A stretch of 64,000 nucleotides of DNA. Source: Podarcis bocagei (lineage: Eukaryota). The translations under genes and the position numbers were made by a program. The notes under the pieces were generated by a model. That model saw only the letters and a list, made by a program, of their open reading frames with translations. It did not search any database and was not told the origin of the DNA. The stretch's first letter is position 1, and each line of letters starts with the position of its first letter. Positions 1-64,000 of the stretch are shown here, one piece after another. Location: assembly GCA_964188305.1 (NCBI GenBank), contig OZ076897.1; one strand, written 5' to 3'.

Positions 1-528
1 GGCAGCATTTAGGCAAGCTCCTTGAGGCACCTGGGTCTCAAGCCATTTAGCACTTCAAACTGCACTTGGATATTGTCAGGGAACTGCCATCAGTGCCGGA
101 GGGAGAGAGCAAAAGCCAGAGGGATACCAGAGAGCGTCCAGGGATCAGGAGAAGCAGCCCATCTTCTGGGGAAGAGAATCAGCGTAGCACCAGTGGAGAA
201 GGGGGGCAGATGGGGGAAGCGGCGAGGCGATCCCATGACTCCTTGCCTGGGACCAGCGGGGAGAGTAGGGGTCCTCCGTTGCCCACGCCCTCCTTGCGCA
301 GAAGGCTTTCGCGCAGAGAGAGTAGGAGGAGACTAGGCGTCAAAGAGCTTCTTTGCTGGAAGAAGTTTAAGAAACGCCCACTGACGGATTCTGCCAGCGA
401 TTGAGTCAGCCATGGGTGAGTGGCTGTCCGGACAGAAAAGATTCACTTTGGCAACCCAGCCAGGTGTTTGCACCCAGCCGGGGAGATAAGCACCGGCTTA
501 CGCACGAGCAATCCCTAGAACCATTACA
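1..528 (+). mobile_element. Probable LTR fragment (Gypsy-type solo LTR, truncated by the window edge)
   Basis: GC/CpG-rich purine-skewed block ending abruptly at CCATTACA (528), after which composition drops to background; style similar to 28592-29198. Confidence 0.45.
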
Positions 529-1725
529 GATATAGACCAGTAGAGCTGGTGAGATACATTCCCTACCATGGCCCTAGTCAGCTGCTGTATTTTGAACTAA
601 CCAAAACTTCCAATAAGTTTCCAAAGGCTCATTGCAGTAGTCTTAGGGCAGCCATTAACTTTTCTTTAGCCCATATTTCTTTAGTAGTGACCAACAGTCC
701 ACCATAGCCAGAAGCTGCCAGGCTTGCTTGCCCCCATTGCTTGGCAGCCATGCCCTGTGGTACGTTCAAAGGACCAGACCACATGAAGAACCATTCTTAG
801 CACTTGTTCTTCTCTTGAGCACACCCACCATAAAAGCTGCCTTATACTAATACATTTGGCCATCTAGCCCACTACTGTCTAGTACAGCTTTCCCTAACCT
901 GGTGCCATTCAGATGTTTTGGACTACAGTCCCCATAATCCCCAGCCACCATGACCAGTGGTAAAGCATGCTGAGAGCTGTAGTCCAGCCACATCTGGAAG
1001 GCCACTGATTCCCCATCCCTGGTCCAGATGCAATGCAGGAAATGTCCTCAATTTTGCCCAGCACTTATGGCTCAGGGATAAACAAGGCCTTGTTATTTTG
1101 GTCATATCGAATGTATATTATTATATATTTCAAACACATTGTTTTTCTCTGTAGTCATCTTGTTTTTCTAAGGTTGTGACCCACAAACTGCAAGCTTTCA
1201 AAGTCACAAAAGACCCATTTCTGCAAGAAACACGAACATTCACCATCCAGCACAATTCACAATCGTCGTGCCATTTGCTGTTTTCTGCGCTGGCTTGTTC
1301 CAAGCATGTGATTTTTCAATGGCTGGCTTGTTGCAAAGTTGTGTCACTATAACTCCTACAGGTTATGTGAATCGCAGATACAAAGGAAGGGTTTTGAAGG
1401 ACGCAGTGGCATTTTTATTGCTCTTCTTGAACACTGCCAAAGTGGCAGAAGGTTGCTGAGCAATGGGGTAAAAATGATGACACATTGGTGGTAATGTTTC
1501 CCCCCCTTTCTAATCTGTATTTTCTTTTCATCTTTCATTGTTTAGAGTGGAAGGTAAATATATTTGTGTATTATAAATAATTTCATTCTGCTTCTCCAGT
1601 AAAAATGCCCAAGGCAACCAACAGCTAAAAATAAGAACAACAATTTCTACAGTATGTACCTAAATCTATTTTAGACTATCTATTCCAGGATCACCATTAA
1701 TGGGAGAAACTTTGTTCCCTTAGAT

Positions 1726-2085
1726 CTGTGGTTCCCAACCATTGGGGGTTTTTTGGCCATGCCTCACCTAAGCAGTTCTAAAATCCCGATTGCGCCCCCC
1801 CCCCCGTGACATATAATTCTTATTATTCAAAAAGTGAACTCCTATTCACATGGAGGAAGCCTAAAAGACCATTAACTTGATACACATTAACCTGACTGCT
1901 GTGTACATTCTGATTTTAATTTTTAAAATGTGTATGCCACACTGTATATTTACATACTGTATATGAGGCCCCTAGAAACATAAGAAATGCAAAAAAATTC
2001 ACTGTTAATAATTCATTCTCGATTTACCCCCTTAAAAATGAAATTGCCCCCTTGTGGGGCGTGTGCCCCACGTTGAGAACCATGG
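1726..2085. mobile_element. hAT-type non-autonomous DNA transposon
   Basis: TIR-like ends CTGTGGTTCCCAAC and GTTGAGAACCATGG; 8-bp TSD CCTTAGAT/CCTTAGAC. Confidence 0.75.
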
Positions 2086-2430
2086 CCTTAGACAGTGATC
2101 CACATAAACTACAAAACAAAAGAAAGGGGGGTAATTTTCAGGGCACTGGACCTGCACTAAGGGTTGACTCCTCTCTGAACCCTATGGGTGACTTTGGAGA
2201 TCAGTCCTACCTCTCAAAATTGTTGTGATGGTTTTGGAATTTGGCTGGGGGAGACCTGAGCAATTCATATCCCTGATCAGCAATGTGACATGGCCACAAT
2301 CCAATGCATAGGTTCCATTCAACTGATTACTCTTCTGGCTGCATATGTTCTGCTTGTAAACTACATTGAGCATCAGCAAAACCACTTCAGCTTCAGCTTT
2401 CAATTAGAACTGCAAACTAACTTGCAAGTG

Positions 2431-2656
2431 CAGTGGTACCTTGGGTTAAGTACTTACTTCGTTCTGGAGGTCCGTACTTAACCTGAAACTGTTCTTAACC
2501 TGAAGCACCACTTTAGCTAATGGGGCCTCCTGCTGCTGCCGCACCACCAGAGCACGATTTCTGTTCTCATCCTGAAGCAAAGTTCTTAACCTGAAGCACT
2601 ATTTCTGGGTTACCGGAGTCTGTAACCTGAAGCGTATGTAACCCGAGGTACCACTG
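2431..2656. mobile_element. Tc1/mariner (Tigger-like) MITE
   Basis: TIRs CAGTGGTACCTTGGGTTA and TAACCCGAGGTACCACTG followed by TA; closely related copy at 39100-39325. Confidence 0.85.
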
Positions 2657-3301
2657 TAACTGTTACTATTTAAACTGCTAGCATGAAGTAGGGACTCCAT
2701 CAAAGGAAGGAAGTAACCAGTCTCTGCTTGACTATTTCCCTCATTCTCTGATCTCCTCTATGTCAGGAACCAATACTAAAAATTGAAAGCCTTCTTATCA
2801 CCTCATTCATTTGCCAGAGCAAGGAAAGTTTCACCAGTTACCCCAGAGCTCTGGTGGATGACACCACCACTCCTCAGGAAAAAATTCTGAAGTGGCGCTT
2901 TCTCTCTTGCACCCTGGGTCCTGCCCCAGTATACCACAGGATGTTCAATAAACCAGGGTGAAAGGTAAAAGACAAATCATAATCAACTAGTCAACATACT
3001 GGAATGTCTGGGCAGTTTTTAAAGATTGTCTGCTCTTTGCCTGGTGCTGAGAATACATCAAAATAGGGGCCAGGAGAGCTTCTCTGAATAGATCGTTCTT
3101 CTGATGATGGTGAGGTTGGAGGAAGGCTTACAAATGAAGACTGTAAAGTGCAGGCTGGCTCATGTAAGGTTCTGTGTCTTACCACATGTTGTTTGACTCC
3201 AGCTCCCACCATCCATGATCATTTTCATTGTTGTTGTTGATTATGATGATTAAATTTGTATACCGCCCTTCATCTGAAGACCTCAAGGCAGTTCACAGCA
3301 T

Positions 3302-3982
3302 AAAGCTCAACATCAAAAAAACGAAGATCATGGCCACTGGTCCCATCACCTCCTGGCCAATAGAAGGGGAAGAAATGGAGGCAGTGAGAGATTTTACTTT
3401 CTTGGGTTCCATGATCACTGCAGATGGTGACAGCAGGCATGAAATTAAAAGACGCCTGCTTCTTGGGAGAAAAGCAATGACAAACCTAGACAGCATTTTA
3501 AAAAGTAGAGACATCACCTTGCCAACAAAGGTCCGTATAGTTAAAGCTATGGTTTTCCCAGTAGTGATGTATGGAAGTGAGAGCTGGACCATAAAGAAAG
3601 CTGATCGCTAAAGAATTGATGCTTTTGAATTATGGTGCTGGAGGAGACTCTTGGGAGTCCCATGGACTGCAAGAAGATCAAACCTCTCCATTCTTAAGGA
3701 AATCAGCCCTGAGTGCTCACTGGAAGGACAGATCCTGAAGCTGAGACTCCAATACTTTGGCCACCTCATGAGAAGAGAAGGAAAAGACCCTGATGTTGGG
3801 AAAGATGGAGGGCACAAGGAGAAGGGGACGACAGAGGACGAGATGGTTGGACAGTGTTCTCGAAGCTACCAGCATGAGTTTGATCAAACTGCAGGAGGCA
3901 GTGGAAGACAGGAGTGCCTAGCGTGCTCTGGTCCATGGGGTAACGAACAGTTGGACACGACTAAACGACTAAACAACAACAA
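3302..3982 (+). mobile_element. Bov-B (RTE clade) LINE, 5'-truncated
   Basis: RT C-terminal peptide KLNIKKTKIMATGPITSWPIEGEEMEAVRDFTFLGSMIT...EIKRRLLLGRKAMTNLDSILKSRDITLPTKVRIVKAMVFPVVMYGSESWT, with stop and frameshift; 3' end GACTAAACGACTAAACAACAAC. Confidence 0.92.
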
Positions 3983-5778
3983 AACTTAATAAAAACAAGA
4001 ACAAAACAAACTGATGGGAGTTGGAGTCCAACAACATCTGGAGGGCTACAGGTTCTCAACCTTGGCTTTATAGGTGACAGCCAGCACTTCAAATTGCACC
4101 TGGACAAGGACCAGCAACCAGTGTTCCCTATATAGCTGGTGCCACTTAGAAACATAGCAGCTGTGTTTTCCACTAACTGAAGATAGATGTTTAGCTAGGC
4201 CACCTCTGGAAGAATGGTGCTGAATTAAAGGTTGTGTTACCCATTTAAGAACAAATGCTTCAGTAGTCATTAGTATCATTTGTTCTTAAAAGAAGATTTG
4301 TTCTATTCACAAAGGATCCCCCCCTCCACCCCACTCTGCACATGACTAAAGGGATATGTTCTCAAAGCTTCTTTTTCTGGAGTTATTAAATTGGAGCAAT
4401 TGTTTGCCAATTAAATGCTCTACTTGGGATGTATTCTTGTCATCTTTGCTGATGCATCTGGACCACTGTTCTCCCCGAGTTTCTGATTTCAACAGCCTCC
4501 AGCACTATGGCATCTTGGGACTGTTTCCCATGATGCAACTGTGTTGCGTTTCAAGGAGTAAGAGAGGCTCATGGGAGGCACTCTTGGAAAAGGGGAGGGA
4601 AGGACTTTTGCCCAGGAGAATGACATGTTTTCAGCATGGGTCAGTCTTGAGATCTTCCGATCGCTAGAGATAATCAGAGTTTTAAATGGAACAACAGAAA
4701 CCTTATCAAAGGCACATTTTAGATGAATGGAGAAAAATAAAACTAGACAGAATTAGCAACTAGCTAAACAAGCGAGAATTAGTTAGCCAAAATTTTAATT
4801 GAGCTACAAGATAGTCAGCCCCGAAGCCAACGCTAGAATCTGCTTGTGTGTGTAAGAGATTTAAGAGTTTCCACAATACTGAGAACGTGTCCATTCTGTA
4901 TCTTGTCCCTGGCGTATTTTGAAAGTTCCCTGTAGAACATCCAGCCCTAACCTACTTAGATGAAGGCCTTTGAGACACATGGAGCAAATGAAGACTCTGT
5001 TCTTGATAGGGTGGCCACTTAGGGATCACAAAAAGGAGGCAAAAGAGAGCACAGATTTGCATGAAATTTGCATGTGCTGATTCATATTTATGGCTGCACA
5101 TTGAGAAAGAATTAAACAGAAACACAGTATAGTTCACTAGAGAGTAAAAGGCTTTGACCTGTGTGCCTGCTCTGTCTGCTGCATGCCGCTGATGGGCATG
5201 TTCCAGACCCCTGCAGGCCTCCCTTTCTATGGTTATTCATATTTAAGCCAGGCAGCCTGTCAAACACAGGGATCCTTCAAACAGAGGACTGTCTTCTACA
5301 AAGAAGGGTGCATGGCCACACTTGCTTTCAAAGCTGTTTTGTGCTCTTAGCAGCCCATGATGGGTGCTGGCTTTAGGTCAAGTCAACAGCAGTAGCAGCG
5401 TCACTTTCCGTGGGATCTTCTCCAGGTTCTCCACACCATCACTTTATGTTTTCTTTAGATTTCACCACATGAGGACTTGTAACCGTAACCAATAAAAATC
5501 CAAGTAGTTTATGAATGAACGAATAAATAAACAAATTCTTCATTCATTTCAAACGTTATGAATCCATATTGGGATGGCGGCGGCAGCAGTGTTGAGCACC
5601 TGACCATGTCATGTTCCGAGCAGATGCACTGAAGTAACTGGGTTAAGTTAGCATGCCTAACACAAGTCTACCGATCCCAGTGGATCTACTGTGAGCACGA
5701 CTGAAAGTACAATTCTAACTCTCTGAACAGTGCTGCTTTAGGGGGATTAGGTCAGGTTCCCTCTGCCAGCTACAGATG

Positions 5779-6534
5779 CAGTGCTGGATTTACGTATAAG
5801 CTAAACAAGCTATAGTTTAGGGTCCCACTCTCTTAAAAGGTAAAGCTAAAGGGACCCCTGACCATTAGGTCCAGTCATGGCCGATTCTGGGGTTGCGGTG
5901 CTCATCTCGCTTTATTGGCCGAAGGAGCCGGCGTACAGCTTCCAGGTCATGTGGCCAGCATGACTAAGCTGCTTCTGGCGAACCAGAGCAGCGCACGGAA
6001 ATGCCGTTTACCTTCTTGCCGGAGTGGTACCTATTTATCTACTTGCACTTTGACATGCTTTCGAACTGCTAGGTTGGCAGGAGCAGGGGCTGAGCAACGG
6101 AAGCTCACCCCATCGCGGGGATTTGGCTCGCCGACCTTCTGATCGGCAAGCCCTAGGCTTTGTGGTTTAAGCCACAGCTCCACCCGTGTCTTAGGGCCCC
6201 CCCAAAAAATATAAAGAAAAAAATATAAGATAAAAACAAATAAAATAAAACCTACTTACAGCAACAGTGTTTTGTTTTGTGTAGGCTCCTACGATGTAAA
6301 TAATGGGCCCCGCCTGCTAGCCTGCTCCCTAAAATATCACTGGTTTGCTCATTTCTATATATTTTGTTATGTGCATATGGTTTTAAATACCTATTAGGTC
6401 CATAAATTACCATATAGCATAGATTCGACACAAAAAACAGCAACAATTTGTTGTTGACAAAGGACAGCTGGACATGGAAAGGGCTCCATTACCTTCAGTA
6501 GCTTAGGGCCTCATCAAACCTAAATCCGGCCCTG
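5779..6534. mobile_element. hAT-type non-autonomous transposon with nested Sauria SINE
   Basis: TIRs CAGTGCTGGATTTA and TAAATCCGGCCCTG; perfect 8-bp TSD TACAGATG at 5771-78 and 6535-42. Confidence 0.85.
5836..6188 (-). mobile_element. Sauria SINE (Squam1-type)
   Basis: Reverse complement of the tRNA-headed SINE at 43546-43870; (ACCTTT)-type tail at the 5836 end. Confidence 0.9.
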
Positions 6535-8289
6535 TACAGATGATGGTGTTCCTGCTGGCAGTAGCCAGTGCACTGCCCCCCAAACAATTGCATTATGAGG
6601 CAAGATAGAGGTGGAACTGGGCTACCTATGTACCCACTGGATGGATGGTCCATTTGCTTCTGCTGTGACAGCCTGGAGCTGATGCAGCAAAAACGAAATG
6701 GCCAGCAGTGCTCTGGGTGCGGCAGAGGACCTGTTGCTCCACACTGCTATTAATATTTTGTTATCGTTAACAAAAGATTCAGGATCAAAATATCTACGTA
6801 AAATAGTTCCGAAATGCTTAAGTGTTGTTCCTGTTAAAATAAATTCAAAACGCCTAACATGGTAGTCCAGTTTCCGACCGTGCTATTAGTAGCAGATTGT
6901 TCTGGAGACGATTAACAAGGGAGGGTTTTACAGGGGAGGGTGGAGATAACCATTATCACCTGCTAATTGCTGTAGTGCTGCTGCTGCTGCTGTTGTTGTT
7001 ATTAATGAATTAATAATAATGGATGGCACATCTATTAAAAGCACAGCAGCAGGAGCTGGCTGAAAAGTTGGCAGCTGCTTGAGCACATTAGAATTCGAAA
7101 GAGAATTGGGAATGCCTTGAGAATTGTCCAGACTCTTTCTGTATTATTATTTTTAAAAAATAAACACTCCCCCCAACCAAGCAAACCAGGAAAGGCAGTA
7201 TTATGTGGCTGTCCTCCCCTTTTGACATGCACGTAAATTGCAGAGGGAAGGTCTCTAGTCAGTTACTATGCAACATCCTATCAGTGAGATTTCTGAAATT
7301 TTTGCAGGGTGTGCTCTGTATATGGTAACTGTGGGCTGGTGTTTGCCTTGTCTTCGCTGGAAGAGGCCTCTGGTTTTGTCCTGAGGGTCTACGTAAGGTC
7401 AACTTCCCACCCTATCCCCTACCCTCCAACTTCCACTCCCAGCGATCTTACAGAAAGCCAAATGGAGAGTGGAGAAAAGGAGTCCCTTTTGCCAAGCAAA
7501 GGCTGACTGATAAAAGCAGGGCTCTCTGTTAGAACAGCTTGAAGTGCAAATAGCTAGGAGGTTTATCCACTCAAACAAAGCAAAGAGCAATCAAATCCCC
7601 TTGAAGATGTACCTGTGTCCTCGACAGAAACACAGATAAAGATGATGAAGATGTACTCTGGGAAAATTCCCTCTCTTCCTTAACAACATCTCCCATGTGT
7701 ATAACGGCAGAGATTCTTTTTCCTTCCGCCACGAGCTGTTCTGTAAAATAAAAGTCTCTAGGATCTTTTCACTGTGTATTACCGGAAAAACAAAGACGAC
7801 TTAAAAACTAAACAGAATCAACAACACGAGGTCTTTCATCTTTCCTAGTAAAAGAGCACCTGGTACTTGGGCACAGGCAGTGACTGGTGGCATTTAATGG
7901 ATATCTTAACTCTGAAATATTTGCAAATTCCTATACAACATGACCTGATGTCAGATTAATGCGTACATTAATGGGTGTCCACAGGATTTTGCCCTTCTCT
8001 AAATGTTGCAGCACAGGTCCTGACATTTTAAAACACTTTTAAAAACTATTTTTTGAGAGAAAATGTGCATTTAAATTTGAATTTGTGAGGGAAAGCCATC
8101 ATTTTTTAGGTACCCTTTCTGGAAAGGTGTTAGGCTATTGCAGCAGAAGTCTTGAGGCCCCTTGAAGTTTTAAAGGTGCAGGCATGCCCATGCCTATTCA
8201 GAAGTAAGTCCTGCTGAGTTTGGTGGGGCCTGCTCTCAGCTAAGTGGGGTTAGGTTTGCAGCTTAACATGTTTATTTTATCATCCACTT

Positions 8290-8375
8290 TTGTGATGCAG
8301 TTGACCTGAGTCCACAAAAGCTTCTCCCATAATAACTGCGCTAGTCTTTAAGATGCCCCAAGTGTCTCGGTTGAT
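8290..8375 (+). mobile_element. Degenerate Penelope-like element end
   Basis: AGTCCACAAAAGCTT...AATAA...CTAGTCTTTAAGATGCC resembles the recalled sauropsid Penelope terminal sequence; a reverse-strand remnant may lie at about 63530-63595. Confidence 0.4.
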
Positions 8376-8541
8376 TTTCCATTTACATATGTATTTGAAT
8401 GTGTGTTTTGAGATAGGAGTTGTTATCGTTTAATATGGAAACAGAACACAGTAATGGGTTAAAACATGCAAAAACAGACAGATTTGCCCATCCCTTTCCT
8501 GGCCTGGGTTGCACCCATGGTTCATGATCATTTGCATATGA

Positions 8542-9271
8542 TGATTTGCATATGATGTTATGATAATGATTTATAGATGGTATATAACACCGGTAAAACT
8601 AGCGAAAATGTATAAGACATGTAATAAGTGTTGGAAATGTAAAGCTAAAGAAGGTTCTTTTTATCATATGTGGTGGCAATGTAAGAAAGTGAAAGGCTTC
8701 TGGGAAATGATATGCAATGAATTGAAGAAGATACTAAAATACACATTTGTAAAGAAACCAGAGGTCTTTCTGTTAGGGATTTTAGGAAATGAGATAAAGA
8801 GAAAAGACTGTAAATTTTTTCAATATGCAGTTACAGCTGCAAGAGTGTTACTGGCTCAGAAATGGAAACAACAGGAAATACCGACAATGGAAGAATGGAG
8901 AATGAAGCTGTTAGACTATGCTGAGTTGGATAAATTGACTGGGAAGATTAGATATCTAAGAGACCAAAAGTTCATCGAGGACTGGGGAAAATTTGTGGAA
9001 TATCTGAGAAGTATAAGTGAGGGGCAGATAACGCTAGAGGGATTTAAAGAAGCACTGTGAAATTTGAGAAGTATTGTTAAAAGGGATCAGAAGGGGAAAG
9101 GATTAAATAATGACAATACAAACTTAAGGAATGCGTAATTTAATATTGACTATGGATGATTTACGGAGAAGCTGAAGGAAGTCCAGAAAAGAAATATTTT
9201 GTGAAAAATTGGATGTGAAATTATTGTGTGTTTTTGTTGTAAATTAATAAAAAATATTTTTTTTAAAAAAA
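8542..9271 (+). mobile_element. L1-clade LINE 3' fragment
   Basis: ORF 8560-9060 has the ORF2 C-terminal Cys/His motif (CWKC...GSFYHMWWQC), then an A-rich 3' UTR with AATAAA; 18-bp TSD ATGATCATTTGCATATGA at 8524-8541 and 9272-9289. Confidence 0.88.
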
Positions 9272-10246
9272 ATGATCATTTGCATATGAAATTGATGCAG
9301 ACAAGGGGCTCTTTAACCCCTTCCTTCCCAGCACAAAAAGTAGCCAAGAGAATACAGACTTGCCCCTTGCCTGCTAACTTGCTTCAGTCGGGCCCAGTGG
9401 TGGAGGAAGCCATTTGGGTGCCTGGGGCTGCGTGCCCAGGGGCTGGGCGAGCCGCCTGTAAAGGCAGGGTGCACTGCAGGGCCTCCAGAGTCAGCCTGCC
9501 TCTTCCCACTCAGCCACCCTACAGCTAGGGGGGAGGCAGCGGGAGGACCATTTGGGAAGCGCGGAGCCTGCGCATACCCAAGCCACCGCGTCACTTCCAT
9601 GAAAGTTGTGTGGCTCGGGCGCGCTGCAGGCCCCGTGGTGAGTGCCGGCCGGAATTTTGTCACCCCCCTCAGTGGTGACACCCGGGCCAGACCGCACCCA
9701 CCACACACCCCTTCCTCTGCCCCTGGTCATGCCAATCACATTAATTGGGTATTGTGGTATGTACTTCTGGTCTCTTTCTCTCTGTGTAATAGTGGATCAA
9801 TATACTAATGCCTGCATTTTAATACTTTCCTTGGCAGTGAAGTTTTGGAATCAGCTTTGGAAGTTTTTGGAATCAGGGTGTAACTAGGTTTTTTTCCTTC
9901 TTCTAGTGAGCTCCTACATTTCAGAATTTACCATGACATCAAAGTGCAGGATAGAGGGGGTTGCTTTGAGTACAGAGTGATGTTGAAGGGGGCCGATTGG
10001 AAGTTTCTGTGGTCTGCGCTCGGCTTCTAGAATGCCTCTACTTAACCTAGCAACATTGTAGGGAAGTCCTTGTGTCCACTGTGTCTATATCTTGAAAATG
10101 GGACAGTCAACAGTAAAAATATCTCAAGTCCATATGCAGGGATTTCCATTCAGCAAATACCTCAGAAATTCTCACTTGTGATATCTTTACAGGTATGATC
10201 CAAAATTGGTGATAACGTGCAGGAAGCTAGCTATGCTATTTATATA

Positions 10247-11092
10247 CCGTATTTTTCGTCCTATAGGGCGCACCGGCCCATAGGACGCACCTAGGTTTTT
10301 TTGGGGGAAATTTTTTTTAAAAAATATTTCCCCCCCACCAGCCGTGGGGCTGGGGCGGGGGAAGCTCGAGCTTCCCCCGACCCCAGCCCCCAGAACACGC
10401 TGCCGCCCCAAGCCTTGCACACCCGGTGGGACCTCCCGCCGGGCGCGCAAGGCTTGCGGACATCTGCCCGAAGCACGGGTCGTGCTCCGCAGCACCCCCC
10501 GTGCTTCGGGCTGCAGGCTACCACCCCAAGCCTTGCGTGCCCAGTGGGACCTCCCGCCGGGCTCCCAAGGCTTGCAGATAGCTTCCTGAAGCCTGGGTCG
10601 TGCTCCGCAGTGCGCCCCGTGCTTCGGGCTTCAGGCTGCTGCCCCAAGCCTTGTGTGCCCGGTGAGACCTCCCGCCGGGCGCGCAAGGCTTGCAAAGATC
10701 TGCCCGAAGCACGGGGCGTGCTCCGCAGCACCCCACGTGCTTCGGGCTGCAGGCTGCCGCGGCAAGCCTTGCAAGCCCGGCGGGACCTCCCGCTGGACGC
10801 GCAAGGCTTGAGGACATCTGCCCAAAGCACGGGGCATGCTCTGGAGCGCGCCCCATGCTTCGGGCTGCAGGCTGCTGCCCGCAAGCCTTGGGAGCCGGGT
10901 GGGCACTCCCGCGGGCTCCCAAGGCTTGCGGATAGCTTCCTGAAGCCTGGAGAGCGAGAGGGGTCGGTGCGCACCGATGCCTCTCGCTCTCCAGGCTTCA
11001 GCGAAAGCCTGCATTCGCCCCATAGGACGCACACACATTTCCCCTTCATTTTTGGAGGAAAAAAAGTGCGTCCTATAGGGCGAAAAATATAG
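10247..11092. mobile_element. Tc1/mariner Tc2-like non-autonomous element with internal GC-rich tandem array
   Basis: TIRs CCGTATTTTTCGTCCTATAGGGCGCAC and GTGCGTCCTATAGGGCGAAAAATATAG; TA on both sides; internal repeats of about 120 bp at 10405-10930. Confidence 0.85.
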
Positions 11093-11937
11093 TATATAAG
11101 CAAACTTTGGGGGAAGAAGTTAGAAATATCCAGAATTAAGCTAACACTCTCATAATTTCCCCATAATTCCCTGTACTTTCTTCTAAAAATACACACACGC
11201 ACAAATTCAAACTGCTTTGGTATTGGTACTTGGGTCTGGCAGGTTTGTTCTCTATTATGAGATATTATTCATGATGTGAGGGATTCTCTCCTTACAATGA
11301 AACATCTGGAATAGCATCTTCACTCCTACGTTTTACAATTATCAGAAGCAGATGCACAATCTTTTTTTAAAAAAAATATGCACCACCAGCAGAAAAGTTG
11401 GAGGTCACCTATTCCTAGTTAAAAGGATCAGGTAGGAAGTGAGGTGAAAGACCTCTGCTGAGATTCTGAAGAGCTTCTGCCAGTCAAAGTAGGCAACACT
11501 GGGGTAGATGGACTAAAATATCTGACCCTGGTTAAGGCAACTTCCTGTGCAAACTTATACACACTGGTATTCCACTGGAAACAACAGGGTTTAGGCACGC
11601 CTAATGGTGGAAGATTTGAAATATGCCTGTCTGGCTACAATTAAATAGAATACAAATATTATTCCAGTCTTTTACAAAAAAGAACATAATGCGTAGGAGG
11701 ACTGTGAGAAGGAGAAATAGGAAAGGAGGAAAGCTTGCTCCTGACTTGACTGCTGTACAAACAATCTTGGCACACCTGCTGGTACGTTTGTTTTAACTGT
11801 TTTCACATGTGGTGTCCTACCCCACTTTTTGCTTTTTAATTGAGAGAGGGAAGATGTACCTAGGAAGAGAGGAGCTGGGGAGAACAAGGGGTCCCCCAAA
11901 CACAGTGGATCAGGGTAGGGGGAGCTAGGGGAGGCAG

Positions 11938-11996
<59 letters not shown>

Positions 11997-12778
11997 TTAG
12001 TTATACCCCGCCCATCTGGCTAGGTTTCCCCAGCCACTCTGGGTGGCTCCCAACAGAATATTAAAATACAATAATCTATTAAACATTAAAAGCTTCCCTA
12101 AACAGGGCTGCCTTCAGATGTCTTCTCAAAGTCTGGTAGTTTTTCCTCTTTTACATCTGGTGGGAGGGCGTTCCAAAGGAAGGGTGCCACTACCAAGAAG
12201 ACCCTCTGCCTGGTTCCCTGTAACTTGCCTTCTCACAGCGAGGGAACCGTCAGAAGGCCCTCAGCACTGGACCTCAGTGTCCGGGCAGAACGATGGGGGT
12301 GGAGACGCTCCTTCAGGTATACTGGGCTGAGGCCATTTAGGGCTTTAAAGGTCAGCACCAACACTTTGAATTGTGCTTGGAAACGTACTGGGAGCCAGTG
12401 TAGGTCTTTCAAGACCGGTGTTATGTGGTCTTGGCGGCCGTTCCCAGTCACCAGTCTAGCTGCCGCATTCTGGATTAGTTGTAGTTTCCAGGTCACCTTC
12501 AAAGGTAGCCCCACGTAGAGCGCATTGTAGTAGTCCAAGCGAGAGATAACCAGAGCATGCACCACTCTGGCAAAACAGTCCGCAGGCAGGTAGGGTCTCA
12601 ACCTGTGGACCAGATGGAGCTGGTAGACAGCTGCCCTGGACACAGAATGGACCTGCACCTCCATGGACAACTGTGAGTCCAGAATGACTCCCAGGCTGCG
12701 CACCTGGTCCTTCAGGGGCACAGTTACCCCATTCAGGACCTGGGAGCCCTCCACACCTGCCCGCCTCCTGTCCCCCAA
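11938..12778 (-). mobile_element. L2-clade LINE 3' fragment with (TTA)n tail
   Basis: ORF 12233-12784 encodes the L2 RT C-terminus (LGVILDSQLS...VHALVISRLDYYNALYVGLP...LQLIQNAAARLV...HITPVLKDLHWLPV); (AAT)n at 11938-11996 is the tail. Confidence 0.9.
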
Positions 12779-12799
12779 AAACATGGGGGACTGTGCCGA

Positions 12800-13065
12800 C
12801 CCCTCCTATAAGCTGGGGAACTGTGGTTGTCCTATCAGCCAGCCCTCTGGGCTGCAGCTTCTGCTGTTGAATGCCAGGTTGGCTCTGAATAAGATCTCCT
12901 TCTTCCATGATCTTTGTGGAAGAGGAGGCCCATCTGGTCTGCATCACTGAGACCTGGGTGGGTGAGCAGGAGTTGGTTTCACCCAGCTGTGCCCACCTTG
13001 GTAACGGTGCAGCATCGAGGCAGACTTGAGGAGCAGGACAGAGAAGTTGCTACAGCCTATAGAAA
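12800..13065 (+). mobile_element. Degenerate L2 ORF2 N-terminal (APE endonuclease) fragment
   Basis: Translates across frameshifts as LLLLNAR...NK...HDL...LVCITETWVGE...VQH.GRLE...VA..YR, matching the APE motifs NARS and CITETW. Confidence 0.65.
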
Positions 13066-13968
13066 TCCCACCCCCTACTTCTTACAGAAAGTGGGGAGTG
13101 GGGTAGGAGTATAGCCACCCAGAAGCAGCTTCCACAGCTTTGAGGTTACGCAGAAATAAGGAGACACAAAGTTCAGTTTATTTGATGGAGGCCCACACAG
13201 AGCCAGAGTAGACCTGATCGTCAGCACAAGCTTGCCTAGGAAGGGGGTGTTTTTAAAGCTGTCACTGTGCATGAATACGCCACAGATTTGAGGCTCCTGG
13301 CAAACAGTATTTGTTTACTACTGTATAGACATAGCACTGGGATGCTGAAAAGCAGTCTCCTTCTGCTCAAGACTGCGCTCACTTGCGTGACAGATTTGTT
13401 TGTCCTCCTACTCTAGATTTGTCATATGGCAATGCGCAGCAACACTGATGGTTCTTTAGGGTTTCTTCCCCCTCTTTCCACCTACTCCGATGCCACCAAC
13501 TCTACCCCTTCTACACTCGGCTGACCTTTTTCCTGCCACTTGCCATCAGCAAATCCACAAAGGTTGAAATATGTCTGGGTGCCAGCCTTCGACATGTTCA
13601 GATCCACAGTGCTTTTGACAGCCTTGGAAATGTGATCCCAGTTTCTTCACTGGGCTTATCTTGTGTATAGTGAAACGTACATTGCCAGGTTTTGTTAGTT
13701 GTTGGTTTTTAAACTGGCACCTGCAAATCAGTCTCTTTAATATTTCAGATACAGGATGGTATTTCATCATGTCATAAATATACAGAACATTTCTGTCTCC
13801 CCTGTGTCATCCCTTGGTTATGAAATGGACAACTGGACTTCTCACCAGCTTCCTCGAATCAAGAAAAGTCCAGAGCTCAGTTGCAGTAATTAAAAATATG
13901 CTATGTTACAGTGGATGCCTGAAACTCAGTACCTGTTTAAGGACTCCTCCATACTGGTTTTGTTTGTT

Positions 13969-14002
<34 letters not shown>

Positions 14003-14024
14003 GCAGGTGTGATTGACACAGTAA

Positions 14025-14235
14025 AGTAAAGGTAAAGGGACCCCTGACCATTAGGTCCAGTCGTGACCGACTCTGGGGTTGCGGCGCTCATCTCACTTTA
14101 TTGGCCGAGGGAACCGGCGTACAGCTTCCGGGTCATGTGGCCAGCAACGGGAGCTCACCCCGTCACGGGGATTCGAACTGCCGACCTTCTGATCAGCAAG
14201 TCCTAGGCTCTGTGGTTTAACCCACAGCGCCACCC
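14025..14235 (-). mobile_element. Sauria SINE, internally deleted
   Basis: Head and tail of the Sauria SINE joined directly; TSD GTGTGATTGACACAGTAA at 14007-14024 and 14236-14253. Confidence 0.88.
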
Positions 14236-14654
14236 GTGTGATTGACACAGTAATAGTGCATTATACTGAGCCATCCACACAGCATTCTGCTTTATTTGTT
14301 CTGTAATGCTTCCCCAATATTATTGCACTATTGCCATCTGGAGGGGTACTCTTTATACTATGGTGCAACAAAAGCAGGATGCACAAACACAGAGAGAACA
14401 TTTTTGGTATAAAAGGTCACAGGATTTCAGCAGCAGGTTACAGGACATGCAGCGACTGGGGTTGCAGCAGTGTGCCCACCAAGTTTTGAAAGTGAGATCA
14501 CATATAACTGCCCCGATACCGTCGTGAGCAAAAAGGATTGTGAATGAACATTACAAAGGCTGCCTGAAGGGGCCCTAAGTCTCAGATATGAAAACAACTT
14601 CCATTTATAAAGGAAACTAAGAGCCAGAATAGACGCTATCCTGGGCTGGTTTTA

Positions 14655-14764
14655 GAAGGAAGGAAGGAAGGGAGGAAGGAAGGAAGGAAGGGAGGAAGGG
14701 AGGGAGGGAGGGAGGGAGGGAGGGTCAGTCTGGACCAGTACCATTGTCCATGGGAAATGAGATC

Positions 14765-14823
<59 letters not shown>
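14655..14823. repeat. (GGAA/GGGA)n polypurine tract and (GTT)n microsatellite
   Basis: Directly visible at 14655-14724 and 14765-14823. Confidence 0.95.
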
Positions 14824-14824
<1 letters not shown>

Positions 14825-15068
14825 CCCTCCACACATGCTGTGGGCCAAGAACCATAATAATGGTTGCCAGAACCATTAGAGGACCTCAATAGTTGCATAC
14901 CCTTCAACACTTCTCTGATGAAAATAGGAACATCCCATTCCATAATGATAAATTTACTATTTATACCTCACGCATCTTATTGGGTTGCCCCAGCACTCTG
15001 GGCAGCTTCCAACATATATAAAAACATAATAAAACTTTAAACATTTTTTTAAAAAACCCTTCCCTATA

Positions 15069-15373
15069 CAGTGGTGCCCCGCAAGACGAATGCCTCGCAA
15101 GACGAAAAACTCGCTAGACGAAAGGGTTTTTCGGTTTTGCGTTGCTTCGCTAGACGAATTTCCCTATGGGCTTGCTTCGCAAGATGAAAACGTCTTGCGC
15201 TTTTTTCTTTGTGATCATGGTATCTCCCCTGCCAGGTAAGTATGTCTTGCGCTTTTTTCTTAACGCCGCTTGAAGAGGCGCAGTTGCGACGGACCATGCT
15301 TCGCAAGACAAAAAACATCGCAAGACGAAAAGACTCGCGGAACGAATTATTTTCGTCTTGCGAGGCACCACTG
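15069..15373. mobile_element. Tc1/mariner (Tigger-like) MITE carrying the U1 insert
   Basis: TIRs CAGTGGTGCC(C/T)CGCAAGACGAA and TTCGTCTTGCGAGGCACCACTG; TA duplications at 15067-68 and 15374-75; internal CGCAAGACGAA subrepeats. Confidence 0.88.
15210..15243 (-). pseudogene. U1 snRNA 5'-end retropseudogene (3'-truncated, no poly(A) tail)
   Basis: Minus strand reads ATACTTACCTGGCAGGGGAGATACCATGATCAC(A)AAG, i.e. U1 nt 1-37 with one CpG-type G>A change; flanked by the 18-bp direct repeat GTCTTGCGCTTTTTTCTT at 15192-15209 and 15244-15261. Confidence 0.93.
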
Positions 15374-16928
15374 TACAGGATTGCTTTCAGATGGCTTGGG
15401 GGTCGGATAACTCTATACCGTCCAACATTTCTCCAATGAAAATAGGGACATACTAAGGGAAAGTGGGGCAGTCTGGGATCAGGTCAGAAACTGGGATGGC
15501 TTCTCTAAATCAGGGACATCCCTGAGAAATAGGGACACTTGGAGGGTCTGTAGTTGCATGGAAGAGGCAATTTCAGTAGATGGGCAAGCCACGCCTGCTG
15601 AAATGGCAAGACTCCTCCTGCTGAAATTCTCTCTCCTACACAGCTCTGAAAGGTGCATTGAACCATGTTTTCCTTTGCATCAGGCTGCCCTTTGTGGACC
15701 CGATTCAGATCACACACACACACAGAGAGACACACCCCTTGCAGCTGGTATTTCTTTTATGGAAACTAACAACCATCAGCATAGAGAACCTTTAGAGTTG
15801 CAAACCAGACCATTCTCTGCCTCCATCAGGCACAGAAAGCATTGCAAATCTGCACACTCTCCATGCACTCAGCATCCTGCTAAATGAGGCCCCGGTGTTT
15901 CAGCTGAAAGCGCTTCCGAATATAAGCAGACTGCTGAATCTCTTCGTAGCAATATGCCGTCCAAACCAGAGGATTTACCAGGTTATCTAAATCTTTCTAA
16001 GAAAAGTGACAGCCCCCTCTCCTTCTGAAAGTGTTTTCAATTCTCCATTCTGCATGGCATGACACAGAGGCACAAAGGGGTCTTGATGCCTTGGGATTGT
16101 TTAATCATTTCTTGAAAACAATGCAAATGGAAGTCAAAGTTATTTTGATCGCCGTCATCACAGACTGAAAAGGCCTTGGCTGAGTTCTTCTGCCAGACAA
16201 TAGAAGAAAAGGCTGCAAAGAGATAACAAGGAAAAACATGATTAAATCACAGAAGTGACATAAAATCAATAGAGACAGCCAAGGATCAATAATTCTTTGC
16301 TCTGAGTAACAGTCGGCAGCGCTTGCACTCATTTTCAGATTTTTCCGACATTATTACCGACTTGATTTGCAGAAAAAGAGATGACTCTCTTTATTTTTAA
16401 CAGCTCTTCTTATCTTCTGTGTATGTTTAATATTCATCACCTGCAGTTAAAGGTAGTTTAACCCATTCAGGGCAGGCAGTGAGTTGGTTCTAATTCCTCA
16501 TTAAGGGCCAAACCCCCTTTTTTTCAAATAGCAGCTTCAGCAGAGCAGGGGAGGGGAAGGAGGGTATTGTTCCAGATCAGGACAGTGGCAGAGGGGAGGG
16601 GGTTATCCTTTTCCCCTACTCTATTTTTTCTGATGCAAATTTCACCCCTATGCTACAAATTGCTCCAGTAGGAAGAGGTTAAAGATCTCTTCCCCTCTCA
16701 CGTGTCATAGTTCTAACCCAGATTGGGAGGACACCAAAGTTGCTATTTGAAAACAATTTAAAAAGTGAGACAGAGATACATTCACTCACTCATCCTGTTA
16801 GTCTGGCCCTGAATGTATAAGCACATCAGCAATGGAAAAATAAAAGATCTACAGTGAATCTTTGGTGTGCAATGAAGCACACACACATCACTTCGAGTGG
16901 GGTATCAGGAATCACCCTAATTTGAGAC

Positions 16929-17339
16929 CAGTGGCGTAGCGTGGGGGGTACCAGGGGTGCCGGCCGCACCGGGCGCAACATTTGGAGGGCGCGTTTGGCC
17001 GGCCCTCCTCGAGGAAGCAGGAACCCCACTGTCCTCGGACCTCCTCCAAAGGCTGGCGGTGGGGCGGAGAGACCTTCTCCCCGCGCCAGCCTTCGGAAGG
17101 CTGCTCCGAAGCCTGGCGGTGGGGCGGAGAGACCTTCTCCCCGCGCCAGCCTTCGGATGGCTGTCCTGAAGACTTGTGGTGGGAGCAGTGGTGTAGCGTG
17201 GGGGGTGCAGGGGGGCCTGCTGCACCTGGCGCAACATCTGGGGGGCACGCGGAAGAGACTCGAGTGCTAAAATGCACGGGTTAGGGGGCGCAAATTACTT
17301 GCCTTGCCCCGGGTGCTGAGAACCCACGCTACGCCACTG
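16929..17339. mobile_element. Young GC-rich hAT-type MITE
   Basis: Perfect TIR CAGTGGCGTAGCGTGGG / CCCACGCTACGCCACTG; perfect 8-bp TSD TTTGAGAC; internal tandem duplication with a 60-bp period at about 17054-17163; CpGs intact. Confidence 0.9.
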
Positions 17340-17716
17340 TTTGAGACATGATGCTGTTGATGCATGGAGATATACCTAATTGAATCTCCCTTGGGGCAGG
17401 AATGCAAGAACAGCCTTGCTGGATCAGGCCAAAGGCCCATCGAGTCCAGCATCCTGTTCTCACAGTGGCTAACCAGATGCCCATAGAAAGCCCACAAGAG
17501 GAACACAAGAGTGTAACAAGACCGCTCACCTTTTGCGGTGGGCAGCGTTGTGGCTGGGCATCCAGAGCTGTTCCACCAGGCCTTTGGCCAAGGCAAGGCA
17601 CAGTCTGACCCCCTCTCTCCTTTTGTAATCCTCATAGAACTCTAGCCCAATGGTTGCCATTAATTTGACTCTGAACTGATTTTAGAATGAATTGATTTTA
17701 GAATGTATTTCAATTA

Positions 17717-17976
17717 CCGAATTTTTTTGCTCTATAAGACTCACTTTTTCCCTCCTAAAAAGTAAGTGGAAATGTGTGCGCGTCTTATGGAGCGAACGCA
17801 GGCTGCGCAGCTATCACAGAAGCCAGAACAGCAAGAGGGATTGCTGCTTTCACTGCACAGCGATCCCTCTTGCTGTTCTGGCTTCTGAGATTCAGAATAT
17901 TTTTTTTCTTGTTTTCCTCCTCCAAAAACTAGGTGCGTCTTGTGGTCTGGTGCGTCTTATAGAGCGAAAAATACAG
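17717..17976. mobile_element. Tc2-like mariner MITE
   Basis: Ends CCGAATTTTTTTGCTCTATAAGAC and GTCTTATAGAGCGAAAAATACAG, TA-flanked; related to 10247-11092. Confidence 0.8.
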
Positions 17977-20207
17977 TACTTGATTGTGATTTTATGTAAA
18001 CGGTGTTATTTTTACTGTTATTAGCCACTCTGAGCCCGACTTCGGCTGGGGAGGGCGGGATATAAATAAAATTATTATTATTATTATCCTCACAGTGATC
18101 CAGGTCGGGGTCAGGGAATTGACGCCTCCCTCGCGCCAGCCCCAGCCATGTGATGTCCTGCCCACCCACCCGGCCAATCAGTGCTGGTGGGGGCGTGGCC
18201 ACGGGTGTTTTAAACCACAGTGCTTACCTCTTGCCCCCTCACCGGATCTGCTTCTCCAACAATCACCACCTTTTTTTTTTTTTTTTTATAAAATTTTTTA
18301 TTGCGCTTCTTTCCATAGGTAAACAAATTTGTTTGGACAATCACCACCTTGACTTTGCTTTGCTTCCATTGGATTCCTGTTCAGGCTGCGGCTTCGACAC
18401 CGGCTTCTACTTGCTCTGCTCGCAATTTATCAGCAAGCGTCTAGTTTTGGTTGGGGTTTTGCCTGATGACTAAAAGGAGTTGCTCTCCCTCGCAGTTCAT
18501 GGCACGGTTAAGATACACTAGTAGTGGAGAAACAAGTATCTGTGGACTGGAACTGTCCTGTAAAGCCTTTTGAACCAGCCCAGTATCCTCTTATTTTTTT
18601 GAGGAGCTATTTTTAAAAAGCCATTGCTTAGAAGTGCTCAGCGACAATCATTTGTCTTCCAGAGTGCTTGGCAATCTGCTTCGCTTGTGTGGCGTTGATA
18701 CATTTTCCTGTTAATCATTTGTTAATTTCTCACTTTTCAATGCATTTTCCTGTCACTTTCCTAACCGCAAGAAGGCAGTTCTTTTTTAGAAGTAGATTTG
18801 TTGGGCTTGCGCAACAGAGCACTTTAATCCAGGTCAGAGGTACTGGAAATATCAGTGGAGGGGTGCCAAATTGATTAATTAATTAATTACACAAACCTAT
18901 ATTTCCCAGCAGGCCCTTGAGTCCCTCCTGCAAGATACTGACAGTCTAGATGTGGTCCGTAGTTTCAGTTTCATGGTCTTTCCGTTTGTGAGACTGAAGG
19001 TGGACCAAATAGTTTGTTGCTGTAAGTGAAGCAGTATGACCCCACAGCAAGCCTAGAGCTTCCTTGTAGCCACCCATGTCCCTCTAAGCAAGAAAAATAA
19101 AGAGGAAAACCATTTTCTTTATTTAGAACATGCCAGTTTACTGTATTACCATTTATTATTTAGCATTTAGGTGTCAGTGCCATTGCATTAAGTGAACAAA
19201 TTGCAAAAGAGACTAACAAAGCAGCAATGAAGGCTGTCAGAAAATCAAATGGACCCATTGCATTTACTCCTGGGGTAGGGGAAAAAAATACCAGGCACCT
19301 GACAAATTTCATTTTGTACATTACAGCTCTGTTGAAAGAAAACGCAAGCAAAGAATCCTATTTGCTGGTATGTCACCTGTAAAACAGTTGGTGCATGTCT
19401 GAGCAACCCTTATCAGAAGCAGAAATTCAGATATCTTGATGACAAGGAGAGGGGAACATCTGAAATGCATATAAAAAAATGAAGCCAAATATTCTTCATG
19501 TATTCAATGCATTTAAAATATGTCATTTCCTCAATCGGCAGGGGACTGGGGTCCCTTCAAACTCTTCGGGTTCCATGAAATTAATATTTTGTAAATGGCA
19601 AGACAGCAGACAAAGCAGTACAGGAAACACCACAAATGCAAAATATTTCCCACAGCTTGGTCCCCAAATCCTTTTTTTTTTAATAAAAAAAATCTTCCCC
19701 ATGAGCCGAACTGGAACAAACTCCACTATTAAGTTCCCCTGGTTTTTTCAGATGTGAGCACAGTGGAAAGCCATTTGTTACAAGTCTCACACCCCTGCTC
19801 CATCCAAGCAAACAAACGTCCTCTTAATATTGCATGAAATCAACTTATATAAAAGTTTTACAGCTCTGAGTGAAGGGAGATGAAAGAGACTTTCTTAGTT
19901 GTCAGAAGATGAAAGCTGGAGGTGGAGTGTCATGGGGACTTCCTGTCCAATTGCCTATCCTTCTGTTCTTCAGACATTGCTAACTGGGCATCGCTGTAAG
20001 CACCTGCTGAGGGTGATGAGTCACAGAACAAGCCAAGAGCTGAAACAAGTAATAATCAGGAAATATAATCATTATGCAAGCAAAGTTCCAGGTTGAAGAA
20101 GCGGCCTTTTGGCCTTCTTGTTGAAATGGACCAATAACTAACCTGCGTGAGCAGATGGCCAGCCCAGTACCTGAAACCCATCCCCTGACAGGGCAAATGC
20201 TCTAGCC

Positions 20208-20345
20208 CAGCCTTTCTCAACCTGTGGGACCCCAGATGTTGTTGAACTACAACTCCCATCATCCCTGAGCTCTGGCCTTGCTAGCTAGGGGTGATGGGAG
20301 TTGTAGTTCAACAACATCTGGGGACTCACAGGTTGAGAAAGGCTG
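20208..20345. mobile_element. Short palindromic hAT MITE (degraded relatives near 885-1020, 33866-33968, 36962-37081, 38440-38566, 62105-62210, 63878-64000)
   Basis: Near-perfect hairpin CAGCCTTTCTCAACCTGTG...CTACAACTCCCATCA...TGATGGGAGTTGTAG...CACAGGTTGAGAAAGGCTG; TSD CTCTAGCC/CTCTAGAC. Confidence 0.85.
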
Positions 20346-20801
20346 CTCTAGACCAACCTTCCTCCACCTGATGTCCTCTAGGTTTTATCAACCTCAGCTC
20401 CTATCAGTTCCAGCTGGTGTGGCCAGTAGTCAGGGATTGTGGGTGTTGCAATCCAACAACATCTGATGGCACTGGGCTTGGGGAGGTTGCTCTTATCTGG
20501 TGGCTCACAATTTGGGGCACCTGCACAAAGAGTTTGGGGTTCTTGGACAGCTGGTGAGATGGAAGCCAGCTTTAAGGAAATGGCAAGTATACCTCACCAG
20601 TAACTGGGCCTCACTGTCCTGATTGATAGACTGTGTAACCTAACACAGAACATCACAGCTGCTTTTCTAAAGAAGATAGGGCCAGCCCTAACATTAGGCG
20701 GAGTGAAGTGGCTGCCTCGAACAGCAGATGCTGGAGACATTGGTGAGGTGATGGAGGGCAGGGCATATGTGTCATTTGGCCTGTCCTAAGCTAGCTTGCT
20801 A

Positions 20802-21384
20802 GGGATGCGGGTGGCGCTGTGGTCTAAACCACAGAGCCTAGGACTTGCCGATCAGAAGGTCGGCGGTTCGAATCCGTGCGACGGGGTGCTTGGTCCCAGC
20901 TCCTGCCCACCTAGCAGTTTGAAAGCATGTCAAAGTGCAAGTAGATAAATAGGTACTGCTCCAGCGGGAAGTTAAATGGTGTTTCTGTGCGCTGCTCTGG
21001 TTCGCCAGAAGCGGCTTAGTCATGCTGGCCACAGGACCTGGAAGCTGTCTGCGGACAAACGCCGGCTCCCTCGGCCAGTAAAGTGAGATGAGCGCCGCAA
21101 CCCCAGAGCTGTTCGCAACTGGACTTAGCAGTTAGGGGTCCCAGCGTGGTGTAGGGATTAATCTGGTGAACTGGGTTCGATTCCCCGCTCCTCCACATGC
21201 AGCTGCTGGGTGACCTTGGGCCAGTCACACTTCTGTGAAGTCTCTCAGCCCCACTCACCTCACAGAGTGTTTGTTGTGGGGGAGGAAGGGAAAGGAGATT
21301 GTTAGACGCTTTGAGACTGCTTAAGGGGAGTGAAAGGAGGGATATCAAGTCCAAGTCCAAAACTCTTACCTTTACAGTACCTTT
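20802..21384 (+). mobile_element. Sauria SINE interrupted near its 3' end by a Squam3-type SINE
   Basis: Head GGGATGCGGGTGGCGCTGTGG...GGTTCGAATCC; TTACCTTT tail resumes after 21365; imperfect TSD TAAGCTAGCTTGCTA/TAAGCTAGACTGCTA. Confidence 0.88.
21141..21365 (+). mobile_element. tRNA-derived SINE (Squam3-type), nested
   Basis: Highly similar to 32291-32556; B box GGTTCGATTCC. Confidence 0.85.
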
Positions 21385-22616
21385 AAGCTAGACTGCTATC
21401 CTTGGGTGCAATGGAGGAAGCTGTCTTGTCACTAATTTTGAAGACTCGGCGGTCAGTCTGATCAGCTTCTGGATGTGGAACAGCCGGAAATCTTGTCCAT
21501 CTCAAAGTTGACAAAAGGAAGCATCAGACGCTCTTCCTAGAGTGAAATGTAAAGTGAGATGAAATTCACTATTGCTCAAGGACAGTAATAAAACGCAGCA
21601 GGAAGGAGGGTTTCAGAAATGTTCTCATGCTTAAATCTTCACAGGGAAAGTCCACCAGAACTAAGTAACCAAATACAGGGAAGTTTTCCACTGCTGAAAC
21701 CCACACAACACTGTCTGTCCTGGGAAATACAGCATTCCAGTCTTTTGTGCTTTAACCACAGTGAACAAACAGAGGCTCTGCTTTCAAGTTGAAGGTTTCT
21801 TTTTTAACTGTTTTTAATTGCAAAGAGAAGTTTATAGTCTGGTAATATATAGCCCCGTAAATCATCATTAAAATGCTTTGAGTCATGAAACAATAATAGG
21901 AACAAAAATCAATGTGTGTATATCAAAAGCAAGAGATTTATACATGACCTGGGATGATAGGACAAGAAAGCCAATGTTTACCATCTTTAAGAATAGCTGT
22001 GTCATTTGGAGGGGGTTGTTTGGGGGAAAAAGCATGACTAATAGAATCAATACAGACAATATTTAGAAATTCCTGGGTGGGATTTGTGTTCTTAGACTTC
22101 AGGTGAATTTGCAAGATAAGAACGAGACTTTCAGTAAATATGAATCCACTGTCCAGAATTCTAACTTTTTCAGCTGTTTTAAGAATACACAGTTATGTTG
22201 ATGTTTCCATGGTTGGTGCCAGAGACCAGACATATCCAGCAGATTCTGCTTCAGTCTTGATTTCTGCATTATTGGAGGGGGTCTTGTAGGCATCTTGTCC
22301 AATCCCTTGCTTGAGGCAATGAATCCCGAGCCACAGCCGGCTCTACCATGAACCAAAATGAGGCAACTGCTTCAGGCAGCTTTCAACTATTTTTTTCAAC
22401 AATTTCTGGTTGCCATGACACAAGCAATTTCCTGGGCTACTTTGCCCATAATGCCTTGCTTTGAAGGACACCTAGGCCTTTCTCAGAGCAAGACAGAGGG
22501 GAAAGGGTGTCAGCATGGCCAGTGCTGACACCACATTAGCAATTGACAAGTAAGTGGAGGGGGGAGCAAATAGGGCAGTTGAGCAGTGGGGGCTGCCTCA
22601 GGAGGTGCAATGTATT

Positions 22617-22964
22617 TGTTGTTGTTGTTTAGTCGTTTAGTTGTGTCCAACTCTTCGTGACCCCATGGACCAGAGCACACCAGGCACTCCTGTCTTCCAC
22701 TGCCTCCCGCAGTTTGGTCAAACTCATTCTAGTAGCTTTGAGAACGCTGCTCAACCATCTCATCCTCTGTCGTCCCCTTCTCCTTGTGCCCTCCATCTTT
22801 CCCAACATCAGGGTCTTTTCCAGGGAGTCTTCTCTTCTCATGAAGTGGCAAAAGTATTGGAGCCTCAGCTTCAGGATCTGTCCTTCCAGTGAGCACTCAG
22901 GGCTGATTTCCTTCAGAATGGAGAGGTTTGATCTTCTTGCAGTCCATGGGACTCTCAAGAGTCT
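22617..22964 (-). mobile_element. Bov-B LINE 3' fragment
   Basis: RLLRVPWTARRSNLSILKEISPECSLEGQILKLRLQYF...LEKTLMLGKMEGTRRRGRQRMRW; (CAA)n tail. Confidence 0.9.
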
Positions 22965-23178
22965 TACACTGGCCTTATAGAGCATCTCCTCTGCCTGAAA
23001 AGGAAGGGCTGTGTTGAGTATCTGCAAGATGTATAAAGCTGCTCCATCAGGTTTTATGTATGCCCCATGCCCTTCGGCTGAGGAAGACCACAGATCTCTC
23101 TGCCTCCTGAGGCACCCCAAAACCTTGGAGCTTCCTTTTACAAATATCTAATTTTATGGGAATGGCCTTTGTCCAATG

Positions 23179-23551
23179 CAGACCCTCCAAGTGTCCCTGT
23201 TTTCCAGGGACAGTCCCAGATTTACAGAAGCCATCCTGGTTTTGGATTTGATCCTGGAATGTCCTGTTTTTCCTTAGGACATCCCTATTTTCATTGAAGA
23301 AATGTATGGAGTTATGAGACCCCCAAACCAAGGAGATAACTAAATTACAACCTTTAGAAGACATCTGAAGACAGCCCTGTAGAGGGAAGTATTTTATTCT
23401 GTGTTTATATATGTTGGAAGCCACTGGGCAACCCAGTCAGAGGGGTGGGGTATAAATATTAGTATTAGTATTAGTATTAGTATTAGTATTAGTATTAGTA
23501 TTATGGATTAGGACGTCCCTATTTTCACTGGAGAAATGTTGGAAGGGTATG
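23179..23551 (+). mobile_element. Non-autonomous TIR element containing an L2 3' end (copy 2)
   Basis: Ends CAGACCCTCCAA and TTGGAAGGGTATG; flanking direct repeat TTTGTCCAATG at 23168-23178 and 23552-23562; internal L2-like tail with a (TATTAG)n run at about 23457-23502. Confidence 0.75.
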
Positions 23552-25865
23552 TTTGTCCAATGTACAGAATTTTCACTTCTCTGTCTCATTAGGCCTTCAA
23601 ATCTTTCCTTTTCTTTTGGCAATAAATAATATATAGGCCAGTATCTGATGAGATGGATGAAGCTGTCTGTTTTATATATATATTTATATATTTTTCTTGC
23701 GTATGTGCCTAGCATCGCAATCATTCCTGTGTGTTGAGAGAGCTGAGTGACACTTTTTAGCAGCTCACTATTTATAGGGTTGTGGAAAGGATGTCTATTC
23801 CAGAGGCTTTTACCTTAACCTAAACCAGGAAGGCACTTATAAAATTGAATTGGCTGCTTAGAGAGCTCATATTCTATTGTAAATTACAATCTATAGTTCT
23901 GTCTGACTGCCGGACAATCAGGAGATCACAAAACTGTGCTGATTCTTGTTTTCTGATTAAATTTAGGCTACTATCCTTCTGTGCCAGATTTCTTAAAAAA
24001 GAAAAGAAATAGGCAGAAGCAGAGAGGTAAATGCATTATCAGGAAATATATTTTTATAGGAATAATATTTCAAAACAAATTCTATACATAACGCTAGAAA
24101 CAGATATCAAATTCAGCCTGCTATAATTTGGGACTAAGTGTTATGGAGGTAATGCAAATTTATTTTTGGTTTAAAGAGAAGGATATTTGGTCTGGCATCC
24201 TTCCTATGAAAGTTGATCATGCCGCTCAAATGTCATTTGTCAGGAACCTGCGGTCACCTTGTTTGTCAATACTCTTGCAATGTTCCTGATCTTAAACACA
24301 TAAACTGTTCTATTGCTGGATTTGACTGCAGATACTTGCCTCCAGAGATCATTACAATGATTTCTAAACAAGCACTGAAATGCTAAGTACCTCAAATTAC
24401 CCAACATTTCCTACAGAATGTGTGATTCTTAGGAAATACATCTTACTTGTATTGGAAGTACAAGAGCCGAGATCATTCAGTTAGTAACCTAAAATTAATT
24501 CTGTTAATAGTCAACCAACAAAGGGGTGGTGGTGGTGGTGGTAGCAACTGGTCAGAATGGCATGATCCTTGCTGAGGTAAACTGAGTTCTGTTTGGCTAG
24601 TTAGTGTTGAGGGAGTTTTCATCTGAATGTTAGTTGTATGGACATGTATCAGCTAGGCCTGAATTACTAAGAAGGACAAACACTCCTCTGTTTATTTCTC
24701 CTCATATGATGTACCATACTTTTATTCTTCCATTTACCCAGTAAAGTATTAGGCATTTCTCTTCTCTCTTTATTCCATCTGTGTTATTTAAGGGACTTTG
24801 CTAACAAGTGGGGTTTATGTCTCTCTCACTGTACTTCCCTCATTTCGTAACATCCTTCCCCTCCATTTAGGACAAACGCTTGGGATCTTTATACCATTTC
24901 TATAAGTCACACAGGCTATATACTGGCCTCAAAGGAATGGCTGTGAGGAAGAGAACTGAGATAATCACTGAACAATATCAGCTTTGAAGTACAGTATGGT
25001 GAGGGGTCCTTTTGTGATACATCATATCTTCCTTTTCAAGTGACTCCCGCCCTCAATTTTGTCCCTGTGTTCCTTTTTTCCTTCCCAAAAGCAGAAGAAA
25101 AGAGACATGCCCCAAGGCACAATAATGTTTTTGCACAATAACAGCTCGTTCACATTTGCTGAGCAGAATCCATATATCTCCCCTTAAGTTTGCACTTCCT
25201 TAATGGAGAATATTGCACTCCAAGCACTCTTTGGTATAAAAGGCAGTACTTCCCCCAGACAACACATACTTGGCCGATGAGATTGTTGGCTAGAATTGCT
25301 GTGCGAGAATCACAGGCATGTATTGGACATTATCTGTGATGTCATGGTACAGATAATGAGCGGTGCAACTTCCTCCCTCAAACGTGTTCAATTTTGCGAA
25401 ACCTAGCCAGCTATTGGCTATGTACACCCCTGCTGTTCCAACCCTTAACACTATAGTGATCAAAGCTGCTTTGAAGCAGAAAACAAAACCCAACAGGGCT
25501 TTGTGAGTGCAGTCCTATGCATGTTGATATAGGGGAGGGATAAGCCCTGTTGGACACAATGCGTCTTTCTCCTGAGAAAACATGCATGGAATTCAGTTGC
25601 AAATGGATCTAGTCGTCCATCCAGCCTGGTACTGTCTACTTTGATTGGCAGTGGCTCTCCAGAGATTCAGGAAGGACTGTGTCACTCACCTTACCTCTGT
25701 CTCTCTGAGTCTTTGCAGCATACCAGGCAGGAGAGAGGGAAGGGGAGGGTTACTGTGGTGGTGAGGTTGGTGCAGTGCGAATGCGTGGGCAGAGCCAATC
25801 AAGCACTCAGTCAAACAGAGCTCTTGTGTACAGCACAGACCTACAATGCCATCCACTGCTGACAG

Positions 25866-26950
25866 GAACATAAGAAGAGCAACTGGATCAGGTTAATGGC
25901 CCATCTAGTGCCATATCCTGTTCTAACAGTGGCCAACTGGGTGCCTGTAGGAAATATGTAAGCAGGATTCAAGTACAAAGGCACTTTCCCTTCCTGTAGT
26001 TACCAATAACTGTTATTCGGAGGCATTGCTGCATACCGCTGTAGAGCTAGAAAAATGCAACCTGTGCTGCTGATAGAAAAATACAAAGCCTTATGCAAAG
26101 CCACAGAGACTTGCGAACTACCCAACCTAAGATGAACTTATAATGTCTGATTTCAATTGATTTTTCAAGTGCTTTTTAGGTGAGTTCATGAAGATACCAA
26201 CAAAAGGTAAGTTCAGTGTTGTTCACAGTACCGAGAGATGCTAGTGAGGTTGTAGATGGATGTTAATGAAGTCGTACCTGTTTTGCACCTGTTTCACCCT
26301 GGTAGTCTTCGTGAACTTACCTAAAAAGATAAAGAAAACAAAAGACAGAGTTAAGCACTTGAAAAATCCATTGAAATAAGACATTCACATAAGTTCATCT
26401 TGGGTTGGGTAGTTTGCGAGTCTCTGTGGCTTTGCATAAGGTTTTGTATTTTTCTCAGAAGATTGATAAAGAATATAATCATTTTGGTAATTATTGTGTG
26501 TATATTAGTCGCCTACAGCTGTAGAGGCCATAGAGGCCAGAGCCTAGCCATCATGGCTAGTAACCATCAATATCCCTCTCCATGAATTTGCCAGATCCCC
26601 TTTTTAAAGGTTGTTGGCCATTACTTGCTCTTATGAGAGTAAGATCCACAGCTGAACTATGCTCTGTGTGAAAAAGAGCTTTCTTTTATCTATCCCAACG
26701 CTTCCAGCATTCAGCTTCCTTGACTGTCCATGAGTTCTAGCATCATGAGATCAGGGGGAAAGCTTATCTCTACCCACTTTCTCCATGCCACGCATAATTC
26801 TCTAAACTTCTTTCATGTCCCCTCTTACTTGTCTTTTCTCCAAACTCCAAAGTCCCCTTTCTTCATAAGGGATTCACTCCGTCCCCTTGATCATTTTGGT
26901 TGCCATCTGAACCTTTTCCAACTCTACAATATCCTTTTTAAGGTGAGGCA
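25866..26950 (-). mobile_element. Old CR1-clade LINE 3' fragment, interrupted by a foldback element
   Basis: Minus strand 26950-26600 gives decayed CR1 ORF2 C-terminal residues (LKKDIVELEKVQ..ATKMIKG..SLEKR..RGDM); its 3' UTR (AACATAAGAAGAGC..CTGGATCAGG..GGCCCATCTAG on +) recurs near 17400, 36840 and 39630-39790. Confidence 0.7.
26075..26455. repeat. Long inverted repeat (foldback), arms about 125 bp
   Basis: 26075-26199 is the approximate reverse complement of 26300-26455 (AGAAAAATACAAAGCCTTATGCAAAGCCACAGAGAC... versus ...GTCTCTGTGGCTTTGCATAAGGTTTTGTATTTTTCT). Confidence 0.9.
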
Positions 26951-28591
26951 ATAGGCTTGCTTATGCCTGAGTCTCCAGAGAGCCTCTGCCAGTCAGTGCT
27001 GGATATGGACAAATAGTTGGCTTCCTGTGACCTCTACACAGACTTGACCTCCCTTGAGAACCTAGACTTTGGTTTTTACTCATGCCTGAAAGAGAAAAGA
27101 ACACAGTGCTGTGCCTTTAATCATGAACTTCCTGATCTTTCACCTGTTTGTATGGTGAGGTCACACTAGAATTCACTGGGTGTAACACTTGTTTTGCTTG
27201 AACTTATCTACAGTAAAGAGTCTGGCAATGATCTACTACTTGGAAGCCTTTTTATTGTTGGAGATTATCCAACGTGTTATTTTTATATTTTATACTTTTT
27301 GAAGAGGAGGAAGAGGAAGAAGAAATCGACCACCTCATCTAGATGGGCTGCAAATGGAGCTGAAGATTCTATCCCACTTTTTGCCTTGAATTGCAATGGT
27401 TGCTTTCCCAGCAAAGACAGAGGCCAGCTTCAGATGCTGCTCATAGTCACCACTTCATGCAAGCACTGAATTGCTTTGCCCTTGTAGGTTTGATGTGAAC
27501 CACCAGAGCACTGATGTGCTCTGTTCTATCCTGTTGTTACAATGGATCTCTTGTCCCTCTCACAGCTTCTCCTACCCTGATCCTCCCTTTGGTCTATCTT
27601 CTGATGGAACAAGCAGGGCCCAACAGCAGCCAGCCCTACCGTTAGGCAGAATGAGGCAACTGCCTCAGGCAGCATATACTTGGATGGGGGTAGCATTCCC
27701 CTAAACATGGTGCGAAGATCAGGTGACTGGATTTACTGTCTTGGTGCTGTCGATGGGTAACTCCAGGTGCCCCCTGCTTTTCATCTTTAAGCCAGACTTC
27801 GATCAGACAACCCATGAAATAGACAATATCTTCAGTCATAGAAGAATGTCCTCCAACAGCCCTTCAAATAGAGGACTGGCCTCTGTAAAGTTGGACACAA
27901 TGACACCCTAAATGGTAGAGGCTGCCCATATCGTCTTACCTTTAAAACGTGTGTTTGGAACAAGTGCATTAAGATGATATCAGCTATCAGAAATCCAGGT
28001 ATTTGTTTTGTGGTGTTCTGTTGTTTTCCCCCCTGGACAAATGATTTAGAAAAATAAAATCAATGCAGTGCTTTTCAGCTTGCTGGAATCTTAGGGAAAG
28101 ATGGTGCTCCTGTTTACACAATAAAAACCACTGTGAACCTTTTAGACCTCGACATGGCAATGAGCTGTTTAAAAATAAAATGCTGTGGAGCTATCCATTC
28201 TGCAAGCAGACATGCAGTTTTCAAGAACCGGTTTCATCCAGATGAGATGGCATGAGGCTCTGCTCATGTTCAGCAAACCAGGAAGGCAAGAGACTAGAAG
28301 CATGAAAGACACACAGGAGTGGCTCACCAGATAGAACAGACGTACTATACCAGCTGCCCATCAACTGGGTTGCTATTGTTTACTAGGAAGCAGGAGACAG
28401 GTGAGGCGGTGGGTAGGTTGGCATGGTACAAATGCACTGGTGGAGCCAATCTAGCCCTTCTGCTGGTGTGCTTACAGCATGCTGGTCTCCCCACCACCTC
28501 ATGCCTCTCCTTCCCAGTAAGCAATTGGGCAGAAAATGGAATTCACCCAAGTAACCCCCAAGTCTTTCATTTTTACACCTAAAGTTACGTA

Positions 28592-29198
28592 TGTCATGGA
28601 CTGGCTGGATGCAGACCAGTGGTGTGGGGAACCATCTGGGGAAGCCCCAAGGGAATCTGCAGGGGAAGAAGGATCAGAGCCAGGGGGTTGGTGGTGGGAT
28701 GACAATGAGTACTCAGAGGGAGAAGAGGAAGCAGACTGGGAGGAGGAAGTGTCAGAAGCTGAAAAGGTAACTGGGTTTTGTGAGCAGGAAGAGGCTGTGG
28801 CAGAGGGCAGTCCAGAACCAGAGGCAACAGAGGAGGGGCCAAGAGAAAGAGATGAGGCAGGCTGCTGAAGAAGCCAGGGAATCTCCCCCTCCTGCTGTGA
28901 CCAGCTCCCCTCTCTGCTGATCTCCCAGAACATGAAGAGGAATGAAGAAGGTGGAGCAAAGAGAGACAAGGTGAAGGAGCCTTAGGCTGCAGTGGAAGGA
29001 ACCAGGGGAGGAGCCTTAGAGAGCAGTGGGAAGGCAGGAACCATCAGTCCTCGCAATTGCCTCATTGGGGTAAAGGCCTCCTGGGAAGAGTTGCTATGAT
29101 CACTAGGCCTGATCAGTTTTGGTTTCTTGGGGGGGGGGGGAGAATTAACTTCACTGACACTGGGTGTTTTCTTGTTGATTTGCCCCAGAAAAGTTACA
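28592..29198 (+). mobile_element. Probable solo LTR (Gypsy-type)
   Basis: Starts TGTCATGG and ends GTTACA; purine-rich interior giving a spurious Glu-rich ORF; no clean TSD seen. Confidence 0.5.
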
Positions 29199-29325
29199 AA
29201 GGTAACCTCATCACTGCGAAGTAAGAATCTCATACATACAATTCTCAAGGGAAATTGGGATAAGTGAAATAGACTTTAATCCCTGCTTGTATAGTTGGCA
29301 TATATATATATATATATATATATAT

Positions 29326-29434
29326 GCTTTCGTAGATTTTCACGGGTACAGGAATGCAGGTTTTGGTGTCTTCGGGTGTCTTCCCAAAGACACCCCAACT
29401 CTTACACGGGAAGACACCCGAAGACACCAAAACC

Positions 29435-29439
<5 letters not shown>
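29326..29439. mobile_element. Penelope-like terminal fragment with inverted duplication inside a (TA)n microsatellite
   Basis: Perfect 32-bp inverted repeat 29354-29385 / 29408-29439 with a 22-nt loop; (TA)n on both sides (29300-29325, 29439-29487). Family assignment is from recalled similarity only. Confidence 0.55.
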
Positions 29440-29490
<51 letters not shown>

Positions 29491-29750
29491 TTGGCTTGTA
29501 TAGTTGGTATAGTTGTGGATACGCCTGGAAGCAAAAGGAAAGTCCAATGCTATGAAGAAAAATATTGCATAGTTGGCATTCATTTTTACCATACTTTTAT
29601 TATGTCTGCTGTCTTGTCTTTTTATTGCTATTTTTGAAATAATATTTTATGCATGTGTATATTCTTATTTCTTGAATTTATATACCACTCTTTCTCCCAA
29701 AGGAGCCCACCGATTATCATTTTTTATTAAGCTGTATGTAGATCTAAATA

Positions 29751-29797
29751 ACATACATACATACATACATACATACATACATACATACATACATACA
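29751..29797. repeat. (ACAT)n microsatellite
   Basis: Directly visible. Confidence 0.95.
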
Positions 29798-31922
29798 TGC
29801 TGGCCTTGAACCATTCAAATAGAGGATTTATTTGAAATAGTGTATTGTCCTCTAGAAACCAAAAAACATGGCCAGACTACTCCCTGCTCACCATCAGCCA
29901 AATCTCCAAAGGCAAGGGAGTCCAGTTCTTGATGTATCTTAAATAGCAAGCAGCTTCATGCAGGAGAAGGTGGGCCTTCAGGTACCTAGGTTCCCAGCCA
30001 TGCAGGATTTAAAAGGTTAGCACCAGCCCCGTGAATTGTGCTGCCAGAGCACCTGCCAAGGTGAAATGGGTTCCATGTATCTTGTTGTGGCCAAGAATCT
30101 TGCAGCACCAGTAATTTGAAGACTTCCCAGATATTCCAGTGGATCCAAATTACTTCGGCAGCCCCAAACAGAATACATCACAACAGTGTGACATGGAAGT
30201 TCCTAGAGGATGGTGAAGAATGGGCTGGACATCTGGTCTACTGGGCTGAGTTGGACATTCAAAGCTAGGGCCCAACGTAAGAGCATCCGCAAGTTGCAAA
30301 CTTGAACTTTCTACCTTTAGGTACTGGTTCTAACACCACTTCTCCCTCCATCAAAACACCACCTACCAACAGTACTTCCATCATGTTGAGATGGCACTTC
30401 AGTTTGCACTCATTCAGCCCATTACCGATTCCAGCACTGATTCCATACATGTTCCAGTCCATGGTTTCTCATCACAGGAATTGCCTCAAACTTCCTTGTT
30501 ATGACACTGAAACACAGACATAGGCCAAGCAAACCTCTCCATATAAGCAAAGCATAGGCAACAGGAGGTTCGTTTCAAACAGCAACATTATTTAGAGAGC
30601 TGTAGAGGGCAAATTCAGTCATATTCATTCATGCCACCAAGTTTCCCTTAGGGAAGATGCAAATCATTTATCTCCAGACAACCCTACCAAACAAAAGAGC
30701 AGAAATAGGAAAGCATCGTAATTTGTAGCTTTAAAAACCACACACGATGAGGGCAAAAGATTCAGCACTGAGTTTCACAATAAGGACAGCAACCATTATT
30801 ATGTCCCCATAATTAAATATGCATCTGAAGTCTTTTTAGCATAATCTAACGAAGAGTTTGCCCTCTAGCTCCCTCTGGTGAATTGCCACATGTTGTTGAT
30901 TACAGCCACAGGGCAACCGAGAATAACAACAAAAAATCTGAATCCACCTAGAATGGCCATGATGATGTCATAATTCACAAGAGCTGACTTTTGAGCAAAT
31001 AAGTTAGTGAGGTGTTTTTGAACTTGGAGAATCTGGGAAAAACCAAGTTTCTAGTTCTCATTGTAGTACAGAAAATCATGAAATACAAAAAGCAGGCTTG
31101 GATAAAGGCTCCGAAAAAGTTCTTTTCATTCTTGCTCTACTACTATCCAAAATCTGGACAAAGAAAACCAATTAGGAGTTTTCTAGTAACAGAATTTTAA
31201 CTCTGCATTCCATATGCTCTGGGAATAATAAAGATTTTACATACATATTTAGATATCAAAACAAATCTTGCTGATGGACTCAACTTCAGAAGGGTTTAGA
31301 GGAGTTTAGCAAAGATGGTAGAGAATTTAGGCCCCAGTGTGGTGAAGTGAATCAAATTGGGATTCAAGTCTTAGAAGCCCACTGCATTACTTAGGGCAAG
31401 TAAGCATTGCTTGGCTGCACAAGGTTGTTGCATGGATAAAATGGGATAAGCAGCACCATGTCTGGGCAACTTGGAAGAAAATGGGGTGTGAATGTGATAA
31501 ACTGTCAAGGCTGAAGCAACTGGGAAAAGTAAGAACTAGGAAGGTGGAAAGGAATCAAAGATCAGAGCTGCATGGTTATCAAGCCCAGGCAGACGTTTGC
31601 AGACTTCTGAAGGCCTCACATTCACAAGAGAGCACATACTTGTATTCCTGTATATTTTGAATTGTTTACTTAAAGAGGAAGTTTTCTTTTAAGAAAATTT
31701 AAAAGTCTTAAATTTTCAGTCTCTTCCATTGGTAGAGAAGTTATTTGAAACATTAATCAGGAGGAGAGCAGGGAACACCTAGAAAGTTATTGTTTAACCC
31801 AAGATAGTCAACAGGACTTCAGAGCAATCATGCCTGGGCATAGTAGACTCCTTAACTTATAGCCTTACAATAGCTTGTTGGCAACAGACATTGTAAATGT
31901 GAAAGGTGAGCCAGGCTCTGGA

Positions 31923-31974
<52 letters not shown>

Positions 31975-32290
31975 CCCGCCATCAGGAAATGGGCACAACA
32001 GCATTCTCCCCCCCCCCACTGTTTTCAGCAACTGGTGTTCAGAGGCAAGCCGCTTCCCACAGTGAGCATAGAACACAGCCATTAGATTTAGTACCTACTG
32101 ATAACTTTATCCTCCAAGAATTTGTATAATCCTCTTTTAAAGCCATTCCAAGATGGTGGCCACCACTGCCTCCCGTGGAAACAAGTTCCATAGTTCAAGC
32201 CAGCAGCTTTGTGCTTGGGTCTTTAGAGCAGTCTGGATGGGTAAAAAGCTCTGATTGGGTATTCCCCATCTTGGTGCCCTCCAACTTCCT

Positions 32291-32556
32291 GAGCCAGTGT
32301 GGTGTAGTGGTTAAGAGCTGTGGACTCGTAATCTGGTGAACTGGGTTCGATTCCCCACTCCTCCACATGCAGTTGCTGGGTGACCTTGGGCCAGTCACAC
32401 TTCTCTGAAGTCTCTCAGCCCCACTCACCTCACAGAGTGTTTGTTGTGGGGGAGGAAGGGAAAGGAGAATGTTAGCCACTTTGAGACTCCTTCGGGTAGT
32501 GATAAAGCGGGATATCAAATCCAAACTCCTCCTCCTCCTCCTCCTCTTCTTCTTCT
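32291..32556 (+). mobile_element. tRNA-derived SINE (Squam3-type), full length
   Basis: A box TGGTGTAGTGG, B box GGTTCGATTCC, about 260 bp, (CTC/CTT)n tail. Confidence 0.88.
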
Positions 32557-32596
32557 CATAGCCCCAGTCAGCCTCGTTAGAGAGCAACAGCTAAAT

Positions 32597-32940
32597 CAGG
32601 GGTTGGCAAGGCTTACCGGCCATGGGCCAGATTACTCCCACAGAGATTATCTGTGGACTGGGCTGGTGCAGCGCAGCACCAGAAATCGCTTCTGTGCATG
32701 CCCAGATGCCGAAAGTCGCACCTGCACAGAAGTGATTTTCAGTGTCTGGGCATGCACAGAAGTGCTTTCTGGTATCTGCATGTGCGGTATCTGCACGTGC
32801 GCAGATGCGATTCCAGCACCGCTCAGCGAGTCCCCACACTGCACTGCACCGGTTTAGCACAGTGCGCAGGGGACTCATCGAGCAGGCAGCTCAGTTTGGG
32901 GGCAGCTCGTGGGCTGGTAAAACGGTCTTCATGAGCTAGA
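32597..32940. mobile_element. Degenerate hAT-type MITE
   Basis: Starts CAGGGGTTGGCAA; internal inverted repeat CTTCTGTGCATGCCCAGA / TCTGGGCATGCACAGAAG; right end poorly defined. Confidence 0.55.
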
Positions 32941-32997
32941 TGGCAGCAGCCAGAGGTAGGCTGGGTGAATCCTATCCTCTTGCAGAGAATTGCCTAG

Positions 32998-33000
<3 letters not shown>

Positions 33001-33046
<46 letters not shown>
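33001..33046. repeat. (GT)n microsatellite (others at 13974-14001 and 34180-34225)
   Basis: Directly visible. Confidence 0.95.
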
Positions 33047-33051
<5 letters not shown>

Positions 33052-34177
33052 TATTGCTTCTATCTGCATTTGCATTTATGTATACTTACTAATACTACTA
33101 AAAGTGTTCAGTGCCATGTAAAGCACAATCATAAAAGTGTACAATAAATTCATTGGTAGCCTTATCTTCCAAAAAATGGCTAATGGTCAGGAATGATTAC
33201 AGCTGTAGTTGAGCAGGTTCTGGAGGGATACGGTTTCTCCATCCTTGTGCTAGAAGATATTGCAGATTGGATGTCATCTGATTCCCAGATTTGAGTCACT
33301 GACACAACATGAGCCAAAATAAGTTGGTGACTAAGTTGGTGACAACCCAGTGTATGCTTACCTGGGAGGAATCCCATTTGAATGCTGTGGGACTTACTTC
33401 TGAGTACATATGCACAGGATCAGACTGGGAGAATATGCCATGAGACAAGGAACTCACTTGGCAGCCTTAGAGTCTTGGCAAAACCTTGGCTTTTCATCTG
33501 CAGTATAAGGCTAATGACATGAGCTTATATTGCAGAGGTGCTGTGAGGGTCAGGGTGGCCAGCTGAAAAAGAGGGCACCTTTAACAGGTGTGTTGAAGAG
33601 ATTAGTTTGTCAGACTAGGGCCTAGGAGACCAAGATTCAAATCCCCACTCAACCATGAAGCTCACTGGGCAATTCTGGGTCGGCCTAACTTATTTCACAG
33701 GGTTGTTGTGGGGCAAAATGAGGGGGGTGAGAGCCAGGTACATCACCTTGAGCTCCTTGGAAGAAAGATGAGCTATAAATGCAATAAATAAAATAAATAG
33801 ATTCAACAGGTATCACTTCTCTTGCCTCTTGCCTTTTTTTGGTCCATTTGTTCGTTCTGTGTAAGGCAGCCCTCCAGATGTCTTGGACTACAAATCCCAT
33901 CAGTCCCAGGCAGCATGATGGGAGCTGTAGTCCAAAGCAACTGGAGGGCACCAGGTTGGTGAAGGCTAATGTAACAGCTTCCTAAGGCTAGAGAACAAGA
34001 ACCATTCCTCCATCCCTGCCACCTGTCCTCTGGAGGGTTAAAGGCATCTTGAGAGAGAAATAACTAACAACATAGTCTTCCCACTTTTGCTCCTGGACAT
34101 GCAGGTTTGCCAGGTTTTTTTCACGGTCCCATAAACCTGCAAAACCTGTTTCACCAGAAGCAACAGTGTGCCAAAAG

Positions 34178-34227
<50 letters not shown>

Positions 34228-35559
34228 ACAATGAGAAGCAAAGCGTCTCTCAAAGCTCTTTCAACTCTCTTAAAAACCATTGTTTGCCTCCCACATCAGA
34301 TAATGTGTGGGGAGCACTTTCAACTCGCAGCACACTCCATAAATGCAAAGTATTATTAAACTTCATTCCGCCCTCCCCTCCCCTCCAATTTCCCTTTCCA
34401 AAGCAGACCCCCACCCTCCCCACCCCACCCCATGCAATTCAGAGCGCACCCTGGCTTATAAACTCAAGCAGCTTAAAGATTTTAAAAGCTGAATCTATCT
34501 CTGCAAACAGCTGTAAATGAACTTTATCAAAGCTCAGGCAGAGCTCAAGCCTTCAGGTAAACAGGAGCATTTGCCAAGTGGAAATCCCAGCCCTTTGTAT
34601 ATTTAGTAATGAGTGAAGATAAGATTTCATTTTTGACAGCGTGACGGATACAATCATAAAAGGAATCACACCGTTACAGCAGCCCATAGACATGAAGAGT
34701 GAATTTGATGGTTACAGCTTTATACCTCGACGTGTCTTACCTTTCCTTTATTTAATGCACATGAAAGCCATTTTTTCCTGGTATGTGAGCTTTTCAAGGG
34801 GTGTGTGTGTGTGTGCGTGTGTGTGTTGTTGTTGTTTAAGAATGCAAACAAGAGAGATCTGACATCAGGTGCAAAACTGCTGCCCTCCCCAATAGTCACT
34901 TAAAGGATATTCATTTCATATCTTTTACAGACACGAGCATACAGTAAACAATGGTTTGCCGGTTCTTGGAAGAACATTGGGATTTTGTTGTTCCTCTTGT
35001 TTAAAAAGAATGTGACCATTACTGCAGTTTAAAACAGACCGATGAGGTGCACTGTTGAGAACAACTCATAAACCAGGAGACCGAATTAGATGTGGGCTAA
35101 ACTGACTTTATACAGCAGGGACTGGGAATATTAGGCCCAGGGGCCAAATGCAGCTTCCCTCTCTGGCCCTTGGCACTCCCCCAGGCCACTCCCCTTACCA
35201 GCCCGGCTTCACCCCCTCCTGGAATGTATTTGTCTGGCTGGAATGTGTCCTCGAACTCTTGCTTGCCTGAATAGAGGATCAAGAGCAATCTGTGAGTGTG
35301 GGTTGTTAAACTAGCCTCCTTGTACAAAGGTAAAATGAACATCAGCTCAATTGCTCACTACCAACCAGGCATCGGGGATAAATTTATTTCAATTCACATT
35401 TGAAGGTGAACTTGTCTAATTTGTACTTTCTGAAACAATATGCAGACTGAAACACAGCCATCCTTTGCACTTTGCATTTCTCTGAATTTCGCAACACAAT
35501 TCTCTAGCCAAGTAGTGTGGACAAAAATGCATATGATAGGGTAAAGTGCGAATATAAAT

Positions 35560-35800
35560 TAGGGTTGCCATATTTCAAAAAGTGAAAATCCGGACACAAA
35601 AGTTGTTGAGATTTTTTGGCAAAGTTGGAAAAGGGGGGGGGGAGTATTTAAAAGCAATTTTTAAGGAAAATCGACAAAAACAACATGGGTTGCCATATGT
35701 CCAAATTTTCCCAGACATTTTCGCGATTTCCACCTGGACACTGCTTCTAACTACAGTATTCCATATATGTCCAGGAGATTCTGGATGTATGGCAAACCTA
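35560..35800. mobile_element. hAT-like MITE
   Basis: TIRs TAGGGTTGCCATA and TATGGCAAACCTA; second internal GGGTTGCCATA; GGACA subrepeats. Confidence 0.7.
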
Positions 35801-37329
35801 AAAATGTATATATTATTGAAAATAACATAGAAAATGCTTGCAAAAGTGTATATATTTGTCAAACCTGCATTTCAAAAATTTGGTTTTTTGAGAAGGTCCA
35901 CTGTCTCCTTATCTGTGCTGTGTATACTTTTGATATTTTCAGATTAATGGCCCTCTGCAGCACATTATGAAACCATTACTCCACTGAATATTATTATTAT
36001 CATCATCATCATCATCACCATCAGTCATTCACCATAAGGTCCCAGGGTGTATTACAACAACGTACAAATGCAATAGTTAGTCAGGCTGATGGAAGTTGTC
36101 TTCTCAAACATCTGGAGTGCAACAGGTTGGTGAAGACTAGTGGAGGCAATATTTGGCTAGATGAACCAATGCATACATTTGTGCAACTGTTGATGGACAA
36201 CGTAGTGGCTCTCCAAGGTTCCAAGTAGAGAGCTCTTTCCCAGTTGTTCTACCCTAAGATCCTTAAGTCAAGATCAATCCAGAGATGCCAGAGACTCAAC
36301 CTGAGACCTTCTGCAGGCAAGGCAGATGATCTGCCACTGAGCTTTGAGTGGGAACTTGAACCTTGGAAGAAATCCAGGCACTAGCTGATCCACAGCTGAA
36401 GTGGGAAAGTAGGGTTCATGACTTCAACATGATTCACTACATGGAGGAGAACTACTGCTGCTGAAAGCCACTGCGATGTATCATCAAGAGAAGCAGTATG
36501 AGGACCTTGTCAGGCAGCGATTTCATCTCATTAGACCCTGTCAATGCCTTTTGTCAATATATGCCTGGGCAGAACTTTGCAGTGATAGATTATATGAATG
36601 TGCCAGTTTTGGAACATCGCTCTTAATAATTATTGGTATGAGACGTTAAAGATGGCTTCTTTGAGATCATTAACCATGCAAGCTGTCAATCCACAAGGCT
36701 TTTTCATGCACCTAAGCAAAGTTCCTCCAAAGGGACACTGCAAAAAGCATAGTAAAGGAAGAGAAGCCAAGTCAGTTTTCAGATTTTGCCCCAACTATGT
36801 TCCAAAGGCACAGGCTGGGTTACAATGAGGACGTAAAGAGAGCCCTGCTGGGTTAAACTGAAGTCCACTATCCCGATTGCTACAGTGGTCATTCAGATGC
36901 CTCTGAGAATCTCATAAACAGGGCTTGAAGGAAATAGCTCTCACCCACTGTTGCTCTACAGCAGGCTTCCAGATATTTTGAGACTACAATTCCCATCATC
37001 CCTGACCACTGGTCCTGCTAGCTAGGGATCATGGGAGTTGTAGGCCAAAAACATCTGGAGGGCCGAGGTTGAGGAAGCCTGCTCTATACCAGTTGGCATT
37101 CTAGCAGCAAACAGTGACTGAATACAGATGTTATGACTAATAGCCACTGGTGGAGGTGTCTAAACTGTATTTATTTGTTCAAATCAGCATGAATATTGGA
37201 AAGCGGGCATCAGCAAAAAGGGTTTGTTGTTGAAGGCAACCTGATGAGCATCCTAAGAACATAGCCAACGACCTTATGATGAGTGAGGCCATTGGTCAAT
37301 CTAGCTCACTGTTGAATCTCTTGGGCCTG

Positions 37330-37645
37330 CTGATCAGAAGGTTGGCGGTTCGAATCCCCATGATGGGGTGAGTTCCTGTTGCTCTCTTCCAGCTTCTGCC
37401 AACCTAGCAGTTTGAAAGCATGCCAGTGCAAGTAGATAAACAGGTACCACTGCGGCGAGAAGGTAAATGGTGTTTCTGTGTGCTCTTGTTTCTGTCATGG
37501 TATTCCGTTGCACCAAAAGCGGTTTAATCATGCTGGCCACATGACCCAGAAAGCAACCTTTATTCTGCTTCCTGCACTGCAGGGGGTTGGACTTGATGAC
37601 ATTTTGGGTCCCTTTTGCACTCTACAATTGTATGATGCTATGATC
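37330..37645 (+). mobile_element. Partial Sauria SINE abutting a CR1 3' end
   Basis: Sauria SINE body at about 37330-37555, followed by TTCCTGCACTGCAGGGGGTTGGAC...CTCTACAATTGTATGATGCTATGAT. Confidence 0.7.
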
Positions 37646-37804
37646 CTCTGAGCCCCTCCCATGCATTCTAGACATGTAGCTCTTGATGAGGGCGGTGGAC
37701 CTCTAGAGGTGTGGCTTCAATAAACATCATCTATGCAAGTATTGTCCAGATTGCATTGCAGTGGTAGTATGGTATCATGCTGCCCAAACAACTTTTTTTG
37801 GATA

Positions 37805-37806
<2 letters not shown>

Positions 37807-37860
<54 letters not shown>
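37807..37860. repeat. (AAT)n microsatellite (a (TTA)n run also at 31926-31974)
   Basis: Directly visible. Confidence 0.95.
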
Positions 37861-37863
<3 letters not shown>

Positions 37864-38940
37864 GGGGCCAAAAAAGATGAGGGCATTTGTGAATTGCTGC
37901 CCAAATGCAATTACCGATTAAAATTGACTAAATCTTCCAAACAAATCTGAGCAATGCATTAGTTGTCACATTACCCTCGATTTGAGCCACACTGCTGTAA
38001 TTACTCAGAAGGTATCACTGCCTCAAAAAGTTAATGTAATTTGTGGCAATCCCCGCTTTCCACTTGCTGTGACTGGATGCTTTTGCTGAGGTTCTTGAAC
38101 AGCTCTCTGCTTGCATTAAGGTATCACATTCTATTCCCTTAGACTAAATATAAGAAAAAAGAGAGAATTTCAAGACCAAACCTGGGACATATCTCATGCC
38201 CAGCTGCTTCTGAACAAAACAAAGGGAACCCTTCTGTGGGCAGTCTGAGGATAATCTCCTCTTAATATTAAGAGATTTTAATATTTTTAGGATGCCTGCA
38301 ACAAGCATTAATCAATAGTCAAATCAATGAAATCACTTTAGTTGGATAATTGCAGAAAGGCCAATTTTCATTGATGGGCCTTGAGAGAGTTAAGGACACA
38401 CTTGTTTAATGTTGACGTTATTATGAATCTTTTAGGCTGGTGAGCGGCAACCTGCAGCCCTCCACATATTGCTAGATTACAGCTCCCATCATCCCTGACC
38501 ATTGGCCATTCTGGCAGGGGCTGATGGGAGTTGGAGTGCAATTTTTGGAGGGCCATAGTTTCCCTGTCCCATTTTTGTGCTATCGCACTAGGGAATGAAA
38601 AAGGCAACATAACAGAGGGCCTCTCCCACTAACAGTGAACAATACCTTTTTTAAAAGGGGAATTACCTCCCACTTTCTTCCTGCTCTCAAATGCCCCTTC
38701 GAATTGGCAGGGATGTTTCTAAAACCAATGCAAAACTGTTAAGTTCCCTTGTGCTTTTCACTATATTTATGGTACTGAAATGCTGTTTTTTGCATGCTGC
38801 CATATTGGCTGTTGTGCTGTTGTTTTATTATGTTATTGCGAAATTGTTCTCGCAATGGCTGGTTTTGAGACGATACATGCTTGTTTTCTTTTCGCCAGCT
38901 TGAACGTTATTCTTTCTTGTGGAAAAGCAGCGTACAAATA

Positions 38941-39398
38941 CAGTGGACGCTCGGGTTGCGAACGTGATCTGTGCGGGAGGTACGTTTGCAACCCACAGCA
39001 TCCACAACCCAAAGTGCTGCATCTGCACACACGCGGGTTGCGATTTGGTTCTTCTGAGCATGCGCGAGCGCCAAAACCCTGAAGTAACCCATTCCGGTAC
39101 AGTGGTACCTCAGGTTGAGTATTTAATTTGTTCTGGAGGTCTGTTCTTAACCTGAAACTGTTCTTAACCTGAAGCTCCACTTTAGGTAATGGGGCCTCCC
39201 GCTGCCGCCACGCCATTGCTGCGTGATTTCTGTTCTCATCCCGAAGCAAAGTTCTTAACCCGAGGTACTATTTCTGGGTTAGCGGAGTCTGTAACCTGAA
39301 GCATATGTAACCCGAGGTACCACTGTACTTCCGGGTTTCGGTGTGTCCGTATCCCGAAAATGTGCAACCTGAAGCGTCTGTAACCCGAGGTATGACTG
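38941..39398. mobile_element. Tigger-like MITE with a second Tigger-like MITE (39100-39325) nested at an internal TA
   Basis: Outer ends CAGTGGACGCTCGGGTTGC and GTAACCCGAGGTATGACTG with TA; inner element matches 2431-2656 and has TA at 39098-99 and 39326-27. Confidence 0.85.
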
Positions 39399-40098
39399 TA
39401 TAATTATGAATGAGTGAGTGCAGGGGCGTAGGAAGGAGGGGTGGTGGGGGTGGTCCGCCCCGGGTGTAATCCCTGCGGGGGGTGACAACCCCCCCGGCGC
39501 CATCACCCCACCCCCTGGGCAGATCTCCCCACCTCCAGGTGCACTGCCTGTGTGCCGCTCTAGGTGCCTGAGCAGCTAGTTCTGCCGCTGAGTGAGTGAG
39601 TGAGTGAGTGAGTGAGTGAGTGAGTGAATACCTCTCTGAGTACCAACGGCTGGGAATCAGAAATGGAGAGTGAGGAGTTGCAGACAGGATTTGCTTGTGG
39701 TTTCCCCACAAGCATCCAGTTGGCCACTGTGAGAACCGATGCTGGGCAATGTGGCCCTCTGTCCTGATCCAACCCAACACTTCTTATGTTCTTATTAGAT
39801 GTAGATTTATTAGATGAGTAGCATTCAGATGAATAGCATTCAAAGTGATCTACTATGCTACCATGGATGAACCGTGTTCTCATCCGTCTTGCAATGTAGA
39901 TAAAATATTCCTTGCAGTCAGCTGTCTTGGACCACTGATCATTACAACCCCACACATGCTAATCCATTCATTGCCACAGTTAATATATACCAACAAATTA
40001 CGATCAAGGCTGGCTCACACTGTGGCTAGTCAGAATTCATGTATTCTTAGCAAAGCATCGGGATGCATACGCCTACCATCAAACATGTGAGACAGTGT

Positions 40099-40898
40099 TA
40101 AAATTTACAGAACACTATGGTATAAGAGACAATTGTATGAAAATGTTATATAGATGGTACCTAACACCTAGTAGATTGGCAGAAATGTATAAATCAAAAT
40201 CAGATAAGTATTGGAAATGTAGAGAGAAAGAAGGTACCTTTTTCCATATGTGGTGGTCTTGCAGTAAGGTTAAGTCTTACTGGGAAATGATATATAATGA
40301 ACTGGAAAAGATGTTTAAGATAACATTTGTAAACAAACAAACAAACAAACCAGGAGCTTTTCTCTTGGGATAATGAGATCAGAGCTACCTAAACAATATA
40401 GAAACTTATTTATGTATGCAACTACAGCCGCAAGAATGATATTTGCATAAAAATGGAAAGAAGTAGTCCTGGCAAGAGAAGAATGACTGCAGAAATTAAT
40501 AGAATATGCAGAAATGGCAAAACTTACCGGAAGAATAAGAAATCAAGATAACAAACTTTTTATTAAGAAATGGAAATGGTTTAGTGAATACCTACAAACA
40601 GATCAAGACATTAGCAGGACTATTGTAAAAACTTGCAGTTTTTAAAAAAGATATAATAGCAGATTTATATTTATTTATTTTTTAAAAAAGAATAGGTTGA
40701 GACAATTTGGGATATGCAGGGAAAGACGAAAACAAGTTTAAGGAACCCCAGAAAGGGGGGAGGAAAGTCGAGATTCAAAATGACTGAATTACTGTTGATA
40801 GATGTGTGAAATGTTTTCTTTTTTGTTGTAATTGAAAATTATAAATAAATATAAAAAAGTCACCGAACTAAGTAGAATAATCACTTTTTTAAAAAAAA
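40099..40898 (+). mobile_element. L1-clade LINE 3' fragment
   Basis: MLYRWYLTPSRLAEMYK...WKCREKEGTFFHMWWSC, homologous to 8560-9060 but with stops; TSD GTGAGACAGTGT at 40087-40098 and 40899-40910. Confidence 0.85.
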
Positions 40899-43545
40899 GT
40901 GAGACAGTGTGGTAGCTGAGGCATGCATACATCTGCCTGCCCCCCACAATCCTTCCCTCTAAAAGGGGGTGGATTAGGCATATGTGCATTCAACTGAGAT
41001 TAAACTGTATCTTGCATACGTGGAAGAGATGTGTGTGGAAACATGTATTTGTCAAATGCTGCCAAGACTCCGGTTGGGGTTTGTTCTCCCACCCACCCAC
41101 CCACCTGCAGTAGTATAGTAAACCAACACTTCTTGCAAAACGCAGAAATTGTTCCATTATCCAATTTCTTATTCCACAAACCCACCCAGTGTGTGGTTCT
41201 AGCAACTTCCAGCCCAGCTGTTGGGCTTTCAAAAGCACAGTCACATGGGAACACCCTCCGTTAAAAAGCCATTCCCATTCACATCCCCATATAGGAAAAG
41301 GCAACTTTCACACAAACAGGTTGCTAACCTCTCCGCTGGATCCGGCAAAGTATCTTGAAATGCAAGGGTGTAAATATGTCAAGAGGTGAAAGAAATCATG
41401 GAAGCCAGGTTCAGAAATGGTCTGCAAACATACGGGAAGAAGAAAACCCCAAGACAATCCTGCACATACCTCGCCTGCTACCATGGGCCAGTGAATACAG
41501 TGGTTACCATGGCTGGGCGATGGACTTCAGAGAGCAGGCTTTGTTCCTCCTCCTTACCCAAACAGTGAGTCTTGATCCAGTCTGCAGGTTTGTGTACTTT
41601 AGGCAAGCCAACTTTGCCCTGCTAGAGCTAAGAAGATTGTTTCAGGCTGAATGTAACTCATGCCTTCGGGCTTCTCATAGCATCTCCCTTTTGAGGGATT
41701 GTGTGCTGAAGACGTGGTAACATCTCATCGTTCAGAAAATCCAAAATGTGACCCGGAAAACATTTTTTTTGCCTAACCAAATGCAACTGGAAGCATGACC
41801 TGCATGCTAAGCCCACCACTGCTTCCCTCACCAAAGAAGACAAAGAAGTTAAAATGTAGATCCTAATAATAAACAAACCCTGCTACCAACTATGCTGGGA
41901 GGGCTTTTGCCGTTTAGCATGCAGAGGAAGCAGTGGTTTCCTTGAATGTGCATATTGTTACCAGCCAAGGTGCCAACGCCATAGAAGCTCGTGCTTGAGA
42001 ACGTCTTGCAGATGGAGTTGTCAGGGGAAGCAGCGTCTATGGGTGGACACAGATCATAAACCTTCCAGGATGTTAGCTGAGCCACTGTATCTCTTTGGGA
42101 AAGTATAATAGGCTTCTTGGGCCCAAGTAGTTTTCATCTCTCTCTGCTTTGCTCCATCCTTCCTCATTCTGATTGGCCTCCTGTCCTATAACTCCCCAAA
42201 CGTCTTAGCAGACTTTTTCTCTGAAACAAAGCACTCCACTTGTAGGGCTCCCAAACTCCATTCCTCACTCTGGCCCTGGTCCTGCTTAGCTGTACTCTTA
42301 CCTGTGGGAGTGCTAAATGTTGGCCTCACAGGGTATGGTTGAAAGACCAAAGTCTGCTCCTATCTTGGCTATATGCTCCAGTCTATCCTTTTGCTTCCCT
42401 TCTTGGTTAGACACCTGCAGAGATCCATAACAACCTCCTCTTCTCTTAACAACCTCTGTTGATAAGGTGGAGCACAGGAAGTCAATCAAAACATCAAAAT
42501 GTTCACAATTGTGAAACTTCTCTAATCATCCCTAGATCCTCTCAAATCTTGCCCAACTCACTTCCCCAAACCCAAACCACCAGAAAGGATCCCAAGCAGT
42601 TACATGCCATCTCCCCTCACATCCTACGTTTCCTCCACATCCACACACACCAATATCTTTCCTAGGGTCTGAACTATGCATAAGCCACTCATCCTCAAGC
42701 TTCCTTCAAGTGGCTATTGTTGTGTGGTGAAGTCAACATGAGTGTCGTCACGGGAGAGGGCATGTCTTGTGTGAACATATTAGGGGTACTTTGTGACTTG
42801 CTGAGCCTACATATTTCTTGGGGGGGGGAGGTGAGTGAAGATATCGAGGAACAAAAGCTAGCTACTGTATCATGTGCTATATAACGGTTGGCACATTTCA
42901 GAGGTGCACCCAGCACAGCTAAAAGCTATAGTATTCATTTTTACTAGTCTTCTGCAAAAGTTATTACCTGACATTTTGTATTAGTCACTCTAATTAACAT
43001 CCTGAAATAATGTAATATTTTGAGTCAGGAATGTTAAAGAGCAAATGTTGTACAGTGGGTAGCATATTGGAATTGGACCAAGGAGAAGGTGCGTGATGAT
43101 CACTGGGAAACCTTGGTCCAGTTACTTTCTCTTTTTCTAACTTCTCAGGGTTATTGTGAGGATAAAATGGGTTGTGTCTGTGGGTGTCTCTTTTATCATT
43201 GTTATGAAAGAACCATTTGGCTACCGTCAGTAAGGATAGCACATTAATACTTACTATGATTCCACTGAATAGTCTCCCTTTTTAGTTTTCAAAAACAGAA
43301 ATTTCAGTTGAATAGAAATATATCCTGAAGAAGACTTCAGTTATTTGAATATCAATCTCTCTCTCTCTCCCCCCCCCCTTGAACAGTGTTGTTGACTTTT
43401 CCTCTTACTGTTGTATATTCCTCATCTCTTGGGTCATCGTAGCCAACCAAGGATCACATAGGCCAAAAAAGGAAGACAGGTTTTGAAACTCTCAAAAAAT
43501 ATTGTGAAAAAATTGTGAATAGTGAGCATTAAAACTAATCTTTAA

Positions 43546-43870
43546 GGGATGCAGGTGGCGCTGTGGGTTAAACCAAAGAGCCTAGGACTTGCCGATCAGA
43601 AGGTTGGCGGTTCGAATCTCCACGACGAGGTGAGCTCCCGTTGCTCGGTCCCTGCTCCTGCCAACCTAGCAGTTCGAAAGCATGTCAAAGTGCAAGTAGA
43701 TAAATAGGTACCACTCCGGCGGGAAGGTAAACAGTGTTTCCGTGCGCTGCTCTGGTTCGCCAGAAGCGGCTTAGTCATGCTGGCCACATGACTCGGTAGC
43801 TGTAAGCCGGGTACCTCAGCCTATAAAGCGAGATGAGTGCCGCAACCCCAGAGTCTTCCGCGACTGGACC
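43546..43870 (+). mobile_element. Sauria SINE
   Basis: Full head and body; 14-bp TSD TTAAAACTAATCTT at 43529-43542 and 43871-43884. Confidence 0.92.
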
Positions 43871-43954
43871 TTAAAACTAATCTTGTTGGTGAAGAAAATA
43901 ATAATTTGGAGATTAAGCTTCTGGCATGGTTCTTTCGTGCTAAATTTTACACAG

Positions 43955-44101
43955 CTGGGCACAACTCATTAAGAAACGATCGCACTCATTTCCCATTGAA
44001 ATAAATAAGAGCTGCTCAAGGCCATTCATGTGCCCCTTTCACAAATCCCATTCACTTCAATGGAGCATGTACTGGAGACATTCCCAAAGGATTGTGCCCA
44101 G
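43955..44101. mobile_element. Old palindromic MITE (PIF/Harbinger-like)
   Basis: Ends CTGGGCACAA and TTGTGCCCAG; internal CCCATTGAAAT / TTCAATGG subrepeats. Confidence 0.55.
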
Positions 44102-44879
44102 TGTTAATACATTGCTTTCACTTGAAATGAGAGAAGAATCTGGCCCAAGCTCTTTTCATGATAAATATCACAGTTTTTTAAAGGTTCCAAAAATCCAGCT
44201 TTAACACTCACTTAAAGTGATAATTGTTATCTATAGGAGGTGAGTGCAGAAGGAGTGTTTCTTAGGAGAGCAATTAAACTCCAGTCTTAGAGCTACACAA
44301 ATATAGTGTCTGGGGTTGCCCCCCTCCCTCTGCAGAGAAACCATCTTCATCCACCGTGTTGCCACTGCATTCATAAAAGCAAATTACATCAAGGCATTGA
44401 ACCTTAGAGAGTTTAAAAATAAGACTTTTGCAAACTCCACTACAAGGGAAGATGCTCCAGCGCCTCTCCCTGCCCTTAAATAATGCAAAGTAATAGGCTA
44501 CCAGTTCAGTTATTTTAAACTAAAACAGATAAAAATAGATGAGATCTCTCATCTTTTTTTATTACCGAATCATGATGTGGAATAATGAAGGCAAAGTATA
44601 GCTGCTGAGGTCTTTCACAGTTGGGCTTACCCAAGGGGCGGTGTGAGGAGACTCTTGCAATGATGCCGTCAGGCTCGCAGTGGAAATTCACTGGGAAAAT
44701 GAGCAATGAGGTTTGATGGGGCAACCTGTTGAGTCCCACCAAAGCCACCAGGTTCAGTTCAGATGAACCTTTCTATAAGGTCTCTCCACCTTATTCCACC
44801 ATGTGTCGTGCGCTGAGGCTACAGAGAGGAAAGAGATGCCAGCTTTCCAGAAGTATTGCACAGCAGTAGCCCAGAAATG

Positions 44880-45567
44880 ATGGTGACAGCAGCCACAAAA
44901 TTAAAAGACATCTGCTTCTTGGGAGAAAAGCAATGACAAACCTAGACAGCATCTTAAAAAGCAGAGACATCACCTTGCCGACCAAGGTCCGTATAGTTAA
45001 AGCTATGGTTTTCCCAGTAGTGATGTATGGAAGTGAGAGCTGGACCATCAAGAAGGCTGATCGCCGAAGAATTGATGCCTTTGAATTATGGTGCTGGAGG
45101 AGACTCGTGAGAGTCCCATGGACTGCAAGAAGATGGAACCTATCCTGCTTGGCAGGGGGTGTTTCCTGCTTGGCAGGGGGTGTTTCCTGCTTGGCAGGGG
45201 GTTGGACTCGATGGCCCTTGTGGTCTCTTCCAACTCTATGATTCTATGATTCTATGATTCTATGATTCTATCCATTCTTAAGGAAATCAGCCCTGAGTGC
45301 TCACTGGAAGGACAGATCCTGAAGCTGAGGCTCCAATACTTTGGCCACCTCATGAGAAGAGAGGACTCCCTGGAAAAGACCCTGATGTTGGGAAAGAAGG
45401 AGGGCACAAGGAGAAGGGGATGACAGAGATGGTTGGATAGTGTTCTCGAAGCTACCAGCACTAGTTTGACCAAACTGCGGGAGGCAGTGGAAGACAAGAG
45501 TGCCTGGCGTGCTCTGGTCCATGGGGTCACGAAGAGTCGGACACGACTAAACGACTAAACAACAACA
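44880..45567 (+). mobile_element. Bov-B LINE 3' fragment interrupted by a CR1 3' end
   Basis: Same RT peptide as 3302-3982; TSD AGCCCAGAAATG at 44868-44879 and 45568-45579. Confidence 0.92.
45143..45270 (+). mobile_element. CR1 LINE extreme 3' end
   Basis: CCTGCTTGGCAGGGGGTTGGACTCGATGGCCCTTGTGGTCTCTTCCAACTCT followed by the canonical (ATTCTATG)n tail. Confidence 0.88.
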
Positions 45568-47699
45568 AGCCCAGAAATGTGGATTGTTCCATAGTGTATG
45601 TGTTTCGTACCCATTTCTCTTTAATTTCAGAAAACTCATTAGACTGACTATAGCTAGGCTGCAAAGGGTGAAGAACTAAGTTGAGCTCTTCAACTTTAGA
45701 AGCAGGTGGTCCATAGGAAAGGTGGTCTTGTTTCCATTGTTCTCAATCACTCTAAAGTGCTCTGGAAGCATCATAGCCCAGGATGGTTGCCAATATGGTA
45801 CCCTTCAGATGGTGCTTGACGACAGCTCCCCTGAGCCCCAGCCAACATATGAAGGACACCACATTGGCAAACCCTGTCCTAGCCAATCAAGAAATACAAA
45901 GAAAGCAGGATGATATTACATGGTTGCGTGATATCTGCTGTGGACCCCCCAGAAACAAAAGAAGTCCAGGTTGCCAAATGCCTGAGCAGAGCTTCCTTCC
46001 AGAGTCCTAATGCTCAGAGAACAGCAAGTTGGAGATCAGCAAAGATCACACGGACTTAAGAGTATCACAAGGTCATATGACTCAAGTCTCTTCCTTATCA
46101 CTGGTGGAGAATGGCTGCTGCTACCATTTCCATGACCATCTTCACCCTGGTAAAAATATTCATGTCTTCATAGCCTACAGACTGTTTCATCTGAGGCGGT
46201 GCCACCTCATGTTGCCTTGTGCTAATAGGAGAGTCAGTGTGATGTAGTGCTGGACTAAGAACTAAGGAGACCCAGCTTCACTTTCTACCTAGACTCACTG
46301 AATGATCTTAGGCTAGCCACTGTCTCTCAGCATAATCTCCTTCACAAGGTTGTTGGGTGAGGAAAGAACAAGGCAAATCCACCTGGTTAAACATGATAAG
46401 GCCGCCTCCAGATAATGCTCAGCATTCTGAAGACCCAACAATTACCAGGTCTTGTGGAGCATCTTTCAAAGCACCCTTTTGCACAGTGCCTTGCACAGTG
46501 CTTTGGAGGCAGCTGATCAGCAGTATCTGCAAACCCTGCCCCCTGCTTTTGGCTCAAGCAGATATTTTACCTGTAGGGCAGATGGGCGTGGCTTGGCCAA
46601 AATACCCCACCCCCAATGGGCCCTGCAGTCTGGAGGTCTCCCACCACTGCTCTTGATAATACACAGAAAGATGAGCAGTGCAGAAAACGCTGCACTGGAG
46701 AAAGAGAAAATGAAGAACTTTTCAAATACGTGAAGGATTGATACTTAGAAGGCAGCAAAGCAGGTTTGGGAGGTGGGTTGTTATCCAAGAAAACTATTCA
46801 TTTTTTCCTGGGTACCTGGGAAGGTGGTTCCAGGAAATGGTATTAAGGCACATGATTATTCTTTTTCCTTTTTTCCTTTTGGGACTTTTTTAGGTTCCTG
46901 AAAAGTATTTTCAGATTCAAATGCCAAACCTTGACTAAAGCACAATAGATTTGATAATATTGTTGCACCTAATGGGTAGGATTATGAGTACCCCTTTTCT
47001 AGTTCTGGGTCTAGTCAATGCCTGGACAAGAGAAACTCATAGTAGGTTGGTTAGCTATAATGTGGCCTCCAGTTGAGTATTCTCCGTTTTATTAAGCTCC
47101 ATCCCTATGTACAGAAGGCAGGCACTATACCTGTACACATTCCAGTGCTTCTTAAAAACTCTGAGTTCTCTCGCTTCTGATCCTGCTGACCATGACTGCG
47201 ATCCAGCAAAGCCCTTCCCGACAGCCCTACCAGAGAGGACGATGACGCGCATCATTCGCGCATCCCCAAAAGAGGACGAGGCGGGCCCTGCGCGCTGTGC
47301 TCGCTGGAGAGGGAATCTCCTTGCGCACCAAGAGGAGGGAAAGGCGGACCTCGCGCGGGAGGATGGCCAAGGTGCCACTCTCCTCGCCCCGAGCGTAGAA
47401 AGGACCCGGCTGCGCGCAACGGAGAGGGAATCTTTTGCTTTCTGTTCGTATGGCCGTCCGGCCCAGGATGTCGTGCTGCCTGAGGAAATGCTACCCAGTC
47501 AAGGTGCAACCAAGAGCCCCCAAAGCCAGTCAGGTGGCACGGGTCCCTGAGACAGACAAGCCCACAAAGCGCCCCGTTGCCTAGAAAAGGACCCTTCTGT
47601 GCCGGAGCCATTTGATTCCAGATGGCTTGGGTGCAGCAAAGCAAATTGAATAGGGAAGGAAAGGCACTCTGCACATTCCCCAAAGCACGCACATCTGCT

Positions 47700-47796
47700 T
47701 GTCCATTGGGCCATCGATCGGGCTTGGGAATGTCTACACGGACTGGCGGCGGCTCTCCAGGGTTTCAGGCAGGAATCATTTCCAAGCCGCCCTGGA

Positions 47797-47833
<37 letters not shown>

Positions 47834-47880
47834 ATTCCCTTCTGCTCGCAAGGCAGGAGCTGTGCCACTGAGCTAAGCCA
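47700..47880 (-). mobile_element. Old tRNA-derived SINE (Squam2-like); relatives near 11430-11550, 36160-36345, 48950-49110, 59380-59460, 60830-60920
   Basis: Minus strand TAGCTCAGTGGCACAGCTCCTGCCTTG...CATCTCCAGG...CCTGAAACCCTGGAGAGCCGCCGCCAGTCCGTGTAGACA; contains a (GAT)n expansion at 47797-47832. Confidence 0.65.
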
Positions 47881-50800
47881 CTTCCCGGCGGATTTCCCCA
47901 TAGCTTGGAAAGGGTAGCCTGGCAGCGCCGCTGTGCGCCATAAGGGCGCTTAAGAGCGCACGCTTTTGGAAGCGGAACCTCTCGGAGGGCGCTGCTGTAA
48001 ACTCCCCGGCCTGATTGCCAAGGAGAGACCCTGGCATGGGAGGGACGAGGGAGCTTCCCGGGACGAGTATGCTCTGCCCAGGCCCCGGGAGAAACTTCGC
48101 AGGTCACCGGACTAGCCCCCGCGCCCCGCGCCATCCTGCTACGGCTGCTCCAAATAAAAGGCGCGCCGTGGCCAGGGAGCCTCCTACCGTTTCGGGAAGG
48201 AACTGGCCGGCAGGGACCTGGGAGAAAGCGAGGGGTCGGAGTGCTGGGAGTTGGGAGATTCTCTCCCCCCCCCCCAACTTCCTCGACTTAATAGAGGAGA
48301 GAAGAACCCGAAGCGACTCCGAGCTTGGCCGTTTCCCCACCAAGGTGGAAATTCAGCAGTGGAAATGAAAGCGATGCTGGGGATAGTGGGGAGGATTCTG
48401 AAAGAGGAAGGAAGGTAGAGATGCGGAGTGCGTGGCTGGCTGGGAGAAACACTGAGGACCAGTAACTTTCCTTTTTAATGAGGGCACGCCCCTACCTGCG
48501 GACAAAGGGGAGGCCAGATAAACAGCCTTTGCACCAGAGAAGAGAGACGGAAAGACCCTTTCAAGCTCAAATCGTTAAAATGCTGCGTTCCCCACCACGA
48601 CATTGGGATGTTTGTGCAACTTTAAATCAGTGCAACTCACTTCTGAGAGAACTCGTTTTTATTCAACGCAAAAGCGCCTTGCAATAAAAGGGGAATAATA
48701 AAACAGAGGTCGGGGAAACATAAATGCAAATGTCTGGGCGGAGGGGTTTTCAGAAGCCTCGGGGATGTGGATACCGGGACAAGGAGGTTCCAGATTTGCT
48801 AGCTAGGATCTGCGCCGCTATTACGGGATGCTAGAAATTTCACAGGCAAGGAGACGTTCGGTGCTACTGCCATGGGGTGGGAGGAAGGTTGCGGTAGGTC
48901 GTGCGTGGTGTTAATAAAGAGAAGAGCTATCGCCTGCCTGTGGAAAAGAGGAAGCAGCTGTATACTGACCATTTGTCCATTTAGCTCAGTATTGCCCACA
49001 CAGACAGGCAGTGGCTCTCCAGGGTTTGAGGCAGCGGTTTCTCTCAGCCCTACCTCGAAGTGTCAGGCCTTGAACCCGGGGCCTTCTGCAGGCAAGCCAG
49101 ATGCCAGGGAGGAAAGGCACGAGAAGAGAGCGAGCCTGGTGGACTTTTATGAGTCTCTAATGCAAATTCAGAGGGACAGGGTTATATGCATAGTGAAGAA
49201 GCACAGGAGTCGGCCTTATACCGGGTGAGACCACTGGTCCGCCTAGCTCACCCACTCCTACCCCCACCCCCTTTCTTCATCTTGACTGTCCTTAATGGAA
49301 TAACTATTTGTTGTTATTCACATTTTGAAAGTGCAGGTTAGCAACAGCTACTGAGCTGCTAGCAACCATTATTATTCCATTAAAAAATCTGACTGGGTAG
49401 GGAATTTAATAAGGGTTCAAGTCCAGGACTATGTGTAGCCTGAACAGACAGGTGGACAGGGAAAGGAAGGGAGGGTCATATTCTTTGCTTGGTTGGGGGG
49501 AGAACTCAGGTATGGAGGACCCCATAAAGAGAGAGGGGCAGTCCTCCTTGTGAGGGACGGGGGATTTTCCTGCCTTCAAGACGCCGAGACCAAAGAAAGT
49601 GGTGTCAAAACATCTATCTCTTTAACTGCTTCTCTATATACATAAATATCTATCTCGCTATCTATCTCGCTATATACATAAACATATATGAATATACATC
49701 AATGAAAGGTTAAGTGGTGACACGTGTCCCTCATCCTGGGTCATGGAGTGGGGAGCCGTTCATCTGAACAACTAGGTCTCTATGGTATATTTTTCATCTC
49801 ATTCGACAGATATGAGGGCAGCTTTCTTGGGCTCTTTCAGAAGACAGAGCCAACCATAGCGTGAGTTTCAGATCTAAAGGCAACTGGTTTCCCATTGATT
49901 TTCTTTTTTAAAAAATTCAAGAGGCTAAGAGATTAATCCTCACACAGAGTTCATCTAGGCCCAGGATCTATTGGTTAGAGTTGCTTGGACACAGGCAGGC
50001 GCACACGTTGTGTGTATGGCTGTGGGTATTACATATGCACAGACGTTTTTCCCTACCCTATGGGAAACATCAGCAATTACCTGCTTCAGGTGCCCTTTGA
50101 AGGCAAATCCCACCACCACCGCCAGGCCTTCCCTGATCATTCAGCTGCACCCTGTCATTTTTGTACATTTTGCCTCCTTTTTACTGCTCTTCTGATTGTT
50201 TTGCTGCATATTGGTAATTTTCCAGTTTTTTTGTCGTTGTACACCTATCAGAGGATTTTCGTGTACCATAAAGCTGTACAGAAATGGTCTTGAACAAAGA
50301 CATAAATCAGGCTGAATATTCAAAAACTCCAAATATCTCCCCCCCCCCGCTCGACTTGAGATGTTTATGCTTCAGAAGCCTGCAAGGAATATTGGAGTCA
50401 TTGAATCCAACAGCATTGCAGTGTAGGCCAGAACTCAACTTTCACGCCTCGCTTCTGCGATGCCCCCCCCCCCTGAAAAAGGAAAAGCGTTCTTCACGCC
50501 ACCGCTCCTAGGTAGGACAACATGAAGGAGGCATATGGGACGGGGAAGTTTTATTCAAGCAGCACGCTGCCTATAAAGTTCCCGTATAGAAGCAGATTTA
50601 AAAAGTGACATTTACGCACAATCGCTCCTTCGTTGGGTGGCTCTCAAGAATGGCTGGGTACGCACCCCTCTTTGTGCGTGTACGGAATGTCCCCTTTCCG
50701 GAGAAAGTCCTGGAATAAAGGACACCTTGGGGCTCCGTCTGCGCTTCTCTCTTCCACCTTCCTTTGCATCATTTCTAAGAGATGAGGGGGGGGGGGAGAG

Positions 50801-53269
50801 AAGGAGAGTGGAACAGCTGCAGCCCCAGAGCTTAGGTGAAGCTGACTAGACCCAGCCCTAGCGAAGAGCAGCTCTGTTTTCTTTCATCTCCCCTTTGATA
50901 GCGGAGCTGATCTGAACTTCCTACCTCGTTACAACTTTTCTTCCTCCTTCCCTCCCCCCGGCCCCCCCGCCCCCACCCACTTTTTATTACTCGCGCGTAG
51001 TAATTAATTCCTCCTTGGCGCGTTTCCTCTCCTGCAGTGATCTTTGGGTCACTGGTTTGTACATATGGCGAGCTGATAATGAAAAGGAGGCGACCGCGGG
51101 GTGGGGGGGGGGAGAGCGAGGTCGGGATGGGGGCCCCGCTTCCTTGTTCCTGCAGGAGACGCGCTTGGCTGGGCGCGCAACCTCCGCGCCTTCCCGCGCC
51201 CCCAGACCTATGGCTCGAGCCCCGTTGTACGTTGAAGAGGAGGGCGGGGTAGAGGGCGGGAGGGGGGAGCGATCCAAGTTTTGCAATAGCCCTGATCCTC
51301 CTCGCCTGTCAGGAGTAGCTGCTCCTTCTGACTCCTGGCCCCGTTTCATCCACGAGCTCCAAGAAAAGCCACATCAAAAGGCCATACCCGTCTTTCTTGT
51401 CTAATAAGGTTCTGTAGACGGAGATGCTTCGGATCTGTTTTCACACACAGGGAGCATATATAAGACGTGTGATTATTATATATATATATTTTTAATGTCA
51501 AGCCAGTTTCCAGCCCTCGTGTTTCTCTTTGAAAAGTTAGACGGGACGTCACAAACTTTTAAAGGCTGTCCATTCTAGCTAGGAACCACAACAAGACGTC
51601 GAGAGTTGGGTGGTTGTTGACAGAAAATCAATGATGACGCATTAAAATAAATTAATGTAAAGGCGGGGGGGGGGTTGTGTCTGACTTCTATTTTTGAATT
51701 TTCGGGTGAGCGTGATGCATCTGGCTGCAACAGGTTCGATTGGCAACCCAGCGTTCGCCCTGGAAAGCGCCGGTCCCCAAACTGGTTAAGCTGATGCAGT
51801 AAAATGATAAAGGAGAGACATTACACTCTGGGGCTCCGGACTCCAGTAAATACGTTTGGTTTACTTAGGAGTAAGTCCCTTGATTCCCGCCGAGTTTACT
51901 TTCTAAGGAAGTACGGGAAGGATCGGGGCTCCGCCCTAGAGCAACTTTACTTGCAAGTAAAAGTCGACATGACGTTTCTCACGGGTAAACGAAGTTCAAA
52001 ACCAACCTGGGACTTGGGGCTCAACGTGGCAATTCCTGTAGGCATCTGTGCTTTAAAATATACACAATCTTGTTACACCAATGGGACTACTCCAGAGTAG
52101 GTAGGGGGAAACGTATGCTTGCTGCAGATGGTTATAATTTTGCAGAATGACCCACTTCTTTCGAAACTTGGGGTCTGTCTGAGATTTTATGATAATTCAC
52201 TTTTTCCCAAGCAAGGCTTGCAAGTAAGGAGAGTCTTGTGAAAAGTCTGGAGACGTTCTGTAGATCGTAGTGGGTAGCTTGATAAATAGGTGGTAACTTT
52301 TTTTATACCCCCCCCCCTCCTCAGGGGGAAAAAATGTCCTTATTTATTTCAGTGAGTTGACGTTGTTGAATTCCTGTGGGATGCTTTCTTTGGAAACCTC
52401 CAAAGCGAACAACAGGCACGACCAACCTGTTTGCTCCTGGTTGGGACTCGGCAAAGGCCGCTGGAGCTGCTCTTATCTCCAGGCCCATCTCTCCACGATT
52501 TTGCTCGTCTCTCAACACCTTTGTCCGACCAGGAGCTTTCTGCAGCCCGGGATAAAGGCGACCGTTGCCAGCCAGCGGGAGACAACCATTAATTTCACAT
52601 TAAACTTAGCCCCATCCGCGCCGTTCACTTGATGACGCGTGAGGAGTCCCACGGCAACTGGGGGAAGAAATAAACTTGGATAAAGCAAAAACTTATTTTC
52701 AAAACTTTCGGATTCCGCCCCCCCCAATCCGTATTTTATATTATTTGCATATATCATAACCTCATCCGCAAAGTTATTTCAACATAAGCAGCTTTGGTCA
52801 ACCTTATTATGTAAAAATAAATCCTTTAAAAAATACACACACACCCTTCCTTGTCTTCGAGGCCAAGGTGGCGGAGGTGCTAAGTCTAACTTTCTTGAGA
52901 AGTTGCCCCCTTAAGTTCTCTTCCCCCCGCCCCCCCCGCGATTTCAAAAGGTCCTTTCCATTGTGTTTCTATCTAGATGGGCAGATAGCAAGGTGTCTCG
53001 CTTCCACTCCGCTCCATATATTCCACACCAGCATCTGTTACTCTTCCTAACAAAAATTTACCACTCTGCCAAAAAAAAAAAAAGTTTAAGAGGAGTGGAA
53101 GAAGAAAAAAGAAAAGAAAAGAAAACATGTAATTGATGTTATCCCAAGAAAGCTCAGTCTCCACCCCCTTTCATTTCCAAGCCCTTCAGGTACAAGGAGA
53201 AGAGCGAGAGAATGAGAGATGTTCCAAGATTTTTTTTGTTGTTGATGGTTTTTTTTTTTTTGCCTTCTT

Positions 53270-53370
53270 CAGGGTTAATACATCAGAAGGCGAGCTTCTC
53301 CCGCCTCGGCCAATCAGAACTCAGCCCTGGCAGCTATAATATAGAACTAAAGGCAGGCTCCACTCACAAG
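53270..53370 (+). promoter_or_regulatory. SHH core promoter (CCAAT box and TATA-like element)
   Basis: GGCCAATCAG with CCAAT at 53310-53314 and CAGCTATAATA with TATAAT at 53335-53340, about 460 bp upstream of the ATG; arrangement matches the vertebrate Shh distal promoter as recalled. Confidence 0.7.
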
Positions 53371-53801
53371 CGTTTGTAGCTGAGCTCCCATTAGAATCCA
53401 GACCTTTTTTTCCCTCCCCCTTCCTTCCGCCTTCATTCTTGCTTTCCTGAACGTTTTTTGGGGGGGTCTCTGCCTCCCGGTGCCACGATCCCAACTCCGA
53501 TGAGTTCCGTTATCACAAGCGACCTCCTCGAAGCTGCCATTCCAGCACCTGTCTGGCTAGGGATCGGGGGAGAGTATCCGAAGGAGCAGGCAGCGAAAAG
53601 GCGATAGCAGGCTCTGAAAGAACCGCAGATCTCCAGAGAGAGAGAGGGAGAGGGAGAGAGACAGATAGACAGACCGAAAGAGGCAGAGAGGAGACACACA
53701 CACACACACACACACCCAGCAGCCAGGCAGGGAGCCGTGTGCGCGCGTGTGTGTGCGTGCGTGCGCGCGCGTGGAAAGTGGCCGTTTCCTCCACGGACGG
53801 A

Positions 53802-54104
53802 ATGCTGCTCTTGCGGAGAATTGGTCTCCTGCTGGTCTTCGTGGGCGCTCTGCTGCTCTCCTGCGGGCTGGCTTGTGGACCGGGCAGGGGCTTCGGCAAG
53901 AGGCGGCACCCGAAGAAGCTGACCCCTTTAGCCTACAAGCAGTTCATTCCCAACGTGGCAGAGAAGACGCTGGGCGCCAGTGGAAGGTACGAAGGCAAGA
54001 TCAGCCGCAACTCGGAGCGCTTTAAAGAGCTCACCCCCAATTACAACCCTGACATTATTTTTAAGGATGAAGAGAACACGGGAGCCGACAGGCTGATGAC
54101 ACAG
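53802..54104 (+). CDS. SHH: Sonic hedgehog coding exon 1 (signal peptide plus N-terminal part of the Hh signalling domain)
   Basis: ATG at 53802; 101 codons [24 protein letters not shown]|[77 protein letters not shown]. Hydrophobic signal peptide, then the palmitoylated Cys and the KRRHPKK Cardin-Weintraub motif diagnostic of SHH; phase-0 donor CAG|GTCAGG at 54105. Confidence 0.98.
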
Positions 54105-55023
54105 GTCAGGAAAAAAACGATACACCCTTCCGCTTCTTCTCGTTCAGACGCTCGCGCTTTGTGTGTGCGTGTATGCGGGGCGGGGCGGGGAGAGGTGGGG
54201 AGGGGGGACCCCCTGAGTTTAAGCGTCCTCTCCTTCAAGGCATCCCGGCATCCTCCTCCCATCCTCCCCTTTCCTCGTCCTTAGCTCTGTTTTCTCAATG
54301 GGTCTCCATAAGTTTGCAAGAGAAAGGTGGGCGGGTGGGCGCCTCTACCTGTCTGCCTATCTGTGTGCATTTATTCCTTCTCCTGGGCTGTGACCAGGGA
54401 GGCTGGAGAGAGGGGGAGCGCGCGCGTGTGAATGGTGTGATAGTTGCAGGGATAACCACGCTATGCCCTTCCCTGGGAGTTGGTTGGTTAGCTGGTTCTG
54501 AGTGCATCCTGCCCCCTCCCCACCCCCCAAGGGACCTACTTGGATCTAACGAATAGGGTGGCGCTAATGGGGCCCCTAAGTGCATATCGACTGTGCCAAA
54601 CCCCTTCTTTCCCTTGGGCATATATTTTATTTTTATTTTTTAAATGTAGATACATACAGTTTAAATTAACCACCTTTCCCTAATTGCACCTTGCAAGCTT
54701 CTGCTAGTAAGGTCGGGATCTTTCACTTCCGAAAGGCTAGCTTGAAGTTCAGTGGCAATCATAGTAATAATAATTAATAATAATAACAGCGTGATCACCG
54801 TTATTATGCGCGTTCGACTTATCGCCGTGCTGCAAAACCATCTTTTGCAACTGTGCCAAACAGAGCGTTAATCTATCGATTTTCCTTTAAGGATGCTCAC
54901 CACCAGAGCTATATTCCTTCCCCGTCCCCGCCCCCACCGCAAGAGGGGGAGGGACAAGTAACTTAACCAGCATTGCATCACTTGTTTGAGAGAAAGGGAG
55001 AATACCCGATGTATGGTTGGTGC

Positions 55024-55088
<65 letters not shown>
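55024..55088. repeat. (ATCT)n microsatellite in SHH intron 1
   Basis: Directly visible, about 16 units. Confidence 0.95.
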
Positions 55089-58000
55089 CCATGCATATAT
55101 AGATACGTATATATACATATTCTGAACGCACCCGATTCCATAAATATTGGATATGGGCTAAAAATTGGATCCTGGAACTATTATCCATTAACCATCAACC
55201 TTTTACTAGGTGAAGAATTCTTCTGATCATCCTGAATCATAGCTAATGATTGCTCTTTGCTCAGGGGTGGTGGTGCTATTTGCCATAAACTCTAACACCC
55301 CCCCCCCCCCGCCCCCGCGCACCAGCCTCCTAGTTTCGGAGTTCTTCCAACTACCTGCAATGTCATCCAGTCCCTAGAAATGGGTTTCCTTCCAAATATA
55401 GGTCAACAGTCGTAGCCCCCCTCCTCCCCGCACCTCAGTCGCTATTAATATATTTAAGCCCCACCTTCGTTTCTATAATAAGAGCTCAGCTGGAGTCTCC
55501 ACGAGGAGGTGGGGGGGATTTCCTAAACTCTGCCCTCTCCGCTCCTCTTCCCCACCTCCTCTTCCTCCTCCCCATTCTTCTCCCGCGGCCTGATTTTCCG
55601 CACGTTTAGGAGATTTATCCGGGCCAAACGGAAGAGCGGCGGCTGCCGCCGCGATCTCCAGCCGACCACCTTAAATCTGACTGCACCTTAGGAGGGTGCT
55701 GACGCGCGCGCCGCGCCGAGGCGCGCGAGCCTCCCTTAACCAGGGACAGGCCAGCGCGCGGGGCTTGGGGAGAGTTCAGCGCCCGATCCCGCCTCCTGCA
55801 AGGCGAGAGAGAACGAAGGCGAAGCGCAAATGGAGAGGGCAAGGCCAGCGGCGAGGAAGAGGGGTGCCATTGTGGGCGACCTCCTCCTCTGCTCCAGTTC
55901 CCAGTCTCCTTCCATCATCTCCCACCCCACCCCCGCCTCCACCTCCCCATACGCGCACACTTTCCTCATCTGCCAAGATGCAAGAACTGGGGGGGTAGCT
56001 GTGCGGCGGCCAGTCCAGCCCATCTCGCATTTTCAGCTCCACTTACTCCTCTTGTATCGATCGCAACGGCTAGAATTTCAGTTTGTATCCTTTTGAAAGG
56101 CGGCCGAGGCGGCTGCTGCTGCTGCTGCTGCCGTCTTCTAGTGCTGCTGACTTGCTGTGTGGCGCGGAAGCTCCAGGAACAGACGCCCCCCCCCCCGCCT
56201 TCTCCCTCTCTCCCTCTGTGCGCGCATCCCCACAGCACGAGCCTAACATGTTATGTCTAGATCTTCTTAGGCGAAGTCAATCAGAAAAGCAATCGCAAGC
56301 AAGTTCCTTCCTTCTCAAGAGAGCATGGGACGAGCTTGGGAACAGGGCATAGATGCATATGAGCAATTGGGTGGGGGGCGCAGCAAGGAGGAGATGCCGG
56401 CCTCTGTTGCTCGGCTCTAGGTTGCTTCTCTACACACGACCCCCCCCCCCTTCCAGCCCCGCAGCCTTCTTCCCAAGCGCCTTGGGGTCTCTCTCTGAGC
56501 GCAGAGCGCAGAGCAAAGCTTCCCTTCCTTCTACTCGGCTGGCCTCCTTTGCTGCATTAGCTAGCAGCGTTTGAACTTCTGACCTTCTGTCAACTTCCCT
56601 CAGACGAAGGAAACAGAAAAACAACATCACACACACACACACGCTTCGCAGTGCCTCTGATTCCCTTGTATACAAAGGGGGCACCTGGGAATGCGAGGTG
56701 CGGAGTGTGTGCGCAATGGGAGGAAGGGCAAGGTGAGGAGAGCTGCGCCCGCCAGGCGCCTCAGCGATGCCACTCGTCCAATGGACTTGGAAGGACGCTG
56801 GGTCGGGATTTAGAGGGTGGGGTGAGACTTTTGGGGGCGTGGGCGGGTTAAAAAGAGAGCAAGAACCAAGCAGGAGAGTGGGATCCCCGTTTGGGTGGGC
56901 CGGATAAGCAGACCTCGGTGGCCAAGTCCGTCGAGGCGGAGCGCAAAGGCCGCCTCGAGGGCATCCGCGGAAGCGAATCTGCTGCGACCCCAAGTGTGGA
57001 TGCGGCGCTGCAGGTTGTGGGGAGGGAGGGGTAGAAAGCGTGGGGCGGGATGTGCCTTTGAGATGCAAAATGTCAGTATGAATTGATCCCAGTCTGGTGG
57101 GTCACCTCATCAGATCTGTTCCCCCACGCCTTGCCTCCTGCTTGGTCCCGGCGCAGCCGAGATTCAGCCAAGCATTTGCCTGCTCCTTTTCAACCTTGGG
57201 GGGAAGAAAGGGGGGGGGGAGGCGCGGGGCGGAGAGGAGAGAGAGAGAGAGATCTGACGCCCTGGACGGAATTGTTAAACTTTCAGAGCAGTTGCTTGAA
57301 TGCATTAGCCGCTGGTTAATATTAACTCCGGGAGTGGGGAGGGGGAGAAGAGCGCAAACAGAGAGAGCTCGGAGCTGGCGGGTGATTCCTAAGTTTACAG
57401 GTGACAGAAGCTCTTGGTTGAAGGGTTCTCCCCACCCCGCCTCCCACACCCAGCCCTACACACACACACGCGGCCAGCCATTGGCTGGATCTGCAGGCAA
57501 GATAAGGGTGCCAGCTCTTTTATGATAAAGTTGGAATTCGTCTGAAATAATAATAATAAACCCCAGGGGAGCCGTTAAGGAACCGCCGCCCCCTTCATAG
57601 CTCCCGGGAACTCTGAGCTCCCGGGAGCCAAAGAGAGGCACGCAGACCTAGTCTGGAAGGTCGTTCTCGCAGCCCGATCCTATGAATATTTACTTGGAAG
57701 TCAGTGCCACCGAGTTCAAGGGGACGGGGACTGCTGTTTACCGGGAGCACGGTAAATCCTACTGAGCTCAGTGGGGTTTACTTCTGAGCAGCGATATATA
57801 GGATTGCAGCTTTACTCCCAAGGGTTGCAGATTTTCGCAGCCCGGGACTTTGTCTGTTTACTCGAGAGTAAATCTCACACAGAGTGGGGCGAGGACGGCT
57901 CCCCGCAGCCTCGCTATGAAGGTATTGACTGGTGCATAGGAGCGCGATCCTATGCCTACCTGCCTACTCAGAAGCCACCGCCAGCGGGGCTTACTCTCGG

Positions 58001-61000
58001 GTAAAACGATCGCTGCCTGGCTTGGGGATAGGCAGGCACAGGATCGCGCTGCGGCGGGCCCGACAGGTGCCTGTTCGAAGTGCGGGTCGGCTGGCTGGGG
58101 GGAAAGAGGGAGGCGGCGGGCGGCTTGTTGAGCCCCTCGGCCAGGCCCCTTTGGCGTGCGCGCGCAGACGCACACGGCGCCCACCGACGCAGTCCTGCTG
58201 CGCTTCACGGTGGCTGAGCAGAGCGGGGCTTGATCGGCGGCACACGACCCGATGAATTAATAAATAGCTGAGGCTTCACGGCTTTTGACTCTGACAATCC
58301 CGGCTCAGCCGGTCTTTCCCTCCCCCTCCTCTCTGCGCTTGGCAAAGAGGCTGCTCGGAGCTGCCAGAGAATCCCCGAAGCTGCCCTTTCCTCCCTGCCG
58401 GCCACCGCGCGCCCCGTCCCTCCAAGGCCTCCCGTTGAAAATGGAATCTGCCCTGGAAGTTCAGGTGTCTGGGCTCCGAGGGTGTAAGATTTTCCTTACG
58501 CCCCCCGCCCCCCCCCTTCAGCCTAGCCTGCGATGGTCAAAGTTTCAGGTCCCCACCTCCCCTTTCTGTCTTTCTTTCTTTCTTCCGCGGTGCAAAGGGA
58601 AAGGAAAGAAGCGGAATGCGCCACGACCTGGGCCACGCTGCGCAAGGAGTTTGCGCCAAGTCTGGGCACTTTCTAGTCATTGCGTGATCAGCTTCTCGCC
58701 TCTCCTTCCACAATTATGATAACGGCGGTGATGATGTCACTGTTAATACAAAGCCCTTCCCGGCAATGCTAAGCGGTGGCGTTTTGCTCGTAGGAAGCGA
58801 AAACCTAGGCCTCGGCTGGCTGCTCTCTCTCTTGGAAAGGCTGGAACAGACGCGGGAGAAGCTCCTTCTGAGTAGCAGAAACGCCCCCCTCCAAAAAACA
58901 AAAAACAAAAAGCAAACCAACAACACCCCACCTCCCTCCTTTCTGAAGGACCTGAAAGGGACACTCATGTCCTTTGCTACTTATTGCAAAGTTTGCTACT
59001 TAGTGGACGCTCTCTCCAATGTAGGGGGGAGGTGCTTTTCCCCGAAGAAAGGCAAAGTCTTTTTAAAATTCGGAATGCACAGAAAAGCGGGTTGCCCGGA
59101 TTGTTGTTATTTAATTGGGGGCAGATTATACATTTTCCATGTCTGGAGGGGGGGGGGAGGAAAAATATAATCGAAAGAATGGCCTGTGTTTTGGTATGTG
59201 TCTTTGGACTTTTCTCTGTCCTTCAAGCAATCTCTCCTCCCCTGGCCAATCCAGGCCTGTGGGAAAGCTTCTTGGGGCTTCGATAGCTATAGTGAGGTCG
59301 GGGAAAGCGAGCGCCAGGAGGTTCCCCGGCTGCCGATTGCAGAGAGTCAACTGAGGGGTTGTAGGGCTGTAGATGACGCAGAAAGACCTCGGCCAAGAGT
59401 CCCTCCCACCTGGGGACAGTCAGAACCTGGGACCTTCTGCATTCAAAGCAGGTGCTCTTCTGACGACCTACGGCTCTCTGTCTCTCTCCATCCCTAAAAG
59501 CAGCCGAAGAGCACCCACAGGGCCCCAGAGAGCACATTCAGCAATATCTGCTGAGCAAGATGCAGGAAGGAAACGGCAGTCTTGACACTTGCCAGTTGTA
59601 TTAGGTTAGGAGGCCAGTATAGACACTGAGCAGAATCCAGTGGCGCAGCGGCTCTTGGATTTTATAATCTCAGGCTACAGGTGGGGGTTTGCATGTTTGA
59701 ATTTCCTCCACACAAAAGGGAAATAATCTTCATGCAGATAAGAAACAGCATTTCAGGAAGAAGATGGGTTTGGCCTGGTCTTATTTTTTTCTGAGTGCAC
59801 AGAGAGGTTTTGGTTTGTTTGGAGAAAGAAGCCGTCAGACCTGCACAGAACTTCAGCTTGAAGTGGCACAGTCTAGCAAAGGCTTTACGGTTGCAACTTT
59901 ATTCTGAATAAGGTGGTAGGCAGAGTAGATCCAAGAGCAGAAAATGTGGGGCTGAGTCCTCAATCCTGCGTAGCAAGGGGTAAGTCCCATTGGCCATTTG
60001 TGCGCTTCTGACTGAACCTTGGAATCAATGCTTTTGATATATCGGAAAGCTTAACTTTATAGAAAGTTAGCCTTCCGTCAGTTTGCTTCAAAAGCCAACC
60101 CCACTGAAATAAACGGGACTTTCCCCACTTAGCACCCTGATCTTAACCTCAGTTCTGCTTGGGAGTAAAAATATTAGGATATGGGATGGCCAGTCCCATG
60201 GACACCTGGGAGGATTCCAGCAGCTGCTGTTTTAAGCGTACAAAGGGCAGGACCCTAGTAGGCATGTCTACTCAGAAGTATGTCCTATTGTGTCCAGCAA
60301 GGCTTACTGCCATGTAAGGATCACAACTTTTACTCGCAAATAGGTTCCAAGAAGGCGAAGCGAACTGGTTTCGGAGTACACGCATTTAGAGGTGTCCTCC
60401 TGGGTTATCAGATAACCGGGACTGTTGGTAAGGCTGGCCTTGTGGGTGCGTTTTCCAGTGGGGCATAGCTTAAGCCAAGCTCTGCTCCCACCTCTTTCTC
60501 CCTGGGGTGCACCTGCTTGTTGTCCAAGGTTCGTTGTTTCAGTCCTGGGACTCCTATCTAAAAGGCACATTTTTAAACGTGCGGGTCCGCGCGTGAGTTT
60601 CTCGACCTTACAGCAGCTGGATCCCGTTGGATCGAACACACGAGACCATGAGATGCGGGGAGGTACAGAAGGCAATTGTGTCCCCCGGTAAACTTCGCTC
60701 GGCTGCCAGTGTGGAGAAAGGGGTCTTGCCCTCCCGCGACACACTAAAAGCATAAGGAACGAACACCCGTGGCGCTTGGAAGGGCCGGGGACGCGAGTGG
60801 GAAGCGTTGCCGGGGCTTCCATACTCAATTCCGCGCATCTCCAGGGAGGGCTGGGAGAGCCACTGCCAGTCAGTGTAGACGGTATGGAGCTACAAGGACC
60901 CTCAGTGTCAGCTGCTTCCTATATCACCACGTTCCAATTATGGGTTCCAAAATTATTCTTCTTGGGAGATTCCAGCGTAGGGTGCCTGTGAGCGATCCTC

Positions 61001-61061
61001 GGGGCAGAGATTAGAGCCTATGCGTACATTCTCCGTGATGGGTTAAGGGTTAAGACCGCAA

Positions 61062-61116
<55 letters not shown>

Positions 61117-61123
61117 GTGCGCG
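61062..61123. repeat. Compound (CT)n(CA)n(CG)n microsatellite
   Basis: Directly visible in intron 1. Confidence 0.95.
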
Positions 61124-62060
61124 TTTCGTGCAGCTCGATCCTATCCACGTTTATACAGGAGCAAGTTCTACTGAAGGACTTATTCCCAAGGAAGTTTCCA
61201 CGTGATCCACAGCCTCCTTTTCATGCCGTGGGTCTCTGCCGGGTAGTTCCTGCTCCCGTCTTTTCTACCCACCTGCTTCTTTGCCAGCCCCAACTGGAGG
61301 CTTTGCTCGCAAAACCGATTTGCGATGTATCCTAAACAGGCAGAAACGTTCAGGATGAAATCATGGGTGCGCACGGGTTTTTCCTCCGTAGTGAGTGGGC
61401 AGAGGAGATGGCTTAAGAAGTAAATAAGTCTTGTTGGTTTTCGGAGAGGTGATGGGAAGCTTTAAGGCCGCGATCCTAAGACCGCGATCCCCCCTTCCCG
61501 GTTTCGAAATCAACACGGTTCTTTCTTACCTCCACTTCCGGAAGAGATTTTCTAAAAAAATGTTTGCGATAGAATGCTTCGGTCACTGGAGGATACCACC
61601 CACAAAACATCTGTGGATCGCACCTTTCTCCCCGCCCTGCCTTCTAAGATGTTCTCATATTCGATTCGCTCTGCTCTCAAACGCTCCCTAGAAATAAGCA
61701 ACGTGGGTATGGGTCTAGTAAAGGTGTGTGTATGTATGTGCGTGTGTGCGTGAGTCAATATCCTTGGCGTGGGAGGGGGGTGGGCTTAGCCAGTTGGGCC
61801 ACAGGCCGGGAGACACGGGTAGCCGCTGGGATGGTTACCATGGATGCCTTTGCAGTCTGAGTCTTCCTCTTGACTCTGCGTGGAAATCCGGGGTCCACGC
61901 AGAGTGGAAGAGCGCACCAGAGCCCAACAGCAGCGAGACTGCTGTGGGGTGGGGAGGGATTGAAGCCCATTTAGGGGTGCAAGAGGAAGAGGAGCTATCC
62001 TAGCTGACATCCCTTCCGGATCCTGGCCTTAACAGAAGCGCACCAGATCGATATCAATGA

Positions 62061-63101
<1,041 letters not shown>

Positions 63102-64000
63102 TAGCTTGGCCTGTACAGAAAGAGAAGGGGCAGTGCTAAGATCCAACTCCTAGTAGTAAGCAGGTAGTAAGTACAGTAGTAGTTCACATCTGTTTCTTTA
63201 TTCCAAACAACAGAGCAGGTACTTTATAGATCAGGCAGAAGGGATTGGTCTTTGATCAAAAGAGCTTGTTGTAACTGTTGCTGCTAGTAGTAAGCAAATC
63301 CTAGTATTAGTAGTACTTCACTTTGCGCCAGGGACATGCTAGTTGAAATATTGAAAAGGACTGGTCACTGGATCTCGCAGCCAACAATTAGTCCTGCTAT
63401 AGGACAGTTGCAACAACTACAGTTATTTAGGATTAGTACTGTATTCCCAATACTGCCTACTCTGTACTAGGGAGAGAAGCAATGGAGAGGTGGAAAAATC
63501 CCATGGCAATTGGCCAGATAATTTAAGAAGCACCAGTGGAGCTATAGCACCTTAAAAGACAAAGAGCGTTGTTGTGATGTGTGATTTCATGGGCAATACA
63601 ACAGACGTATCTTAACCCAGCTTACTGTCGCCAATAGTGGCAAGGCAAATGCCTCTGAGAAACTCACAAAGTGGGCGTGAAGGTGTTGAGCCAGCCCAGA
63701 GTCAGCAATCCACAGGTAGACTGCCTTTATGTGTAGAGGTTTCTGCTTAGCTATCATGGCCGGTCTGCCAAACCACTAGCAGGCCCATTCTCCACAAATC
63801 TGCCAAATCCTTGGTTGCTGGTGTCCATCAACTTGACTTCATTGTGCTTTGTGTGGAGGACGAATGGTGCTTAGGGCAGGACTGGGGAATCTGTGGCTCT
63901 CCAAACCTCACTGGACCCCAGTTCCCTCCAGACCTAGCCAGCATAGCCAATGGTTAGAGGTGTTGTAGTCCAGCAACAGCTGGAGGCCCACAGGTTCCCC

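Follow-up and report, generated by a model that had tools for sequence, protein, structure and literature searches.

The window analysed here, that is, the whole 64-kb stretch (64,000 nucleotides) of contig OZ076897.1 from Podarcis bocagei, carries two exons of an SHH-type hedgehog gene on its + strand: exon 1 at about 53.8 kb, exon 2 at 62.4-62.7 kb. Upstream of these exons lies a short element with terminal inverted repeats, and within it a fragment of U1 snRNA sequence stands in reverse orientation between two copies of an 18-bp direct repeat (Table 1).

Table 1. Features of the U1 insertion and of its host element (positions in the 64-kb window).
Feature	Position	Strand	Remarks
Host element with terminal inverted repeats, non-coding	15069..15373	.	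305 bp (253 bp pre-insertion)
Left TA flank of the MITE	15067..15068	.	Putative TA target duplication; sequence read
Right TA flank of the MITE	15374..15375	.	Sequence read
Target-site duplication, 3' side	15192..15209	(-)	18/18 identical to the 15244..15261 copy
U1 snRNA retrocopy, nt 1-34	15210..15243	(-)	nt 1 at 15243; nt 34 at 15210
Consensus 5' splice-site motif CAG/GTAAGTAT	15233..15243	(+)	Complement of U1 nt 1-11; GT at 15236-15237
Target-site duplication, 5' side of the U1 sense strand, AAGAAAAAAGCGCAAGAC	15244..15261	(-)	TT before it at 15263-15262

The termini of the host element, which start with CAGTGG, are inverted repeats of 21 nt with one mismatch. A ~16-bp unit (TCGCAAGACGAAAA), present about nine times and in either orientation, builds up the element, which folds on itself much more strongly than shuffled sequences do (z = -8.3). 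Inverted repeats, a TA on both sides, small size and the lack of coding capacity are all features of Tc1/mariner-type MITEs, and an element of 305 bp without coding capacity does look like a MITE; the TA flanks and the CAGTG termini suggest that it belongs to the Tc1/mariner superfamily. The preliminary description had placed the U1 fragment inside a MITE, and the length, the inverted termini and the flanking dinucleotides fit this. No second copy was found in the 64-kb window, either with a terminal-repeat pattern allowing 3 mismatches or with blastn at word size 7, using the full element and its in-silico pre-insertion form as queries.

Two 34-bp stretches that are 82% alike (14900-14933 and 15418-15451, 518 bp apart) flank the MITE, and related AAATAGGGACA motifs are found at 15507-15537. 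It appears that the MITE sits within an older repeat, beside a SINE-like tail at about 14960-15060. Just upstream there are microsatellites: (GT)n at 13966-14003, (GGAA/GGGA)n at 14650-14725 and (GTT)n at 14766-14823.

When both strands are read, the minus strand from 15243 to 15211 proves identical to nt 1-33 of U1 snRNA. This 33-nt 5' end occurs a single time in the window, with 0 mismatches, and gave 0 matches in 100 shuffles. The U1 pattern was verified against the published human/mouse sequence (...GATCACGAAGGTGG), which is the reference used here. At nt 34, within a CpG site (C33-G34), the window has an A and the human/mouse reference a G. Of the original claim that U1 starts at nt 1 and runs for 34 nt, the start therefore stands, and the exact match is reduced to 33 nt. 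The A may have arisen after the insertion, by a CpG-to-CpA change, or during copying, by a G:T misincorporation at the first templated base; it may also be the mark of a variant source gene.

In Rfam, a query of 66 nt aligned to the U1 model (RF00003) from model position 1, with a real match to about position 37, at 10 bits and an E value of 0.58. The score is far under the gathering score of 69.5, as is to be expected of a fragment; in a search of 1.5 kb with E values up to 10, U1 was not reported, and it surfaced only with the 66-nt query. Matches to int-alpA, CrcZ, Spd-sr37 and sau-5949 were rejected as chance, caused by the sub-repeats of the MITE and by a microsatellite (for CrcZ, the (GTT)n run mentioned above). 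A functional U1 gene, full-length and with an Sm site and four stem-loops, is not what lies here, and the whole window holds no gathering-level match to RF00003. Lacking a promoter and an Sm site, and with only half of stem-loop I, the insert cannot make U1 RNA. The 5' ends of U2 and U6 and tRNA genes were looked for across the window as well, and none was found; the U2 query came from the published snRNA reference set that was used to verify U1.

Both ends of the insert are sharp. On the 5' side, U1 nt 1 directly abuts the duplication with no extra bases. On the 3' side, 34 of the about 164 nt of U1 are kept and the adjoining base already belongs to the duplication; there is no A-run belonging to the insert and no A-tail, in agreement with the earlier remark that poly(A) is missing. 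The copy breaks off in the loop of stem-loop I, which covers model positions 28-37 in the Rfam structure line. The minus strand reads, in order, GCGTT, the 18-mer (15261..15244), the 34-nt insert (15243..15210), the 18-mer again (15209..15192) and GTTTTC, so the arrangement of repeat, insert and repeat reported in the preliminary description is correct on both strands. The 18-bp duplication reported there is likewise perfect: AAGAAAAAAGCGCAAGAC has exactly two occurrences in the window, and two or more matches were seen in 0 shuffles. Since the other sub-repeats of the MITE are only 67-90% alike, we read the two abutting 18-mers as a target-site duplication and not as part of the repeat pattern of the element.

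The target, TT/AAGAAAAAAG, shows one departure from the published TT/WAAAAWW, its third base being G. The 18-mer begins with AAG, which is also nt 35-37 of U1. This microhomology, which had been noticed before, was confirmed against the published U1 reference; it amounts to 3 nt of complementarity, within the published range of 2-18 nt, and a match of this length between target and RNA has a chance probability of about 1/64. A scan for bacterial promoters and terminators, otherwise irrelevant to a eukaryote, drew attention to 15178-15209 (+), where the MITE has a 9-bp hairpin (CGCAAGATG..CGTCTTGCG) and, after it, a T-run on which the target lies. Hairpin and T-run may have favoured nicking.

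Tailless retropseudogenes of snRNAs flanked by duplications are an established class (Schmitz et al. 2004; Noll et al. 2015, PMC5322556). Truncated snRNA pseudogenes have been on record since 1981 and are attributed to L1; as cited in PMC4494074, Van Arsdell et al. 1981 described truncated pseudogenes of U1, U2 and U3 with direct repeats. Members of the tailless class have a complete 5' end, a 3' truncation typically located in loops, no A-tail and a duplication of 8-35 nt; their target consensus is TT/WAAAAWW, and the last 2-18 nt of the annealed RNA can pair with the target (PMC5322556). The insert shows each of these traits. Its 5' end has no overhang (up to 5 nt being allowed), its 3' truncation goes well past the 10-nt minimum, there is no oligo(A) tail, and the duplication is 18 nt long and 100% identical, where at least 70% identity is asked for. 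With 34 nt the insert is barely over the 30-nt floor of the published screen.

Taken together, we consider it quite probable that the locus carries a single tailless U1 retropseudogene, made by a LINE in a resident Tc1/mariner-like MITE 38 kb upstream of SHH, and that it is probably a one-off. The + strand would have been nicked at 5'-TTTTTTCTT/AA-3', between what are now positions 15261 and 15262, by the endonuclease of a LINE, most likely a relaxed L1. The freed end (...CTT-3') would have annealed to the AAG at nt 35-37, which is unpaired in the loop of U1 stem-loop I, and reverse transcription would have proceeded from this primer up to the capped 5' end of the RNA, U1 nt 1. The + strand copy at 15192-15209 would be the primer, extended into the cDNA at 15210-15243, and a second nick 18 nt off would have given rise to the 18-bp duplication. 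Reverse transcription reaching nt 1 would place the + strand cDNA directly after the 18-mer at 15192-15209.

The insert might instead have been acquired as DNA, as a piece of a U1 gene or of a cDNA that filled a double-strand break in the MITE with no target-primed reverse transcription involved. The hairpins of MITEs are fragile, which speaks for breakage at such a place, but the insert begins at exactly nt 1 of the RNA and includes nothing from the promoter side of a U1 gene, which points to an RNA intermediate. Moreover, a long and perfect duplication at an A-rich TT/AA site argues for staggered nicks by a LINE and against end-joining of a break, which usually deletes bases. DNA-level filler is, in our opinion, highly improbable. 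The choice among LINEs is less clear-cut. The preliminary description had proposed an internally primed, L1-mediated tailless retrocopy; all the testable features of the class are present, and L1 as the enzyme is our best guess, a plausible one by analogy with the published class, with no L1 seen in the window. A LINE other than L1, either Bov-B/RTE or a target-specific LINE of the Tx1 type that prefers the host MITE family, could have produced the same tailless copy. Bov-B is very active in Podarcis; in Podarcis muralis it is both young and very abundant, and Bov-B insertions start at T/A with a TTT ~10 nt upstream. The nick at the U1 insert is also T/A, but in the place of the TTT there is CTCTTC at -11 to -16, and the A-rich TT/AAGAAAAAA site is L1-like. 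A Sauria SINE in the window, mobilised by Bov-B, has a perfect 18-bp duplication too, so that the length of the duplication does not discriminate between enzymes. The Tx1 variant draws on crocodilians, in which retroelements derived from U1 and U2 share a Mariner MITE target with Tx1 LINEs (Kojima 2015, PMC4494074), yet the crocodilian target sequence is unrelated to that of the U1 insert. The published tailless class, for its part, follows L1 activity, and a relaxed L1 is predicted in lizards (PMC5322556). A non-L1 LINE is thus unlikely, though worth keeping in mind. The 3' ends that RTE and Tx1 LINEs recognise are their own, and tailless copying of unrelated RNAs is not known from them.

The Sauria-type SINE just mentioned is tRNA-derived, lies at about 14025-14235 (-), 1 kb from the U1 copy, and has an ACCTTT-like tail; its duplication, GTGTGATTGACACAGTAA, occupies 14007-14024 and 14236-14253. 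It is a recent retroposition of the Bov-B type. Further upstream, at 12233-12784 (-), a 183-aa ORF (..HITPVLKDLHWLPVRFQAQFKVL..) resembles the C-terminal part of LINE proteins, downstream of the reverse transcriptase, and gives no significant Pfam family.

Placed among known systems, the U1 copy is closest in kind to the tailless retropseudogenes, with which it shares the complete 5' end, the truncation in a loop, the missing tail, the perfect duplication, the A-rich TT/W target and a few nucleotides of complementarity. It differs from them in its U1 source, its lacertid host, its length of only 34 nt and its location inside a MITE. Outside mammals, Noll et al. 2015 found tailless copies only in the green anole, where they derive from 5S rRNA and U2, and they predicted a relaxed L1 in lizards (PMC5322556). 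No literature report of tailless U1 copies in a lacertid (Podarcis-type) genome was found. Inserts of this type are already known, and a U1 copy in a lacertid genome now joins them. As such it adds to the published claim that the LINE machinery of lizards, like that of therian mammals, is relaxed enough for the copying of tailless RNAs; as it stands, it is one further by-product of LINE activity, of little significance.

Crocodilian elements offer a suggestive parallel. SINEU elements and Tx1-Mar LINEs prefer one Mariner MITE, Mariner-N4_AMi, in which SINEU has a specific 16-bp target; SINEU has a U1 or U2 head, a body and a poly(A) tail, exists in thousands of copies and was not found outside crocodilians (Kojima 2015, PMC4494074). 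In both cases a U1-derived 5' sequence was placed by a non-LTR retrotransposon in a non-autonomous DNA transposon of the mariner type, in a reptile. The Podarcis insert, however, has neither body nor tail, uses an unrelated target and is known from one copy, and so it is not a SINEU. Chimeric retrocopies in which U6 or another snRNA is joined to L1 by template switching (Buzdin 2002; Garcia-Perez 2007; both as cited in PMC4494074) are similar in that an snRNA was copied by a LINE reverse transcriptase and is flanked by duplications. As far as that account of them goes, the chimeras carry a 3' part from L1, Alu or an mRNA and a poly(A), whereas the U1 piece abuts its duplication directly. Pack-type MITEs, finally, also hold foreign sequence between intact inverted termini. 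Their cargo is acquired as DNA and amplified with the element; the U1 cargo has a retroposition duplication of its own, and no second copy with the cargo is known.

Further copies of the MITE family came to light through proteins. An exhaustive phmmer search with the 84-aa ORF that runs across both junctions of the insert matched two Podarcis muralis models in UniProt, an ARHGAP20 (A0A670HXA1) and an ACBP (acyl-CoA-binding protein, A0A670I6E0), whose C-termini are MITE-derived and show 75-77% identity to the translation of the left arm. At least two more copies of the family must therefore exist. The second model, A0A670I6E0, aligns in a single frame over the in-silico pre-insertion element (RNC..GVKKK / QDV.LRSKPIG.FV), without U1; where the A-rich target lies, it has six residues more. 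At least one paralogue is therefore free of U1 at the target site, which is weak evidence for a one-off. The same phmmer search, a weak test of the matter, found the junction between U1 and MITE in no other protein, and its third match was a chance one of low complexity. A protein search started from A0A670I6E0 returned only itself. Neither the 84-aa ORF nor the closest ORF beside it (109 aa) had an exact match on record, and word-indexed protein searches with both gave no matches, the first blank being partly the effect of a length filter. In metagenomes, the sole match to a 20-nt terminus of the MITE (L001:8163-8182) was rejected as chance, lying on a microbial-looking contig with no MITE structure and no inverted partner.

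These copies bear on the more far-reaching reading, namely that U1 entered a master copy before amplification and that the transposon now spreads splice donors or U1-binding sites as a U1-tagged subfamily. Termini and TA flanks are intact, so that mobilisation is still conceivable in principle, and the crocodilian SINEUs with their U1 heads are closely tied to a Mariner MITE (Kojima 2015, PMC4494074). Divergence would also allow it: insert and duplication have one mismatch in 52 nt (34 + 18) and the termini one in 21, values that are indistinguishable and too few to order the U1 insertion relative to the MITE. But the window holds one copy of the MITE only, the other copy that can be read across the target site (A0A670I6E0) is without U1, the weak protein test revealed no further junction, and the prior is low, since all but a tiny fraction of MITE copies never serve as sources. 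A tagged subfamily appears improbable to us. If one considers jointly a mobile master copy that scatters perfect 5' splice-site or U1-binding motifs over a lacertid genome, including the one upstream of SHH, and a target-specific LINE that repeatedly places snRNA copies in the host MITE family, this broader proposition is still improbable; the second alternative would, if true, be the counterpart in lizards of what SINEU and Tx1-Mar do in crocodilians.

A related idea is that the insert was co-opted where it stands, its + strand donor or U1-binding site serving a transcript upstream of SHH in splicing or in the suppression of early polyadenylation. Like the hedgehog exons, the donor is on the + strand; it lies 38 kb upstream of SHH and is, over 11 nt, the perfect complement of the U1 5' end. 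The preliminary description had thought of splicing or stabilisation of enhancer RNAs near SHH, and nothing in the analysis supports this. The perfect donor announced in the preliminary description is thus real, but it is an automatic by-product, since any antisense U1 5' end is that donor. Chance alone would give 0.5 occurrences of the consensus 9-mer CAGGTAAGT per 64 kb; the window has one, and 39 of 100 shuffles have at least one. Moreover, the site is embedded in repeats (the MITE, SINE-like tails and microsatellites). We assign a very small probability to co-option. The U1 insert is most likely an ordinary RNA pseudogene and a one-off, and the copy is most likely neutral, as we infer, and confined to this locus. 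It would matter if the junction were multi-copy, with a transposon spreading consensus donors, or if the donor were used by transcripts upstream of SHH; none of the findings points to either.

The protein models also deserve a comment of their own. Both A0A670HXA1 and A0A670I6E0 end in residues of the MITE family (...FRLASFSSCEAFVLRGTTVP), and these tails are likely read-through, annotation artefacts or exonised MITEs. Upstream of its MITE-derived tail, A0A670HXA1 contains PPPGIGASS... repeats. The repeat translation of two GC-rich stretches of the window resembles them (10290-11200 and 16830-17290, 61-69% GC, where both strands carry long ORFs and peptide motifs recur internally), and these stretches are probably another dispersed tandem-repeat element.
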